Assembly: GCA_964385265.1 (NCBI GenBank) | Contig: CAYLOI010000007.1 | Coordinates: forward strand, 9,508 to 73,507 | Direction: 5' to 3' | Length of the DNA stretch: 64,000 nt | DNA from: an uncultured Thiopseudomonas sp. | GTDB lineage: Bacteria > Pseudomonadota > Gammaproteobacteria > Pseudomonadales > Pseudomonadaceae | Part shown: in pieces, positions 1-64,000 of the stretch | How positions within the stretch are numbered: position 1 is the first letter of the stretch | How the letters are laid out: every line of letters starts with the position of its first letter | The notes under the pieces: generated by a model | Database searches by the model: none | Seen by the model: the letters and a program-made list of their open reading frames with translations, nothing else | What the model was told of the DNA's origin: nothing | Position numbers and translations under genes: made by a program

Positions 1-1375
1 CTTCCAGCAAGTTGGCGTCTTTGAGGTACAGTTCAGCCACTTTAGAGCCTGGAGCAAAGGAGGTTTTCACCCAAGGCTTGCGCTCTAAGCCAAGCTTGTT
101 GGCATTACGAGCAATCAATGCTGCAGCAATTACGTTACGTGGATTACTGGTGTTGGTGCAACTGGTAATGGCGGCAATAATCACAGCGCCATCGGGCATT
201 AAGCCTTCTTCTTTTTCCCACGCGCCAGCAATGCCTTTGCTCGCTAAGTCGCTGGTGGAGACCAGTGCGTGCGGGTTAGAAGGACCGGCCATATTGCGGC
301 CGACTTTAGACAGATCAAAGATCAAGACGCGCTCGTACTCAACCTCTGTTAAAGCATCGGCCCATAAGCCGGTGACTTTGGCGTAGTTTTCCACCAGTTT
401 CACTTGCTCTGGCTCGCGACCGGTCAGGGTTAAGTACTCGGTGGTTTGGCCATCAATATAGAACATACCGGCAGTGGCGCCGTACTCAGGAGTCATATTG
501 GAAATGGTGGCACGGTCGCCAATCGACAAACTGGCCGCACCTTCGCCAAAGAACTCTAGGTAAGCACCGACCACACGCTCTTTGCGCAAGAACGCAGTTA
601 ACTCTAAAACGATATCAGTGGCAGTAATGCCAGGCTGGCGCTCGCCAATTAACTTAACCCCAACAATATCAGGCAGGCGCATCATCGATGGCAAACCGAG
701 CATCACAGTTTCTGCTTCTAAACCACCGACACCAATGGCCAGCACACCCAACGCATCAACGTGGGGGGTGTGACTGTCAGTACCAACACAGGTATCAGGG
801 AAAGCTACACCGTCACGCGCCTGAATCACTGGCGACATTTTCTCCAAGTTGATTTGGTGCATGATGCCGTTACCCGCCGGAATCACATCAACGTTTTTAA
901 AAGCCGTTTTGGTCCACTCAATAAAGTGGAAACGGTCTTCGTTACGACGATCTTCAATGGCACGGTTTTTATCAAAGGCATCCGGATCAAAACCACCGTG
1001 TTCAACCGCCAACGAGTGGTCAACAATTAACTGGGTGGGTACCACTGGATTGACTTTGGACGGATCCCCGCCCTGCTCGGCAATCGCATCACGCAAACCA
1101 GCTAAGTCAACCAAGGCGGTTTGCCCCAAAATATCGTGGCACACGACGCGCGCTGGATACCAAGGAAAATCCAAATCACTTTTGCGATAAATCAGTTGCT
1201 TAAGCGAATCCGTAAGCTCACTGGGCTCGCAACGGCGCACTAAGTTTTCGGCTAAGACGCGTGAGGTGTACGGCAGCTTGGCGTAAGCACCAGGCTCAAT
1301 GGCATCAACCGCTTCACGCACGTCATAATAGTCGAGCGTTGTGCCGGGTAGTTTTTTACGGAATTCGGTATTCAT
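1..1375 (-). CDS. acnD: Fe/S-dependent 2-methylisocitrate/2-methylcitrate dehydratase AcnD (aconitase family), N-terminal part; gene continues past the window edge
   Basis: Absent from the ORF track because it is open at the window edge. My translation of the minus strand from the ATG at 1375 reads MNTEFRKKLPGTTLDYYDVREAVDAIEPGAYAKLPYTSRVLAENLVRRC... It contains the aconitase motifs GTDSHTP and ITSCTNTSNP and lies downstream of prpC, as in prpBC-acnD operons. Confidence 0.85.
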   Translation of the reverse strand, partial: MNTEFRKKLPGTTLDYYDVREAVDAIEPGAYAKLPYTSRVLAENLVRRCEPSELTDSLKQLIYRKSDLDFPWYPARVVCHDILGQTALVDLAGLRDAIAEQGGDPSKVNPVVPTQLIVDHSLAVEHGGFDPDAFDKNRAIEDRRNEDRFHFIEWTKTAFKNVDVIPAGNGIMHQINLEKMSPVIQARDGVAFPDTCVGTDSHTPHVDALGVLAIGVGGLEAETVMLGLPSMMRLPDIVGVKLIGERQPGITATDIVLELTAFLRKERVVGAYLEFFGEGAASLSIGDRATISNMTPEYGATAGMFYIDGQTTEYLTLTGREPEQVKLVENYAKVTGLWADALTEVEYERVLIFDLSKVGRNMAGPSNPHALVSTSDLASKGIAGAWEKEEGLMPDGAVIIAAITSCTNTSNPRNVIAAALIARNANKLGLERKPWVKTSFAPGSKVAELYLKDANLLE

Positions 1376-1484
1376 AACGTTTTAAATCCCTCGGGTAAAC
1401 ATGGAAAACGCCAATCGCTTAACCACAAAAACCAGTTGTGCCTAAACACAACTGGTTGCTGGTTCAGCTTAAGCGCACAAACTC

Positions 1485-2621
1485 TTAGCGTTGCTCAAGC
1501 GGCGGTACTGGGCGCTGCTCTTCACCGATATATTCAGCACTTGGGCGAATAATGCGGTTATTAGCACGCTGCTCAAAGACATGCGCGGCCCAACCAGTGA
1601 CGCGCGAGCAAACAAAAATCGGCGTAAACAGTTTGGTTGGAATACCCATAAAGCGATAGGCCGAAGCATGGAAGAAGTCAGCATTAGGGAACAAACGCTT
1701 TTCATCCCACATAAAGGTCTCAATGGCTTCGGAAACAGGGTAAATCACGCTATCCCCAACTTCATCCGCCAACTTCTTGGCGTAGCCTTTAATCACTTCG
1801 TTGCGTGGATCAGAATCACGGTAGATGGCATGACCAAAGCCCATGATTAAGTCTTTACGCGCAATCATTGCACGCAACTCTTCAACCGCTTCTTCTGGTG
1901 AGCTGAAACGATCAATCAGATCCATCGCTGCTTCGTTAGCACCGCCATGTAAAGGTCCACGCAGCGAACCAATCGCGCCAGTGATGCACGAGTACAAGTC
2001 AGATAAGGTGGACGCACAGACACGGCCGGTAAAGGTTGAGGCGTTAAACTCATGCTCTGCATAGAGAATCAGTGAAACGTTCATCACTTCACGGTGTAAT
2101 GCGCAAGGCGATTTGCCATGCAACAAAGCCAGGAAGTGACTACCAATATCAGGTTCGTCAGTCGTGCACTCAATGCGCTTACCATCGTGGCTGAAGTGGT
2201 ACCAGTACAACAGAATGGCCGGAAAAGCAGCCAACAGACGATCAACCACATCCCGTTGTTGCTCGAAGCTCAGTTCTGGCTCTAACGTACCCAGCATGGC
2301 GGTACCTACACGCATCACATCCATCGGGTGAGCATCAGCCGGGATACGCTCTAAAACTTCTTTAAGGGTTGCTGGTAAGTCACGCATAGCATGCAAACGC
2401 TTGAGATAAGCATCGATCTCACTTTGGTTGGGCAAGTGTCCATAAAGCAGTAAATAGGCCACTTCTTCAAAGGTTTTACAGTGTTTGGCCAGATCACGAA
2501 CATCGTAACCACGGTAAGTTAAGCCAGCACCTTCTTTACCCACTGTACAGAGTGCGGTTTCTCCAGCTACTTGGCCGCGCAGACCCGCGCCACTGAGTAC
2601 TTTTTTCTTTGCTTCAGTCAT
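1485..2621 (-). CDS. prpC: 2-methylcitrate synthase
   Basis: Citrate-synthase family ORF (1485-2657). The N-terminus MTEAKKKVLSGAGLRGQVAGETALCTVG is typical of PrpC. I moved the start to the ATG at 2621, which is preceded by AGGAAG. Confidence 0.9.
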   Translation of the reverse strand: MTEAKKKVLSGAGLRGQVAGETALCTVGKEGAGLTYRGYDVRDLAKHCKTFEEVAYLLLYGHLPNQSEIDAYLKRLHAMRDLPATLKEVLERIPADAHPMDVMRVGTAMLGTLEPELSFEQQRDVVDRLLAAFPAILLYWYHFSHDGKRIECTTDEPDIGSHFLALLHGKSPCALHREVMNVSLILYAEHEFNASTFTGRVCASTLSDLYSCITGAIGSLRGPLHGGANEAAMDLIDRFSSPEEAVEELRAMIARKDLIMGFGHAIYRDSDPRNEVIKGYAKKLADEVGDSVIYPVSEAIETFMWDEKRLFPNADFFHASAYRFMGIPTKLFTPIFVCSRVTGWAAHVFEQRANNRIIRPSAEYIGEEQRPVPPLEQR

Positions 2622-2682
2622 CAGATTCTTCCTTATACTTTTATTATTGGTCATCACTCTTCATTAAGCGATTAAGTTGAAA

Positions 2683-3570
2683 TTAGCTTTTTTTCTGAGC
2701 AAACAAAGCGTCTAGACTTTGTTCAAAAGCGTGATAGTTGATGCGGTCATACAGCTCCATACGGGTTTGCATGGTATCGATCACATTTTTTTGCGTACCA
2801 TCACGGCGTACCGCGTTATACACATTTTCTGCGGCCTTGTTCATGGCGCGAAACGCCGACAGCGGATACAGAACCAAGCCCACATTGGCAGCTCTTAATT
2901 CATCTACAGTGAACAAAGGTGTGGCGCCAAACTCAGTAATATTGGCCAAAATTGGCGCATTAACACGCTCAGCAAATAACTTGTACATGTCTAGCTCGGT
3001 AATGGCTTCCGGGAACACCATATCGGCACCGGCTTCAACGCAAGCAGCAGCACGGTCTAGGGCAGAGTTCAAACCCTCAACGGCCAGCGCATCAGTACGC
3101 GCCATAATCACAAAGCTATCATCGGTACGTGCATCAACTGCAGCTTTAATACGATCGACCATTTCTTGCTGGGTGACGATTTCTTTATTGGGGCGGTGAC
3201 CACAACGCTTAGCACCAACTTGGTCTTCAATATGAATCGCGGCAGCGCCGGCTTTACTCATTGAGCGCACAGTACGTGCAACGTTAAAGGCTGACGCACC
3301 AAAGCCAGTATCCACGTCAACCAACAATGGCAGCTCGCACACATCAGTAATGCGGCGTACGTCAACTAACACGTCTTCAAGGCCAGTGATACCCAAATCT
3401 GGGATACCCAGTGAGCCGGCAGCCACACCACCACCTGACAGGTAAATAGCTTTAAAGCCAGCACGTTGCGCTAATAAAGCATGGTTGGCATTGATCGCAC
3501 CGATAACCTGTAGCGGGCTTTCTTCGACAACAGCATCACGAAAGCGTTGACCTGGAGTTGTACGGCTCAT
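2683..3570 (-). CDS. prpB: methylisocitrate lyase
   Basis: 295-aa ICL/PEP-mutase family protein (..KRCGH.. motif) sitting between the regulator and prpC. Confidence 0.9.
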
Positions 3571-4280
3571 AATTTACCTCGTAGGGATTGGACGGTGTCA
3601 TTGGCACCTTGGTAATGGCGCTCGACATTACGCCGCGAAGCAGCAATGTGTCGGCGCATCAGTAACTCGGCTAATTCACCATCGCCAGCGGCAATGGCAT
3701 CTAATATGCCGTGATGTTCTTTAAAAGCTTGTTGCGGACGATTGGGCGTGGTCGAGTACTGAATACGGTACATACGCACCAACTGATACAGCTCTTGAGT
3801 CAGCAGTTTGACCAGCATTTGGTTACCGCTGCCTTGAATAATTTTATAGTGGAAGTCGTAATCACCTTCTTGCAGGTAATAACCAACCCCTGCTTGGAAA
3901 GCTGCATCACGCTCATGGGTATCCAGCACCGCGCGCAGCTCATCAATCTCTGCCGCACTCATCCGTGCAGCAGCTAAGCGACAAGCCATGCTTTCCAGTG
4001 ACTCTCGAATCTCATACAGCTCAATCAGCTCAGCATGGGACAAGGACACCACGCGCGCACCGATATGTGGAATACGCACTAGCAAGCGCTGGCCTTCTAA
4101 GCGATGAATCGCCTCGCGCAAAGGTCCGCGACTGATGCCATAGGTACGCGCCAACTCGGGCTCAGAGATCTTGCTGCCTGGGGCAATATCACCACAGACA
4201 ATCGCCGCTTGGATACTGCGAAACACCTGTTCTGACAGGGTTGCCGTATCACCGCTGGCGCGTGCTACCTCTTCAATCAT
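3567..4280 (-). CDS. GntR-family (FCD-type) transcriptional regulator of the prp operon
   Basis: Has a GntR winged-helix N-terminus ([29 protein letters not shown]) and an FCD-like C-terminus. There is a 4-nt ATGA overlap with the prpB start. The track ORF extends to a GTG at 4343. I prefer the ATG at 4280 (237 aa) because both TGTCGACA palindromes then lie upstream. Confidence 0.8.
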
Positions 4281-4290
4281 CTCTGGCACA

Positions 4291-4300
4291 GTGTCGACAC
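4291..4300. promoter_or_regulatory. perfect palindrome GTGTCGACAC, candidate GntR-type operator
   Basis: Read directly from the sequence. It matches the GT-N-AC core typical of GntR-family operators and shares the TGTCGACA core with the site at 4364-4375. Confidence 0.4.
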
Positions 4301-4363
4301 CTTTAGTAAATCGATGCCTGAAAGCTACATTCGAGCCCCGCACATGTCAACAAAGCAAAGCGC

Positions 4364-4375
4364 ATTGTCGACAAT
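4364..4375. promoter_or_regulatory. perfect palindrome ATTGTCGACAAT, candidate GntR-type operator
   Basis: Read directly from the sequence. It lies 74 bp from the first TGTCGACA site, upstream of the regulator/prp operon. Confidence 0.45.
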
Positions 4376-4636
4376 CTTCCGACCAAGGTCGAACAAACGA
4401 ATAGATTCTTTTGATTATTATCAACCCACAGCATTGCAACATGCTCCAGCCTAAAAGCAGCGAAGCTAAGAAAAACAAGGCCAATTGAGGATTAAATGGT
4501 TATTTTCAGCATTGCCGATTAGAATACGCCGCCCACGGCTGTCATACTCTGTTGTATAAGGTTAATCTTTTATCATCCCTAAGGTTGAGTATCAGCAGTT
4601 ATAGGGCACACTCAGATTTTTATATTTGCGAGCATT

Positions 4637-5182
4637 ATGAAATTTAATATAGTTGCACTATTGATGTGCCTTGTGGCGCTACCTAGCATGACTACAGCAA
4701 ACGAAAAAAACATCTATGGTTTAAACGAACATGTGTACATCGCCGATATTGATATGCACATGACCGCTAAGCTGGATACAGGTGCGAAAACCGCCTCGCT
4801 CAGCGCACGCGATATCGAGCATTTTAAACGTGACGGCAAAGCTTGGGTGCGCTTTTACTTAGCACTCGATGAAGCGCACGAGCGTGCTTTTGAATTACCG
4901 CTTGCTCGGATTAGTAAAATTAAGCGTCGTTCAGGCGATTATGACCCTGAAGAAGACAAGAGTTATACCCCGCGCCCCGTAGTAAAAATGGCGGTGTGTA
5001 TGGGCAACACTTTAAAAACAATTGAAATCAACTTAACCGACCGCAGCACCTTCCAATACCCGTTTTTATTGGGTTCCACTGCGCTGAAAAAATTTGGCGC
5101 ATTGGTTGACCCGAGCTTAAAATATTCTGTGGGTAAACCACAGTGCGACACCCAAAATACCACCACTGCCTTTGCTGAGTAA
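4637..5182 (+). CDS. secreted retropepsin-like aspartic endopeptidase (the family formerly called 'putative ATP-dependent zinc protease', RimB-like)
   Basis: Signal peptide MKFNIVALLMCLVALPSMTTA and an LDTGAKTASL (DTG) catalytic-type motif. It is the first gene of a tight 3-gene operon. Confidence 0.75.
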   Translation: MKFNIVALLMCLVALPSMTTANEKNIYGLNEHVYIADIDMHMTAKLDTGAKTASLSARDIEHFKRDGKAWVRFYLALDEAHERAFELPLARISKIKRRSGDYDPEEDKSYTPRPVVKMAVCMGNTLKTIEINLTDRSTFQYPFLLGSTALKKFGALVDPSLKYSVGKPQCDTQNTTTAFAE

Positions 5183-5187
5183 TTATC

Positions 5188-6714
5188 ATGCGCTCTTTGA
5201 CACTGCATCTAAAAATACTAATCGCTCTGTGTGTCATCATCGGGGCCTCAGTTACGGCTTACCAAGTTTTTGTCTTGGGTATTCCTGTGTCAGCGGATGA
5301 AACAGACAATCTGTGGAACATTGATGCCAAGGTTGCATTTAGCGCCAATGGCAATGAGCCAGTTAAATTACAGATGTATGTACCGCCTCTCAATCAAGCC
5401 TACGTCAGCCTCAATGAAAGTTTTATCTCCAACAACTATGGTGTCAGCGTTAATTTAGTTGATGAGAACCGCCGCGTCACCTGGTCTGCACGACGTGCTA
5501 AAGGCAAACAAACCCTGTACTATCGCATGGTGATGACCAAGCGCTACAGCACAGCACAAGTCAAAGAAAAAGGTCCGATTTACCGTGAAACTCTCCCTGT
5601 TGAAGGGGCTGAAAAAATCGCTGCAGAAGCGCTGTTGGCACCCATTCGTCAGCACTCTGCCGATGTTGAAACCTTTATTAGCGAAGCCATTAAGCGCGTC
5701 AATAATACCAGCGATGACAACGTGCGCCTGCTACTCGGCGGTGACACCTCGAGTGAGCGCAAAGCTGACGTCATAGACTTACTGCTATCGATTGCCCATG
5801 TGCCGATGCAGCGCTTGCACACCATTCGCTTGCAAGCCGATATCACCCAAGAGCCAGAACTGTGGCTGCGTAGTTTTAATGGTGATAAGTGGCTGTACTT
5901 TAATCCACAATCCGGTGCGCAAGGCTTACCCAATGACCGTATGGTTTGGTGGCTAGGTGATCAGCCATTAATCAGCTTAGAGGGCGGCAGCAAGCCTGCT
6001 GTAACCTTCACCCTGAATAACAGCGAGATCAACGCGATTCGCTTAGCGCAACTGAGCAATGAAAACGCTGATGCCAGTTTCTTAGATTACTCCCTGTATG
6101 GTTTGCCCCTGCAAACCCAGCAGACTTACCAAATTATGATTATGATTCCACTTGGGGTTATGGTCATTCTGATTTTGCGTAACCTTGGCGGCCTGCAGAC
6201 ATTGGGTACCTTTACTCCAGTGCTGATTGCCCTGGCCTTTCGTGAAACCCAGCTGGGCTTTGGTATTGTCTTGTTTACTGTGATTACCACCCTAGGTTTA
6301 TCCCTGCGCTCCTACCTTGAGCATCTGAAATTGCAAATGCTGCCTAGACTCTCGGTGGTATTGACCTTCGTTGTGGTATTAATTGCAGTGATCAGCTTAT
6401 TCAGTCATAAATTAGGCCTTGAGCGCGGCTTATCCGTCGCTTTATTCCCAATGGTTATTTTGACCATGACCATTGAACGCCTGTCCATTACTTGGGAAGA
6501 GCGTGGGGGTAATCATGCCTTTAAGGTAGCGATCGGCACATTATTTGCGGCTGCTTTAGCGCATTACCTAATGAGTATTCCCGAACTCAACTACTTTATC
6601 TTTACCTTCCCAGCCGTACTGCTGATTATGGTGGGCTTTATGTTGGCGATGGGCCGTTACCGCGGCTACCGCTTAACAGAACTGTTTCGCTTCAAAGCCT
6701 TCTTAAAGGACTGA
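5188..6714 (+). CDS. membrane protein: N-terminal TM, periplasmic inactive transglutaminase-like domain, C-terminal 7TM bundle
   Basis: 508 aa. One N-terminal TM helix, a ~300-aa soluble region, then a run of hydrophobic helices from about residue 310. 5-bp gap from the upstream gene and 4-bp gap to the downstream ATP-grasp gene. Confidence 0.7.
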   Translation: MRSLTLHLKILIALCVIIGASVTAYQVFVLGIPVSADETDNLWNIDAKVAFSANGNEPVKLQMYVPPLNQAYVSLNESFISNNYGVSVNLVDENRRVTWSARRAKGKQTLYYRMVMTKRYSTAQVKEKGPIYRETLPVEGAEKIAAEALLAPIRQHSADVETFISEAIKRVNNTSDDNVRLLLGGDTSSERKADVIDLLLSIAHVPMQRLHTIRLQADITQEPELWLRSFNGDKWLYFNPQSGAQGLPNDRMVWWLGDQPLISLEGGSKPAVTFTLNNSEINAIRLAQLSNENADASFLDYSLYGLPLQTQQTYQIMIMIPLGVMVILILRNLGGLQTLGTFTPVLIALAFRETQLGFGIVLFTVITTLGLSLRSYLEHLKLQMLPRLSVVLTFVVVLIAVISLFSHKLGLERGLSVALFPMVILTMTIERLSITWEERGGNHAFKVAIGTLFAAALAHYLMSIPELNYFIFTFPAVLLIMVGFMLAMGRYRGYRLTELFRFKAFLKD

Positions 6715-6718
6715 TGCC

Positions 6719-7702
6719 ATGCTTGGGTTTGGTTTAATTAAAACGTGGCGCGAGCTCAGCGCCAAAGGCATCATGGGCATCAATCGGCGTAATGCGGATT
6801 ACGTGCTTAAATACAATAAACGCAGTTTGTACCCTGTGGTGGATGACAAAATCCTCACTAAAGAACGCGCCATTGCTGCCGGTATTAACGTGCCGGAAAT
6901 GTACGGTATTATTTCTACCGAAAAAGAAATCGAAAAGCTCGAGCAAATCATCGGTGGGCGCACAGACTTTGTGATTAAGCCAGCAATGGGCGCGGGTGGT
7001 GACGGTATTCTTGTTATCGCTGATCGCTTTGAGGATCGCTATAAAACAGTTTCTGGCAAAATTATCAGCCACGAGGAAATCGAATATCAGATTTCCAGTA
7101 TTTTAACCGGACTCTATTCCCTCGGTGGCTCACGCGACCGCGCACTGATTGAATACCGCGTCACTCCTGATCCTTTATTTAAAAGCATCAGCTATGAAGG
7201 CGTACCGGATATCCGTGTGATCGTGTTGATGGGCTATCCCATTATGGCGATGCTACGTTTACCCACGCGCCAATCCGGTGGTAAGGCTAACCTGCACCAA
7301 GGTGCGATTGGCGTGGGTGTTGACTTAGCCACCGGCCTTACCCTGCAAGGCACCTGGCTAAACAATAAGATTAATAAACACCCCGACACCAGCAATCATG
7401 TGGCCGGCGTACAGCTACCAGACTGGCATGGCTTTATGACACTTTCGGCCGGTTGTTATGAGCTGTGCGGCTTGGGTTACATTGGCGTGGACATGGTTCT
7501 CGATCAAGAAAAAGGACCACTAATTTTAGAGCTTAATGCCCGACCTGGTTTGAACATTCAGATTGCTAACAACGCCGGACTGACCTTACGTGCGCATGCC
7601 GTAGAAAACCATATTGCCGAATTAAAACGCCAAGGCCGTACTGAGTCAGTTGAAGAGCGTGTCCACTTTTCGCAGAGCTTATTTGCCAGCACCCCGTCTT
7701 AA
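6719..7702 (+). CDS. alpha-L-glutamate ligase-like (RimK-related) ATP-grasp protein
   Basis: 327-aa ATP-grasp-type sequence (FVIKPAMGAGGDGILV, LELNARPGLNIQ), as in the RimK-related ligase family of Vibrio and Pseudomonas. Confidence 0.75.
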   Translation: MLGFGLIKTWRELSAKGIMGINRRNADYVLKYNKRSLYPVVDDKILTKERAIAAGINVPEMYGIISTEKEIEKLEQIIGGRTDFVIKPAMGAGGDGILVIADRFEDRYKTVSGKIISHEEIEYQISSILTGLYSLGGSRDRALIEYRVTPDPLFKSISYEGVPDIRVIVLMGYPIMAMLRLPTRQSGGKANLHQGAIGVGVDLATGLTLQGTWLNNKINKHPDTSNHVAGVQLPDWHGFMTLSAGCYELCGLGYIGVDMVLDQEKGPLILELNARPGLNIQIANNAGLTLRAHAVENHIAELKRQGRTESVEERVHFSQSLFASTPS

Positions 7703-7754
7703 TCCCACTAAAAAGGCCTGACACGCTGAGCTTTAAAAAGCTTGGCGTCACCCA

Positions 7755-9128
7755 TTGTCTATGCTTACTTGTCAGTTGTTTGCGCTTGATTATCACCCTG
7801 ATCCGTCCTATCACTTTACAAAAGTGCAGGCGCACAGCGGTGCTGTTTTGCTCGATTCAGGCCAGCCCAGCAGTCAGCGGGGCCGTTTTGATATTCTCAG
7901 TGCGTGGCCTCTGAGCAGCATTACACCTGAGCCTAATGAACCTGTAGATGGTTTTCGCCAGCGCTGCCAAACACTGCTCAAACAATTGGCAGTCTGCCAA
8001 GCCCCAGAGACAAGCGAACTGCCGTTTACCGGCGGCTTATTGGGGTATTTAACCTATGAGTTCAACAGCCTAGCGCAGTGCACCGAAGTGGAAGGCTTGC
8101 CCAGCGCAACAGTGGGTCTGTATGACTGGGCCTTGATCAATGACCATCAACTGCAACGCTGCTGGCTGGTCTGCCATCCGAGCATGGACGAACCGCGGCA
8201 ACAAGAGTTGGTACTGCTGTTTACTACAGCGCCTGCTTACGATTCTGTTGCCAGCAACAGACAAGCCTTTCAATTAACCCAGCCCTTTCAAGCACAGATT
8301 AGCGCTGAGCGTTATCACATCGATTTGCAACGCATTCACGACTACATTGGTGCAGGCGACTGCTATCAGGTCAATTACACACAGCGCTTTAGTAGTCTCT
8401 ATCAGGGCGATGCTTGGCGCGCTTATCTCAGTTTACGTGAGCGCTGCCCAACCCCCTTTGCCAGCTTTATCCGAGTTAATCAGCGGCAAGCCATTGTCAG
8501 TTTATCGCCTGAGCGTTTTATTCAAGTACGCCAGCGTCAGGTCGAAAGCCGTCCGATTAAAGGCACCCGCGCCCGCGGAGCGACAGCGGCAGAAGATCAA
8601 GCGCTAGCCGATGCCTTGCTCAGCAGCGCAAAAGACCGTGCCGAAAACCTAATGATTGTCGATTTACTGCGCAATGATTTAGGTCGCTACTGCAGCACCG
8701 GCAGTATCCGTGTGCCTGAGTTGTTTAGCTTAGAAAGTTACCCCAACGTGCACCATATGGTCAGCAGTGTCACTGGCACTTTGGCTGATCAATATGACGC
8801 CCTTGATCTGCTGCTGGGCAGTTTCCCCGGTGGCTCCATTACCGGCGCACCAAAATTGCGTGCCATGCAAATCATCCAAGAGCTTGAAGCCAGCGTGCGC
8901 AGCATTTACTGCGGCAGTATTTTCTACGTGGATACGCGCGGCACAATGGACAGTTCCATTACCATCCGCACCTTGCTGGCCAATAATGGCGAGATCAGTT
9001 GCTGGGGCGGCGGTGCAATAGTCTATGACTCCAATAGTGCTGAGGAATATCAAGAGTCGATTCAAAAAGTCAAAGTGCTGATGGACACCCTAGAAAGCAT
9101 ATATTTGCCTGATTCGCCGGTGCGCTAG
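7755..9128 (+). CDS. pabB: aminodeoxychorismate synthase component I
   Basis: Chorismate-binding family motifs SPERF, PIKGT and GGSITGAPK. The track start is a TTG at 7755; an alternative ATG is at 7761. Confidence 0.85.
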   Translation: MSMLTCQLFALDYHPDPSYHFTKVQAHSGAVLLDSGQPSSQRGRFDILSAWPLSSITPEPNEPVDGFRQRCQTLLKQLAVCQAPETSELPFTGGLLGYLTYEFNSLAQCTEVEGLPSATVGLYDWALINDHQLQRCWLVCHPSMDEPRQQELVLLFTTAPAYDSVASNRQAFQLTQPFQAQISAERYHIDLQRIHDYIGAGDCYQVNYTQRFSSLYQGDAWRAYLSLRERCPTPFASFIRVNQRQAIVSLSPERFIQVRQRQVESRPIKGTRARGATAAEDQALADALLSSAKDRAENLMIVDLLRNDLGRYCSTGSIRVPELFSLESYPNVHHMVSSVTGTLADQYDALDLLLGSFPGGSITGAPKLRAMQIIQELEASVRSIYCGSIFYVDTRGTMDSSITIRTLLANNGEISCWGGGAIVYDSNSAEEYQESIQKVKVLMDTLESIYLPDSPVR

Positions 9129-10024
9129 AACTGGGTATTGATGATATAGGCCGCACCCAGCGCACAAGCGATACAGAGACAGGCACCAAGTAGCGCTTGC
9201 CAGTACAAGCGTTTAGCGATGTCGTCCTCTCCGTAACTGGACAAAATAAACGGCTGACTCTCTTCAGGCTTACGCAAATAGTGCTGAACAGGAGCAGCGC
9301 TACGCATGCGATGTAAACGCTGCGCTTCAACCTTTGCACTGTCGCGCACACTTTGCCATTCCTGCTGATCAAGCTGGCCATTGCGGTCACGATCAAAACG
9401 ACGCAGCAAACCCGTATAATCTTGTTTCCACTCGCGAATCAGCGCGCCTTGGCTGGCACTTAAATCAAAGGTGTCACGGCCACCACCTCGGCTGAAAAAA
9501 TCACCAATCGCATACAGTGGCTCATGCACATGCAAGCGCTGTTCGCTATAACGGTAACGCTTCACACCGCTGAGCATGCTTTGCAAAAAGTTCTTGTGCA
9601 GCTGTTCCTTACGTGGATGGCGGGCACTGCCGTACCAAACACGTTTGGTCATGGGGATGACGTGCGCACCGACAGGGTCAATTAAGCAATCGCCGCTGCC
9701 ATCGCTCAAACAGAGTAAGGCTGCACTACTGGATTTCTCTACTTGCTGCCAACGCTTGTTATCTTTACCGCTGCGGATTTGCTCATCAATACTGAATGAC
9801 CACCAAACACAAGGCTCACCGCTCAACGGCGCACTGAGCTGCCCTGCTCCTTCTTGCAGCACGCCGTATAACTCAACGTAGCCTTGTGCCGCTGAGCGTA
9901 TCTTGGAGGTTGGTGTATCCAGTAGGTAGCGTGCTTTTTTTAAGTTATTAATGCACCACCAACCACTGGCGAAACTGCCAACAGTGGCTATACCGAGCGT
10001 GATACTAAGGCCAACAATATCCAC
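9125..10024 (-). CDS. GIDE-family (E3 ubiquitin-ligase-like) membrane protein with an EF-hand-like loop
   Basis: N- and C-terminal TM helices and a DRDRNGQLDQQE calcium-loop-like motif. Paired with lemA, which is the usual context for this family. Confidence 0.6.
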   Translation of the reverse strand: MDIVGLSITLGIATVGSFASGWWCINNLKKARYLLDTPTSKIRSAAQGYVELYGVLQEGAGQLSAPLSGEPCVWWSFSIDEQIRSGKDNKRWQQVEKSSSAALLCLSDGSGDCLIDPVGAHVIPMTKRVWYGSARHPRKEQLHKNFLQSMLSGVKRYRYSEQRLHVHEPLYAIGDFFSRGGGRDTFDLSASQGALIREWKQDYTGLLRRFDRDRNGQLDQQEWQSVRDSAKVEAQRLHRMRSAAPVQHYLRKPEESQPFILSSYGEDDIAKRLYWQALLGACLCIACALGAAYIINTQF

Positions 10025-10030
10025 AGAGGC

Positions 10031-10603
10031 TTAACCAAACAAACTTTTAATGTCGACATCGGCTTTTTCAGCATCACTAAAGCGCAATAATTCAGCCGCA
10101 ACAAAGTTAAAGTAACGTGCGATTAACACATCGGGAAATTGTTCGATGCGTACATTATTCAAATTCACCGCTTCGTTGTAGAGTTCACGGCGATCAGCAA
10201 TGCCATTTTCTAAACCGCTGATGCGTTGCTGTAAAAACTGGAAGCTTTCGTTAGCTTTTAACTCTGGGTAATTTTCTGCTAGAGCAAAGAGCTTGCCTAA
10301 GCCTAAACGCAAACCGGTTTCAGCGGTGCCTAACGCGCCGATATCATGCTGCTCGCGGGCATTGGATACGGCGTTACGCGCACTGATAACCTCTTCTAAA
10401 GTTTGGCGTTCGTGCTGCATGTATTGTTTACAGGTTTCGACCAGCTTTGGCAGTTCGTCATGGCGCTGTTTCAGCAGGACGTCAATATTGGACCATGCTT
10501 TAGTCACGTTATGTTTTAAGCGCACCAAGGCGTTGTATAAACTCACGCCCCAAGCCAGCACTAAAATAGCGGCAATCAATAATCCCACTAAAAACAAACT
10601 CAT
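10031..10603 (-). CDS. lemA: LemA family membrane protein
   Basis: 190 aa with an N-terminal TM helix and LemA-like sequence (YNALVRLKHNV..AWSNIDVLLKQRHDELPKLVE). Confidence 0.85.
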   Translation of the reverse strand: MSLFLVGLLIAAILVLAWGVSLYNALVRLKHNVTKAWSNIDVLLKQRHDELPKLVETCKQYMQHERQTLEEVISARNAVSNAREQHDIGALGTAETGLRLGLGKLFALAENYPELKANESFQFLQQRISGLENGIADRRELYNEAVNLNNVRIEQFPDVLIARYFNFVAAELLRFSDAEKADVDIKSLFG

Positions 10604-10806
10604 CGGTCGCTCCCATACAGGTTATTTATAAACAGCAGTTTAATCGCTAGTACAGGCAGTTGCTATTGTTTATCGGTTGTAGGGTATTAAGTTGAGCCTT
10701 AGCACTGAGTGAGCAACACAGCTTATGTGTAGAGTTTTATCTGATACGCAAGTGTTCGATGCGCACTGTAGTTAAATACTTATTTATTGAACATGCGGAG
10801 TATGCC

Positions 10807-10906
10807 GTACTTCGGAATTGGTGTTTGTCCGTCGGTGAACCCATTCTGGGTTCAACTCCGGCGCTGCGCCATCCCTGGCTCGCTCATCACACCAACCCCG
10901 AAGTAC
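10807..10906 (-). ncRNA. candidate structured RNA element, copy B1 (unclassified repeat family)
   Basis: Read on the minus strand it has an 18-bp closing helix, guacuucggGGuuggugu / acaccaaUUccgaaguac. Hairpin 1 is gCCAgGGAUGGc and hairpin 2 is gaaccca-GAA-uggguuc. The conserved block cgcagcgccggaguu is present. No credible ORF. Confidence 0.4.
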
Positions 10907-11076
10907 TCGTTAATCAACGGCGTTGTTAGCACGATTGATATAGAGTCCATCTTTTTCTGAGGGTTTTATATCTATGTTTTGTGTTTGAGGTTCGGACTCA
11001 GAACTCTAGAGTTTGGCTTTGGCTTTATAGCTTTATGTTTTTAGAAGACAGGCAAACCCTGCCGATGGTCAATGAG

Positions 11077-11173
11077 TACCGTGCGGGTGACGTGGCAAGC
11101 GCGCCATGGATGGCGCAGCGCCCGAATCCACGCCAGGATGGCGTGTTGAGGGAAGAACGGCACTTGCACGGTA
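11077..11173 (+). ncRNA. candidate structured RNA element, copy A1
   Basis: The closing helix is uaccgugcGGgug / cacUUgcacggua. Hairpin 1 is gcgcca-UGGA-uggcgc and hairpin 2 is cacgcca-GGA-uggcgug. The single-stranded blocks are GUGGCAAGCG, AGCGCCCGAAUC and UUGAGGGAAGAAC. Confidence 0.4.
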
Positions 11174-11242
11174 CGGCATACTTCGATAATCCTGATGCTT
11201 TTGATTCTTATCTTACAGGTGATCTGATTAGCGGTGCATGCC

Positions 11243-11341
11243 GTACTCCGGAATTGGTGTTGGTCCGTCGATGAACCCATCCTGGGTTCAACTCCGGCGC
11301 TCGCCATCCCTGGCTCGCTCATCACACCAACCCCGAAGCAC
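11243..11341 (-). ncRNA. candidate structured RNA element, copy B2
   Basis: About 90% identical to B1. The outer helix gugcuucgg / ccggaguac keeps pairing through G-U and U-G only on the minus-strand RNA. The hairpin 2 loop is GGA. Confidence 0.4.
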
Positions 11342-11527
11342 TCGTTGATCAGCGGAGTTGTTATCACGTCTTGCATAAGCTCAAGGCAAATAAAGCCCTA
11401 GTTTGTCTGCACAAACTCATGTTTTTTAACGTGTTCTTTAGTCAGCATCTAGCACGCATAACCAGTCATCAGTTGCGCCTGCAAAAAGAGACTTACACAT
11501 ATCTAGCAAAACATACACATGATCAAC

Positions 11528-11629
11528 GCGTGCTGCGCTGGGTCTGTGGCAAGCGAAGCAGGATGCGTAGCGCCCGAATCGAGCCCCGGATGGGCTCGTT
11601 GAGGGAAGAACAGACTTAGCGCAGTGCGC
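11528..11629 (+). ncRNA. candidate structured RNA element, copy A2
   Basis: The closing helix is gcgugcugcgcuGGgucu / agacUUagcgcagugcgc, with U-G and G-U pairs. Hairpin 2 is gagccc-CGGAU-gggcuc. It carries the same single-stranded blocks as A1. Confidence 0.4.
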
Positions 11630-11747
11630 AACACGCACAATGTTAACCAGCCAGCCATCTACAACGCTTGCGATCAAGCAACACAAAAAACACCAACCCC
11701 GCAAAAAGAGACTTACACATATCTAGCAAAACATACACATGATTAAC

Positions 11748-11849
11748 GCGCACTGCGCTGGGTCTGTGGCAAGCGAAGCAGGATGCGCAGCGCCCGAATC
11801 GAGCCCCGGATGGGCTCGTTGAGGGAAGAACAGACTTAGCGCAGTGCGC
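11748..11849 (+). ncRNA. candidate structured RNA element, copy A3
   Basis: Tandem duplicate of A2 at a 220-bp offset, with a perfect 18-bp closing helix gcgcacugcgcuGGgucu / agacUUagcgcagugcgc. Confidence 0.4.
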
Positions 11850-11927
11850 AACACGCCACACTAAGCCAAGCAAGACCAAGCCTGATAGAATAGAGTGCAT
11901 ATTATTATGTGTTTATAGGAGTCCACC

Positions 11928-12683
11928 TTGAACAACAGCACCTTCCCGCAGGCCGAAACCGTCGAGCAACTTCGTCAGAATTTAGCCGCCGTACGCCAGC
12001 GCATTGATCAGGCCTGCGTGCAGGCCGGACGCGATCCTAAAGACGTCCGCCTCCTACCGGTCAGCAAAACCCACCCCGCTGAGTTTTTGCGTCTGGCTTA
12101 CGCTGCAGGGTGCCGTATGCTGGGTGAAAACAAAATCCAAGAAGCTTACCAAAAATGGCAAGAGCTCGAAGATCTAACAGACCTCCAGTGGAGCATCATC
12201 GGCCATCTACAAACCAACAAAGCCAAGTACGTTGCGCGCTTTGCTACTGAGTTTCACGCGCTGCACAGCTTGCGTTTAGCCCAAGTCCTCGATCAGCGTT
12301 TAACACTCGAAGACCGCTATTTAGACGTGTTGGTGCAAGTGAATACCTCAGGCGAAGAAAGCAAATACGGGATTGCCCCAGACGATGCGCCTGAACTAAT
12401 CAAGCAACTCGGACAATTCAGCCGTTTACGCGTGCGTGGCCTAATGACCTTGGCGATGAATTCAGAAGACAGCGAAGCGGTGCGTGGTTGTTTCATTCAA
12501 TTGCGTGAATTGCGTGACAGCTTACAAGCCATCGCCCCCGAAGGTATGCAATTGAAGGAATTGTCCATGGGCATGTCAGGCGACTTTGAGCTGGCAATTG
12601 CTGAAGGCGCAACCATTGTGCGTATCGGCCAAGCCATCTTCGGTGCCCGCTCACAACCGGACAGTTATTACTGGCCGCAGTGA
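11928..12683 (+). CDS. yggS: YggS-family pyridoxal-phosphate-binding protein
   Basis: 251-aa alanine-racemase N-terminal-like fold (LLPVSKTHP.. with a PLP lysine). TTG start preceded by AGGAG. Confidence 0.85.
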   Translation: MNNSTFPQAETVEQLRQNLAAVRQRIDQACVQAGRDPKDVRLLPVSKTHPAEFLRLAYAAGCRMLGENKIQEAYQKWQELEDLTDLQWSIIGHLQTNKAKYVARFATEFHALHSLRLAQVLDQRLTLEDRYLDVLVQVNTSGEESKYGIAPDDAPELIKQLGQFSRLRVRGLMTLAMNSEDSEAVRGCFIQLRELRDSLQAIAPEGMQLKELSMGMSGDFELAIAEGATIVRIGQAIFGARSQPDSYYWPQ

Positions 12684-12723
12684 CTCTAAGCCACAGAACC
12701 TAAACACAGCTACAACAAACAAT

Positions 12724-12757
12724 CGCTAAGCCGCTCTAATCAACAACGGCTTAGCGA
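12724..12757. terminator. 10-bp hairpin between convergent yggS and the MFS gene
   Basis: cgctaagccg-N14-cggcttagcg. No clear U-tract, so its role as a terminator is tentative. Confidence 0.35.
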
Positions 12758-12829
12758 GGCTGTCTTAAGCAAGTGCTAAATATTGACCTACGTTGTCAGG
12801 GCGGGGAGGCAACATTATTCGGTGCCTTC

Positions 12830-14005
12830 TTAGCTTTTATCGCTGACCCGCGCGCGCTGATCTGCTAATCGAGCAATCCACCAGGCCACAATAATAATCG
12901 GCGGTAACGAAGCAATATTGAGCCAGGCCCAGCCCAGCTTATCTACACCCACCCCAGCCAATAAGCTACCCAGCGCTGCCGCAGAAAATACCATAAACTC
13001 ATTGATGCCCTGCACTTTGCCCTGCTCCGCCGGCTCATAGGTAAAGGTCAGTAAATGCGTGGCACCAATAAAAGTAAAGTTCCAACCGATACCCAGCAGC
13101 AGCAAACCCAAAAAGTAATGCCAATAGCTATTACCCAGCACATTCACCAGCACGCACAGGGCCAGTACCGCACAACCCCAGAGAATCACCCGGCGTGAGC
13201 TGTAGCGACGAATCAAGCGGCCAGTGAAAAATGACGGCACATACATGCCCAAGACATGCCACTGAATCACCCAAGCAATATTGCTGAAGGGAAACTCATC
13301 ATGCTGCATGGCAATCGGCGTGGCCGTCATTAATAGCACCATCACCGCATAGCCAATCGCCCCAGATGCCATCGCCGCTATTAAAAGAGGCTGCTGAAAC
13401 AATTCACGGTATGTACGCGTGATCTGTTTTGTCGTCGTTTTCAATGGCACAGCCAAAGGCAAACTACTGATCAGCAGCAAGGCCAGCACATAGATGACAA
13501 ACAGCCCATAAAATGCACCAACAAAAGCATTGCCGTCGTACCACTGGCGTGACCAAATCGCGAGGTTGGGCCCTAAAATAGCAGCTAACACACCACCGGC
13601 CATCACCATACTGATCGCCCGCGGGCGCTGCTCAACTGAGCAAACATCTAACGCGGCAAAACGGTATTGCTGGCCAGTACCAATAGCCATACCGATTAAA
13701 AAGGTACCGCTGGCAAAATGCATTAAGCTGTTGGCTTCTAAACCTTGCAAGGCCACCCAAGTGCCAAATAAGCCAATGCAGTTGCCTAGAATAAAACCGA
13801 ATTTACGCCCCATCTTTTGCATCAGATGGGCTGCCGGCAAAGTCGCCATAATCAGGCCCAGAAACTGCAGCGCCACCGGCAAGGTGATCAACGCCGGATG
13901 ACTGGCCAGCTGTTTGCCGATCAACGCCGAAACAGCCACCAATAAAATATTTCCAGTGGTCAGCAATGCCTGTGCAATCGCCAACCCCCATACACTAATC
14001 GGCAC
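12830..14005 (-). CDS. MFS transporter
   Basis: 391 aa with about 12 hydrophobic helices and MFS-like loop motifs. Confidence 0.8.
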   Translation of the reverse strand: MPISVWGLAIAQALLTTGNILLVAVSALIGKQLASHPALITLPVALQFLGLIMATLPAAHLMQKMGRKFGFILGNCIGLFGTWVALQGLEANSLMHFASGTFLIGMAIGTGQQYRFAALDVCSVEQRPRAISMVMAGGVLAAILGPNLAIWSRQWYDGNAFVGAFYGLFVIYVLALLLISSLPLAVPLKTTTKQITRTYRELFQQPLLIAAMASGAIGYAVMVLLMTATPIAMQHDEFPFSNIAWVIQWHVLGMYVPSFFTGRLIRRYSSRRVILWGCAVLALCVLVNVLGNSYWHYFLGLLLLGIGWNFTFIGATHLLTFTYEPAEQGKVQGINEFMVFSAAALGSLLAGVGVDKLGWAWLNIASLPPIIIVAWWIARLADQRARVSDKS

Positions 14006-14073
14006 GCGGGCCTCCAGAATTTAAGTTATATGCGGCGGCATAGTATATGAAACGCGTATTTTTTGCTGAGCAC

Positions 14074-14781
14074 TCACCTAAACGCAGTCCTTTTGATCAG
14101 GGCTGCTACCTGTTCGGCCCATAATGTGTAAGCAGCTGCGCTTGGGTGAAACCCATCAGCAGCAAGCATCTGCGGATCTACACCCAAATCAATCGGCATA
14201 AAAGTTAAGTCACTAGACTGCTCCGCCAGAACTGCAGTGAGTCGATTCAATCGCTGTGCACGACGACCTAAATAACCACTGAGCGGCCAAGGTAGCGCAG
14301 TGAAATGCTGCATGGGTGGAATGGCTGAAATAAAAACATGCTGCACCTTAAATTTTGTGCGCAGCGTTTCGCGCAGCGACTCTAGTTGGCTCAGCCAGAG
14401 TGCATCTGAGGTGCGTGCAGTGACATCATTAACCCCAATCGCCAGCACCGCACACTCATAGTCTTGTGCTGCTGCATCTTGCAGTTGTTTGAGCAGCTGC
14501 GCGCTGGTGATGCCAGTTTCTGCCAACAGCTGCCAAGTGAGCTGATACTGCCCACTCAGTTGCTTGGCTAACTGCCCAGCCAAGGCACTGTCTTGCATAC
14601 TAACGCCAACACCTGCTGCTGATGAGTCACCTAATACCAGCACACGCAATCGTCGGCCCTGACCAAGATGACCATGCCGCTCGCCTGCAGCCTCAGGCAA
14701 ACGTAAGATTCGCTTGCGCACAATGCGCCCCTGCAAGATTAAAATGGGCGCTAAAGCGATCAACAACAGTGTATCCAACAT
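14074..14781 (-). CDS. SGNH/GDSL-family hydrolase
   Basis: VLVLGDSSAAGVG (GDS block) and an AIGVND block. Its start shares one nucleotide with the tgpA stop. Confidence 0.8.
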   Translation of the reverse strand: MLDTLLLIALAPILILQGRIVRKRILRLPEAAGERHGHLGQGRRLRVLVLGDSSAAGVGVSMQDSALAGQLAKQLSGQYQLTWQLLAETGITSAQLLKQLQDAAAQDYECAVLAIGVNDVTARTSDALWLSQLESLRETLRTKFKVQHVFISAIPPMQHFTALPWPLSGYLGRRAQRLNRLTAVLAEQSSDLTFMPIDLGVDPQMLAADGFHPSAAAYTLWAEQVAALIKRTAFR

Positions 14782-16763
14782 TATTTTTTCACCTGTGCCA
14801 AAGCGCTACGCAAGGCTGTCAGATCCAGCCCCTGCTTTGCATATTGCTGCTGCTCATAAGCATCGATAAAAGCAGCCACTGACCGCTGTTGCTGTTCAGG
14901 TAGCTGCGGAGCGATGCGCTGGTAAAAATCACGCAGGCCCTCACCAATCTCACGACTCCAGCCGCGTTTGCGCAGCACGCGCTGAAACTCATTTAAGAGC
15001 CGCTGCACAGGGTCAGCTTGGCGCTGCCAGGGTTTAAACATCCACAACACAATCAACGCAATAATCAATCCGGCGCTAAACACCAATAATAAACCTAAGG
15101 TCTGCCAATCCACCTGACCAAACCATTGTTTGAGCCAAGCCTGCTGACGATCACGTTGATAGCCAAGAATCTGTGTTTGCCAGCTGTGATTGATATTTTC
15201 CCAACCCAAGCGCAACTGATTGACCCAGCCAATGTGCTGGTAACGTAACGGCGAGAAAAAGTCCCCTTGAAACAACTCTGCCTCATCGGCGAGCGCCTCC
15301 TGCAAACCCCGCTCGATCCGCTCTGGGGCCACTTGAAAGGTTGGATCAACGCTGCGCCAGCCATAACCGCGCTGCCAATACTCAACCCACGCATGGGCAT
15401 CAAACTGGCGCACTTGGACAAACTGTCCCGCCTGATTGGTTTCGCCACCCTGATAGCCGGCCACCACGCGTGACGGGATACCAGCAGCACGCAAGGTAAA
15501 CACCATAGCGCCGGCATAATGGGCACAAAAGCCGCTTTGACTGCTAAATAAAAACTCATCGACACTGTCACTGCCCAGCACAGGTGGTTTAAGTGTGTAG
15601 TAATAGGGCTCTTGATTAAAGTGACGCAGCATCGCGCTGACCAGTGCATCGTCATCTGCATACTGCTGACGTAACGCGAGTGCCCACTCGCGACTTTGTG
15701 GATTAGTGCTGCGTGGCAACTGCAAGAATTCCTGCTGTTGCGCCGGGGTTAACTGCACTTGGCGTAAGGCTTGCGGCCATGAGCTGACTTGATATTGATA
15801 GGCACGATTAACCGGGGTGCTGCGCTGCAAGCGAAAATCACTCATCATGCGAATATCCGCCTGCTCACTGCTGCCCACATCAAGACTGAACAGCCATGGC
15901 TGGGTACTGGGCTGCATAATAATGCTGTAGTTGATCGCCTCACCTTGCGCTTGCCACTGCGGTGCCTGCATCTGCTCGCGCTGACTGACCGACCAACTGC
16001 GCCCATCAAAGTGCGGCAAGGTCAACGCACGCCAATACAGTTGTGACTGAGCTGGGATGTCACCCTCAAAACGCGCGCGAAAGGCTAAAGCGGAAGATTG
16101 GCCCAGCTCGGCCAAATCCCCCGGCGTCATACTGCTGGATAAACCTGTGCTGCCCTTATTATTAGCCTGCGGCAAACTCCATAAGGGTTCGAGGCGCGGA
16201 AACAGCACAAATAACAACAGCATCAAGGGTACTGCTTGCGCAAACAGGCGCAGCACATAGCTTAAAGTGGCTAAAGGCTGGGTAGCAAAGCTGCTCTGGT
16301 GCAAACCCAGTAAAGCTGCCAATAAGGCCAGCACGGGTAAAATACTGTACAGCGCAGCCAGTAAACTGTCGGCAAACAAGTAACTGGTCACCACACAAAA
16401 GAAACCTAAAAAGATCAGTACCAATGCATCACGGCGGCTGCGCACTTCCAGCAGCTTTAAAATAAAAGCGGTAATCAGTAGCGCCACCCCAGCATCCAAA
16501 CCGACTAAACTGCCACGACTTAAATACACCGCAAAACCACTGCCCAGTAGCAAAGCAGCCTTGGTCCAGCTATTAGGGAATGCTAAGCGCATGCGAAACA
16601 CTTGAATACGCCACGCCGCGCAAGTGAGCCACAGCCCCGCCAACCAAAACGGTACATGCAGCAAATGCGGAATAATCACCAGAGCTTGGGCTATCAGCAG
16701 CCAAGTCAGACTGATACGTGGCAATATTTGCCGTGTTTGCGTGCTGGCCTGTTTGGTACTCAT
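14781..16763 (-). CDS. tgpA: transglutaminase-like membrane protein TgpA (DUF3488 plus transglutaminase core)
   Basis: 660 aa with multiple N-terminal TM helices, the core motif GFCAHYAGAMVFTLRAAGIPSRVV...DAHAWVE, and a C-terminal TM helix. Confidence 0.85.
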   Translation of the reverse strand: MSTKQASTQTRQILPRISLTWLLIAQALVIIPHLLHVPFWLAGLWLTCAAWRIQVFRMRLAFPNSWTKAALLLGSGFAVYLSRGSLVGLDAGVALLITAFILKLLEVRSRRDALVLIFLGFFCVVTSYLFADSLLAALYSILPVLALLAALLGLHQSSFATQPLATLSYVLRLFAQAVPLMLLLFVLFPRLEPLWSLPQANNKGSTGLSSSMTPGDLAELGQSSALAFRARFEGDIPAQSQLYWRALTLPHFDGRSWSVSQREQMQAPQWQAQGEAINYSIIMQPSTQPWLFSLDVGSSEQADIRMMSDFRLQRSTPVNRAYQYQVSSWPQALRQVQLTPAQQQEFLQLPRSTNPQSREWALALRQQYADDDALVSAMLRHFNQEPYYYTLKPPVLGSDSVDEFLFSSQSGFCAHYAGAMVFTLRAAGIPSRVVAGYQGGETNQAGQFVQVRQFDAHAWVEYWQRGYGWRSVDPTFQVAPERIERGLQEALADEAELFQGDFFSPLRYQHIGWVNQLRLGWENINHSWQTQILGYQRDRQQAWLKQWFGQVDWQTLGLLLVFSAGLIIALIVLWMFKPWQRQADPVQRLLNEFQRVLRKRGWSREIGEGLRDFYQRIAPQLPEQQQRSVAAFIDAYEQQQYAKQGLDLTALRSALAQVKK

Positions 16764-17728
16764 GGCGCCGACACCCCATACAGGGCTAAAGCGCGCAAAC
16801 AGCGCTGGCGATGCTCATGACCAAGGTCAGGCCCGAGCTGCTGCCCAGACAATAACAGGCTGTAAGGTTGCTCTGTTGCGCTAAATTTAAGTACCTGCGC
16901 ACAGAGCACGGATAAACGGTATTCGACATCACCCACTAATCGATCAAAGTCCAGCAACTGCTGCTGGCCTTGCTGCTCGGTGAACTGTTTAACTAAGAGA
17001 CCTTGGCCTTTTGACCAGGCTTTCCAATGAATGCGCCGCAAAGAGTCACCTTGTTGCCACGTCGCTAAGCCGTGAAAATCATCCACCCCAGCCAGCGTAC
17101 TCAGCTGATCGCTGTCGTGCTCATCACCTTGTCCGGCAGTAGCCATAACAACATCATCGATAGGCTGCGGATAAACTAAAATATGTTGCGCTAAATCGAT
17201 CTGACTCCAGGCTACAAATAAGCCCAGCGGAAAGCGTGTTTCAATACGCAAGCGTGGCCCAGGCTGCCAGCCTCGGCGCCGGCCGAGCAAACTCAACAGA
17301 GCAATTTGCTCACTGCCATGCGCCACATCCAGCACGGTCAATTGCTTACTGCTCCAGCCCACAGCAATGGCTTGGTAGTCATGTTTATCGCTGTGTAAAC
17401 GTATTCGATAATCAGCATACTCACCGGCAAAACAGGGCGTAGTTCCGGCTGCTGCCACAGTTAAGCCGGCTAGATTACGCCAAGTATGAAACATCGTTAG
17501 CAGCCCTATCGAGGCCAGTAAAAATGTTAGCGCGTAAGCCAAACTGTTTTGATAGTTAATCGCCACCAACAGCATCAACACTAAGGCTGCTGCATAGGCT
17601 ACACCAGTCAAGGTTGGCACAATAAAAATATGGCGCTGCTGCAAGCGAATACGCTGCAGTGGCGGTAAACGCCGCATCAACCATGCGGCAAACCACTGGC
17701 GTGGCATATTGAGTAATCGTGCTGGCAT
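16760..17728 (-). CDS. DUF58 domain protein
   Basis: 322 aa with two N-terminal TM helices, positioned between the MoxR ATPase and TgpA. There is an ATGA overlap with tgpA. Confidence 0.8.
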   Translation of the reverse strand: MPARLLNMPRQWFAAWLMRRLPPLQRIRLQQRHIFIVPTLTGVAYAAALVLMLLVAINYQNSLAYALTFLLASIGLLTMFHTWRNLAGLTVAAAGTTPCFAGEYADYRIRLHSDKHDYQAIAVGWSSKQLTVLDVAHGSEQIALLSLLGRRRGWQPGPRLRIETRFPLGLFVAWSQIDLAQHILVYPQPIDDVVMATAGQGDEHDSDQLSTLAGVDDFHGLATWQQGDSLRRIHWKAWSKGQGLLVKQFTEQQGQQQLLDFDRLVGDVEYRLSVLCAQVLKFSATEQPYSLLLSGQQLGPDLGHEHRQRCLRALALYGVSAP

Positions 17729-18660
17729 TACAAGGCTGGCACGTCTGTCAATAGGCTTTGTATAACAGAAGCGCTGCCCATGCCAGTCGGGCTGTTTTGC
17801 TCACGCAAGCGATGACCCACCACCACTGGCAAGACCATCTGCACATCTTCTGGAATCACATAATCACGCCCCGCTAAGAACGCCCAGCCTTTAGCTGCAG
17901 CCAGTAACGCTAGACTGCCGCGCGGTGACAAACCAAACGCTAGTTGCGCATGGGTGCGGGTTGCTTCGACTAAGCGCAAGATATAACTGACCAATGCCTC
18001 ACTGGCACGCACGTCGTTCACCTGCTGTTGCGCAGCCAGTAAATCAGCGCGTTCAAGCAAAGGTTGCAAGGCACTGAGCAACTGCTTGCGATCACTGCCC
18101 ATCAACAATTGCCGCTCAGCACTGGCACTCGGGTAGCCCAGTGAAAGGCGCATCATAAAACGGTCCAATTGCGACTCAGGCAAACTAAAAGTGCCACCTT
18201 GGCTGCTCGGATTTTGCGTAGCGATCACAAAGAAAGGATCAGGTAAAGGCCGCGTTTCACCTTCAATCGTCACCTGCCCTTCTTCCATGGCTTCGAGCAA
18301 GGCACTTTGGCTTTTCGGTGTCGCACGATTGATTTCATCAGCCAATAAAAGCTCAGCAAACACAGGCCCAGGATGAAAAACAAACTGCCCCGTCTCACGA
18401 TCAAACACTGAAGTGCCGAGAATATCACCGGGCAATAAATCTGAAGTGAACTGAATGCGCTGATAGCTTAAGCCCAACACCTGCGCCAAAGCATGGCTTA
18501 AAGTAGTTTTGCCCATTCCGGGCAAATCTTCGATGAGTAAGTGGCCACGCGCGAGTAAACAGGCCATGGCTAAACGCACAGCCTGCTCTTTACCTAAGAT
18601 AATGTGGTTAACTGCCTGAATGCAGGCTTCTAACTGACTGCGCATCGAATAAAACTCCAT
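17728..18660 (-). CDS. MoxR-family AAA+ ATPase
   Basis: Walker A LIEDLPGMGKT and Walker B LLADEINRA. 310 aa. Confidence 0.9.
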   Translation of the reverse strand: MEFYSMRSQLEACIQAVNHIILGKEQAVRLAMACLLARGHLLIEDLPGMGKTTLSHALAQVLGLSYQRIQFTSDLLPGDILGTSVFDRETGQFVFHPGPVFAELLLADEINRATPKSQSALLEAMEEGQVTIEGETRPLPDPFFVIATQNPSSQGGTFSLPESQLDRFMMRLSLGYPSASAERQLLMGSDRKQLLSALQPLLERADLLAAQQQVNDVRASEALVSYILRLVEATRTHAQLAFGLSPRGSLALLAAAKGWAFLAGRDYVIPEDVQMVLPVVVGHRLREQNSPTGMGSASVIQSLLTDVPAL

Positions 18661-18751
18661 GTCGGTGATGCGCCTATGCTAGCCAGCAATTGCTTCGCAC
18701 GCAAAGGCAATACCAAAAACCTGCGCAGCACTAGCCAGCGCACTGGAAGTT

Positions 18752-19033
18752 TTAGCGTCCAGCGCGTGATTCGCTGATATAAAAGCGCGCTTTTTGCGCT
18801 TTACTGGAGCAGCCTTGATAAGCCTCAAATTGCTGCTGAGTCTTTGCTGCAGTGATCAACGTTAGTGCTTTTGAATAACTCACGGTGCCGGCAAAACCTT
18901 CTGCTTTAGCAATATCTAACTCAGCCCAGGCCGCATCCAATTGCTGTGCACAATTGCTGCGGTAATTTGTTTTAGCCGCGCAACCGGCCAACATAACAAC
19001 TGCCAACGGTAAAGCTAACCAATATAAGCGCAT
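18752..19033 (-). CDS. small lipoprotein of unknown function
   Basis: Signal peptide with an LAGC lipobox. 93 aa. Confidence 0.55.
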   Translation of the reverse strand: MRLYWLALPLAVVMLAGCAAKTNYRSNCAQQLDAAWAELDIAKAEGFAGTVSYSKALTLITAAKTQQQFEAYQGCSSKAQKARFYISESRAGR

Positions 19034-19060
19034 AGCATCTATCCTTTTATTGTTTGTAAA

Positions 19061-20128
19061 TTAGGGTTGATCAACTTTTGGCGGCTCTACTTTCGGCTGA
19101 TTACTGGCAATCCAATCACTGACCAAGCTATAAGCAACTGCCAGTAACGTTGGGCCTAAAAATAGCCCCATAAAACCGAAAGCAAAGAGTCCACCGAATA
19201 CACCCATTAGAACAACCACCAGGGGTAAGTTCCCACCACGACTAATCAAGTAAGGTTTGAGGAAGTTATCGACACTACTAATCACCAAAAAGCCCCACAA
19301 CAGCAGGAAAATTGCCATGCCGTATTCTTGCTGCCAAAACAGCCACGCCACTGCAGGCGCCCAGACTAAAGGCGGCCCCATCGGAATCAAACTTAACATA
19401 AAGGTCAGCGCGGCCAGCAATAAAGCGCCCGGCACGCCAGCCACTAAAAAACCAAACAAAGCGACAATGGCTTGTGCTACAGCGGTACCAATCACCCCGT
19501 TCACTACGCGACGCACGGTACCGGCCACCAAATCCAGATAGTAATCAGCGCGGTCTTTAATCAGACGCTGAATAGAATTTTTGGCAAACAGGGCTAAGCG
19601 TGGGCCATCGCGGTAAAAGAAAAATACTAAGACTAAACTCAAAGCCAGCTCAAGAATGCCTGCGCCAATACTGGCACTACGCGCCAATAGCCAATTACCC
19701 ATTTGCCCCATATAGGGTTTAACCGTCAAAAACAGCGCCGCACCCTGCTGGTCAACGGTTTGCCATAGTTCCAGCAAGCGAGCGCCAACCATAGGCACAT
19801 CAACCAACCATTCTGGCGCATCAGGCAAACCTGTCACCCGTAAATTTTTAATCAACTCAGTACCGGCACGAATGTAATCAGCAATATTAAAACCTAACCA
19901 CACCAGTGGCCCGGCAACAATAATCACCCAACCACCAGTCAGTAATCCAGCCGCTAAACTGGCGTTACCTTTCAGCGCGCGGGTGAGCATTTGCATTAAG
20001 GGCCAGCTGGCAAACGCCAGGACTGCAGCCCAAAATAAAGCGGTCATAAACGGCGCCAGCACCCACAAACAAGCGCCCAACAGGCTCAGCAGTAAAATTT
20101 GTCCTAATAAACGATCATTACTGAACAT
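19061..20128 (-). CDS. AI-2E family (PerM-like) transporter
   Basis: 355 aa with about 8 TM helices and family-typical sequence. Confidence 0.8.
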   Translation of the reverse strand: MFSNDRLLGQILLLSLLGACLWVLAPFMTALFWAAVLAFASWPLMQMLTRALKGNASLAAGLLTGGWVIIVAGPLVWLGFNIADYIRAGTELIKNLRVTGLPDAPEWLVDVPMVGARLLELWQTVDQQGAALFLTVKPYMGQMGNWLLARSASIGAGILELALSLVLVFFFYRDGPRLALFAKNSIQRLIKDRADYYLDLVAGTVRRVVNGVIGTAVAQAIVALFGFLVAGVPGALLLAALTFMLSLIPMGPPLVWAPAVAWLFWQQEYGMAIFLLLWGFLVISSVDNFLKPYLISRGGNLPLVVVLMGVFGGLFAFGFMGLFLGPTLLAVAYSLVSDWIASNQPKVEPPKVDQP

Positions 20129-20155
20129 GCTCGATATCCATTGAAAAAACCATTA

Positions 20156-20971
20156 CTAAGGTAGGCGCTGCAGTACTAATCCTGGCTGCACATACTCATC
20201 TTCCAGCTCAACCCGCGTCGCTCTAAGCCCCTGCTCAACCATTGCCGCCTGCCAAGCTTGAGCATGTTCACCAGCCATACTGATACGCATGGTGATATTT
20301 TGATTTAAGGCTCGCACCAGTAACTTGACCCAAACCGGGTCTGGCTCACCAATCAGCCCAGCTAAGGACAGGCGACTATCGGTATTGAGTTGACGCTCCA
20401 GTGTGGTTGCTGTTGGTAACAGATCAGCCGGCAACTGCTCAGCCTGAAAACGCTCAAAATGTAAAAAATCACGACCATTGCCACGGGTAATCGCATACAT
20501 CGCAACTAAGCTATCCTGCGCGTCTCCCGCTAGACGAAACAAGGCATAGGCTTGGCGGTCATCAGGTCCGTATAAGCGTGAATTGGCAAACACTTGATTG
20601 GCCCACAGACTACTAGAGCCGCACTCACGCGCAGCACACCAATACAACATCTGCGCATGCTCATCTTGCAATAACTGGCGACTGGCGTTAAACGCATCCA
20701 GTGCTGCATGGGTCTGTGCCAACTGCACAGTCAAGATATCAACTGAGCCACGTACCAACACTTCACCGCTGTAGCGCATTTTGCCACTGATACGGCGCAC
20801 TGAGCCTTTCGGGTAAATTTTTTCTAGACTGTCTTGATGCTCTAGCGTAATCACCTTGGCATCGTGCAAGTGCTCAAGACCCAACAACGTTGAAAAGTCA
20901 TTAGCTGACACTGCGCTGCCGAGTGCAGTCAGCAATGCGGCTATAACTGTTTTATACATCCAATTGTGCAT
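20156..20971 (-). CDS. secreted protein of unknown function (resembles DUF4892 proteins found next to alpha/beta hydrolases in pseudomonads)
   Basis: Signal peptide ..ALLTALGSAVSA. The family assignment is from memory only. Confidence 0.5.
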   Translation of the reverse strand: MHNWMYKTVIAALLTALGSAVSANDFSTLLGLEHLHDAKVITLEHQDSLEKIYPKGSVRRISGKMRYSGEVLVRGSVDILTVQLAQTHAALDAFNASRQLLQDEHAQMLYWCAARECGSSSLWANQVFANSRLYGPDDRQAYALFRLAGDAQDSLVAMYAITRGNGRDFLHFERFQAEQLPADLLPTATTLERQLNTDSRLSLAGLIGEPDPVWVKLLVRALNQNITMRISMAGEHAQAWQAAMVEQGLRATRVELEDEYVQPGLVLQRLP

Positions 20972-21303
20972 TATTACTTTACCAACATAGTCTGTGCAGT
21001 TTGTATGGTGCCTGGGTTCGCATCAACGCAAACCGGCATATGTAAAGGTCCTCTGCGGCAAGTCGTGCAGCCGTCAGCGTTATCCAACCCTATCACGGTC
21101 GCCCATCGCCGCACTGCAGCCATTAGGATGAGCATCTAAATTCTTAGCTGTTGCTGCTGTAGAGCAAAGAATCCAGTTTGCCATTACTACACAGGTACCA
21201 GCTCTTTTAAAGAGCTAACGCCTATGCTGTCTAGTCACTGCAGCAACCCTATTGCCCTATGAGCCACAGTCTTAATCTGTCGACTACCGCTGTTGTGTAA
21301 TCT

Positions 21304-22167
21304 TTAGCTCAGCACAAAAAAATCTTGCAAGCAGGCTGCCACAGCCTGTGCCCCCTGCTCATCATCCAGGTGCAGGTGGTGTCCACCCGGCAAGCGTTGC
21401 ACATCTAAGTCTAAAGTGCTGAGAAACTTGATAAAATCTGGCTCTTTCGTCAAAACACCTTGCTCAGCTAAAATCAAACTCATTGGACACTGCACCGCAT
21501 GCACAAAAGCTGCCGCATGCGCACGCGTCAAGCGCAGCGGTGAAGGCAGGGTTAAGCGCGAATCCGTGCTCCAGCTATAGCCGCCAGCAACTGGACTTAA
21601 GCCGCGCTGTGCAAGCAATTCACTGGCTAATTGACTGACCGGCATAAAGCCGCGCATGCGCACCTGTACCGCTTGCTCAACAGTTGGGTAAATGGTTTTC
21701 TTTTTCGCCGCCAAATCAATATGTGCCAGTAACGCTTGGCCAAGCTTTTTCGGTGCCTTATCGGCCTCACCGGTATCCGGCACTAAACCATCAATCAAAG
21801 CAACCCGCTCAATGCGCTCTGGCACCGCACCAGCAATGAGCACACTGATAATGCCGCCCAATGAATGCCCTAACAGTGAGAATTTTTCCCAGCCCAATTG
21901 TTGGGTGGCCATCAACGCATCTAAGGCATAATCCCATAACTGATAACCTGCGCCGGGCGCACGATGGCCTGAGTGACCATGTCCAGCCATATCAATGGCC
22001 ACGATACGCAAACCTTGCAACTGAGGTGCCAGCAAGTCAAAGGTCATCGCATTGTCTAACCAACCATGCAGGGCCAAAACTGGCTGGCCATCGTCTGGGC
22101 CATAGACCCGCGCTGCCAGATCAATATGCGGCAACTGAATACGTATTTCTTGAGCACTAGCCAACAC
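21304..22167 (-). CDS. alpha/beta-fold hydrolase
   Basis: HGWLDN oxyanion region and the nucleophile elbow GHSLGG. Confidence 0.85.
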   Translation of the reverse strand: MLASAQEIRIQLPHIDLAARVYGPDDGQPVLALHGWLDNAMTFDLLAPQLQGLRIVAIDMAGHGHSGHRAPGAGYQLWDYALDALMATQQLGWEKFSLLGHSLGGIISVLIAGAVPERIERVALIDGLVPDTGEADKAPKKLGQALLAHIDLAAKKKTIYPTVEQAVQVRMRGFMPVSQLASELLAQRGLSPVAGGYSWSTDSRLTLPSPLRLTRAHAAAFVHAVQCPMSLILAEQGVLTKEPDFIKFLSTLDLDVQRLPGGHHLHLDDEQGAQAVAACLQDFFVLS

Positions 22168-22218
22168 TCAAAACTCCTTAGTTATTTTAGCTATTGTTGT
22201 AATGGAGAGCCTGCCAAG

Positions 22219-22680
22219 TTAAGTCACGACATGCTGTAAAGAGCGCAACTGCATGCTACCTGCACCAACAAAATCACCCTCTAAACACGCCATGCTCGCG
22301 GTATTTAATGGCAAACCGTGCTGGCGATTGGCATCAATCAACCAACTGGCAAGCATCCCTAATAATGGCTGATGAGCAACAATTAAAAGATTTTCTACTG
22401 GGTAGCCATCAAGCTTACGGGCGACTTCGCGGGCATCATCTTCTGGCGTCAGCCAAGGCACTATTTCAATATCACCGTGACGCTGCAATGTGGCACATAG
22501 CAACTCAGCGGTTTGCCGAGCACGTATGTAAGGGCTGCACAACACTCGATCAAAGTGCACATCAGTTAAAAACTGCGCGGCCTGCACCACTTGCTCACGG
22601 CCTTGCTCAGTCAATTGCCTATCCGCATCATGGCGCTGATAAGGCTCTGCGGCACCATGCCTTAATAGCCAGAGTCTCAT
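22219..22680 (-). CDS. sixA: phosphohistidine phosphatase SixA
   Basis: The MRLWLLRHGAAE RHG motif; 153 aa. Confidence 0.85.
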   Translation of the reverse strand: MRLWLLRHGAAEPYQRHDADRQLTEQGREQVVQAAQFLTDVHFDRVLCSPYIRARQTAELLCATLQRHGDIEIVPWLTPEDDAREVARKLDGYPVENLLIVAHQPLLGMLASWLIDANRQHGLPLNTASMACLEGDFVGAGSMQLRSLQHVVT

Positions 22681-23309
22681 AATTTAGATTCATCCTTAAC
22701 CTGCTGATCAGCCGGCCCTGTGGGCTGTTGCTCTGTACTTTGCGGATCAGCCTCTTGTGCAGCTTCTGCTTCTGCTTCTGCTTCTGCTTCTGCTTCTGCT
22801 TCTGCTTCTGCTTCTGCTTCTAATAGATTTGATGTTTCTACCACTTCAGACGCATTAGATAGCTCTGCTGCTAGATCAGCATCAGCAACTTCAAGTTCAG
22901 TCTCAGTCTCAGTCTCAGTCTCAGTCTCAGTCTCAACTCCAGGCTCTGGCTCGGCAACGCTTGTAGCAACTGCACTTGCCGGTTGTTCTGCGGCTTTTGT
23001 ACTTTTAGCTACATGTGCCGCCTCTCCCTCAGCTGCCCGCGCTTGTGGCCAATCAGCCACAGGCCACGGTTTAGCATCGGTATTAAACACGGCAAAACGA
23101 CCGATTTGCGCAAGATACTGACTCAAACTGTCGCCAAAACTCATAAAATGGGCACTGGGTGCACCATAAAACAATCGATATAGCAGTTGGGCCACCACTA
23201 GAAGACCCAGTAATGGCACAGCAACGTGCCAGACCAATAGAAATAACAGCATCCACAGTACGCGTAGAATAATTGATTCACGCTGGATGACTTTTTCTGG
23301 TGTTGTCAT
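22677..23309 (-). CDS. DUF4389-like membrane protein with an acidic repeat tail
   Basis: Two N-terminal TM helices, then (ET)n and (EA)10 low-complexity repeats. There is a 4-nt overlap with sixA. Confidence 0.65.
   Translation of the reverse strand: MTTPEKVIQRESIILRVLWMLLFLLVWHVAVPLLGLLVVAQLLYRLFYGAPSAHFMSFGDSLSQYLAQIGRFAVFNTDAKPWPVADWPQARAAEGEAAHVAKSTKAAEQPASAVATSVAEPEPGVETETETETETETELEVADADLAAELSNASEVVETSNLLEAEAEAEAEAEAEAEAEAEAAQEADPQSTEQQPTGPADQQVKDESKL
22762..22821 (-). repeat. hexanucleotide microsatellite (GAAGCA)x10 encoding (EA)10
   Basis: The plus strand shows gcttct repeated 10 times without interruption. Confidence 0.95.
22898..22933 (-). repeat. hexanucleotide microsatellite (GAGACT)x6 encoding (ET)6
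   Basis: The plus strand shows cagtct repeated 6 times. Confidence 0.95.
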
Positions 23310-23324
23310 TCGGTAAACCCTCGT

Positions 23325-24368
23325 TTAGAAGCCATCAATAGAAATAAAATCAACATCAGTTTTTGGCTCACCGCTCATCAGCCCAGCAATAATCTGCTCT
23401 AAAGTACGACCTTCAAATAAAATTGCATGCAATCCTGCCACTAACGGCATGTACACATCCATCTCTTGCGACTTAGCTTTGAGTACTTTTAAGGTATTGA
23501 CCCCTTCTGCTACTTCGCCTAAACGCTCAACCGCTTGCTCAAGGCTCAAACCTTCACCCAGCGCAAAGCCTACCTGATAATTTCGGCTTTTCGGTGATGT
23601 GCAGGTCACAATCAAATCGCCCACGCCCGCTAATCCTAAAAAAGTCATGGGATTGGCACCGAGTTTGACCGCAAAACGGGTCATTTCTGCCAGCGCACGA
23701 GTGATCAACATGCTCTTGGTGTTTTCGCCCATGCCCATCGCTGCAGCCATCCCGGCAATAATGGCGTAGACATTTTTCAGCGCGCCGCCTAACTCAACGC
23801 CAAAACGGTCACGACTGGCATACACGCGAAAAGTTGGCCCATGCAGCACCGCTTGTACTTCTGTGCAAAGCGCTTCATCTTCACTGGCCACCACACTTGC
23901 GGTCAGCGCATGCGCAGCGACTTCTTTAGCCAAGTTAGGCCCAGACAACACCCCCACGCGTGCCTGTGGTGCAATATCTTCTAGAATCTGACTCATCAGC
24001 ATAAAGCTGTTGGCTTCAATACCCTTGGTGGTACTGACCAGCATTTTCCCACTGAGCACATCAGCATAGGGTGTTAATACGCTGCGCAACGCGGTGGAAG
24101 GTAATGCTACAAAAATCAAATCGCACTCAGCTAGCGCAGCGGCTAAATCAGTCACCGCGACAACGCCCTCATGCACCGCCACGCCTTTTAAGTAACGCGG
24201 ATTAAGCCTGTTATCATTAATCGCCTGCGCCTGCTGCGCATCGCGCATCCACAAACGCACAGACTGCTGGTTACTGGCCAGTAAATTGGCCACGGCAGTA
24301 CCAAAACTGCCCCCACCTAACACAGCGATCGGTTTTCTTATTAGCATGTTTTTCATCTCTTCTGCCAT
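23325..24368 (-). CDS. gpsA: NAD(P)H-dependent glycerol-3-phosphate dehydrogenase
   Basis: The [13 protein letters not shown] Rossmann motif and the GpsA family body. The start could be one of the internal Met codons 4-7 codons downstream. Confidence 0.9.
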
Positions 24369-24474
24369 AGGGTGGCGATTGCGCCATTATACGGTGCTGT
24401 TCAAGCATAACCAGTGTTTAGCATTTTCAGTTAAACTATCGCTGCTTTTATTTCTTAAATTATGAGGCAAGCCC

Positions 24475-26622
24475 TTGCAGCTCAAGCATTCCAAGCGTTC
24501 GTACTGGCTAACAAACGTATTGTTGCCACTGGCCCTGAGCCTTGGCTTGCCCCACTTCGCCTATGCTGGCGATTTATTTATCAATGACCAAGCAGTACCC
24601 GAAGTGCTCACAGCCACGCACTTGTACCAGCCACCTGCTGCGGTGCCGGGCAGCATTAGTACGATTGATCGCGAACTGATTGTCGCCAGCGGCGCACGCA
24701 ATATCACCGATGTATTACGCCTTGTGCCCGGCATGCTGGTAACCCCTGACAGCGGTAATCTAACCACGGTCAATTACCATGGCACCAGTCCTGGGCAAGC
24801 ACGGCGTTTACAGGTATTAATTGATGGACGCTCGGTGTACCGTGCCGGTTTTGCCAAGGTCGACTGGTCGAATTTACCCGTGGCCATTGAAGATATTCAG
24901 CGCATTGAAGTATTTCGCGGCCCTAATACGGTCAGCTACGGGGCCAACGCCTTACTGGGTGTGATCAATATCATTACGGTGCCGGCTAAAGATGCGCACG
25001 GCACAGTACTTAAAACCACCTTAGGTGAAAACGGTATTCGTGACTGGTACGCGCGCCAAGCTTGGCACACTGATCGCTCCGACATGCGCTTATCCCTATC
25101 AGGGCTTGCTGATAATGGTTTTGACAAGCGTGAAGACGGCTCAAACTTTCGTGACGGTCGCCGCCTCAGTCGCTTTAATTTGCGCGCCAACCATCAACTC
25201 GACGAGCGCAACGCGCTTGATTGGCAATTGGCCTTTAAAGAAGGCAGCAGTCAGATCAATAACAACTATCGCTCGGTTTTTGCAGGAAGAATAAACCCTA
25301 GCCCTAGCGAGCAAGATGATAATTCTGATGAGAAAGCCACTGATTATGCTGCCAGCCTGCGCTGGACACATACTATCAACGCCAAACACAGTATTTCTGT
25401 GCAAGGCAATGCGCAGCAATGGCAGCGCCTGCGTGAATGGCGCGCGTGTGATGCGCAAGTGAGTTTCAGACCAGAACTCAATACATTATGGTCTTCTCTC
25501 TCAGCTACTCAGTTGAAAGAGCTATCCAAGGATAATAAAGACCGAGACTACTCAATTTTTAGCACTGAACAAAAAAAACTATTCGCAGAACTTGGGCTTC
25601 TTGCTAGCACCCTGCCCCACAGCTGCGGCCTAATTACCGAAAACAGCCGCGAATCACGCTTTGATTTAGAGCTGCAAGACACCTACAGCGTCTCCGACAG
25701 TCTGCGTCTGATCAGCGGTTTAAGTTACCGCTACGACCAAGCCCGCTCACAAACGTTTTTAAACGGCCGCCAGCGCAAAGACATTATTCGCGCGTTCAGT
25801 CAGTTCGAGTGGTATGCCAGCGAGCACTGGTTACTGCAAGGTGGCGGTATGTTTGAGCACGACAGCAGCAATGGTGATTCCTTTTCACCACGCTTAGCAG
25901 TCAACTATTTATTTACACCTGCGCACGGCTTAAGGGCTGTTTACAGTGAGGCGGTACGCTCCCCTGACATGTTTGAAAACCATGCCGATTGGCGCTACCG
26001 CGTGCATGATTTGCGCCCAGAGGTCAGCCTCGGTAGCACAGCTGACTTTTTTATTAGTGCGCAAGGCAGTGGCAAGCTCAAACAAGAAAAAATCAAGGCC
26101 TATGAACTGGGTTATAACGGCCACTTCGCCGCACAGCGCCTATCAATCGACATCAAACTATTTGAAGAAAAAATCAGCCGTATGATCAGCCACAGGCCGC
26201 GCTTAGAATCTTTTAACCTGAATAACAATGATCATATAAAATTCTATGGCAGCGAGCTTGAGGCCAATTGGCAAGCCACGCCGAAGGATCGCCTGCGCCT
26301 GAGTTATGCCTACATTAAAGAGCGCGCCAGTAACACGCTGGACCAGAATGTAACACCGCCACACAGCGGCTCCTTCACTTGGCTGCATGACTGGCAAAAT
26401 GACTGGAGCAGCAGCCTGATGTACTTTGCTGCCGAGCAACTGAATCAAAACGACTTACAACTGGCAACTTTACGCTTGGCTAAACAGTTTGACTGGGGCG
26501 ATAAACGTCTGATTGTGGCTGCTAACCTGCAAAAAACCCTAAACAACCAGCCCATCGGCCGCACCAACAATAAAGACAACAGCCACGATAAGATTTACGC
26601 AACCGTGCAGTTGGAATTCTAG
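24475..26622 (+). CDS. TonB-dependent outer-membrane receptor
   Basis: Signal peptide, a plug region (IEVFRGPNTVSYGANALLGVINIIT) and a C-terminal aromatic residue (..VQLEF). TTG start. Confidence 0.85.
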   Translation: MQLKHSKRSYWLTNVLLPLALSLGLPHFAYAGDLFINDQAVPEVLTATHLYQPPAAVPGSISTIDRELIVASGARNITDVLRLVPGMLVTPDSGNLTTVNYHGTSPGQARRLQVLIDGRSVYRAGFAKVDWSNLPVAIEDIQRIEVFRGPNTVSYGANALLGVINIITVPAKDAHGTVLKTTLGENGIRDWYARQAWHTDRSDMRLSLSGLADNGFDKREDGSNFRDGRRLSRFNLRANHQLDERNALDWQLAFKEGSSQINNNYRSVFAGRINPSPSEQDDNSDEKATDYAASLRWTHTINAKHSISVQGNAQQWQRLREWRACDAQVSFRPELNTLWSSLSATQLKELSKDNKDRDYSIFSTEQKKLFAELGLLASTLPHSCGLITENSRESRFDLELQDTYSVSDSLRLISGLSYRYDQARSQTFLNGRQRKDIIRAFSQFEWYASEHWLLQGGGMFEHDSSNGDSFSPRLAVNYLFTPAHGLRAVYSEAVRSPDMFENHADWRYRVHDLRPEVSLGSTADFFISAQGSGKLKQEKIKAYELGYNGHFAAQRLSIDIKLFEEKISRMISHRPRLESFNLNNNDHIKFYGSELEANWQATPKDRLRLSYAYIKERASNTLDQNVTPPHSGSFTWLHDWQNDWSSSLMYFAAEQLNQNDLQLATLRLAKQFDWGDKRLIVAANLQKTLNNQPIGRTNNKDNSHDKIYATVQLEF

Positions 26623-26629
26623 GGCAGTT

Positions 26630-27532
26630 ATGCGAGCTTACCTGTGGCGCTTAGTTTGCATGCTCTGCGTGCTGTTGTGCAGCAGCGCACCCCTGCAGGC
26701 GCAGATTATTTTAAGTGCAGAATTGGACAGCCCTAACGTACGTCATTTTGCGGACGAACTTGCCCAAACTTTGCCGCTGCAAAGTGTTACCTATATGCCA
26801 CTCTCAGAGCTGCAAGCCCTGAGTGAGATCCCTGTGGGCACGCGTCTTATTTTACTGGGCCCGGCGTTACTGGACTGGCGTTTACAACTCACGCATAGCG
26901 CGCCCGCCACACTTATTATGCAGGTGAGTCGTGTGCAAGCCTACCAGCGCTTGGCTAACCAGCAGCCACAACAGCTCACATTTCTCTGGAGCGATCCACC
27001 AGTCGAACGGCAAATTGCTTTATTGAAAACCATCTTGGCCGGGCGCAAAAATATTGGCGTGCTGTATGGCAATCACAGCTCATTTCTACTAAAAGAAATC
27101 AAACAGGCCGTGCAAACACAAGACCTGACCTTGCATACCTATTATTGGCCTGACAGTTATGATGCGCGTAGCCTCGCACGCTTACTCAACAAAACCGATG
27201 TTTTACTTGGCATCGATGATGCAAATATCTATAACCCATCGAGCATAAAAAGCATTTTATTAAGTAGTTACGCACGCAAACAAGCCCTGATCGGCCCCAC
27301 TGCTGCGTTTATCAAAGCTGGCAGTTTAGCGTCCACCTATAGCGATAAAGATGACTGGCTGCGCAGCTTACAAAAGCTACTCACAACTCCAAGCGAAAGC
27401 TGGCCGCACAGCTTTTACCCTAAAGACTTTAAGGTCATGCTCAATCAACAAGTGGCACGCTCACTGGGGATTGAAACGCATCAAACTAACGATTTAGCAG
27501 AGCAACTTAAACAGCCCAGGATTGCCCCATGA
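26630..27532 (+). CDS. periplasmic ABC-type substrate-binding-like protein (ABC_sub_bind-like)
   Basis: Signal peptide and a [18 protein letters not shown] pattern. There is a 4-nt overlap with the downstream kinase. Confidence 0.6.
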
Positions 27533-29007
27533 AGAGATTACTGGGCGGTAGTATTCATCGTCACACGCTATTTGTCAGCCTACTGCCTGCAGTACTGATT
27601 GCCTTTTTACTGACTGGTTATTTCACTTTGGCACGCTTGCAAAGCTTACAAGAAGAACTGGCCAATGCTGGCCAACTGATTGCCAGCCAGCTTGCGCCTG
27701 CGGCAGAATTCAGTGTTATTTCTGGCAACATGCAGGTGCTGGATCCGATGCTGAAGGGCCTATTAAAGCACCCACATATCGCTTTTATTGAAATTTATGA
27801 CAATCAAGATCAACGCCTTACCCGTGTAGAAAAAGCTCAGGTACAAAGCAACGCTGACCTGACCTTCGAGGCACAGATCACACGACAAAACATAGCACTC
27901 GATCCTTTGTTTTTATCCTCAATAGTGCTTGCACCAACACCCACTCAAGAAGAAACAATCGGCCATGTTCTGATTGGTATGACCGATAGTGCCCTTAAAA
28001 AGCAGCAGCTCGACATTTTGCTTCGCGCATTATGGCTGATTTTATTGACCTTATTTTTAATTTGGGCGCTGGCATATTTTTTAGCGCGCAGCCTATCTAT
28101 TCCCATCCAAGCCATGCGTAAAAAACTACAAAGCCTTGATGATGGCCGATACGATACGCCAGCCTTGACTGAGGTCGATAGCGGTGAGCTTGGCGAGCTG
28201 AGCAACCACATCAATATGCTCAGTCAAACCTTGCAACAGGCACAACAGAGTCAGCATAAATACACCACACAACTGCAACATGCGCAGCACGAAGCTGAAC
28301 GGGCCAATCAGGCCAAATCAGATTTTCTGGCGATGATGAGCCACGAACTGCGCACACCCATGAACGGCGTACTCGGCATGTTGCAGTTGCTCGAGCAAAC
28401 GCAACTGAGCAAAGAGCAAACCGAATACACCCAGATTGCCCATACTTCAAGTTTGCAGATGCTTGAGGTGATCAATAATATTTTAGATTTTTCACGTCTT
28501 GAGCACGATGCACTGCAGCTTGAGTGCATCCCCTTTGCCCTAGATGGGTTGTTTAACTCTCTGCACAATGCCTTCAAATACAGCTCTGAAGAAAAAGGTA
28601 TTGAACTGCTGTTTAACTTACCCGCTGAGTTGGGTTGTTTAAAAGTCGAGGGCGACCCGACTCGCCTGCGACAAATTTTAGTCAACCTGCTGGCCAACGC
28701 ATTAAAATTCACTGCACAAGGCAGCGTGACACTGTGCGCGGACTGGCATTTACTCGGCCCCGAGCAATTAATGTTAAGGTGTGAAATCACTGACTCAGGC
28801 ATAGGTATCGACGCAGAGCAGTTAGCCACTGTGTTTGATGCCTTTCACCAAGCCGATCAGAGTATTTCACGGCGCTACGGTGGCACAGGTCTCGGTTTAT
28901 CCATTGCGCATACCTTGGCCCAGCAAATGGGCGGTGACTTGACCGTGACCAGCAAAGCCCAGCAGGGATCAACATTTACTCTAGAGGTCCCTTTGCATCA
29001 TCTATAA
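27529..29007 (+). CDS. sensor histidine kinase (2 TM, HAMP, HisKA, HATPase_c; no receiver domain)
   Basis: H-box [10 protein letters not shown], plus N, G1 and G2 boxes ([23 protein letters not shown]). Confidence 0.85.
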
Positions 29008-29322
29008 GTATTGCGTTGCAACCTGCAGTGCATCACAGGTGCTTAGCAGATACTTTTTACTGGGCTCGCGCATTTACCATCAGACACAGTGTGACTTGTA
29101 TGGGAAATATGTGGTCTAACCAATCAATTGCACCTAAGCAAATAACTCTAATAGTGGCTGAGCGCAGTCGACCGGTTAAACAAAAGGCTTAAGTTGAATA
29201 GAGTTTTTTTGTTAAGCGTTATTAAATGTGTTAAAAACACGCTAATACGTTGAATGTCACCATTAGCAAGATGGAAATCCATCACCCATGCAGTACACGA
29301 TTAGGCACGTTGAGGAGCCCGC

Positions 29323-29838
29323 ATGACCAAACAAAACGCCTTCACCTACGAAGAACTGCTCAAGTGCAGTCGAGGAGAGCTCTTCGGTCCAGGTAATGCG
29401 CAATTGCCCGCACCGAATATGCTTATGATGGATCGCATTGTGCACATCTGTGATACAGGCGGAAAATACGGTAAAGGACAAATCACTGCTGAATTGGATA
29501 TTACTCCTGACTTATGGTTTTTTGCCTGCCACTTTGAAGGTGATCCTGTGATGCCAGGCTGTCTAGGCCTAGATGCTATGTGGCAGCTCGTGGGTTTTTA
29601 TCTCGGCTGGCAAGGCAATCCCGGACGCGGACGAGCACTGGGTTCAGGCAATGTCAAATTCTCTGGACAAGTGTTACCAACAGCAAAAAAAGTCACGTAT
29701 CAAATTGATATTAAACGCACCATTAACCGCTCTTTAATTTTAGCAATTGCTGATGGAAGTGTGAGCGTTGATGGCCGCGAAATTTATACAGCCGAAGGCT
29801 TGCGTGTCGGCTTATTCACTTCTACAGACTCTTTCTAA
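29323..29838 (+). CDS. fabA: 3-hydroxydecanoyl-ACP dehydratase/isomerase
   Basis: 171 aa with [20 protein letters not shown], the FabA active-site region. Confidence 0.95.
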
Positions 29839-29850
29839 AGGATGACCAGT

Positions 29851-31068
29851 ATGCGTCGCGCTGTAATCACTGGAATGGGCATTGTTTCTTGCCTAGGTAA
29901 CGACAAAGAAACCGTATCTGCCAATTTACGCGCAGGTAATAGCGGTATTCGTTTTAACCCGTCTTACGCTGAAATGGGCTTACGCAGCCAGGTTTCAGGT
30001 ACTGTTGATATTGATCTCGAAGCGCTAATCGACCGCAAAGTGTTTCGCTTTATGGGCCAAGCAGCTGCATTTACCTATTTGGCCATGCAGCAGGCCATTG
30101 AAGACAGTGGCCTCAGCCCTGAGGACGTCTCTAACCCGCGTACAGGTTTAATTGCTGGTTCAGGTGGTGCATCCACCCTAAACCAAATGGAAGCCATTGA
30201 TACCCTGCGCGAGAAAGGCGTCAAGCGTATTGGCCCATACCGCGTCACCCGTACCATGGGTAGTACTGTATCGGCGTGCCTAGCTACACCATTCCAAATT
30301 AAAGGTGTCAACTATTCAGTGTCCTCTGCATGTGCGACCAGCGCACACTGCATTGGCCAAGCGCTTGAGCAGATCCAGCTGGGCAAGCAAGATATTGTTT
30401 TTGCCGGTGGCGGTGAAGAAGAGCACTGGAGCCAAAGCTGCCTATTTGATGCGATGGGCGCGCTGTCCACACAGTACAACGACAGCCCAGAAAAAGCCTC
30501 GCGTGCTTACGATAGCAAGCGTGATGGTTTTGTGATTGCTGGCGGTGGCGGCATGGTCGTGGTCGAAGAACTCGAACATGCGCTTAAACGTGGTGCAAAA
30601 ATCTATGCTGAAATCGTCGGCTACGGCGCAACATCTGACGGTTACGACATGGTCGCACCGAGCGGTGAAGGCGCAGTTCGCTGCATGCAGCAAGCCTTAG
30701 CCACTGTTGACACGCCCATCGACTACCTCAACACCCACGGCACATCAACACCTGTTGGTGACGTTGCTGAAATTCGCGCTGTGCGTGAAGTGTTTGCCGA
30801 CAAGGCACCCTCTATCAGCTCAACTAAAAGCTTGTCAGGTCACTCGCTGGGCGCCGCTGGCGTGCAAGAAACCATCTACTCGCTGCTGATGATGGAAGGC
30901 AACTTTATTGCTGGCTCAGTCAATATTGATGAGCTTGACGAAGAAGCTAAAGGTTTACCCATCGTTGAGAAAACCCAAGAAAATGTCACGCTAAACACGG
31001 TAATGAGTAACAGCTTTGGCTTCGGCGGCACTAATGCCACCTTAGTACTGAAGCGCTATACCAAGTAA
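29851..31068 (+). CDS. fabB: beta-ketoacyl-ACP synthase I
   Basis: [13 protein letters not shown].. with the active-site SSACATS. I chose the ATG at 29851 (AAGGA 9 nt upstream) over the track start at 29842. Confidence 0.93.
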
Positions 31069-31085
31069 TTTAGCTAAGTACCTAT

Positions 31086-31123
31086 AAAAACGGCCACTGC
31101 AATTTAATTGCGTGGCCGTTTTT
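31086..31123. terminator. strong bidirectional Rho-independent terminator between fabB and the convergent oxidoreductase gene
   Basis: aaaaacggccac-N14-gtggccgttttt. The loop itself also pairs (gcaat/attgc). Confidence 0.85.
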
Positions 31124-31162
31124 ATTGACTACAGGTTAAGCCCTCACAACATCTCAGCTATC

Positions 31163-32146
31163 TCAATCAATACGTACTAAAGTACGCCCAGTCTGCTGAC
31201 TGGCCAACATGGTCGCAATGGCATTGGGTACATCTTTTAAGCTGATCTCTTTGACTAGCTTTTCCAGATCCATCTTCCATTGCAGTGACAGCTTGTCCCA
31301 CATTGATGCTTTATTAACCAAAGGCAACTCGACCGAATCGACACCGAGCAAGTTCACTCCGCGCAAAATAAATGGCAAGACACTGGCTTTAAAATCAACG
31401 CCTGCGGTCAGCCCACAACACACAGCACTGCTGCCATATTGCAAGGCTTTAACCGCATTAAACAAAATATCACCACCAACAGTATCAACCACCGCCGCCC
31501 ACTGCGGTTTAAGCAGAGCTTTATCGATTCCTGCACTAAGTTCGGCACGGCTGATGACGGTGTGCGCGCCGAGTTGGCGCAGAAAATCAGCTTGCTCGGC
31601 TTTACCTGTCGCTGCCGTGACCTCAAAGCCCAACTGTTTGAGCAAGACCACAGCCACTGAGCCCACCCCACCGGTCGCGCCGGTTACCAGTACAGGTCCA
31701 GCCTCAGCAGTTAAACCTGCGCACAGCAGCTTATCAACACACAAAGCAGCGGTTAAGCCGGCAGTGCCTAAGATCATTGACTCTCGCAGTGACAATCCAG
31801 CCGGGCGCTTAATCACCCATGCCGCAGGCACACGAATATACTGGGCTAAACCACCAAAGGTATTCATGCCCAAGTCGTAACCGGTGACAATCACCTCATC
31901 GCCGACAACAAACTCAGGATTGCTGGAATGCTCAACCACACCGGCCGCATCAATGCCTGGCGTATGTGGAAACTGGCGGGTGACGCCACGGTTACCGTTG
32001 GCTGACAGTGCATCCTTATAATTGAGCGATGAGTAACGCACTCTGATCAGCACCTCACCCGCAGGTAAATCATCCAGCGAACGTTCAATCACTTTTTGTT
32101 GAAAATACGGCGTCTCGGTGACCCATAATGCTTGATATGTACTCAT
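31163..32146 (-). CDS. YhdH/AcuI-type zinc-independent MDR quinone oxidoreductase (acrylyl-CoA reductase-like)
   Basis: 327-aa medium-chain dehydrogenase/reductase family protein with VLVTGATGGVGS. Confidence 0.8.
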   Translation of the reverse strand: MSTYQALWVTETPYFQQKVIERSLDDLPAGEVLIRVRYSSLNYKDALSANGNRGVTRQFPHTPGIDAAGVVEHSSNPEFVVGDEVIVTGYDLGMNTFGGLAQYIRVPAAWVIKRPAGLSLRESMILGTAGLTAALCVDKLLCAGLTAEAGPVLVTGATGGVGSVAVVLLKQLGFEVTAATGKAEQADFLRQLGAHTVISRAELSAGIDKALLKPQWAAVVDTVGGDILFNAVKALQYGSSAVCCGLTAGVDFKASVLPFILRGVNLLGVDSVELPLVNKASMWDKLSLQWKMDLEKLVKEISLKDVPNAIATMLASQQTGRTLVRID

Positions 32147-32182
32147 AATCTATCCTCAGCGTTTACTTGTGCACTAGATGTA

Positions 32183-33202
32183 TTAGCCAATAAAGCGGCG
32201 TTGCAGACGCTCCCAACCTTTATCAGCAATGTGCTCTGCAGCAGCACCAGCAGTCAAACCAACGCGTTCCTGCAGGCTTTTCTTTTGCACAAACTGTAAC
32301 GCATACACATCAGCCTCTGCAGCACAGGCTGACAAATACTCATCACTGGTTTGCAACTGATCAACCAACTGCTGCTGTTGCGCATCCGTACCTAACCATA
32401 CTTCACCGGTAGCGACTGCATTGATATCAAGCTGCGGGCGATATTGCACAACAAAGCGCTTAAACAGGTCGTGGGTGGTTTGTAAGTCTTCTAAAAACTT
32501 CTCACGACCCTGCTCTGTATTTTCACCGAGCATAGTCAAGGTCCGCTTGTGCTCGCCTGCCGTTAAAATTTCAACGTCAATATTGTTTTTCTTTAACAGC
32601 CGATGAATATTTGGCAACTGCGCAACCACACCAATAGAGCCGAGCACTGCAAAAGGCGCACTGAGAATTTTATCGCCAATGCAGGCCATCATATAGCCGC
32701 CGCTGGCTGCCACTTTATCCACGCAGACTGTCAGCGGAATTTTCGCATCGCGAATACGCACCAACTGCGAAGCCGCTAGACCATAGCTGTGCACCATGCC
32801 GCCGCCACTTTCCAAGCGCAGCACCACTTCATCACTGGGTTTGGCCACTGTCAGAAGTGCGCTAATTTCATGGCGCAGGCTGTCTACCGCTGAAGCTTTG
32901 ATATCGCCATCAAAATCTAGAACATAAATACGCTTTTTTTCAGTTGTGCTTTTCTTTTCTTGCTGCTGCTTGGCTTTATTGGTTTTTTTAAGTGCTTTAA
33001 GCTGCGCTTTATTCAACACATTATGCTCAATGGTATCTTTTAAATCTGAGTAAAATTCGTTCAAACTACTAACAGTTAACTCACCACTGCGTGCGCGGCC
33101 ACGTGAGCGCATTGCTGTTGCCAGTGACAAAATAACAACAACCACCACTAAAACTGTGACGGCTCGCGCCAAAAACCCAGCATATTCAAGTAAAAAATCC
33201 AC
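32183..33202 (-). CDS. sohB: S49-family periplasmic protease SohB
   Basis: N-terminal TM helix and a ClpP/S49 core (AASGGYMMAC). Confidence 0.85.
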   Translation of the reverse strand: MDFLLEYAGFLARAVTVLVVVVVILSLATAMRSRGRARSGELTVSSLNEFYSDLKDTIEHNVLNKAQLKALKKTNKAKQQQEKKSTTEKKRIYVLDFDGDIKASAVDSLRHEISALLTVAKPSDEVVLRLESGGGMVHSYGLAASQLVRIRDAKIPLTVCVDKVAASGGYMMACIGDKILSAPFAVLGSIGVVAQLPNIHRLLKKNNIDVEILTAGEHKRTLTMLGENTEQGREKFLEDLQTTHDLFKRFVVQYRPQLDINAVATGEVWLGTDAQQQQLVDQLQTSDEYLSACAAEADVYALQFVQKKSLQERVGLTAGAAAEHIADKGWERLQRRFIG

Positions 33203-33478
33203 TGTAAACTCCTTAAACGATAATAGTTTCTATCTTACCTGAGCCAGCCCCTCGCTTGATACCGATTAGCTATACGCTAAGTATCTGCACTGTGATTAAA
33301 TGCCCGTCTAGCACGATGTCCGTTATCCATTTCGGCATAATAAACACATTTGGCGCAGCTTACTCAGCACGCTAATACACTGAGTGGCCTGCAGCAGTGC
33401 ATATTTCAAACAATCGTATGAAATTCATTTGACAGCTTAGCTCGTTCGCAATAACCTCAGCCTCTGACATATTTACAG

Positions 33479-34201
33479 GTGTTTATTGAGTTGGGTAGCA
33501 TTTATTTAATTCGACATGGCCAGGCATCTTTTGGTGCGGATGACTACGATGTCCTTTCACCACTGGGTGTGCAGCAAGCTCAGATCTTGGGCGATCATTT
33601 AATCGCAACAGGTGTGACGCTGAACGCCTGCATCAGTGGAGATATGCTACGCCAAAAAGATACTGCACTAGCCGCATTAGCGCGATTTTCTGCAGCCAAC
33701 CTTGCTACGCCGACGTTAGACATTGATAGCGCTTTTAATGAAATTGATGTCGATAGCATTATTCGTCTGCTTGTGCCCAAAATGCTTGATCAAGAACCCA
33801 ACGCCATCGATAGTTTGCGCAATCCTTTACAAGACAAAGCAGAGTTTCAACGCTTATTTTCTATGATTATGCAACGCTGGGCAGCTGGCACTGATGACAT
33901 TCCCGAGCACTTAAGCTGGGCAAGATTTACCCAAACTGTAGATGCAGGTTTGCAGCGCGTGCTGAACAATGCCGCAGCGGATGACCACATCGGTATTTTC
34001 ACCTCCGGTGGCACCATTACCGCTTGCTTGCACCTGCTGGCCGGTATACCGGCCAGCAACGCCTTTGAGCTTAACTGGCAAATCGTTAACACATCACTGA
34101 GTCGTTTAAAGTTTCGCAACGATTCAGTGGTACTCACTTCTTTTAACAGTCATGCTCACCTTGATCTGTTAAAGAACAAAAAACTCATCACTTACCGTTG
34201 A
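33479..34201 (+). CDS. histidine phosphatase (phosphoglycerate-mutase-like) family protein
   Basis: The LIRHGQASFG RHG motif. GTG start. Confidence 0.8.
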   Translation: MFIELGSIYLIRHGQASFGADDYDVLSPLGVQQAQILGDHLIATGVTLNACISGDMLRQKDTALAALARFSAANLATPTLDIDSAFNEIDVDSIIRLLVPKMLDQEPNAIDSLRNPLQDKAEFQRLFSMIMQRWAAGTDDIPEHLSWARFTQTVDAGLQRVLNNAAADDHIGIFTSGGTITACLHLLAGIPASNAFELNWQIVNTSLSRLKFRNDSVVLTSFNSHAHLDLLKNKKLITYR

Positions 34202-34254
34202 GTTTTCAATATCACGCGGCAACAACCGCACAAAAACCTTAAAAAGGATCGATT

Positions 34255-34569
34255 ATGTCTTCTACCGCTGAGATTATTAAAACTCTAACTGCTAAATTTA
34301 ACGCTGACGCAGCTGCTGGCTTAGATTTAGTATTCCAATTCAACATCGAAGATGCTGAAAACTACTATGTCGTTGTTAAAGATGGCGCCTGCGATGTACA
34401 AGCCGGTGACAACGACGATGCTAACGTGACCTTGATCATGGATAGCGAAACCTTTAAAGGCATTGCAACTGGCGAAACTGACGGCATGCAAGCGTTTATG
34501 GGTGGCAAACTACGCACTGAAGGCGACATGATGTTAGCAATGAAACTGAGCGAATTATTCCCAGTCTAA
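34255..34569 (+). CDS. SCP2 sterol-binding-domain protein
   Basis: 104 aa with the C-terminal ..FMGGKLRTEGDMMLAMKL pattern typical of SCP2. Confidence 0.8.
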   Translation: MSSTAEIIKTLTAKFNADAAAGLDLVFQFNIEDAENYYVVVKDGACDVQAGDNDDANVTLIMDSETFKGIATGETDGMQAFMGGKLRTEGDMMLAMKLSELFPV

Positions 34570-34590
34570 ATTGCAGTACTGTGTCGTAAC

Positions 34591-34617
34591 AAAAAGCCGG
34601 ATTAATCCGGCTTTTTT
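34591..34617 (+). terminator. Rho-independent terminator
   Basis: agccgga-ttaa-tccggct followed by tttttt. Confidence 0.85.
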
Positions 34618-34644
34618 AATCGCAGCAAGTTTAGGAGAGAGCGG

Positions 34645-36582
34645 ATGCTGTGCAGTAAGGCTGTGTTTATCTATGATGACGCTGATAATCCGCGGGTGCA
34701 GGCTGTTATTGATTTTGCTAAGAGCAATGATATTGAACTGGAACAGATGCCGCTCAGCGCCTTTCTAGCGCACCCAGGCCAGCCTCTCGATTTTGCTCAG
34801 CATGTGATTGCATTATGCTCCGATGCGGACTTTGCCAAACGTATTGAACTGGCTCAAACCATGCATTTCAGCTTGGGTATTATTCCCATTGATGACCGGC
34901 AAATACGACTACGCGAATGGTTTATGTTAAGTGGCAAACTCGACGAGCACATTGAACTGGCTTTCTCTGAACCCAACAAAGCCATTGATATACTGCACTG
35001 CAACAATGAAGTGGTGCTCGGCTCAATTATGCTCGGTCAAACCCCGTTTCTAGATCAAACAAGCCGTGTTTACCGCCAGCGTGCGGAGTCAAAAGCCCGC
35101 CGTCTATTTTATTTCATCGCGGTACTCTGGAGTAGCCTGCGCAATTTATTCGCTATCCAGCCTATTGCTATCAGCTTATCGATTGGCGAGGAGTACAACA
35201 CGAAAACTGCAATCACAGGCTTAGTCGCAATCGAAAATAACGTCCACAATGCTGCTGCGCGCTTAATTAATACGCGCATTTGCGTGCAAGACAGTAAAGT
35301 ATCCACCTTGCTAATTGCCCCTAAATCAGTCAGCCAATACCTCAGCTTTTTAATCAAAGCCTTGTTTACTTCTGACCAACGCGTCAGCCGCTTACCCGAA
35401 TCCATGAGTTATGTGCGCAGCAGCTATTTGCGTTTAGATAGCACACAACCCCTGACCTACTATGTGGACAGCGCTAAACGTGAAACCAAGAGTATTGAGC
35501 TGCAGATCCATCCAGAAGCTGTGCAAGTCAATTTACCCGACGCCTACCACGACAGCCAAAGTGAGCGGCGCGGCGGCAAAGACACCCTCAAACTCGAAAA
35601 CCTGCCGCAAGGCGAGCAACGTTTGGCTATGATCCAGCAGCGTTTACCCTTCTTCACCCACGCGCTCGAAGAGGACTTTAAAGAGCTGTTTATGCAACTG
35701 CGCGAGAATGCGCAGACCCACAGCAGCTTTATCTCCTTGATGATGCTCAGCAGTTTGGTCGCCAGTTTAGGCTTGTTCTTATCCAGCCCTGCGGTGATTA
35801 TTGGTGCCATGGTGCTTGCACCCTTGATGCTGCCTATTGTGTCGTTATCCATGGCATTGCTGCGTAACGATCAAACACTGCTAAAGCAGTCTTTAACCAC
35901 CATTGCCATCGGCGTCTGTCTAGCCATGGGCATGGCGGCAATGCTGGCTTTGATTATTCCTATCACTCGAGTCACCCCAGAAATGACTGCGCGCTTGCAC
36001 CCCAACCTACTCGACTTGGGTGTAGCGATCTTTTCTGGCATGGCCGGCGCTTATGCACATGCGCGCGAAAGCATTATGAAAAGCATGCCAGGTGTGGCTA
36101 TTGCTGTGGCCTTAGTGCCACCGCTGTGTGTTGCAGGGATTGGGATTGGCTGGTGGGACTGGCAAGTGATCAGTGGTGCGACGCTGCTTTTTTTGACCAA
36201 CTTGGTGGGTATTGCACTCGCCGCCGCTCTGACTTTTTTAGCGCTGGGTTATGCACCGATCGTAAAAGCCCGCCGCGGCCTGACCCTTTCTTTATTGTTG
36301 ATGCTGACCATTGCTGTGCCGCTGACGTGGTCATTTCAAAGTATGTACAGCACTTGGCAAGTTGAGCAACAGGTCGATGCACTGTCTTTGGATATTAACG
36401 AAAAAAGTCTGCACTTAAGCGTATTGCAGGTGCAAATACAAAGTGCTGATACCTATATACGCTTAGAAGTCAGCTCAAGCTCGGAAATCGCCCACGCTGA
36501 TCTCATCATGTTAAAAGAACAACTTGAGCAGCGACTTGGTAGCCCTATTCGTTTGGATATCACTCCGCGTATCAGTCTTTGA
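34645..36582 (+). CDS. DUF389 (TIGR00341-like) integral membrane protein with a ~330-aa N-terminal soluble extension
   Basis: 645 aa. Repeated TM helices run from about residue 360 to 560 (..GMAGAYAHARESIMKSMPGVAIAVALVPP..). I cannot assign the N-terminal domain. Confidence 0.6.
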   Translation: MLCSKAVFIYDDADNPRVQAVIDFAKSNDIELEQMPLSAFLAHPGQPLDFAQHVIALCSDADFAKRIELAQTMHFSLGIIPIDDRQIRLREWFMLSGKLDEHIELAFSEPNKAIDILHCNNEVVLGSIMLGQTPFLDQTSRVYRQRAESKARRLFYFIAVLWSSLRNLFAIQPIAISLSIGEEYNTKTAITGLVAIENNVHNAAARLINTRICVQDSKVSTLLIAPKSVSQYLSFLIKALFTSDQRVSRLPESMSYVRSSYLRLDSTQPLTYYVDSAKRETKSIELQIHPEAVQVNLPDAYHDSQSERRGGKDTLKLENLPQGEQRLAMIQQRLPFFTHALEEDFKELFMQLRENAQTHSSFISLMMLSSLVASLGLFLSSPAVIIGAMVLAPLMLPIVSLSMALLRNDQTLLKQSLTTIAIGVCLAMGMAAMLALIIPITRVTPEMTARLHPNLLDLGVAIFSGMAGAYAHARESIMKSMPGVAIAVALVPPLCVAGIGIGWWDWQVISGATLLFLTNLVGIALAAALTFLALGYAPIVKARRGLTLSLLLMLTIAVPLTWSFQSMYSTWQVEQQVDALSLDINEKSLHLSVLQVQIQSADTYIRLEVSSSSEIAHADLIMLKEQLEQRLGSPIRLDITPRISL

Positions 36583-36586
36583 CAGC

Positions 36587-36612
36587 CTCCCCGCACTAGG
36601 TGCGGGGAGTTT
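36587..36612 (+). terminator. Rho-independent terminator
   Basis: ctccccgcac-tag-gtgcggggag followed by ttt. Confidence 0.75.
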
Positions 36613-36693
36613 CGTGCTTTTGCTAAGCTACAGCCAACTATTCACTGCGCAGTAACCCGCTGCTGACGCGTCCAATATTAGAAACTCATCAGC

Positions 36694-37554
36694 CTAATCG
36701 TTGTTTGTTTTACCAATAGCCTGCAGCACATACTCTGGCAGTGCAAACGCTGCTTGGTGGATATAAGGATTGTAATAGCGCGTGCTAATTGCGCTGCTCG
36801 CAAAACGCTGACGCAAAGTATCTAAACTGGTCTGACGTGTCTGCTGATTTTTAGCAGCCCAAGCAAAGGTCATGCTGCCGCCGATGTAGGTCGGTACTGC
36901 TGCGTGATAAAAATGCCAGTCAGCAAACAAGTCTTGGATATTTTTAGCAGTGGTTTTGACTTCATCAATCTGCAGAAACGGCGTGCCGTTTTGTGCAACA
37001 AAAACACCATCATCGCTCAGGCAGCGGTGACAGGCGTGATAAAAATCTTCCGAGAATAGGACTTCAGCTGGACCGGTTGGATCCGGGCAGTCACTAATAA
37101 TCACATCAAAATTTTCAGTGCAGTTGGCAATAAAACGCATGCCGTCATCAATCACAAGATTAACGCGCGGGTCCTCATAGGCACCGTTGGAATGCTTGGG
37201 CAAATACTCTTTGCACATGTCCACTACAGACTGATCAATTTCCACCATGGTGATGCGTTCAACATCGGCATGGCGACAGACTTCACGCAACATACCGCCA
37301 TCGCCACCACCAATAATCAGCACATTACGTGCAGCACCGTGAGCTAAAATAGGTACGTGGGTGAGCATTTCATGATAAATAAACTCATCCGCTTCAGTGG
37401 TTTGAATGGCACCATCCAGGGCCATCACTCGGCCCATTTTGGTGTTTTCAAAAATAACCAAATGCTGATGCTCAGTGCGCACCTCATGCAGCATTTTATC
37501 AATCTTAAAAAACTGCCCGTAATGCTCGTGTAGCGTTTCGCGGTAATCAGTCAT
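36694..37554 (-). CDS. speE: polyamine aminopropyltransferase (spermidine synthase)
   Basis: [16 protein letters not shown].. with the [10 protein letters not shown] motif. The ATG at 37554 is preceded by GAGGGA. The longer track ORF would run into cysB. Confidence 0.9.
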
Positions 37555-37681
37555 GCCGTCCCTCAAAATGTATGATAAATCTGCGACGATTATACGGTAG
37601 TCAGCACAAAGTTCGTGAGATCGATGTAGTAAAAGCCTAGCTACAGAGTACGAGCAGCGCCCCGAGCGTACATTTATGTTT

Positions 37682-38818
<1,137 letters not shown>

Positions 38819-38928
38819 TCTTAAAATAATGTGCTACTTATAACTTCAACGCTAAAATTATTCCAGTGTTATAACCGTTTATTTATTCAAGCAGCTTTGC
38901 CCCTGCTGCATCTGACGACTGAATTGAT

Positions 38929-39642
38929 ATGTCTGTAGAGTTTTTAAGCCATTTACAACAGCATTGGCCCTTTCCGACGGAACTGCCAAACTGCACGCTG
39001 GTGTCCGCCTGTTTTAATCAAACAGCACTCACAGCAGAGCTCATCGCTGAATGCTCAATTGATCTGCCCAAAGCCACCAATAAGCGCCAAGCTGAGTTTT
39101 TAGCCGCACGTTTGTGCGCGCGCAAGGCCTTGTCTATCCAAACCGGCACTGCCAGTCTGCCCACGCAGCAAGCAGACAGCCGCATTCCACTTTGGCCCGC
39201 GCAGAGTTGCGGTTCGATGTCACACAGCCACAGCCTTGCAGCAGCACTGGTTGGCGACAGTCACGCTTGGCAAGGCTTTGGCCTAGACATAGAAAAGCCT
39301 CTTAAACTTATGCGTGCACAACGCTTAGCGCAAAGCATTTTGACTGTGGACGAACACAACAGGTTCGCAGACTTAGATAGCACTGAGCAGGCTCTATATT
39401 TAACACTGGTTTTTTCATTTAAGGAGAGTTTGTTTAAAGCGCTTAATCCGCTGACGGGCAGCTACTTTGGCTTTCAGGATGCACAGGTAGTGGCTCTGAG
39501 TACTGCTACTAGCGGTCATGCGCGCTTGCGCTTAGCTAAAGATCTAGCAGCCGATTGGCCGGCAGGCACTGAACTAGAGGGGCAGTTTTCACAATTGCAT
39601 GGCAGTGTTCTCACCTTGGTAAGTATTGCCGCCTCAGCGTAG
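38929..39642 (+). CDS. 4'-phosphopantetheinyl transferase (Sfp/EntD/PcpS type)
   Basis: The FGLDIE and FSFKESLFKAL motifs. Confidence 0.8.
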   Translation: MSVEFLSHLQQHWPFPTELPNCTLVSACFNQTALTAELIAECSIDLPKATNKRQAEFLAARLCARKALSIQTGTASLPTQQADSRIPLWPAQSCGSMSHSHSLAAALVGDSHAWQGFGLDIEKPLKLMRAQRLAQSILTVDEHNRFADLDSTEQALYLTLVFSFKESLFKALNPLTGSYFGFQDAQVVALSTATSGHARLRLAKDLAADWPAGTELEGQFSQLHGSVLTLVSIAASA

Positions 39643-39951
39643 TAGGCCTCCAGTTTATACAAGAGCAGCCCACCCCAGCGCCAAATACAGGTGTTGCCTA
39701 TGCGCTGAACTCGCTCTTGAAGCGGCTCATAGCAGTGGTAAAACTGGTAGGCAGCGCACTACTTACAGGCTCATTGCGCAGCTCACGAACAGGGTCGCTG
39801 GCATGGCCAGCTCATACAAGAACAGCACGCCAGCCGTAGAGCGCGGCCCTATGCGAGCGGGGCGTTGCCTGCGACCGCCTCACTGCAACTGGCTGTGTAT
39901 TTTTATGACGCGCAGTTACCTGCGCAGCCAAGGGTTAAACGATTGTTGCTG

Positions 39952-41685
<1,734 letters not shown>

Positions 41686-41701
<16 letters not shown>

Positions 41702-42228
41702 GAGGTTTCCTTTGTCTGTGCCTGCAGGATCTGCGTCTCTGATGCGTGTTCGCTGATTTGCACGGGGCAGCCATCAACCAGCTGAGTATAGAGTTCGATA
41801 ATGTCGTGATTGGCCATGCGGATACAGCCATGTGAGTGTGGCTGCCCGAGCAACGACTCTTCAGACGTGCCATGAATATAAATATAACGTCTAAAAGTAT
41901 CGCTTAGACCTAAGCGATTGCGTCCTAACTCACAGCCACTGAGCCACAGAATACGGCTTAAAATCCAATCACGTTGTGGGTAGGCTTGATCCAGCGCTGG
42001 CGACCACAGCTCGCCGGTCCAACGCCGCCCACGCAGGACGGCCATGGCCGGTAAATCAGTACCAATTTTTGCTCTAATATAATGCAAGCCACGTGGTGTA
42101 CAGCCTGAGCTGTTCTGCTCACCAGGGCCATTTAATGCGGTTGATATTGGATAGGTTGCCTGCCACTGCTGCTTAGAAAACGCATACAGGCGCTGTTCTG
42201 CAATCGACACATGCAGATAATCGATCAT
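41686..42228 (-). CDS. L,D-transpeptidase (YkuD) family protein
   Basis: The IYIHGT...HSHGCIRM active-site motif. Confidence 0.85.
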
Positions 42229-42245
42229 TGCTTCACCACACTCAG

Positions 42246-42932
42246 CTAAGGTTTCAAGGACTCTTTTTTAATCGCAGGCTGCATACCGACCGTATCGATA
42301 ACACTCTCTGCACGCAAACCCGCCGCTAAAAATGGGACCATTAAGCGCAACACTTGTTCAGTGTTCATATGCACCTTGTATTCAGTCTCAGCAATAGCGC
42401 GCAAGGCTTTAATACCTGACATGCTGAACGCCGCAGCGCCAATCATAAAGTGCACACGCCAAAACAGTTCAATGGGCTGAACTTCAGGAGCAGCCTTATG
42501 TAGCAGCAACATATAACGATGAAATACCTTACCGTACATATCATTGAGATAACGGCGCAAGTGCCCTTGACTTTGACTGAAGGCAAGGCCGAGCAGACGC
42601 ATAAATATCGATAAATCATTACCACTACGCGGCTTGACCGCGAGGGTTTGTTGCACCAGTACATCCAGCAGCAACTCAACCGTCCAAGCCGGCTGATCAA
42701 CAGCTGAGCGTCGATCTAGCTCCTCGTCTAAGCTGGCGCACAATGGCCCCAGAAACCTTGAAAAAACGGCTTGGATCAGCGATTTCTTAGAGCCAAAATG
42801 ATAGTTCACCGCTGCCAAGTTAACTTGCGCTTTACTGGTAATCAGGCGCAGCGAGGTTTCTGCAAAGCCTTTTTCAGCAAAGAGTATCTCTGCAACATCT
42901 AAAATTCGCTCTACTGTATCTGACTGAGCCAT
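42246..42932 (-). CDS. psrA: TetR-family regulator PsrA
   Basis: The N-terminus MAQSDTVERILDVAEILFAEKGFAETSLRLITSKAQVNLAAVNYHFGSKKSLIQAVFSRFLGP closely matches Pseudomonas PsrA as I remember it. The adjacency to nagZ is conserved. Confidence 0.8.
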   Translation of the reverse strand: MAQSDTVERILDVAEILFAEKGFAETSLRLITSKAQVNLAAVNYHFGSKKSLIQAVFSRFLGPLCASLDEELDRRSAVDQPAWTVELLLDVLVQQTLAVKPRSGNDLSIFMRLLGLAFSQSQGHLRRYLNDMYGKVFHRYMLLLHKAAPEVQPIELFWRVHFMIGAAAFSMSGIKALRAIAETEYKVHMNTEQVLRLMVPFLAAGLRAESVIDTVGMQPAIKKESLKP

Positions 42933-42954
42933 GCTATTTCACTCTAGATAAATA

Positions 42955-42974
42955 TTTCAAACATACGTTTGAAA
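42955..42974. promoter_or_regulatory. PsrA operator-like palindrome tttCAAACatacGTTTGaaa
   Basis: Matches the published PsrA consensus (G/C)AAAC-N2-4-GTTT(G/C). It lies 23 bp upstream of the psrA start. Confidence 0.65.
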
Positions 42975-43073
42975 AGCGTTTACTGTCAAGGTGCTTGAGT
43001 CAACAAAGAGAGCGACGCATAACGCTTAGTGCCGTATTTAGCTAAGTGTTATTGCGATACCCACTAAGCGCAA

Positions 43074-43907
43074 CTACTCTCCTGCCGATGCCCAGTCAAT
43101 AAAGCCTAACTGCCAAGTGGCCAAAATCAATAAGCCAAAGACAATACGATACCAAGCAAAGACAGCATAACTATTATTCGCAATAAACTTCAGCAACGCA
43201 CGCACCGCCAGCATCGCAAAAATAAAGGAGGTGACAAAGCCCAGGGCAAATACCGGTAAATCATCGCCGCTAGCGAACAGCTCACGATGTTTATACATAG
43301 AGTACACCGCAGCACCGACCATGGTAGGCATGGCTAAAAAGAATGAAAACTCAGTCGCGGCCTTGCGTGACAAACCAAAAAACAAACCACCAATAATAGT
43401 CGAGGCTGAACGCGAGGTGCCTGGCACCAAGGCTAAACATTGCGCACAACCAATCTTCAATGCCTGTTTCCAGTTCATATCATCTACAGTTTCGGCGGCA
43501 ATGGTATGTGTGCGTTTCTCCGCCCATAACATCACCACACCCCCCACCACCAGAGCAGTTGCTACGGTGATTGGGTTAAACAACCACTGCTCGATCAAGT
43601 CGGCAAAACTTAACCCCAAAACCACCGCAGGGAAAAAAGCCACCAGTAAGTTTGCGGTAAAACGCTGCGCACCCGCTTCGCTTGGCAAGCCAAGCACAAC
43701 GCTAACGATTTTGCGTCGATATTCCCACATCACCGCCAAAATTGCCGCCAGCTGAATAATAATGTTAAACGCTTTGGCACGCTGCCCGGTAAAGTTAATG
43801 GCATCAGCAACAATAATCTGGTGCCCCGTGCTAGAAACCGGTAGAAACTCAGTTAAGCCCTCTACCACACCTAAAATAATTGCCTGTACCGCGAGCCAAA
43901 TATCCAT
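43074..43907 (-). CDS. uppP: undecaprenyl-diphosphate phosphatase
   Basis: BacA family ([13 protein letters not shown]); 277 aa. Confidence 0.9.
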
Positions 43908-44241
43908 AAGATCCTATTAAACTTTATCCTAGTAACAAAGCAGCGCATCTTACCTATATGCAGCCTTCTTTTCACTGAAAATCGTGGTTTATGAAGAGCT
44001 TAGCGATATTTAAAGCACTTAGTCGCATAGCCAACTAGAAGCAACACGCTTACTGTAGCAAAGTTAAAAACCTAAGCATTGCTTTGCCAAGCGCTCAGCT
44101 AATAATAAAATCAGCGTCTTTGATCAGCACACTGAAAATATTAAATATTTGCCCAATGCGTCCGATACAGCATTCAAGCACACAACATACCGATAACAAT
44201 CGCAGCCTAAACTGTGATTATGTTTTCTCTGGAGCTCCAGC

Positions 44242-45876
44242 ATGCAGTTTCTTCGTCAAATATCCATCAGCAAACGTCTTTGGCTTATTTTTCTGATAGC
44301 TGTCGGTATGTTTTTTGTTTTTGGTGCTTTAGCGCTGAAACAATCCTACGATTTGATGCATTCAGCTAAAGCAGTGAAAACACAGCATATTGTTGAGAGC
44401 ACTTTAGGCACACTGGAGTACTTTAGTGGTCTGGAAAAAAGCGGCGAGTTAACCACAGAGCAAGCACAAGAACACGCGCAAAAAGCATTGAGTAAACTGC
44501 GTTATGGTCGCAATGACTATGTTTGGATCAATGATTTAGCACCCAATATGATTATGCACCCCATGTCTCCCGCGCTCGACGGTAAAGACCTGTCAGGCTA
44601 CAAAGATCCCGATGGCAAACAAATTTTCAATGAATTTGTGCGCATTGCCAAACAGCAAGGCTCGGGCTTTTTCAGCTATCGCTGGCCGATGCCAGGCGCT
44701 AGTGCTCCGGTTGACAAAATTTCTTACGTACAGATTTTTAAACCATGGAACTGGGTCGTAGGTTCTGGCGTTTACTTAGATGATATTTACGCCGAGTTCC
44801 GTTCGGTTGCAATTAAAGCCGGCCTGATTAGCCTTGTTGTTATTGTATTTATTGCATTACTCATCATTAGCATCATGCGTAGCATCGTTGTACCGTTAGA
44901 AAACGTGGTCGCCGCTATGCACAACATTGCCAGCGGTGATGGCGATCTGACCCAAGAGTTAAACACGAATGGTAAAGATGAAATAGCTGAACTGAGTCAG
45001 AACTACAATACCTTCGCTTTGAAGCTGCGCACCACCATCAGTCATTTATTAACCAGCGCCACAACCTTGAAACAGTCAGCTGAAGCGCTTGGTCAGCAAG
45101 CCTCAGAAGCGCTCGATATCAATGAAAACCAATCACAACAAACCGAGCAAATCGCCACCGCGATCAACGAAGTCACCTATGCAGTACAAGACGTGGCTAA
45201 GCATGCTGAACAAGCCGCCTCTGAAGTCTCGCAAGCCACCGAGCAAGCTAGCGCTGGTCAAGCCAATATTGATAACAGCTTGCGCCAAACCGACTTGCTC
45301 TCAGCCACGATTGCACAAGCCGTTGAGGTGATGCAGAAACTGGCTGAAGAAAGCAGTCAAGTGGGTCGTGTACTGGATGTGATTCGCTCAATTGCTGAGC
45401 AAACCAACTTGCTCGCACTCAACGCTGCGATTGAAGCCGCGCGCGCAGGTGAACAAGGTCGTGGTTTTGCGGTTGTGGCTGACGAGGTGCGCTTACTCGC
45501 CCAACGCACACAACAGTCCACCGACGAAGTGCAAACCATGATTGAAAGCTTGCAGAATAATTCACAAGCAGCAGTTAATGTGATCAATGAAAGCAGCAGC
45601 ACAGCACAGGCCACCGTTGAGCAAGTACAGCAAGCGCATGAAAGCTTAACTAGCATCAGCAATGCGCTGCATACAATTAACGACCTCAATGCCTCTATTG
45701 CCAGCGCCACACTCGAACAATCGCATGTTGCCGAAGAGATCAACCAAAACGTTACTCGTGTGGCTGGCTTATCCCAATCAAGCAACGACTCGGCTCACCA
45801 GTTGAGCCAGTCCAGCGAGCAACTCAATCAATTGGCTTTGGAGCTTAATCAACAACTGGGACAGTTCAAAGTCTAA
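44242..45876 (+). CDS. methyl-accepting chemotaxis protein with a periplasmic Cache-like sensor
   Basis: Two TM helices, HAMP, and a conserved signalling hairpin ([32 protein letters not shown]). Confidence 0.9.
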
Positions 45877-45899
45877 CTGTATTACACTGTCTTTAATCC

Positions 45900-45932
45900 G
45901 CCCCTCTGCAGCACCTGCTCAGGGGCTGTTTT
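45900..45932 (+). terminator. possible Rho-independent terminator after the MCP gene
   Basis: gcccct-N15-aggggc followed by tgtttt. The stem is short. Confidence 0.4.
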
Positions 45933-45979
45933 ACTCACACTGCACAACATAACAGCACTGTATTTTACCCCAGAGCACT

Positions 45980-46477
45980 ATGCCTAACCTTATTCAAGAG
46001 CGCGTCGAAGCCTGTTTTAAAATCGCAGAGAGTCACTTTAACTGCTCACTGAAACGACCAGAAATCAGCTTCAAACTACGCGGCCAAAAAGCCGGGGTAG
46101 CGCACATTTGCGACAATCGTTTGCGTTTTAATCCGTTGTTGTACCAAGAGAACCCTGAGCATTTTTTATTGCACACGGTAGCGCATGAAGTGGCGCACCT
46201 AGTGGCTTATCGAGTGTACGGCAAGAGGATTCGCGCGCACGGTAAAGAGTGGCAAGCTGTGATGGAAAAGGTGTATGGCTTACCTGCCACTCGCTGTCAT
46301 AACTATGCGGTCAAACGCAAACCGACAACACACTATTTGTACAGCTGCCAATGCAGCACACGCGAGCCTTTTGCCCTCAGTGCACAGCGCCATGCGCGCA
46401 GCAATAAAGGCATGCGCTATATCTGTAAAACATGCCGTGCACAACTGCTTTACATTGATCAAACCGTTGAGCGCTAA
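45980..46477 (+). CDS. sprT: SprT-family zinc metalloprotease-like protein
   Basis: The HEVAHL zinc motif and a C-terminal Cys cluster (CQC..CKTC). Confidence 0.8.
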   Translation: MPNLIQERVEACFKIAESHFNCSLKRPEISFKLRGQKAGVAHICDNRLRFNPLLYQENPEHFLLHTVAHEVAHLVAYRVYGKRIRAHGKEWQAVMEKVYGLPATRCHNYAVKRKPTTHYLYSCQCSTREPFALSAQRHARSNKGMRYICKTCRAQLLYIDQTVER

Positions 46478-46500
46478 CCATTAAGCGCGGTAATACTAGT

Positions 46501-47871
46501 CTACTTATTGAGCGGAAAAACAATTCTAAATTGCGCACCACCGAGAACCGAGTCTTCGACAAACAGCTGTCCGCTATAGCTGTCGATAATGTCTTTAACC
46601 ACTGCTGTACCGATACCTTGCCCTGGGTATTGCGTATCTAAACGCTCACCGCGTTGTAAAATACGCTCACGCTGATGCTTAGGTACACCAGGGCCATCAT
46701 CTTCAACGATAAGCTCGCAGCCAGTCGCAGTTAGACGCGCGCTAATACGAACCTCACTGAGGCATAAGCGGTAGGCATTTTCTAGTACATTACCCAGTAA
46801 CTCCAACAACGCATCTTGCTCCACAGGCACCCGCAGCTCTTCAGCAAAGACTTGGGTTACAACCACACGCTTGTCTCGATACACTTTATCTAGAGCGCCC
46901 AACAAGCTTTCCAACAAGGGTTTAAGCCTAACCTGATAGCGCAACAGGCCGCTTTTACGCAAACTGGCACGCTGCAACTGATAACTAATCTGCTGACTCA
47001 TGCGATTGACCTGCCCCTGCAGGGTGTGGACTTGTTCGCTATTGTCAGGGTTGACCGCCAAGACTTCACCAACACCCTGTAAAACTGCCAGCGGGGTTTT
47101 TAAACTATGCGCAAGATCATCTAAGGAGTGGCGATAACGCTCACTTTGCTGGCGCTCACTTTCTAACAGGCGGTTTAACGAACGGGTTAAACGCAGTAAT
47201 TCGCGCGGATGCTCGTCACTCAATGCTGCTCGTTTACCGGTCTCAACTTCATCGAGCTCAGCACTGAGTCCGCGCAAACTTCGCACACCCCAGCCTAATC
47301 CTAGCCATAAAAAGCCCAATAGCAGCAACAAGGCGAAACCCAGCCAGACGTACAACTGTTGGCGTAAACTGGCATACATATTCTTATAATCACTGACCGG
47401 CTGCATGGTAACAATACTAAAATCAGCACTTTGTCCGCGCAGCAAATCAACTTCAACGTCATAGATAAAAAACTCACGCCCATCACTATCAGTGCTGCGT
47501 AAAAACTCATGTCCCTTACCATCGTATTTTGGTTGGTAGTCAAGCGTGATTGTTTTTGAGCGACTTGAGCGCCAGAGTAAATTACCTTTGTTATCGAAAA
47601 TCATGCCTGTTTGGCGCGCCGGCAGGATATCAAATTCCTCATCCGGGAGTTTTTCTGGCATCTGCAGTTGGCCTTTAGTGATACGCGCGGCCGAGATTAA
47701 GGCACTGGCATCAGCGGCTAAACGCTGCTCAATAGAGCCTTCCAGTGCAACAGTAAAAACCTGCTGCAGGGCTGGAAACAAAGCCAACATAAATAACGAC
47801 ACTGTCACTGCAGCGCCCAGCATTAGGCGCGTGCGCAGCGAGGACACTTTATTGTTTTTGCGGGTCAGCAT
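46501..47871 (-). CDS. phoQ: sensor histidine kinase PhoQ
   Basis: ..SLRTRLMLGAAVTVSLFMLALFPALQ.. resembles Pseudomonas PhoQ, with the H-box DLAHSLKTPL. I chose the ATG at 47871; the track ORF starts at a GTG at 47898. Confidence 0.8.
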   Translation of the reverse strand: MLTRKNNKVSSLRTRLMLGAAVTVSLFMLALFPALQQVFTVALEGSIEQRLAADASALISAARITKGQLQMPEKLPDEEFDILPARQTGMIFDNKGNLLWRSSRSKTITLDYQPKYDGKGHEFLRSTDSDGREFFIYDVEVDLLRGQSADFSIVTMQPVSDYKNMYASLRQQLYVWLGFALLLLLGFLWLGLGWGVRSLRGLSAELDEVETGKRAALSDEHPRELLRLTRSLNRLLESERQQSERYRHSLDDLAHSLKTPLAVLQGVGEVLAVNPDNSEQVHTLQGQVNRMSQQISYQLQRASLRKSGLLRYQVRLKPLLESLLGALDKVYRDKRVVVTQVFAEELRVPVEQDALLELLGNVLENAYRLCLSEVRISARLTATGCELIVEDDGPGVPKHQRERILQRGERLDTQYPGQGIGTAVVKDIIDSYSGQLFVEDSVLGGAQFRIVFPLNK

Positions 47872-47888
47872 ACTAAGATCAAGCTCGA

Positions 47889-48566
47889 TTATCGGCACAT
47901 ATGGGTAAACAAATAACCCTGCCCACGCACTGTTTCAATGGGTTTAAAGCCAGAGTCACCTTCAAGTTTACGCCTTAAGCGGCCGACCAACACCTCAATA
48001 ACATTCGGATCACGGTCTTCATCATCAGGGTAAAGCTGCTCGATGAGACGATCTTTAGATACCACCTGCTGATGGTGGCGCATTAAGTATTCAAGAATCC
48101 TGTATTCATAGGCGGTTAGCGCCAGACTTTGATTATGCAATGTGGCCTGCTTGCTGTTGAGATCCAACAGTAATGGGCCAGCACCTATGGTGGACTGCAC
48201 AAAGCCCGATGAGCGGCGCAATAAGGCATTTAAGCGTGCTTCAAGCTCTTCAAATTGAAAGGGTTTAACCACATAGTCATCGGCGCCTGCAGCTAAGCCC
48301 TCAACTTTATTTTGCCAATTACCACGGGCAGTTAACACCAAGATAGGAAACACTTTACCTTGATTGCGCAGTTCGCGAATTAAGTCCAGACCGTTCATGC
48401 CCGGTAGACCAAGATCAATAATAGCTAGATCATGATTGTATTCGCTGACTTTATAAAGTGCTTCTTCTGCATCCGCCACTGCGTCGACCACATGGCCCTG
48501 CTCACCTAAGCGTGTGTACAAATGGTGGCGTAGCAATGCTTCATCTTCAACGACTAACAGCTTCAT
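47889..48566 (-). CDS. phoP: OmpR-family response regulator PhoP
   Basis: MKLLVVEDEALLRHHLYTRLGEQGHVVDAV..DYVVKPFQFEELEARLNALLRR is near-identical in pattern to Pseudomonas PhoP. Confidence 0.85.
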   Translation of the reverse strand: MKLLVVEDEALLRHHLYTRLGEQGHVVDAVADAEEALYKVSEYNHDLAIIDLGLPGMNGLDLIRELRNQGKVFPILVLTARGNWQNKVEGLAAGADDYVVKPFQFEELEARLNALLRRSSGFVQSTIGAGPLLLDLNSKQATLHNQSLALTAYEYRILEYLMRHHQQVVSKDRLIEQLYPDDEDRDPNVIEVLVGRLRRKLEGDSGFKPIETVRGQGYLFTHMCR

Positions 48567-48668
48567 GCAGGGATCCCAAAATAGATTAGTTATGACCTAG
48601 AACACTATGAAAGAACGCGATTATTCTTCATTTAGGAAAATTATTGCCACTATAGTGCCTAAACAGGT

Positions 48669-48685
48669 CTGAACATCAGCTGAAC
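48669..48685 (-). promoter_or_regulatory. PhoP box GTTCAG-ctgat-GTTCAG with TATAGT -10 (48649-48654)
   Basis: A perfect direct repeat with 5-nt spacing on the minus strand, about 100 nt upstream of the phoP ATG. A TATAGT hexamer lies 14 nt downstream. Confidence 0.6.
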
Positions 48686-48708
48686 CGACAGATTAGCAAC
48701 TTAAACAA

Positions 48709-49845
48709 CTACTCATCTCGACGTAAATCGACCGGAATCTCAGGATCTTTAAGCATTGAAGGTTTTTTAGCTTTGCCTGCATGATACTGGCGCAATTGAT
48801 AGACGTAGGCTAATACTTGAGCAACAGCAAGGTATAATCCAGCAGGAATTTCTTGATCAACCTCAGTTGAGTAATACACAGCCCGAGCTAAGGCAGGCGA
48901 TTCCAACAGAATTATTTTATGTTCATTGGCGATTTCACGAATCTTTAACGCGGTATGATCACCACCTTTGGCCAATAAAATAGGTGCTTGTCCATTTTCG
49001 GCATCATATTTTAGCGCTACTGCAAAGTGCGTTGGGTTGGTAATAATCACATCAGCTTCGGGTACCGCACTCATCATGCGCCGTTCAGCCATCTCGCGTT
49101 GCAGCTGGCGAATGCGACCTTTAACCTCTGGCTTACCTTCGCTATCTTTATATTCGTCACGCACTTCTTGCTTGGTCATTTTCAACTTTTGTTTGCTATC
49201 CCAAATCTGAAAAGGAATATCCACAGCAGCAATAATAATTAAGCTGCAGGCCAACCAAAAAGCACTCCAGCCCACCACTTGCATACTGTGCAAAATAGCC
49301 ATCTCCAGTGGCTCTGCTGAAATCTGAATCAACTCATTGCGTGCTCGCGCCAAAACAAACAAAGCAACAGTTAATACAATAGAAAACTTGCCCAGCGCCT
49401 TCAGCAACTCAACGATCGACTTCATCGAAAACATGCGCTTGAGGCCAGATAGCGGGTTCATGCGGCTAAATTTTGGTGCTAAAGCCTCCATTGAGAACAG
49501 CCATCCGCCCAACGCCACAGGCCCGACGATCGCGGCGATTAGCAATACGAAAAACAAGGGGATTAGTGCATCACCTGCCATCTGTGCGGACTGCAAAAGG
49601 CTGATCGCCATATAGCGCTCATCGAGCAAGAGTTCGCGCGGTAAAGAAAAGTTCTTATACATCACCTGCATAATTCTTTCCCCCAGCGCCCCACCAAAGG
49701 TTAACAATCCACCTGTACCGGCCATCACCACGGCTAGGGTATTGAGCTCTCGTGAGCGGGCAATCTCGCCCTTTTTGCGTGAGTCTTGTTTGCGTTTCTC
49801 GGTAGCCTCTTCACTTTTCTCAGCACCGCTCTCACTTTCAGCCAT
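48709..49845 (-). CDS. flhB: flagellar type III export protein FlhB
   Basis: 378 aa with the NPTH autocleavage motif (ITNPTHFAVAL). Confidence 0.93.
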   Translation of the reverse strand: MAESESGAEKSEEATEKRKQDSRKKGEIARSRELNTLAVVMAGTGGLLTFGGALGERIMQVMYKNFSLPRELLLDERYMAISLLQSAQMAGDALIPLFFVLLIAAIVGPVALGGWLFSMEALAPKFSRMNPLSGLKRMFSMKSIVELLKALGKFSIVLTVALFVLARARNELIQISAEPLEMAILHSMQVVGWSAFWLACSLIIIAAVDIPFQIWDSKQKLKMTKQEVRDEYKDSEGKPEVKGRIRQLQREMAERRMMSAVPEADVIITNPTHFAVALKYDAENGQAPILLAKGGDHTALKIREIANEHKIILLESPALARAVYYSTEVDQEIPAGLYLAVAQVLAYVYQLRQYHAGKAKKPSMLKDPEIPVDLRRDE

Positions 49846-49857
49846 AACCGCTCTCCG

Positions 49858-50634
49858 TTATTGCGCTTGCGCGAGGCTGCGCAACATAAACAAAGCATCA
49901 CTGGCAATGCGCTGGTATTGCGCCAAGATATCCGAAGTCGAGATCCAAAAAATGATCAAGCCCATCACCAAAGTCAAAGGAAAACCAATCGTAAAAATAT
50001 TCAATTGCGGTGCTGCTCGGGTCATCACGCCAAAAGCAATGTTAATCACTAACAAGGCACTGACTGCTGGTAATGCCAGTAACAAAGCCGCACCAATCAC
50101 CCAACTCAAGCGCCCTGCCAAAATGGCAAAGTTGCCGATCTCTAAAGTTTGGCCAACTGGCAAGGTTACAAAACTTTCTGCTAGCACTTCAAACACCACC
50201 AAATGGCCGTTCATTGCTAAAAACAACAATGTCACCAGCATCAATAAAAACTGCCCTAATACCGGCACAGATACTCCGGTTGCTGGATCCATCATCGAGG
50301 CAAAGCCCAGTCCCATTTGCATGGATACCATTTGCCCAGCAAAAACAAAAATATGGAAAAACAATTGCAGAGAAAAGCCCAGCATTGCACCAATAATGAT
50401 TTGCTCGGCAATCAGTAGGATACTTCTTAGGCTCAAAGCATCGACCTGCGGCATCTCAGGTAAGACCGGCACCAAGGCCAAGGTTATTGCCAATGAAAAA
50501 TATAAACGTACCCGCTGCGGCACCAACTGGGTACCAATAATCGGCATAACCATCAACAGTGCAGCAATGCGAAACAGCGGCAACAGAAAACTGCTAATCC
50601 AACCAGCAATCTGTGCGCTGTCGAGCTCTAACAT
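49858..50634 (-). CDS. fliR: flagellar export protein FliR
   Basis: 258-aa polytopic membrane protein in the expected operon position. Confidence 0.9.
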   Translation of the reverse strand: MLELDSAQIAGWISSFLLPLFRIAALLMVMPIIGTQLVPQRVRLYFSLAITLALVPVLPEMPQVDALSLRSILLIAEQIIIGAMLGFSLQLFFHIFVFAGQMVSMQMGLGFASMMDPATGVSVPVLGQFLLMLVTLLFLAMNGHLVVFEVLAESFVTLPVGQTLEIGNFAILAGRLSWVIGAALLLALPAVSALLVINIAFGVMTRAAPQLNIFTIGFPLTLVMGLIIFWISTSDILAQYQRIASDALFMLRSLAQAQ

Positions 50635-50646
50635 GATCTATCCAAC

Positions 50647-50916
50647 TCAACCAATCACATTGGGAATGCTATGAATCAGTCGCGTGGTGAACGCCATCCA
50701 CTGGCTGAACAACCATGGCCCCAATATAGTTAGGGTCAAAAAACTAACCATCAAGCGCGGTAAAAAACTTAAGGTTTGCTCGTTAATCTGGGTAGCGGCC
50801 TGAAACATCGCCACCAACAAACCCACCAGCAAACTGGGGATAATAATAGCTGCGACAACCAAAGCCGTACTGGATAGTGCTTCGCGAAAGATATCTACTG
50901 CAACTTCAGGTGCCAT
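50647..50916 (-). CDS. fliQ: flagellar export protein FliQ
   Basis: 89 aa with two TM helices, in the expected operon position. Confidence 0.9.
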   Translation of the reverse strand: MAPEVAVDIFREALSSTALVVAAIIIPSLLVGLLVAMFQAATQINEQTLSFLPRLMVSFLTLTILGPWLFSQWMAFTTRLIHSIPNVIG

Positions 50917-50925
50917 AACCTTCTC

Positions 50926-51687
50926 CTAGAGCGTGCCAAAACTACTGGCTAAAGTGCCGATAATCAGTGCCCAACCATCCACCAACACAAATAACATGAT
51001 TTTGAATGGCAAAGAAATAATCAAGGGTGACAACATCATCATCCCCATTGCCATCAAGATACTGGCGACAACCAGATCAATGATCAAAAACGGAATAAAA
51101 ATCATAAAGCCGATCTGAAATGCAGTTTTCAGCTCTGAGGTAACAAACGCCGGGATCAAAATAACTAATGGCGTCTCCTCTGCAGATTCAATATCAGTGC
51201 GCTTAGCCAGTCGTATAAACAACTCCAAATCTGACTCACGGGTTTGCGCCAGCATAAAGCCACGAATGGGGTCTTCGGCAACAGTCAGTGCTTGCTGCAC
51301 GCTGAGTTCTTCATTCAAGTAGGGCTGTAATGCTTCTTGATTAATCCGATCAAAAACTGGCGCCATAATAAACAGCGTCAAGAAAATAGTCAGGCCCACT
51401 AAAATCTGATTGGACGGCGTTTGTTGCAAGCCCAGCGCTTGTCTCAGGATAGAAAAAACAATAATAATTCGAGTAAAACAGGTCATTAACATGACAAACG
51501 CTGGGATAAAACCCAGCGCTGTCATAATCAGTAGAATCTGTAAACTAACCGAGTATTCCTGCTGGCCAGCTGCATCAGTGGTGAGCTTGATTGCAGAGAC
51601 CAATAAAGGATCATCCGCCGCAAATACCCCTGAGCTACAAAACAGCAGCCCTGTCGCCAGCAACAAACGTACAAGCAAAGCAGTCAT
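50926..51687 (-). CDS. fliP: flagellar export protein FliP
   Basis: 253 aa, signal peptide plus the conserved FliP core (..[26 protein letters not shown]). Confidence 0.93.
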
Positions 51688-52163
51688 TGCGCATCCTTTG
51701 CAGAGCTTTTTAAAACGTTCGCCAAGCGCTGAGCGAAGGCGGAGGATACCCTCTGCTGCGGCGAACTAACTGCCACTGGCTCTTGCAAGACATGCAAAGG
51801 CACGATAGTACCCGGTGTTAAACCCAGTAATATTTGCTCTGTGCCGACCTGTACCAACAACAACCGGTCACGTGGTCCCAATGCTTGAGTCGCCAACAGA
51901 GAAATAACCTGCTGCGAGCCTTTAACAGGCAAGCTGTGCTGAATACGGCGCACCACCCAAGCGAGCAAAAATATCAAGCCGATGACCAACAACAAGCCAA
52001 CCGCTAATTGCAGTAATTGCCCACTAACCTGGCCTGACTCAAGCATGCCACTATTGCTGGGCACGACTGTAGCGACTTTGGCCTCACTGCTTTTTGTTGC
52101 AGTCAGGACATCGTCTGCCCAAGCAGTGCAAGAGGCAAACATCAGCATAATAAAAAGGCGCAT
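51684..52163 (-). CDS. fliO: flagellar protein FliO
   Basis: 159 aa with a single TM helix. There is a 4-nt overlap with fliP. Confidence 0.8.
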
Positions 52164-52167
52164 AGTT

Positions 52168-52629
52168 CTACCGTAGTTTTTTAATACGCTCGCTTGGACT
52201 GATCACATCAGTCAAACGAATACCAAATTTTTCATTGACCACCACGACTTCACCGTGCGCAATCAAGGTGCCGTTGACCAGCACATCCAATGGCTCGCCA
52301 GCCAGTCGATCTAACTCAACCACCGACCCCTGATTGAGTTGCAGCAAGTTGCGGATACTGATATCGGCACTGCCCACTTCCATGGAAATGCTGACGGGGA
52401 TATCTAAAATAACATCCAGGTTAGGACCACCTATGGTTGTCAAACTATCATCCGTGTTGTGTTGATCAGGAAACTCTTGCATGGGTGCTTTGGCTGGCCC
52501 ACTGCTTTGCGCAAGCATGGCGTCAATATCATCTTGATCAGTGTTTGTGCCGGCCTCGGATAAAGCCGCTGCCCACTCATCAGCAAGCGCTTGATCTTCA
52601 CTGGAGACTTGCTCGTTTTCGTCAGTCAT
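52168..52629 (-). CDS. fliN: flagellar motor switch protein FliN
   Basis: C-terminal SpoA domain (VVELDRLAGEPLDVLVNGTLIAHGEVVVVNEKFGIRLTD). Confidence 0.93.
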   Translation of the reverse strand: MTDENEQVSSEDQALADEWAAALSEAGTNTDQDDIDAMLAQSSGPAKAPMQEFPDQHNTDDSLTTIGGPNLDVILDIPVSISMEVGSADISIRNLLQLNQGSVVELDRLAGEPLDVLVNGTLIAHGEVVVVNEKFGIRLTDVISPSERIKKLR

Positions 52630-52663
52630 ATTCTTTTCTCAACTACCAAGTAAAGCTAAAAAA

Positions 52664-53635
52664 TCAGCGAGTTTTTCGTATTGGGCTAACCACTTGCAAC
52701 GCTAAGTTGCCGTGACTGGCTCCCAGTTTAACTTTAAAAGTCGGCACGCCATTGGCACGTAGCAACATGGTGTCCGGCATTTCTACAGGAATCACATCAC
52801 CGGCCTTCATATTCAGAATATCGCGCAACTTCAATTGTCGACGTACCACAGTAGAGCGCAAAGGCACCTTTACATCTAACACATCTTCGCGAATGGCCTT
52901 GCTCCAGCGTTCATCCTGATCATCCACATCGGATTGAAAGCCAGCATCGAGCATTTCACGAATAGGTTCGATCATTGAATACGGGAAAGTGATGTGCAAG
53001 TCGCCGCCGCCACCATCCAACTCAATATGAAAGGTCGAGATCACCACAACCTCACTTGGGCTGACAATATTGGCCAAGGCTGGGTTAACCTCTGAGTTCA
53101 TGTATTCGAAATCAACATCCAAAATAGCATGCCAAGCTTCTTTCAAATCAACAAAAGCCTGCTCTAAAACCATGCGCACCACACGCAACTCAGTTGGGGT
53201 GAACTCACGCCCTTCAATTTTGGCATGGCGGCCATCGCCACCAAAAAAGTTATCCACTAATTTAAACACTAAGCGCGAATCTAGAATAAACAAGGCGGTG
53301 CCACGCAAAGGCTTCATTCGCACCAAGTTCAAGCTGGTGGGTACATACAAAGAATGCACATACTCACCAAACTTCATCACCTGTACACCGCCAACAGATA
53401 CATCGGCCGAGCGGCGCAGCAAGTTAAACATGCTGATACGCGTGTAGCGAGCAAAGCGCTCATTAATCATTTCTAGCGTTGGCATACGCCCACGCACAAT
53501 ACGATCTTGGCTGGTTAAGTCATATTGCTTAATGGAGCCGGGTACAACTTCGTCTTCAGTGTCCACAAGGCCATCATCAACGCCATGCAGCAGCGCATCA
53601 ATTTCATCTTGCGAAAGTAAATCTTGTACGGCCAT
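52664..53635 (-). CDS. fliM: flagellar motor switch protein FliM
   Basis: The N-terminal LSQDEIDALL CheY-P binding motif; 323 aa. Confidence 0.93.
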   Translation of the reverse strand: MAVQDLLSQDEIDALLHGVDDGLVDTEDEVVPGSIKQYDLTSQDRIVRGRMPTLEMINERFARYTRISMFNLLRRSADVSVGGVQVMKFGEYVHSLYVPTSLNLVRMKPLRGTALFILDSRLVFKLVDNFFGGDGRHAKIEGREFTPTELRVVRMVLEQAFVDLKEAWHAILDVDFEYMNSEVNPALANIVSPSEVVVISTFHIELDGGGGDLHITFPYSMIEPIREMLDAGFQSDVDDQDERWSKAIREDVLDVKVPLRSTVVRRQLKLRDILNMKAGDVIPVEMPDTMLLRANGVPTFKVKLGASHGNLALQVVSPIRKTR

Positions 53636-53658
53636 TTTAAGTTGTTCCTATCAAGGTT

Positions 53659-54162
53659 TTACTGCATGACAACATTGGTAAATAGCACCTGTTCAATCAC
53701 GGGCTTACCGACTTCAATCAGCGCTAACTCTTGTATCGCAATGGTCGCTTTCTGTTTAAGCAGTTCAATGCCTAGCGAGGTGTTGAGCTCTTCAAAATTC
53801 TGGCTGGAAAACAACATCACTAATTGATTGCGCAATGTTGGCATATGTACTTTTAACGCATTCAGGTCAGCTTGGTTGCGCGCCATTAAGGCGACACTGA
53901 CTTGTAAATAGCGCGGTTTGCCGTCGCTTTTAAAATTCACCACAAAAGCCGGCGCTAGGTCTTCGTAAATCGCTTGTTGCTTCGCTGTGCTCTCTACTAC
54001 GGGCGGCGCTTCAACTGCGCTGCGCCCGAGGAAAAACCAGGTTCCAGCAACAGAAACGATAATTGCAACAATTAAAGCAACTGCTGCCAAGACAATAACT
54101 TTCATCTTGTTTTTTTTAGGTATTTGCGTTGCTTGCTCGAGCATTTCAGGTTCTATTGCCAT
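53659..54162 (-). CDS. fliL: flagellar basal-body-associated protein FliL
   Basis: 167 aa with a single TM helix, positioned upstream of fliM. Confidence 0.85.
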   Translation of the reverse strand: MAIEPEMLEQATQIPKKNKMKVIVLAAVALIVAIIVSVAGTWFFLGRSAVEAPPVVESTAKQQAIYEDLAPAFVVNFKSDGKPRYLQVSVALMARNQADLNALKVHMPTLRNQLVMLFSSQNFEELNTSLGIELLKQKATIAIQELALIEVGKPVIEQVLFTNVVMQ

Positions 54163-54228
54163 CTGCCAATCACCACTTAAAAATCATGCCCAGTAGTTTA
54201 CCAGTCTAATTAATCTGTGCAGGACTGA

Positions 54229-55551
54229 TTATGCATAATAATCAACTAAGCCAAGACGCCCATCATGCTGTTCGCGTAACGGTGTGACCTGCTGCTGCCT
54301 TTCTTCACCGCCATCTGTGCCCGTATTAGCGCCATTGCGTCCCTGCGCCAACTCTCGAGCTTGAGCATCGGCTTGCTGCTGCGACTGATCCGAAACGTTG
54401 ACATCCACATCAGCCATACCCTGCTGAGCCAGCAACTCACGCAAGCGGTGCATTTGTGCTTCTAACGAATCACGTACCCCAGCGTTGGCACTGGTGAAGG
54501 TGACCTGAGTGTGTTCCTGACTCATATCAATCTTGATATCCAAGCGACCAAGCTCAGCGGGGTCCAGTTTTATCTCTGCTGATTTCAAGTTCTGCGAAGA
54601 CATCCACATCACTTTATCAGTGACATCTTGAGTCCAACCCGGTTGCTGCATAGCAACCGCAGCGCCTGGCACTGCTCGGGTTTGCTGAGCGGCCAACAAT
54701 GACTCTGGGCGCGGCTGCATATCCGCACGAATAGTTTCAGTTGGCGTAACAGCTTTAGTATTTAACAAAGTATCAGGTGCAGCCTTAGCCGTTTCGAGCA
54801 GCGCAGCACCAGCGCTCTTATCAGTTGTCCCTTTTTCAACCAGCACTTCCCCAGTTTTTCCTGATGCACTGGACAACAAGGCCGCTTTCTCAGGCGAAGC
54901 AGAGGTATCAATTTTATCTGGTTTTATCTGCAAGTTAAGCTCATCGTTTTCTGCTAATTCAGCACCCGAATCCGTCAATTCAGTCGATGCTTGCAAACTA
55001 ACTTTTGCCTGTCCTGTGAGCACGCTCGAATCCAACTCGACATCCTCAAAAGTAGCATCAGCGGTCGGTTCTATCGGCAGAAATGTCATCGCCATCAACA
55101 ACAAAGGATCAAGCAACTCTTCTTCAGCGTTTTCCACATGTTGAGTTGCCTCTGGCGGCAAAACATTGCCACTTGGCTCAACTGCGCTGCCTTCACTGGT
55201 GGCTGCATGCGCTGTATCAGTAGTGTTTTCTCGCGACTCGGCGCCTTTAGCTTTAGCCTCAGCCGGCTGTTTTACCGGCCCTGACGGCTTATCCTTTACC
55301 GAGGGCGTCGTATTTTTTGCTGAGGTATGCCGCGCTGCTTGCTGCTGTTTTTCTTGCTGAACAGCAGCATTACGCTGCTTAGTCTGTTGCGCTTGCTGTT
55401 GATTGGCCTTGTTGGAGCGCTGCTGCTCATACACTGCTGAAAAACTTTGCCCTGCTGCGCTGCTGCGTTGATTTGCAGCATTATCCGGCGCACTCGATTG
55501 CGTGCGCGGCACTTGCGTAGCCGGTCGCAATAAGAAATCCGTGGTTGCCAT
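54229..55551 (-). CDS. fliK: flagellar hook-length control protein FliK
   Basis: 440 aa. The N-terminal and central parts are Q/A/E-rich and low-complexity. A C-terminal Flg_hook-like region is present (LKLDPAELGRLDIKI...VTFTSANAGVRDSLE). Confidence 0.85.
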   Translation of the reverse strand: MATTDFLLRPATQVPRTQSSAPDNAANQRSSAAGQSFSAVYEQQRSNKANQQQAQQTKQRNAAVQQEKQQQAARHTSAKNTTPSVKDKPSGPVKQPAEAKAKGAESRENTTDTAHAATSEGSAVEPSGNVLPPEATQHVENAEEELLDPLLLMAMTFLPIEPTADATFEDVELDSSVLTGQAKVSLQASTELTDSGAELAENDELNLQIKPDKIDTSASPEKAALLSSASGKTGEVLVEKGTTDKSAGAALLETAKAAPDTLLNTKAVTPTETIRADMQPRPESLLAAQQTRAVPGAAVAMQQPGWTQDVTDKVMWMSSQNLKSAEIKLDPAELGRLDIKIDMSQEHTQVTFTSANAGVRDSLEAQMHRLRELLAQQGMADVDVNVSDQSQQQADAQARELAQGRNGANTGTDGGEERQQQVTPLREQHDGRLGLVDYYA

Positions 55552-55590
55552 AGTCTTGCTCCTACCTTAAACCAATACTGGCTTTATCAA

Positions 55591-55606
55591 AGCAAAATTC
55601 AAGCCA
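55591..55606 (-). promoter_or_regulatory. sigma54 (-24/-12) promoter TGGCTT-gaatt-TTGCT upstream of fliK
   Basis: Exact GG-N10-GC spacing on the minus strand, about 40 nt upstream of the fliK ATG. fliK is RpoN-dependent in pseudomonads. Confidence 0.6.
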
Positions 55607-55686
55607 ACAACACAACTACGATATTATTAGATGTTTTTCACCTTATTGGAGCCGTACACAGACTGCGACTGTCAGTAAATTGACCT

Positions 55687-56511
55687 TTATAGGCTCATGA
55701 CATCCAAATAACGCGACTGCGCTTCTTTATCAATGGCCAAACTAGCGAAATCAAATAGTTGCCGATCAGCCAGTTGCGATGGTGCCACGTTCTGCAAAGA
55801 GCGGAACATGATATCCAAACGTCCAGGCGTTTTTTGCTCCCACTCTTGCAACATGCCTTTCACCACTTGGCGCTGAAGGTTTTCTTGCGAACCACAGAGA
55901 TTACAGGGAATAATTGGAAAATTTTGCCATTGCGCATACTCCGCAATATCACTTTCTTTGCAATAGGCCAAAGGCCGAATCACCACATTGCGGCCATCAT
56001 CCGATAACAGCTTAGGCGGCATGGCTTTCAGGGTGCCACCAAAAAACATATTCAAGAAAAATGTTTCTAAAATATCATCACGGTGATGGCCCAGCGCCAT
56101 TTTGCTTGCGCCAATCTCATCGGCATAGGTATATAAGGTGCCGCGACGCAAGCGTGAGCACAGTGAGCAGGTGGTTTTACCTTCGGGGATTTTTTCTTTA
56201 ACTACCGAATAGGTGTCTTTTTCAATAATGTGGTATTCAACCCCCACTGCCTCTAAATAAGCCGGCAACACATGCTCAGGAAAGCCAGGTTGTTTCTGAT
56301 CCATATTGACCGCGACTAAAGAGAAGCGAACGGGGGCAACCTTTTGCAGGTGCAACAACACATCCAGCATGGCGTAGCTGTCTTTACCGCCCGACAAGCA
56401 CACCATAACTTTATCACCCTCTTCGATCATATTAAAATCAGTCACGGCTGCACCGGCTAGGCGGTATAAACGCTTCTGTAATTTTTTCTGATTGACTGAC
56501 TCATTGCTCAT
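55687..56511 (-). CDS. ttcA: tRNA 2-thiocytidine(32) synthetase
   Basis: The PP-loop CLSGGKDS plus CSLC and CNLC motifs. I chose the start at 56511 ([15 protein letters not shown]), parallel to the Pseudomonas TtcA N-terminus, giving 274 aa. Confidence 0.9.
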
Positions 56512-56583
56512 GACACTGTCCACAACAGGTAAAACAGGCATTTTACCTGTTGTGTTCAACAAACCCTAGTGCTTGCGTGCCTC

Positions 56584-56967
56584 TTATTGAGCGACATCCG
56601 CCAGCATTTGCGTGCCGGTTGCGCACTCCTTTAAAACAACCACGTTTGCACTGGCATCAGCAGCCGGCTGCCAAGATAAAACGCCGCTATCGCTTTTCGT
56701 ATGCCAGCTGTAATTGCGGCCTTGGTCTATCGACTCATAGCGTGCGCCTGACGCGCTGACAGCAATACTCATAGGGATTTGCTGTCCATCCACCTGCAGC
56801 ACAGCGTAAGCACCGCCGCTGGCGGTATTTAAATAGGTGACCGGTAAGGATACGCCACGCTCGCACTGGTACAGCACTTGTTGCAATTGATCACCGCTAT
56901 CAGCCACAGCCCAACTGCTGCTTAAACAAGCGGATACAAGAAGTAAGTTTTTGATTGAATTACGCAT
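56584..56967 (-). CDS. mliC: MliC-family lysozyme inhibitor-like periplasmic protein
   Basis: Signal peptide MRNSIKNLLLVSACLSSSWA and a YQCERG...SASGARYES...W pattern. The ATG at 56967 has AGGA upstream. Confidence 0.65.
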   Translation of the reverse strand: MRNSIKNLLLVSACLSSSWAVADSGDQLQQVLYQCERGVSLPVTYLNTASGGAYAVLQVDGQQIPMSIAVSASGARYESIDQGRNYSWHTKSDSGVLSWQPAADASANVVVLKECATGTQMLADVAQ

Positions 56968-57075
56968 TTTAAAAATCCTATTCGGTCTATTGAATTGCCT
57001 GATCTGGCCGCTCAGCATAGACTGGCAAAGCCACTGTTTGTTTCAGCCTAAGTAATAAATAGAGAACATAGCCTT

Positions 57076-57681
57076 TTGCATAGCTTTAAAATCAATGAGT
57101 TAACTAACACATTACAACAACTACTCGAAGAAAAACCCGCAGGCTTAAGCGAGTACGAACTGCTTAAGACACTTAAAAACCAGCAGCAGCCGTTATTTGT
57201 CAGTGCTAATTTAAGTGATGCATTAAGTTTATTTCGCAGCCACTTTGTACTTTTTCACGCGTTGTATCTGCTACGCGATAGCTTACGCTCAGATGGGCTG
57301 CTGCAGCTCAATATCAGCCCGCTGCTGATTTGTCTGCAGCCCGCCCCAAAACAAAATAACAACCAGCAGCAGATGCTCAATCTGAACGATCCATTACGCG
57401 CCTATTATTTGGATCTAGACAACCTAAGCGCAACCGATCGTGCTGCGGTAGAGCAGCTACTTAATAGCGGCCTAAGCTGCCTGCAGCCATCACAGCAGGT
57501 CAGCGATGCCTTAGCCGAACTGGGCCTTGAGCAGCCGCTGCACAGCCTGAGCAGCAAAGACTTACGCAAGCATTACCGGCAACTGGTCAGCCGCCACCAT
57601 CCCGACCGTGGCGGTTGTACCGAGCGCTTACAGCGGATTAATCACGCCATGGACATTGTGCGTACCCAGCAGCTGGGCTGA
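57076..57681 (+). CDS. DnaJ (J-domain) containing protein of unknown function
   Basis: C-terminal J-domain with HPD (LRKHYRQLVSRHHPDRGG). TTG start; the exact start is uncertain. Confidence 0.65.
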   Translation: MHSFKINELTNTLQQLLEEKPAGLSEYELLKTLKNQQQPLFVSANLSDALSLFRSHFVLFHALYLLRDSLRSDGLLQLNISPLLICLQPAPKQNNNQQQMLNLNDPLRAYYLDLDNLSATDRAAVEQLLNSGLSCLQPSQQVSDALAELGLEQPLHSLSSKDLRKHYRQLVSRHHPDRGGCTERLQRINHAMDIVRTQQLG

Positions 57682-57722
57682 GGTTTTAAGTCCCCTGCGC
57701 GTCAACTCATCGGCAAACGGCG

Positions 57723-58664
57723 CTAGGCTGATAAGTACTCTAGGGTTTGCAACAGCATCTTAACTTTTGGCATAGCACAACCAGCAGCCTGTGCAGCCTC
57801 AAGCGGCGCATGGTAAATAGCTTGCAGCTCCAGCGGCCGCTGCAGAGTGAAATCATGGTGCATACTCGGCAAGTACGCTGACATCTCATCGGTGTATTGC
57901 AACATCGTCTGCACTAATTTATCCGCTAACGGATAGCCACAGGCCGCTGCAGCAGCCATCACTTCATTCATCAAATCAACAATAAGTTCGCGGCTGTGCG
58001 GCTCCTTCATCAGTTGCTCGGTATTGCTATTGAGCAGTACAGATAAACCATTGTAAGGAATATTCCACACCAGCTTTTGCCAGCGTGCTTGCTCTAGATG
58101 CAGCATGGCTTTGGAATCCAAACCTGCCTGCTGAAATAATGCAGCGCCTTGCTGAGCTAGCACATAGCCTTGTTCTGCAGAAGCTGGGCCGCTGTGATAG
58201 CCCAGATTCACTCCACCTTGCGCTTGATGCTCTACCACGCCCGGCGCGCTGCGGTGCACACAGATAAAGCACAAACCACCGAGCAAATGCAGCTGATCGT
58301 CTAATAAGGGACGCAGTTGCTCCTCAACTGCGAAGCCATTTTGTAGCAACACAACCTTTGCCCCAGGCGCAGCTACCTGATTGATAAGAGGCGCAAGCTC
58401 GGTATTGCTAGTGGTTTTAGCACCAACCAATAACCAGTCGCACTTAGGCATCTGCGCTGCATCATTCCAAGCATTCACTTTGGGTAAGTGCAATTGGCCA
58501 TGCAAAGCACTATTCACATGCAAACCATTGCTGTTGACTGCGTCATACTCACTGCGCAATAAAAAATGCACTTCAAAGCCTGCGCGCGCCAGCATTAAGC
58601 CATAAAAACCACCAATCGCACCGGTGCCGATAACACCAATGCGTGGCTGTTGTTGCTCTGTCAT
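57723..58664 (-). CDS. panE: 2-dehydropantoate 2-reductase
   Basis: IGVIGTGAIGGFYG Rossmann motif and ApbA family body. Start at the ATG at 58664. Confidence 0.8.
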   Translation of the reverse strand: MTEQQQPRIGVIGTGAIGGFYGLMLARAGFEVHFLLRSEYDAVNSNGLHVNSALHGQLHLPKVNAWNDAAQMPKCDWLLVGAKTTSNTELAPLINQVAAPGAKVVLLQNGFAVEEQLRPLLDDQLHLLGGLCFICVHRSAPGVVEHQAQGGVNLGYHSGPASAEQGYVLAQQGAALFQQAGLDSKAMLHLEQARWQKLVWNIPYNGLSVLLNSNTEQLMKEPHSRELIVDLMNEVMAAAAACGYPLADKLVQTMLQYTDEMSAYLPSMHHDFTLQRPLELQAIYHAPLEAAQAAGCAMPKVKMLLQTLEYLSA

Positions 58665-58731
58665 ATCCACTCTCTTATTGTTTAACTCAGCGCTCGCCGT
58701 ATGCATGCAACAGCGATTAGCTCTTTATTAT

Positions 58732-59262
58732 TTAAGGGTTTACTACCAAGGTTTCGCTACTGAGAACACGCTTAGCCTGCAAATAGGCTTTGTTCCAATA
58801 TTTAGAATCAACACTGTCTAGGCGTACGGTGCCACCCGAAGAAGGCGCATGCACAAAGCGGCCATCACCGACATAGATTCCCGCATGACTGACACGTCCA
58901 TGCCCTGCGGTACTGAAAAAAACAATATCGCCACTGCGTAAATCATTACGCGCCACACGCTGGCCCTGCATCTGCATCATTTGCGCAGTAGTACGCGGCA
59001 GACGAATACCTGCCACATCGTTATACACAAAACCAATCAAGCCGCTGCAATCAAACCCTGACGATGGCGTATTACCGCCCCAAACATAGGGTGTACCAAC
59101 CAAGCCAATGGCTCGAAATAGCACATCATCAGCAGCAGGGTTAAAAAACGCTGGGGCTGAAGATTGCGCTGGCGTAACAGGCTGGTTAACAGGCGCATTC
59201 GATGAACAGGCAGCTAACAACAAAACACTGGCTAAACCCAGTAAACGAATACTCACATGCAT
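58732..59262 (-). CDS. NlpC/P60 (C40) family peptidoglycan endopeptidase lipoprotein
   Basis: The LLAAC lipobox, the catalytic GFDCSGL motif and a downstream H (SHAGIY). Confidence 0.88.
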   Translation of the reverse strand: MHVSIRLLGLASVLLLAACSSNAPVNQPVTPAQSSAPAFFNPAADDVLFRAIGLVGTPYVWGGNTPSSGFDCSGLIGFVYNDVAGIRLPRTTAQMMQMQGQRVARNDLRSGDIVFFSTAGHGRVSHAGIYVGDGRFVHAPSSGGTVRLDSVDSKYWNKAYLQAKRVLSSETLVVNP

Positions 59263-59313
59263 GCGCTAGATTCCCTTAATACACTCGTAATAGGCTCTAT
59301 AAGAAAGCAAATT

Positions 59314-60435
59314 TTAGTATTTTGCAAAACTTTCCAGCTGCATCGCCTTTAAGCGACTGTAGCTGCGGCGAAAAGCAAAGGCTAAGTAACCTTCAGTATA
59401 GAGCGCCTGCAATGCAACATCAGCTTCAATATACACAGGCACACCGCGGTCATAACACTCATCAATCAGCGCAATAAAGCGACGTACGCTGTCATCCGCT
59501 GGCGCCAGCATCGGCAATTGCCGATCGCCGGCCTCGACTTGCAGCACCGCATCTTCGGTGCCGCGGGCAATCTTCGCTGCTTGCTGCTCACCACCCAATA
59601 CAGGTACAGCACTGAGCAGCAACAACTCAAAGCGGTCACAGAGGACTATAAAGTCGCTGGCAGCAAAAGGCTGATCACAGAGCGCAGCAAAATCACACCA
59701 CAAGACATTATCACTGTAAGCCTGAGTTGCCAGTGTGCGCCCAGCTAAAGACAGCTCACCCTGCTGAACCGCTTGTCCAGCACTCAGTTGCGCAAAGAGT
59801 TCGGGCATAACGCTAGTCTGTTCAGACTCTTTAACCCAATAACGCTCAATCGTTGCACCACTCTGTAAACGGTGATCCTGCTCACCATCAACACTGACCA
59901 ATTGCATCTGCTGCTCAATCGCGGCAATGGCAGGCAAAAACTGCTCGCGATTATGGCCGCCACTGTACAACTCAGACGGTGCTTGATTGGAGGTGGCGAC
60001 AATAATTAAACCGCGGGCAAACAGTGCTTGAAACAACCCGCCCAGAATCATCGCATCAGCAATATCACTGACAAACAGCTCATCAAAACACAGCACTTGA
60101 ATCTCATCGCTAAGCTCAGCAGCAACCGCAGTCAAAGGATCAGCCGTACCCATTAAACGAAATAAGCGCTGATGCACATCTCGAATAAAGTGGTGAAAAT
60201 GCTGACGCCGCGCGGGGACAGTCAAATTGCGATAAAACTGATCCATCAACCAGGTTTTACCGCGCCCGACACGCCCATATAAATACACACCTTGCACAAC
60301 AGCTGAGCCCTGCTGCAGCGCTTGGTAGCACGCCTCTAGAGCCTCAACCGCATGGCGCTGCGCCGGATCATCCATAAAACCCTCAGCAACTGCTTGCGCA
60401 TATACCTGCAGCGGTGTTTGTTTATTATCTGTCAT
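59314..60435 (-). CDS. zapE: cell division protein ZapE (AFG1-like ATPase)
   Basis: Walker A GRVGRGKT and Walker B LCFDELFV. Start at the ATG at 60435. Confidence 0.85.
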   Translation of the reverse strand: MTDNKQTPLQVYAQAVAEGFMDDPAQRHAVEALEACYQALQQGSAVVQGVYLYGRVGRGKTWLMDQFYRNLTVPARRQHFHHFIRDVHQRLFRLMGTADPLTAVAAELSDEIQVLCFDELFVSDIADAMILGGLFQALFARGLIIVATSNQAPSELYSGGHNREQFLPAIAAIEQQMQLVSVDGEQDHRLQSGATIERYWVKESEQTSVMPELFAQLSAGQAVQQGELSLAGRTLATQAYSDNVLWCDFAALCDQPFAASDFIVLCDRFELLLLSAVPVLGGEQQAAKIARGTEDAVLQVEAGDRQLPMLAPADDSVRRFIALIDECYDRGVPVYIEADVALQALYTEGYLAFAFRRSYSRLKAMQLESFAKY

Positions 60436-60685
60436 ACCCCTCGCCCTGCCTGCCAAGCCAATACCACAACCCCTGCGATAATGCTAAACACCGCAAACAC
60501 TTGCCACGTGTTTAACATTTCGCGCAAAAATAACCAGCCAATAGCTTTTCTATGCAGCTTTAGGCAGCGTGCCGCCAGCACTTCACTGACAGGCAGCCAT
60601 GTTCGCAGATAGCACAGGGCTAGCGCAAACTGAGCATGCTTGTTGATCTAACAACAGGCGCCAGCATTGTTAGTGTTGAAGCGCT

Positions 60686-61663
60686 TTAACGTCGACTAAA
60701 GCGCTTGCGATATTCTGTAGGGGTCACGCCAGTTCTGTTGCGAAATAAACGCCGAAACGAACTGGCATCTTCATAACCCACCTGCGACATCACCAGGTCC
60801 ACACTGAGCTCGGTTTCTTCCAAGAGTTTCTGTGCGGCTTCAATGCGCAGTGACTGCAGATACGCATTGGGCGGGCTGTCTAAAGCGGTATTAAAACGTC
60901 TGATCAGCGTGCGCTTGGAGACATTAAAACGTTGCGCCAACTCATCTAAAGTAAAATGTTGCGCATAATGCGTTTGCAGCCACTCTTGCACCTGCTTGAC
61001 CAACTCGTCTTTGTGCGGCTTGGCTAAACGCATCAGGGAATACGACAACTGACTGTCACGCCGATAATCAATGACAAAGGCTTTAGCGGTTTGCAGGGCT
61101 ACGTCAAAACCGACAAAACGTTCAATCATGTGCAGGCCTAAATCAAACCAGGCCAAACCACCGCCGGCACAATAAATATGCTCATCGCGAGTAATCAGGT
61201 GCTCTGCAGTTAACTTCACCGCTGGATAACGCTCGGCAAACTGCTGTTTAAAGCCCCAATGGGTCGTCGCACAGCGGCCATTGAGAATGCCTGCTTCGGC
61301 CAAGAGAAAATTGCCGGTGCAATTGCCGGCAATGGTCCAGCCCTGCTGATTGGCATACTGCAATAAGGCTAAGAGTTGTGGATTTTGCGTCAGCACCTCA
61401 TCGATTGGCCCACCAATGGTCGGCACAATGATCGCATCCACCTGCTGTATGTCGGCGTAACTCAGCTGCGCAGCGATTTGAATACCATTGATGCAGCGAA
61501 TCGGCTGACCATCAGAGCTGGCGATGCGCACATTAAAGTGCCGACCCACTTTCTCGCCCTGCACCCGATTCCAAGTCACCCCAGCCAAAGCAAACAAATC
61601 CATTACGCCAGTAATGGCCGAAGCCAGCGCTGAATCAAAACCAAGTACCACGATATTCAACAT
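60686..61663 (-). CDS. GlxA-type AraC-family regulator (DJ-1/PfpI-like N-terminal domain plus AraC HTH)
   Basis: 325 aa with a C-terminal AraC HTH (..VGYEDASSFRRLFRNRTGVTPTEYR). Confidence 0.85.
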   Translation of the reverse strand: MLNIVVLGFDSALASAITGVMDLFALAGVTWNRVQGEKVGRHFNVRIASSDGQPIRCINGIQIAAQLSYADIQQVDAIIVPTIGGPIDEVLTQNPQLLALLQYANQQGWTIAGNCTGNFLLAEAGILNGRCATTHWGFKQQFAERYPAVKLTAEHLITRDEHIYCAGGGLAWFDLGLHMIERFVGFDVALQTAKAFVIDYRRDSQLSYSLMRLAKPHKDELVKQVQEWLQTHYAQHFTLDELAQRFNVSKRTLIRRFNTALDSPPNAYLQSLRIEAAQKLLEETELSVDLVMSQVGYEDASSFRRLFRNRTGVTPTEYRKRFSRR

Positions 61664-61771
61664 GCTTTGTCACTTTTAGCTCTAAGAGTGGCCATATTGA
61701 CAATTATCTTTGCTCACAACAAGGTTGATACTCGTGAGCAAGCCCATTTTCTTGTGTCATTGGAGTTCAAG

Positions 61772-63562
61772 GTGTCGAAACTTATCAATAATAAAGACTT
61801 AGAGTTTCTCCTCTATAACGTATTTAACGCTGAGCAACTGACCCAGTTACCGCGCTTTGCTGAGCATGACCGCACCACCTTTGACGGCATCTTAAACACC
61901 GCAGAGCGTATCGCGGTTGACTATTTTGCTCCGCATAATGCTAAAGCCGATGCCAACGAGCCACAGTTTGATGGCAAAAGTGTCACCACAATTCCTGAAG
62001 TAAAAGACGCTTGGCGGCACTTTTCCGAATCAGGTTTGCTCTGTGCCAAGCATGACTATGCCGATGGAGGTATGCAGTTACCGTCGTTGCTGCACATGGC
62101 CGCCAACACATTCTTTATGTCGGCCAACCCATCAACTGCGGGCTATCCATTTTTAACCAGCGCCGCGGCCAATGTGATTCATGCTTTTGGCAGTGATGAA
62201 CAAAAAGCCATGTTTATTCCATCGCTGTTTAGCGGTCGTTTTTCGGGAACCATGGCTTTAACCGAACCGGATGTGGGCTCGTCCTTGGGCGATCTGAACA
62301 CTAAAGCCGTACCCGCCGCTGATGGCAGCTATCGGATCAAGGGCCAGAAAATGTACATCTCCGGTGGTGATCAAGACATCACCGAGAACATCGTGCACTT
62401 GGTTTTGGCGCGCATTGAAGGCGCAGAGAAAGGCGTTAAAGGTATCTCACTGTTTATCGTGCCCAAAGTGATGACCAACCCAGACGGCTCGTTAGCCGAA
62501 CGCAACGATGTGCAACTGGTGGGTTTGCTGCATAAGATGGGCTACCGCGGCACCACCTCGACCGTGCTCAATTTTGGTGAGCACGATAACTGCGTCGGTT
62601 ACCTGCTGGGTGAAGCGGGTAAAGGCTTGATGTATATGTTCAAGATGATGAACGAAGCACGCATTGGCGTGGGTTTAGGCGCGGCAATGATCGGTTATCG
62701 CGGATATTTAGAATCACTCGATTACGCCCGCAATCGCCCGCAAGGCCGCCCTGCCAGCGAGAAAAGCCCAGACAGCAAGCCAATTAACATCATCGAACAC
62801 TCGGATGTAAAGCGCATGTTGTTAGCGCAAAAAGCTTACGTGGAAGGCTCGCTGGCTCTGTGCTTATTGGCTGCACGTTTGGTGGATGAGCAAGAAGCCG
62901 GTAAGGATGCCGATGCCGGTATTTTGCTCGATTTACTCACGCCGATGGTCAAGTCTTTCCCATCCTTTTATGGTCCGCGCGCCAATGATCTGGCCATTCA
63001 AGTGCTCGGCGGTGCCGGTTATACCCGTGAATATCCGGTAGAACAGTGCTACCGCGACAACCGGTTAAATCCAATTCATGAAGGTACTCATGGCATTCAA
63101 TCTCTGGATTTATTAGGCCGTAAACTCTGGCAGCACAACGGCAAAGGCTTAAAACTGTTAATGGCGCGCATGCACAGCACCCTCGCCTCTGCGGCACAGA
63201 AACCACAACTGGGCGAACTGGTCAGTGAGTTCGAGCACTACTTAACCCAAGTGCAAACCACCACGTTGAAGCTCGGTGGTGCCATGCAAACAGGCCAAAT
63301 CGAGGAAGCGCTGGCCAACTCTGCGCTGTTCTTAGACATGCTGGGTAAAACTGTGGTCGGCTGGTTGTGGCTGGAGATGGCCGATAAAGCCTTGACCACC
63401 TTTGCCGGTTCCAGCAACGCTGAAGACACAGACTTTGTTGCCGGTAAGTTACAAGCGGCGCAGTATTTTATTCGTTGGGAAATGCCAGAAATAGAACTGC
63501 AAGCACGTTTACTGCAGCGTTTTGATCGCAGCTGCTTAGATATGCAAAGCGCTTGGTTCTAG
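61772..63562 (+). CDS. long-type acyl-CoA dehydrogenase (~596 aa)
   Basis: ACAD motifs (MALTEPDVGSS, YISGGD, QVLGGAGYTREYPVEQCYRD). GTG at 61772 is preceded by GGAG. The upstream part of the track ORF overlaps the divergent promoter region. Confidence 0.85.
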   Translation: MSKLINNKDLEFLLYNVFNAEQLTQLPRFAEHDRTTFDGILNTAERIAVDYFAPHNAKADANEPQFDGKSVTTIPEVKDAWRHFSESGLLCAKHDYADGGMQLPSLLHMAANTFFMSANPSTAGYPFLTSAAANVIHAFGSDEQKAMFIPSLFSGRFSGTMALTEPDVGSSLGDLNTKAVPAADGSYRIKGQKMYISGGDQDITENIVHLVLARIEGAEKGVKGISLFIVPKVMTNPDGSLAERNDVQLVGLLHKMGYRGTTSTVLNFGEHDNCVGYLLGEAGKGLMYMFKMMNEARIGVGLGAAMIGYRGYLESLDYARNRPQGRPASEKSPDSKPINIIEHSDVKRMLLAQKAYVEGSLALCLLAARLVDEQEAGKDADAGILLDLLTPMVKSFPSFYGPRANDLAIQVLGGAGYTREYPVEQCYRDNRLNPIHEGTHGIQSLDLLGRKLWQHNGKGLKLLMARMHSTLASAAQKPQLGELVSEFEHYLTQVQTTTLKLGGAMQTGQIEEALANSALFLDMLGKTVVGWLWLEMADKALTTFAGSSNAEDTDFVAGKLQAAQYFIRWEMPEIELQARLLQRFDRSCLDMQSAWF

Positions 63563-63579
63563 GTTATGTTCAACGGGAC

Positions 63580-63622
63580 GCGCTGAATATCCTGGATAAC
63601 AAACTGGACCATTATTCAGCGC
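63580..63622 (+). other. 10-11 bp intercistronic hairpin between the acyl-CoA dehydrogenase and enoyl-CoA hydratase genes
   Basis: gcgctgaata-N23-tattcagcgc. No U-tract. Confidence 0.35.
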
Positions 63623-63656
63623 GCTCTTAGTAAACCCTGAATGATTAGGAGCAGCC

Positions 63657-64000
63657 ATGAGCAGCGAAAACAAAGTGTTGGTTGAGGCCAGTGAGCATAT
63701 TCTGACGATCACCTTCAACCGCCCAGAAAAACTCAATGCACTGGATCCTGAAAGTTTCCACCTGTTGGCGCAGGCACTGTATCGACTGCAACATGACAGC
63801 GAACTGCGCGTTGGTGTTATCCAAGCCAACGGCAAGCACTTTACCGCAGGTTTAGAGTTGGATAAGTGGGCACCGATCTTTGCCACAGGCCAAGCTCCCG
63901 AACTGCCGCAAGGTGAAATCGATCCTTATGGCATTGCTGGCGAAACCTTAAGCAAACCTTTAATCATGGCTGCGCAGGGTCTGTGCTACACCTCAGGCCT
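63657..64000 (+). CDS. enoyl-CoA hydratase/isomerase (crotonase) family protein, N-terminal part; continues past the window
   Basis: My translation reads MSSENKVLVEASEHILTITFNRPEKLNALDPES...HFTAGLEL. AGGAG lies upstream. Not in the track because it is open at the edge. Confidence 0.8.
   Translation, partial: MSSENKVLVEASEHILTITFNRPEKLNALDPESFHLLAQALYRLQHDSELRVGVIQANGKHFTAGLELDKWAPIFATGQAPELPQGEIDPYGIAGETLSKPLIMAAQGLCYTSG

Follow-up and report, generated by a model that had tools for sequence, protein, structure and literature searches.

A family of inverted, alternating three-way-junction elements with CANGGAYG loops in the Denitrificimonas/Thiopseudomonas clade

The five structured elements that lie between lemA and yggS in the 64-kb window (the whole stretch of DNA analysed, 64,000 nt) are members of an undescribed, chromosomal, clade-restricted family, whose hosts form the Denitrificimonas/Thiopseudomonas branch of Pseudomonadaceae. 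Each unit is about 105-120 nt long and folds as a three-way junction, in which a closing helix of 18-20 bp bears two near-symmetric arms. From their sequence patterns we tentatively regard the elements as an RNA-level module, possibly a decoy for RsmA/CsrA. If they are RsmA/CsrA-binding RNAs, this would be the first global post-transcriptional regulator buffered by a dispersed repeat family, and it would join REP/REPIN-type repeats and Csr/Rsm regulation, two fields that have so far been separate. Whatever the mechanism, the family provides an unusually clean new structured motif with several hundred natural variants and rich covariation, which is new to Rfam and is present in a cultivable type strain, D. 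caeni DSM 24390.

Five elements in the lemA-yggS gap and their fold

A covariance-model search recovered all five copies that the initial annotation had placed in this gap and none elsewhere in the window, with scores of 122-136 bits each, and a degenerate core pattern gave 5 matches in the window against 0.47 by chance. The names given earlier to the two flanking genes are borne out by Pfam. The features, by window position and strand, are as follows.

10031-10603 (-): lemA, left flank, Pfam PF04011 (E 5.5e-45)
10795-10916 (-): element B1, type B, covariance-model match 135.8 bits, inverted repeat I6
10807-10824 pairing with 10889-10906 (-): closing helix P1 of B1
10917-11065: divergent spacer between the 5' ends of B1 and A1, with a conserved type-specific upstream block at each end
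11066-11186 (+): element A1, type A, covariance-model match 124 bits, fold -56.1 kcal/mol
11076-11093 pairing with 11157-11174 (+): closing helix P1 of A1
11101-11116 (+): arm-1 hairpin of A1, GGA at 11108-11110
11129-11145 (+): arm-2 hairpin of A1, GGA at 11136-11138
11187-11230: convergent spacer between the 3' ends of A1 and B2
11231-11351 (-): element B2, type B, covariance-model match 128.6 bits
11352-11519: divergent spacer between the 5' ends of B2 and A2, containing TGCAAAAAGAGACTTACA
11520-11639 (+): element A2, type A, covariance-model match 122 bits, fold -59.7 kcal/mol
11740-11859 (+): element A3, covariance-model match 123.7 bits, repeat family D1
11928-12683 (+): yggS, right flank, Pfam PF01168

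A2 belongs to a subfamily with the P1 sequence GCGYRCUGCGCUGGGUCUGU, and A3 is a 220-bp tandem duplicate of the A2 unit (11478-11636 versus 11698-11856, 97% identical). The 69-nt convergent gap between A1 and B2 and their common tail, GUACGGCAU(A/G)C, were found as annotated. The view that the gap holds no credible open reading frame also stood, as the frames in a mechanical list had no Pfam match above threshold, and 1-nt indels between copies (column 39 of the alignment is a gap in 95 of 150 copies and column 55 in 45 of 150) mean that the copies share no common reading frame. Repeated type I toxin-antitoxin or small-ORF loci (Sib/Ibs, Ldr) were rejected on the grounds that indels are common and that substitutions are pairwise compensatory, not three-periodic.

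An arm starts with a short helix at its base, continues through a tandem G.A motif into a stem that covaries, and is capped by an NGGA loop; both arms have an extra R-Y pair next to the tandem G.A pairs. This fold keeps much of the architecture described earlier, including the leader (read as TGATCAAYG), the long closing helix and hairpin 1 (CCA-nGGA-UGG), but the blocks that had been described as single-stranded are partly paired. At the base of arm 1, AGC/GCG forms a 2-bp helix; at that of arm 2 the helix is CCS/SGG, which covaries (CCG/CGG versus CCC/GGG), and the R-Y pair beside the tandem G.A pairs lengthens arm 2. Because of this pairing, a third GGA lies inside a helix. The junction purines are invariant, and the leader (TCAAYGAG) and the tail are conserved; an outer helix between leader and tail has no covariation support.

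The covariation proposed from five copies extends to the whole alignment, in which 97% of cells pair and 26 of 35 pairs show double changes among 148 distinct copies, with up to six pair types at a single position. None of 500 shuffled controls reached the observed level, slid controls paired at only 32-43%, and RNAalifold independently recovered the same fold. The hairpin-2 stems differ in sequence among the copies and keep their complementarity, as had been pointed out; in the family as a whole, stems are variable and covarying whereas loops and junctions are conserved.

For the window copies, folding energies range from -55 to -63 kcal/mol on the sense strand (z -3.8 to -5.8; B1, -55.1 kcal/mol and z -5.8), and the opposite strands are less stable by 5 to 17.5 kcal/mol (B2, -56.1 versus -38.6 kcal/mol). 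The strand specificity asserted for the five copies is also seen in the family, where G.U pairs outnumber A.C 324 to 20, with the bias present in both types, and the substitutions that separate A2 from A3 and B1 from B2 do give G.U pairs on the sense strand only. We infer that the folded strand is RNA, although G.T wobble is tolerated in single-stranded DNA hairpins and the strand bias is therefore no proof of RNA.

RsmA/CsrA-type loops and a possible decoy role

Arm 1 reads GCCA-N-GGA-UGGC and contains an exact CANGGAYG site, each base of which is conserved in 146-150 of 150 copies, and arm 2 reads C-C-N-GGA-U-G. While the stems covary, GGA is conserved in 99-100% of copies in arm 1 and in 92-99% in arm 2; in the window, B2 has GGA in both apical loops and the arm-2 loop of B1 carries a GGA to GAA variant. 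A unit exposes two GGA motifs at a constant distance of 29 nt, the third GGA being paired. The site published for RsmA/RsmF is CANGGAYG with its GGA presented in a hairpin loop, and several such sites occur in the sponges RsmV, RsmW, RsmY and RsmZ (bioRxiv 10.1101/315341). The gene rsmA is a core gene in Thiopseudomonas alkaliphila (PMC11302033), and multi-copy Rsm sRNAs are found in Pseudomonas syringae (rsmX1-5, rsmY and rsmZ) and Azotobacter vinelandii (rsmZ1-7 and rsmY) (PMC6715622, PMC4824345).

The elements therefore resemble Rsm/Csr decoys in their size (known decoys being about 110-130 nt), in their CANGGAYG hairpin loops, in a spacing that fits an RsmA dimer, and in the multi-copy precedent of 7-8 genes in Pseudomonadaceae. 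They differ in having only two exposed GGA motifs, ends enclosed by a long helix, no GacA box or rho-independent terminator, and tens of copies arranged as inverted pairs. They also lack a covariance-model match: Rfam, with its RsmX, RsmY, PrrB_RsmZ, CsrB, CsrC and related families, gave none at the gathering score in the window and 18 further loci (about 65 copies), in line with the initial annotation, which recognised no known family. Permissive settings gave nothing above chance level; the best match was PrrB_RsmZ, for A1 only, with 12.2 bits (E 6.2), where the gathering score is 44. The initial annotation was thus right that the elements are not members of RsmX/Y/Z, but it missed the RsmA/CsrA consensus in both apical loops. 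A tRNA, ribozyme or riboswitch was rejected, as the hammerhead-like GUGAUGAG of type B is not conserved in type A and orientation relative to the neighbouring genes is random.

In the mechanism that we propose, each unit would be made as a small and very stable RNA, with both termini locked in the closing helix and thereby shielded from 5'-end-dependent RNase E and 3' exonucleases. Each RNA would clamp one RsmA/CsrA dimer across its two loops, and the many copies would jointly act as a pool of decoys that titrates the Rsm system. About 45 nt on the 5' side of every unit are conserved, and this block may serve as a non-canonical promoter or regulatory region, or as a 5' leader. The tandem G.A motifs, the junction bases and the leader TCAAYGAG are not explained by RsmA binding alone.

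In upstream profiles this block spans about 40-45 nt, is type-specific (GCAAACA...TGNTCAAYGAG) and contains no conserved hairpin. Sigma-70-like promoters showed no positional enrichment and were present in 8 of the 100 copies of type A and in none of the 102 of type B. A -10-like nATGnT with +1 at the first base of the closing helix was discarded, since the A at -11 is only 48-70% conserved, and AACTT-N17-TCAA suits type A alone and would imply a start within the helix. When compared by eye, the sigma-54, sigma-E/AlgU, FliA, RpoH and PvdS consensus sequences misfit in spacing or key bases. The GacA box palindrome TGTAAGN6CTTACA is absent from the family consensus upstream blocks; TGCAAAAAGAGACTTACA, which occurs upstream of A2 and A3 only, is a 10/12 match to a GacA-box-like sequence and is not conserved family-wide. 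No intrinsic terminator follows the closing helix in the window, and the 3' flanks of the family have no conserved GC hairpin followed by a U-tract.

Copy number, arrangement and conservation in place

A pattern scan with one genome per species returned at least 100 matches, all inside the Denitrificimonas/Thiopseudomonas clade, and the covariance model and nhmmer found 264 and 272 copies, respectively, in the listed loci. Instead of the local cluster of five sRNA genes that had been implied, each genome has at least 26-42 copies at no fewer than 9-14 loci, in BIME-like alternating arrays. The initial annotation had held that dozens to hundreds of scattered intergenic copies without discrete transcripts would speak for a DNA repeat, and as to copy number this is what we found, with dispersed copies mostly at gene 3' ends.

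There are two types, A and B, which alternate strictly in orientation; among the matches listed, all 66 divergent and all 35 convergent neighbour pairs consist of one A and one B. The basic module is a divergent A/B pair with its 5' ends around a conserved spacer of 100-160 nt, and the alternating arrays, which contain as many as 7 units and whose period is regular at about 410 nt, arise from such modules by tandem duplication. Spacers (40-160 nt overall) have no ORFs, and the convergent ones, about 40 nt long family-wide, are poorly conserved. Among the matches listed, 42 of 75 clusters (56%) are flanked by convergent genes, 28 by co-directional and 5 (7%) by divergent ones, so that the divergent arrangement of lemA and yggS is found in only five clusters. 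The copy number, the alternating inverted variants and the preference for the 3' ends of convergent genes form a classic REP/BIME/REPIN signature, which counts against the decoy model.

The main rival, unlikely in our view, is that the divergent A/B pair is a non-autonomous, REPIN/BIME-like selfish DNA, whose folded single strand would be copied by a trans-encoded single-strand-specific enzyme (RAYT/Y1-HUH or similar). Selection for recognition and copying would then account for the covariation and the G.T bias; protein contact or cleavage would take place at the GGA loops, the tandem G.A pairs and the leader TCAA, and arrays would form by tandem duplication. Dozens of dispersed extragenic copies are expected from such an element, as are two variants that alternate in inverted orientation like the Y and Z units in BIMEs, the bias toward convergent genes, and paralogues that are 93-97% identical within a genome. 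Tandem arrays that include the flanking spacer and compensatory changes in self-complementary units have both been reported for Pseudomonas REPINs (PMC3116915), and the failure to find a promoter and a terminator points the same way. Against this, no RAYT/Y1-like ORF (HUH and Y..NP motifs) was found in about 670-740 kb around 101 listed clusters, the genes between nearby clusters are housekeeping genes, target-site duplications are absent, and searches of plasmids, phages and viral contigs did not find the family. The elements also depart from REP sequences in design, for a unit is a three-way junction about five times the size of the 20-40 nt REP hairpin, has no GTAG-type core and bears an RNA-binding-protein consensus in its loops, and the combination of variable stems with conserved loops and junctions is the reverse of REP/REPIN. 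Copies of REP/REPIN number in the hundreds, here in the tens.

Behaviour over evolutionary time bears on the same question. Element clusters also precede yggS in D. caeni, in a Thiopseudomonas MAG and in two further MAGs. Between D. caeni and a MAG, elements of orthologous clusters are 84-92% identical and the divergent 5' spacer 88%, compared with 44% for the convergent spacer, 50% for the 3' flank and 80% for the yggS coding sequence; elements and divergent spacer are thus better conserved than the neighbouring coding sequence, and this slow evolution in place is not what a selfish repeat would lead one to expect. The stems of orthologous elements differ by compensatory changes. In other species a positional orthologue exists for nearly every cluster, despite flanks that are only 75-91% identical, so transposition must be rare, and the clusters are vertically inherited at fixed intergenic sites, mainly between convergent genes. 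Long vertical persistence is itself shared with the REP/BIME elements of enterobacteria and the REPINs of Pseudomonas.

Two observations fit a mobile repeat. One lineage carries a decayed relic (14 bits, 38% GC, GGA to AGA), and Denitrificimonas sp. JX-1 has a relic only, at the single locus examined; the lineage with the decayed relic seems to have lost the family. The relic also serves the decoy reading, for which it shows the look of an unselected copy beside copies that are kept in place. There is also one presence/absence polymorphism (L041/L074 versus L083/L022/L075) for which the empty site was found, where the convergent genes are 8-10 nt apart and their ends have diverged so that exact insertion boundaries are not readable.

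Other repeat classes match less well. ERIC/IRU, Correia (NEMIS), BOX and RUP are likewise intergenic and about 100-150 nt in length; they probably fold in RNA, are frequently transcribed together with their neighbours and can affect mRNA fate. They are simple long imperfect palindromes, or have terminal inverted repeats and target duplications, in contrast to the branched fold, the strict A/B pairing and the absence of target-site duplication here. A MITE was rejected, as the longest direct repeats between the flanks were at the shuffled expectation in 21 of 23 two-unit clusters and no parent element was seen; the two exceptions, direct repeats of 13 and 23 nt, are partial unit duplications. 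Integron attC sites are likewise strand-specific folded arrays of about 60-140 nt with variable stems and a conserved structure, but attC sites are co-oriented whereas the orientation here alternates, no gene cassettes lie between the copies, a complementary R''/R' core is missing, and the tail is GUACGGCAUGC and not GTTRRRY.

Neighbouring genes and other possible roles

A cis-acting module on the transcripts of neighbouring genes, which we consider quite unlikely, might be a 3'-end stabiliser, a terminator or an insulator between convergent genes, or an outward-firing promoter with a structured 5' leader, from which antisense RNA would run into the flanking genes at their 3' ends; where a cluster lies upstream of genes, the rarer case seen here with B1 toward lemA and A3 toward yggS, it might be a 5' UTR. 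Location gives this idea its strength. Clusters adjoin gene 3' ends in 75% of cases, often with only 20-60 nt between stop codon and element, outward-pointing element 3' ends face a gene 3' end in 82 of 104 cases, and all ten single copies among the matches listed are tail-to-tail with a gene. Every locus retains its cluster across species, as a local function predicts, an inverted pair ensures one sense copy from whichever side transcription enters, and the 3' end of A3, which is co-oriented with yggS, lies 69 nt upstream of the yggS start codon. The orientation of the copies is harder to reconcile with it, for the copy nearest a gene 3' end is usually antisense to the gene (82 versus 30), and the random orientation between co-directional genes (32 sense, 39 antisense) argues against a read-through function. 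A purely local role also leaves the invariance of the CANGGAYG loops unaccounted for, neither strand has a U-tract behind the helix, and some flanking genes have their own terminator between stop codon and element. Intact single copies that are antisense to both neighbours are kept between species, which, with the unbiased orientation between co-directional genes, speaks for units that do not depend on the transcription of their neighbours and so favours the decoy reading.

A structured RNA with a partner other than RsmA/CsrA, such as a new ribonucleoprotein scaffold or a Y-RNA-like particle, in which the GGA loops would make tertiary or protein contacts that have nothing to do with Csr/Rsm, appears improbable: the tandem G.A pairs, junction purines, leader and tail do exceed what RsmA needs, but no candidate partner gene is linked to the clusters, the exact CANGGAYG and the 29-nt spacing suit Csr/Rsm, and dozens of copies are unusual for a scaffold RNA. 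Y RNAs are laid out as a long closed-end helix with a branched head.

Returning to the RsmA/CsrA decoy, a broader form of the idea can be put forward from the same comparisons, although we regard it as doubtful. The titration capacity of Csr/Rsm, or of another RNA-binding regulator, would in this clade be a genome-wide set of at least 30-40 decoy-RNA genes, arranged as divergent A/B pairs around a shared control region, which may have spread in a BIME/REPIN-like manner and come under purifying selection at fixed loci beyond species divergence. Such genes would be a domesticated, or self-spreading, regulatory RNA repeat that replaces a few sRNA genes.

The family also accounts for the interruption of metagenome assemblies from this clade at these loci, and position 11827, inside the A2/A3 repeat, is a break point of metagenome contigs.

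The units of the lemA-yggS gap and their fold

Five homologous units lie in the lemA-yggS gap, each scoring 122-136 bits with a covariance model built from these five, and a degenerate core pattern matched the window five times where 0.47 matches would be expected by chance; the model found no further copies in the 64 kb window. The five-copy claim of the initial annotation is thus borne out, and so is its account of the leader, the closing helix, the hairpins, the G.U substitutions confined to the sense strand and the common 3' tail. Pfam gave no match above threshold for the mechanical ORFs of the gap.

Flanks of the gap:
10031-10603, minus strand, lemA, left flank, LemA confirmed by Pfam
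11928-12683, plus strand, yggS, right flank, YggS confirmed by Pfam

The sense strands of these units fold at -55 to -63 kcal/mol (z -3.8 to -5.8), and folding of the opposite strands is 5 to 17.5 kcal/mol weaker. Across 148 distinct copies, standard pairs made up 97% of pair cells and 26 of the 35 pairs changed on both sides, with up to six pair types at single positions; none of 500 shuffles matched the observed pairing values, and sliding the partners by 1-3 columns left only 32-43% pairing. RNAalifold, run independently, recovered the same structure, and mutual information revealed an extra R-Y pair (G-C, A-U or C-G), 99% paired and flanked by G.A/A.G. We model the unit as a three-way junction whose two arms follow nearly one and the same design; the "third GGA" of the initial annotation is paired in the arm-2 base.

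Elements of the junction model:
P1, closing helix, 18-20 bp
Arm 1, AGC / G.A-A.G / GCCA-[NGGA]-UGGC / GCG
Arm 2, CCS / G.A-A.G / R-Y, U.U, a covarying stem of 5-7 bp, then [N]GGA[U]

An A.C or C.A on the folded strand corresponds to a wobble pair of the other strand; the excess of G.U/U.G (324) over A.C/C.A (20), present in both types of unit, therefore leaves no doubt as to which strand folds; within every A/B pair the two members fold on different strands. Together with the fold energies and the covariation, this bears out the strand-specific structural selection proposed earlier.

A 220-bp tandem duplication (11478-11636 and 11698-11856, 97% identical) comprises a whole A unit and its upstream block. 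Of six metagenome contigs found to encode the identical YggS, five begin at window position 11827, within this repeat, and the sixth (L001) begins at 11759, indicating that the unit family fragments assemblies of the clade.

A clade-restricted family of A/B inverted pairs

The units constitute a new multi-copy family with a strand-specific fold, restricted to one clade and stable in vertical descent. A two-gap pattern scan of one genome per species listed matches at 100 loci, so that counts from them are lower bounds, and all those listed belong to Denitrificimonas caeni, Thiopseudomonas MAGs or unnamed Pseudomonadaceae/"Pseudomonas sp." MAGs; MAG EC02-04 is about 96% identical to the window. 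The clade is discrete, since YggS identity steps from 77% within it straight down to about 71% in unrelated genera. The listed loci carry at least 264 copies by the covariance model, or at least 272 including the window by nhmmer, and five genomes, with 9-14 loci apiece, hold at least 26, 32, 36, 42 and 42 copies. Five sRNA genes at one local site was therefore too narrow a description, and these numbers reach those which the initial annotation associated with a REP/BIME-like repeat. Plasmids, phage genomes and IMG/VR viral contigs lacked the family.

Type B units close with the helix GUACUUCGGGGUNGGUGU, have CCG/CGG at the base of arm 2 and are 92-96% identical across genomes; in type A units that base is CCC/GGG, and there are several closing-helix subfamilies. 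The units form BIME-like A/B inverted pairs: in the listed loci adjacent copies were always of opposite type and orientation, all 66 divergent and all 35 convergent pairs being A+B. The smallest cluster consists of two divergent units with 100-160 nt between their 5' ends; in bigger clusters, of up to 7 units, such pairs follow one another and adjoining 3' ends are about 40 nt apart. Both neighbours could be seen for 75 clusters: 42 were flanked by convergent genes, 28 by co-directional and just 5 by divergent ones, and the window cluster is of this rare kind. Every unit has on its 5' side a conserved block of about 40-45 nt that is particular to its type and ends GCAAACA...TGNTCAAYGA directly before P1.

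The central, non-conserved part of many divergent spacers holds 5-8-nt microsatellite-like tandem repeats (for example CTGCTTCT x7, GGGCTCT x5, CAACAG x6 and GAGCCGTA x3), which suggests replication slippage in unconstrained DNA. In four fetched genomes a second repeat, the GC-rich palindrome GCGGGCGNNCCGCCCGC(GCTCC), adjoins units or separates them; it is absent from the window and resembles a classical short REP or a hairpin of the terminator type.

Spacers with microsatellite-like repeats (locus coordinates):
L021 239-395
L095 6159-6356
L082 4828-4962
L007 1443-1579
L013 5608-5666

Palindrome (locus coordinates):
L099 6168-6184, 6459-6475, 6750-6766
L050 326-342
L062 5049-5065
L064 2316-2332
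L033 6003-6019

Possible roles of the units

GGA occupies 149-150 of 150 arm-1 loops and 138-149 of 150 arm-2 loops, above covarying stems, at a fixed distance of 29 nt on a rigid junction. CsrA/RsmE dimers bridge two sites, and this spacing would suit one dimer bound per unit. Arm 1 reads C-A-N-G-G-A-U-G, a Csr/Rsm connection overlooked when kinship with Rsm RNAs was dismissed; the RsmA/RsmF site is CANGGAYG with GGA within a hairpin loop, and RsmV, RsmW, RsmY and RsmZ are decoys that act via several such sites each (bioRxiv 10.1101/315341). Researchers have found rsmA among the core genes of T. alkaliphila (PMC11302033), and there are Pseudomonadaceae that have seven or eight genes for Rsm sRNAs (PMC6715622, PMC4824345). 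The sole Rfam near-match was PrrB/RsmZ, far below threshold. We tentatively favour a reading, somewhat short of an even chance, in which the folded strand would be RNA, its two CANGGAUG loops would bind RsmA/CsrA, the long end-closing helix would make it a nuclease-resistant decoy, and the conserved 5' block may be a non-canonical promoter, control region or leader.

No sigma-70-type promoter was found in the lemA-yggS gap of the window, nor did one recur at a constant distance upstream across 202 copies, no GacA box was conserved in the upstream blocks, and neither an intrinsic terminator after P1 nor leader-tail pairing was detected. In one type A subfamily, (C/T)AGAAT(G/C)AT(G/T)G recurs 7-9 nt before a conserved TTTAAAAGAG (upstream blocks of, e.g., L007 at about 1100-1168, L046, L080 and L083) and could be a -10 box with a putative transcription start about 50 nt upstream of P1; it is missing from the other type A subfamilies and from type B.

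The main rival to an RsmA/CsrA decoy, a REPIN/BIME-like replicator of single-stranded DNA, has perhaps one chance in a few: array architecture and genomic location agree well with it, and Pseudomonas REPINs share the compensatory changes and tandem unit clusters (PMC3116915), but the fetched loci show no RAYT-like ORF near any cluster, no target-site duplications and no conserved-stem logic. A cis-acting role for neighbouring genes is unlikely; in co-directional contexts 32 units were sense and 39 antisense, unrelated to flanking-gene direction, and intact single copies that run antisense to both flanking genes have been kept in different species, which argues against a function needing read-through from those genes. 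Least probable is a structured RNA with a partner other than RsmA/CsrA.

Conservation at fixed sites and apparent loss

Several observations speak for selection on the clusters in place. Other species have a counterpart of nearly every cluster at the orthologous position; unit number ranges from 1 to 6, and the flanking sequences are 75-91% identical. Compensatory changes separate the hairpin stems of D. caeni and MAG orthologues.

Identity at the yggS-upstream cluster, D. caeni vs one MAG:
Elements, 84-92%
Divergent spacer, 88%
yggS coding sequence, 80%
3' flank, 50%
Convergent spacer, 44%

Denitrificimonas sp. JX-1 retains at this site, its dsrE-yggS gap, only a decayed type A relic (L108/L109 4629-4747; 14 bits, 38% GC, both GGA changed to AGA), and at this locus the lineage seems to be losing the family or to have lost it. 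By eye, the remainder of that gap resembles a TonB-dependent-receptor pseudogene fragment, and an IS605 OrfB/TnpB gene lies at the end of L108 (9997-10759). One orthologous site is empty (L041 about 7472-7483, L074 about 7430-7440, vs occupied L083 1459-2065): the convergent genes are 8-10 nt apart, a gap without room for a terminator, and three other genomes carry 2-5 units there. A fragment of a further B unit lies in L083 at about 1530-1560. To the left of the window cluster (9125-10603) are lemA and a GIDE-domain gene, in whose place a Thiopseudomonas MAG and JX-1 have dsrE/dsrF/dsrH/dsrC-like genes (L107/L108, about 3500-4350); thus, the left boundary of the locus was rearranged, and the cluster stayed attached to yggS.
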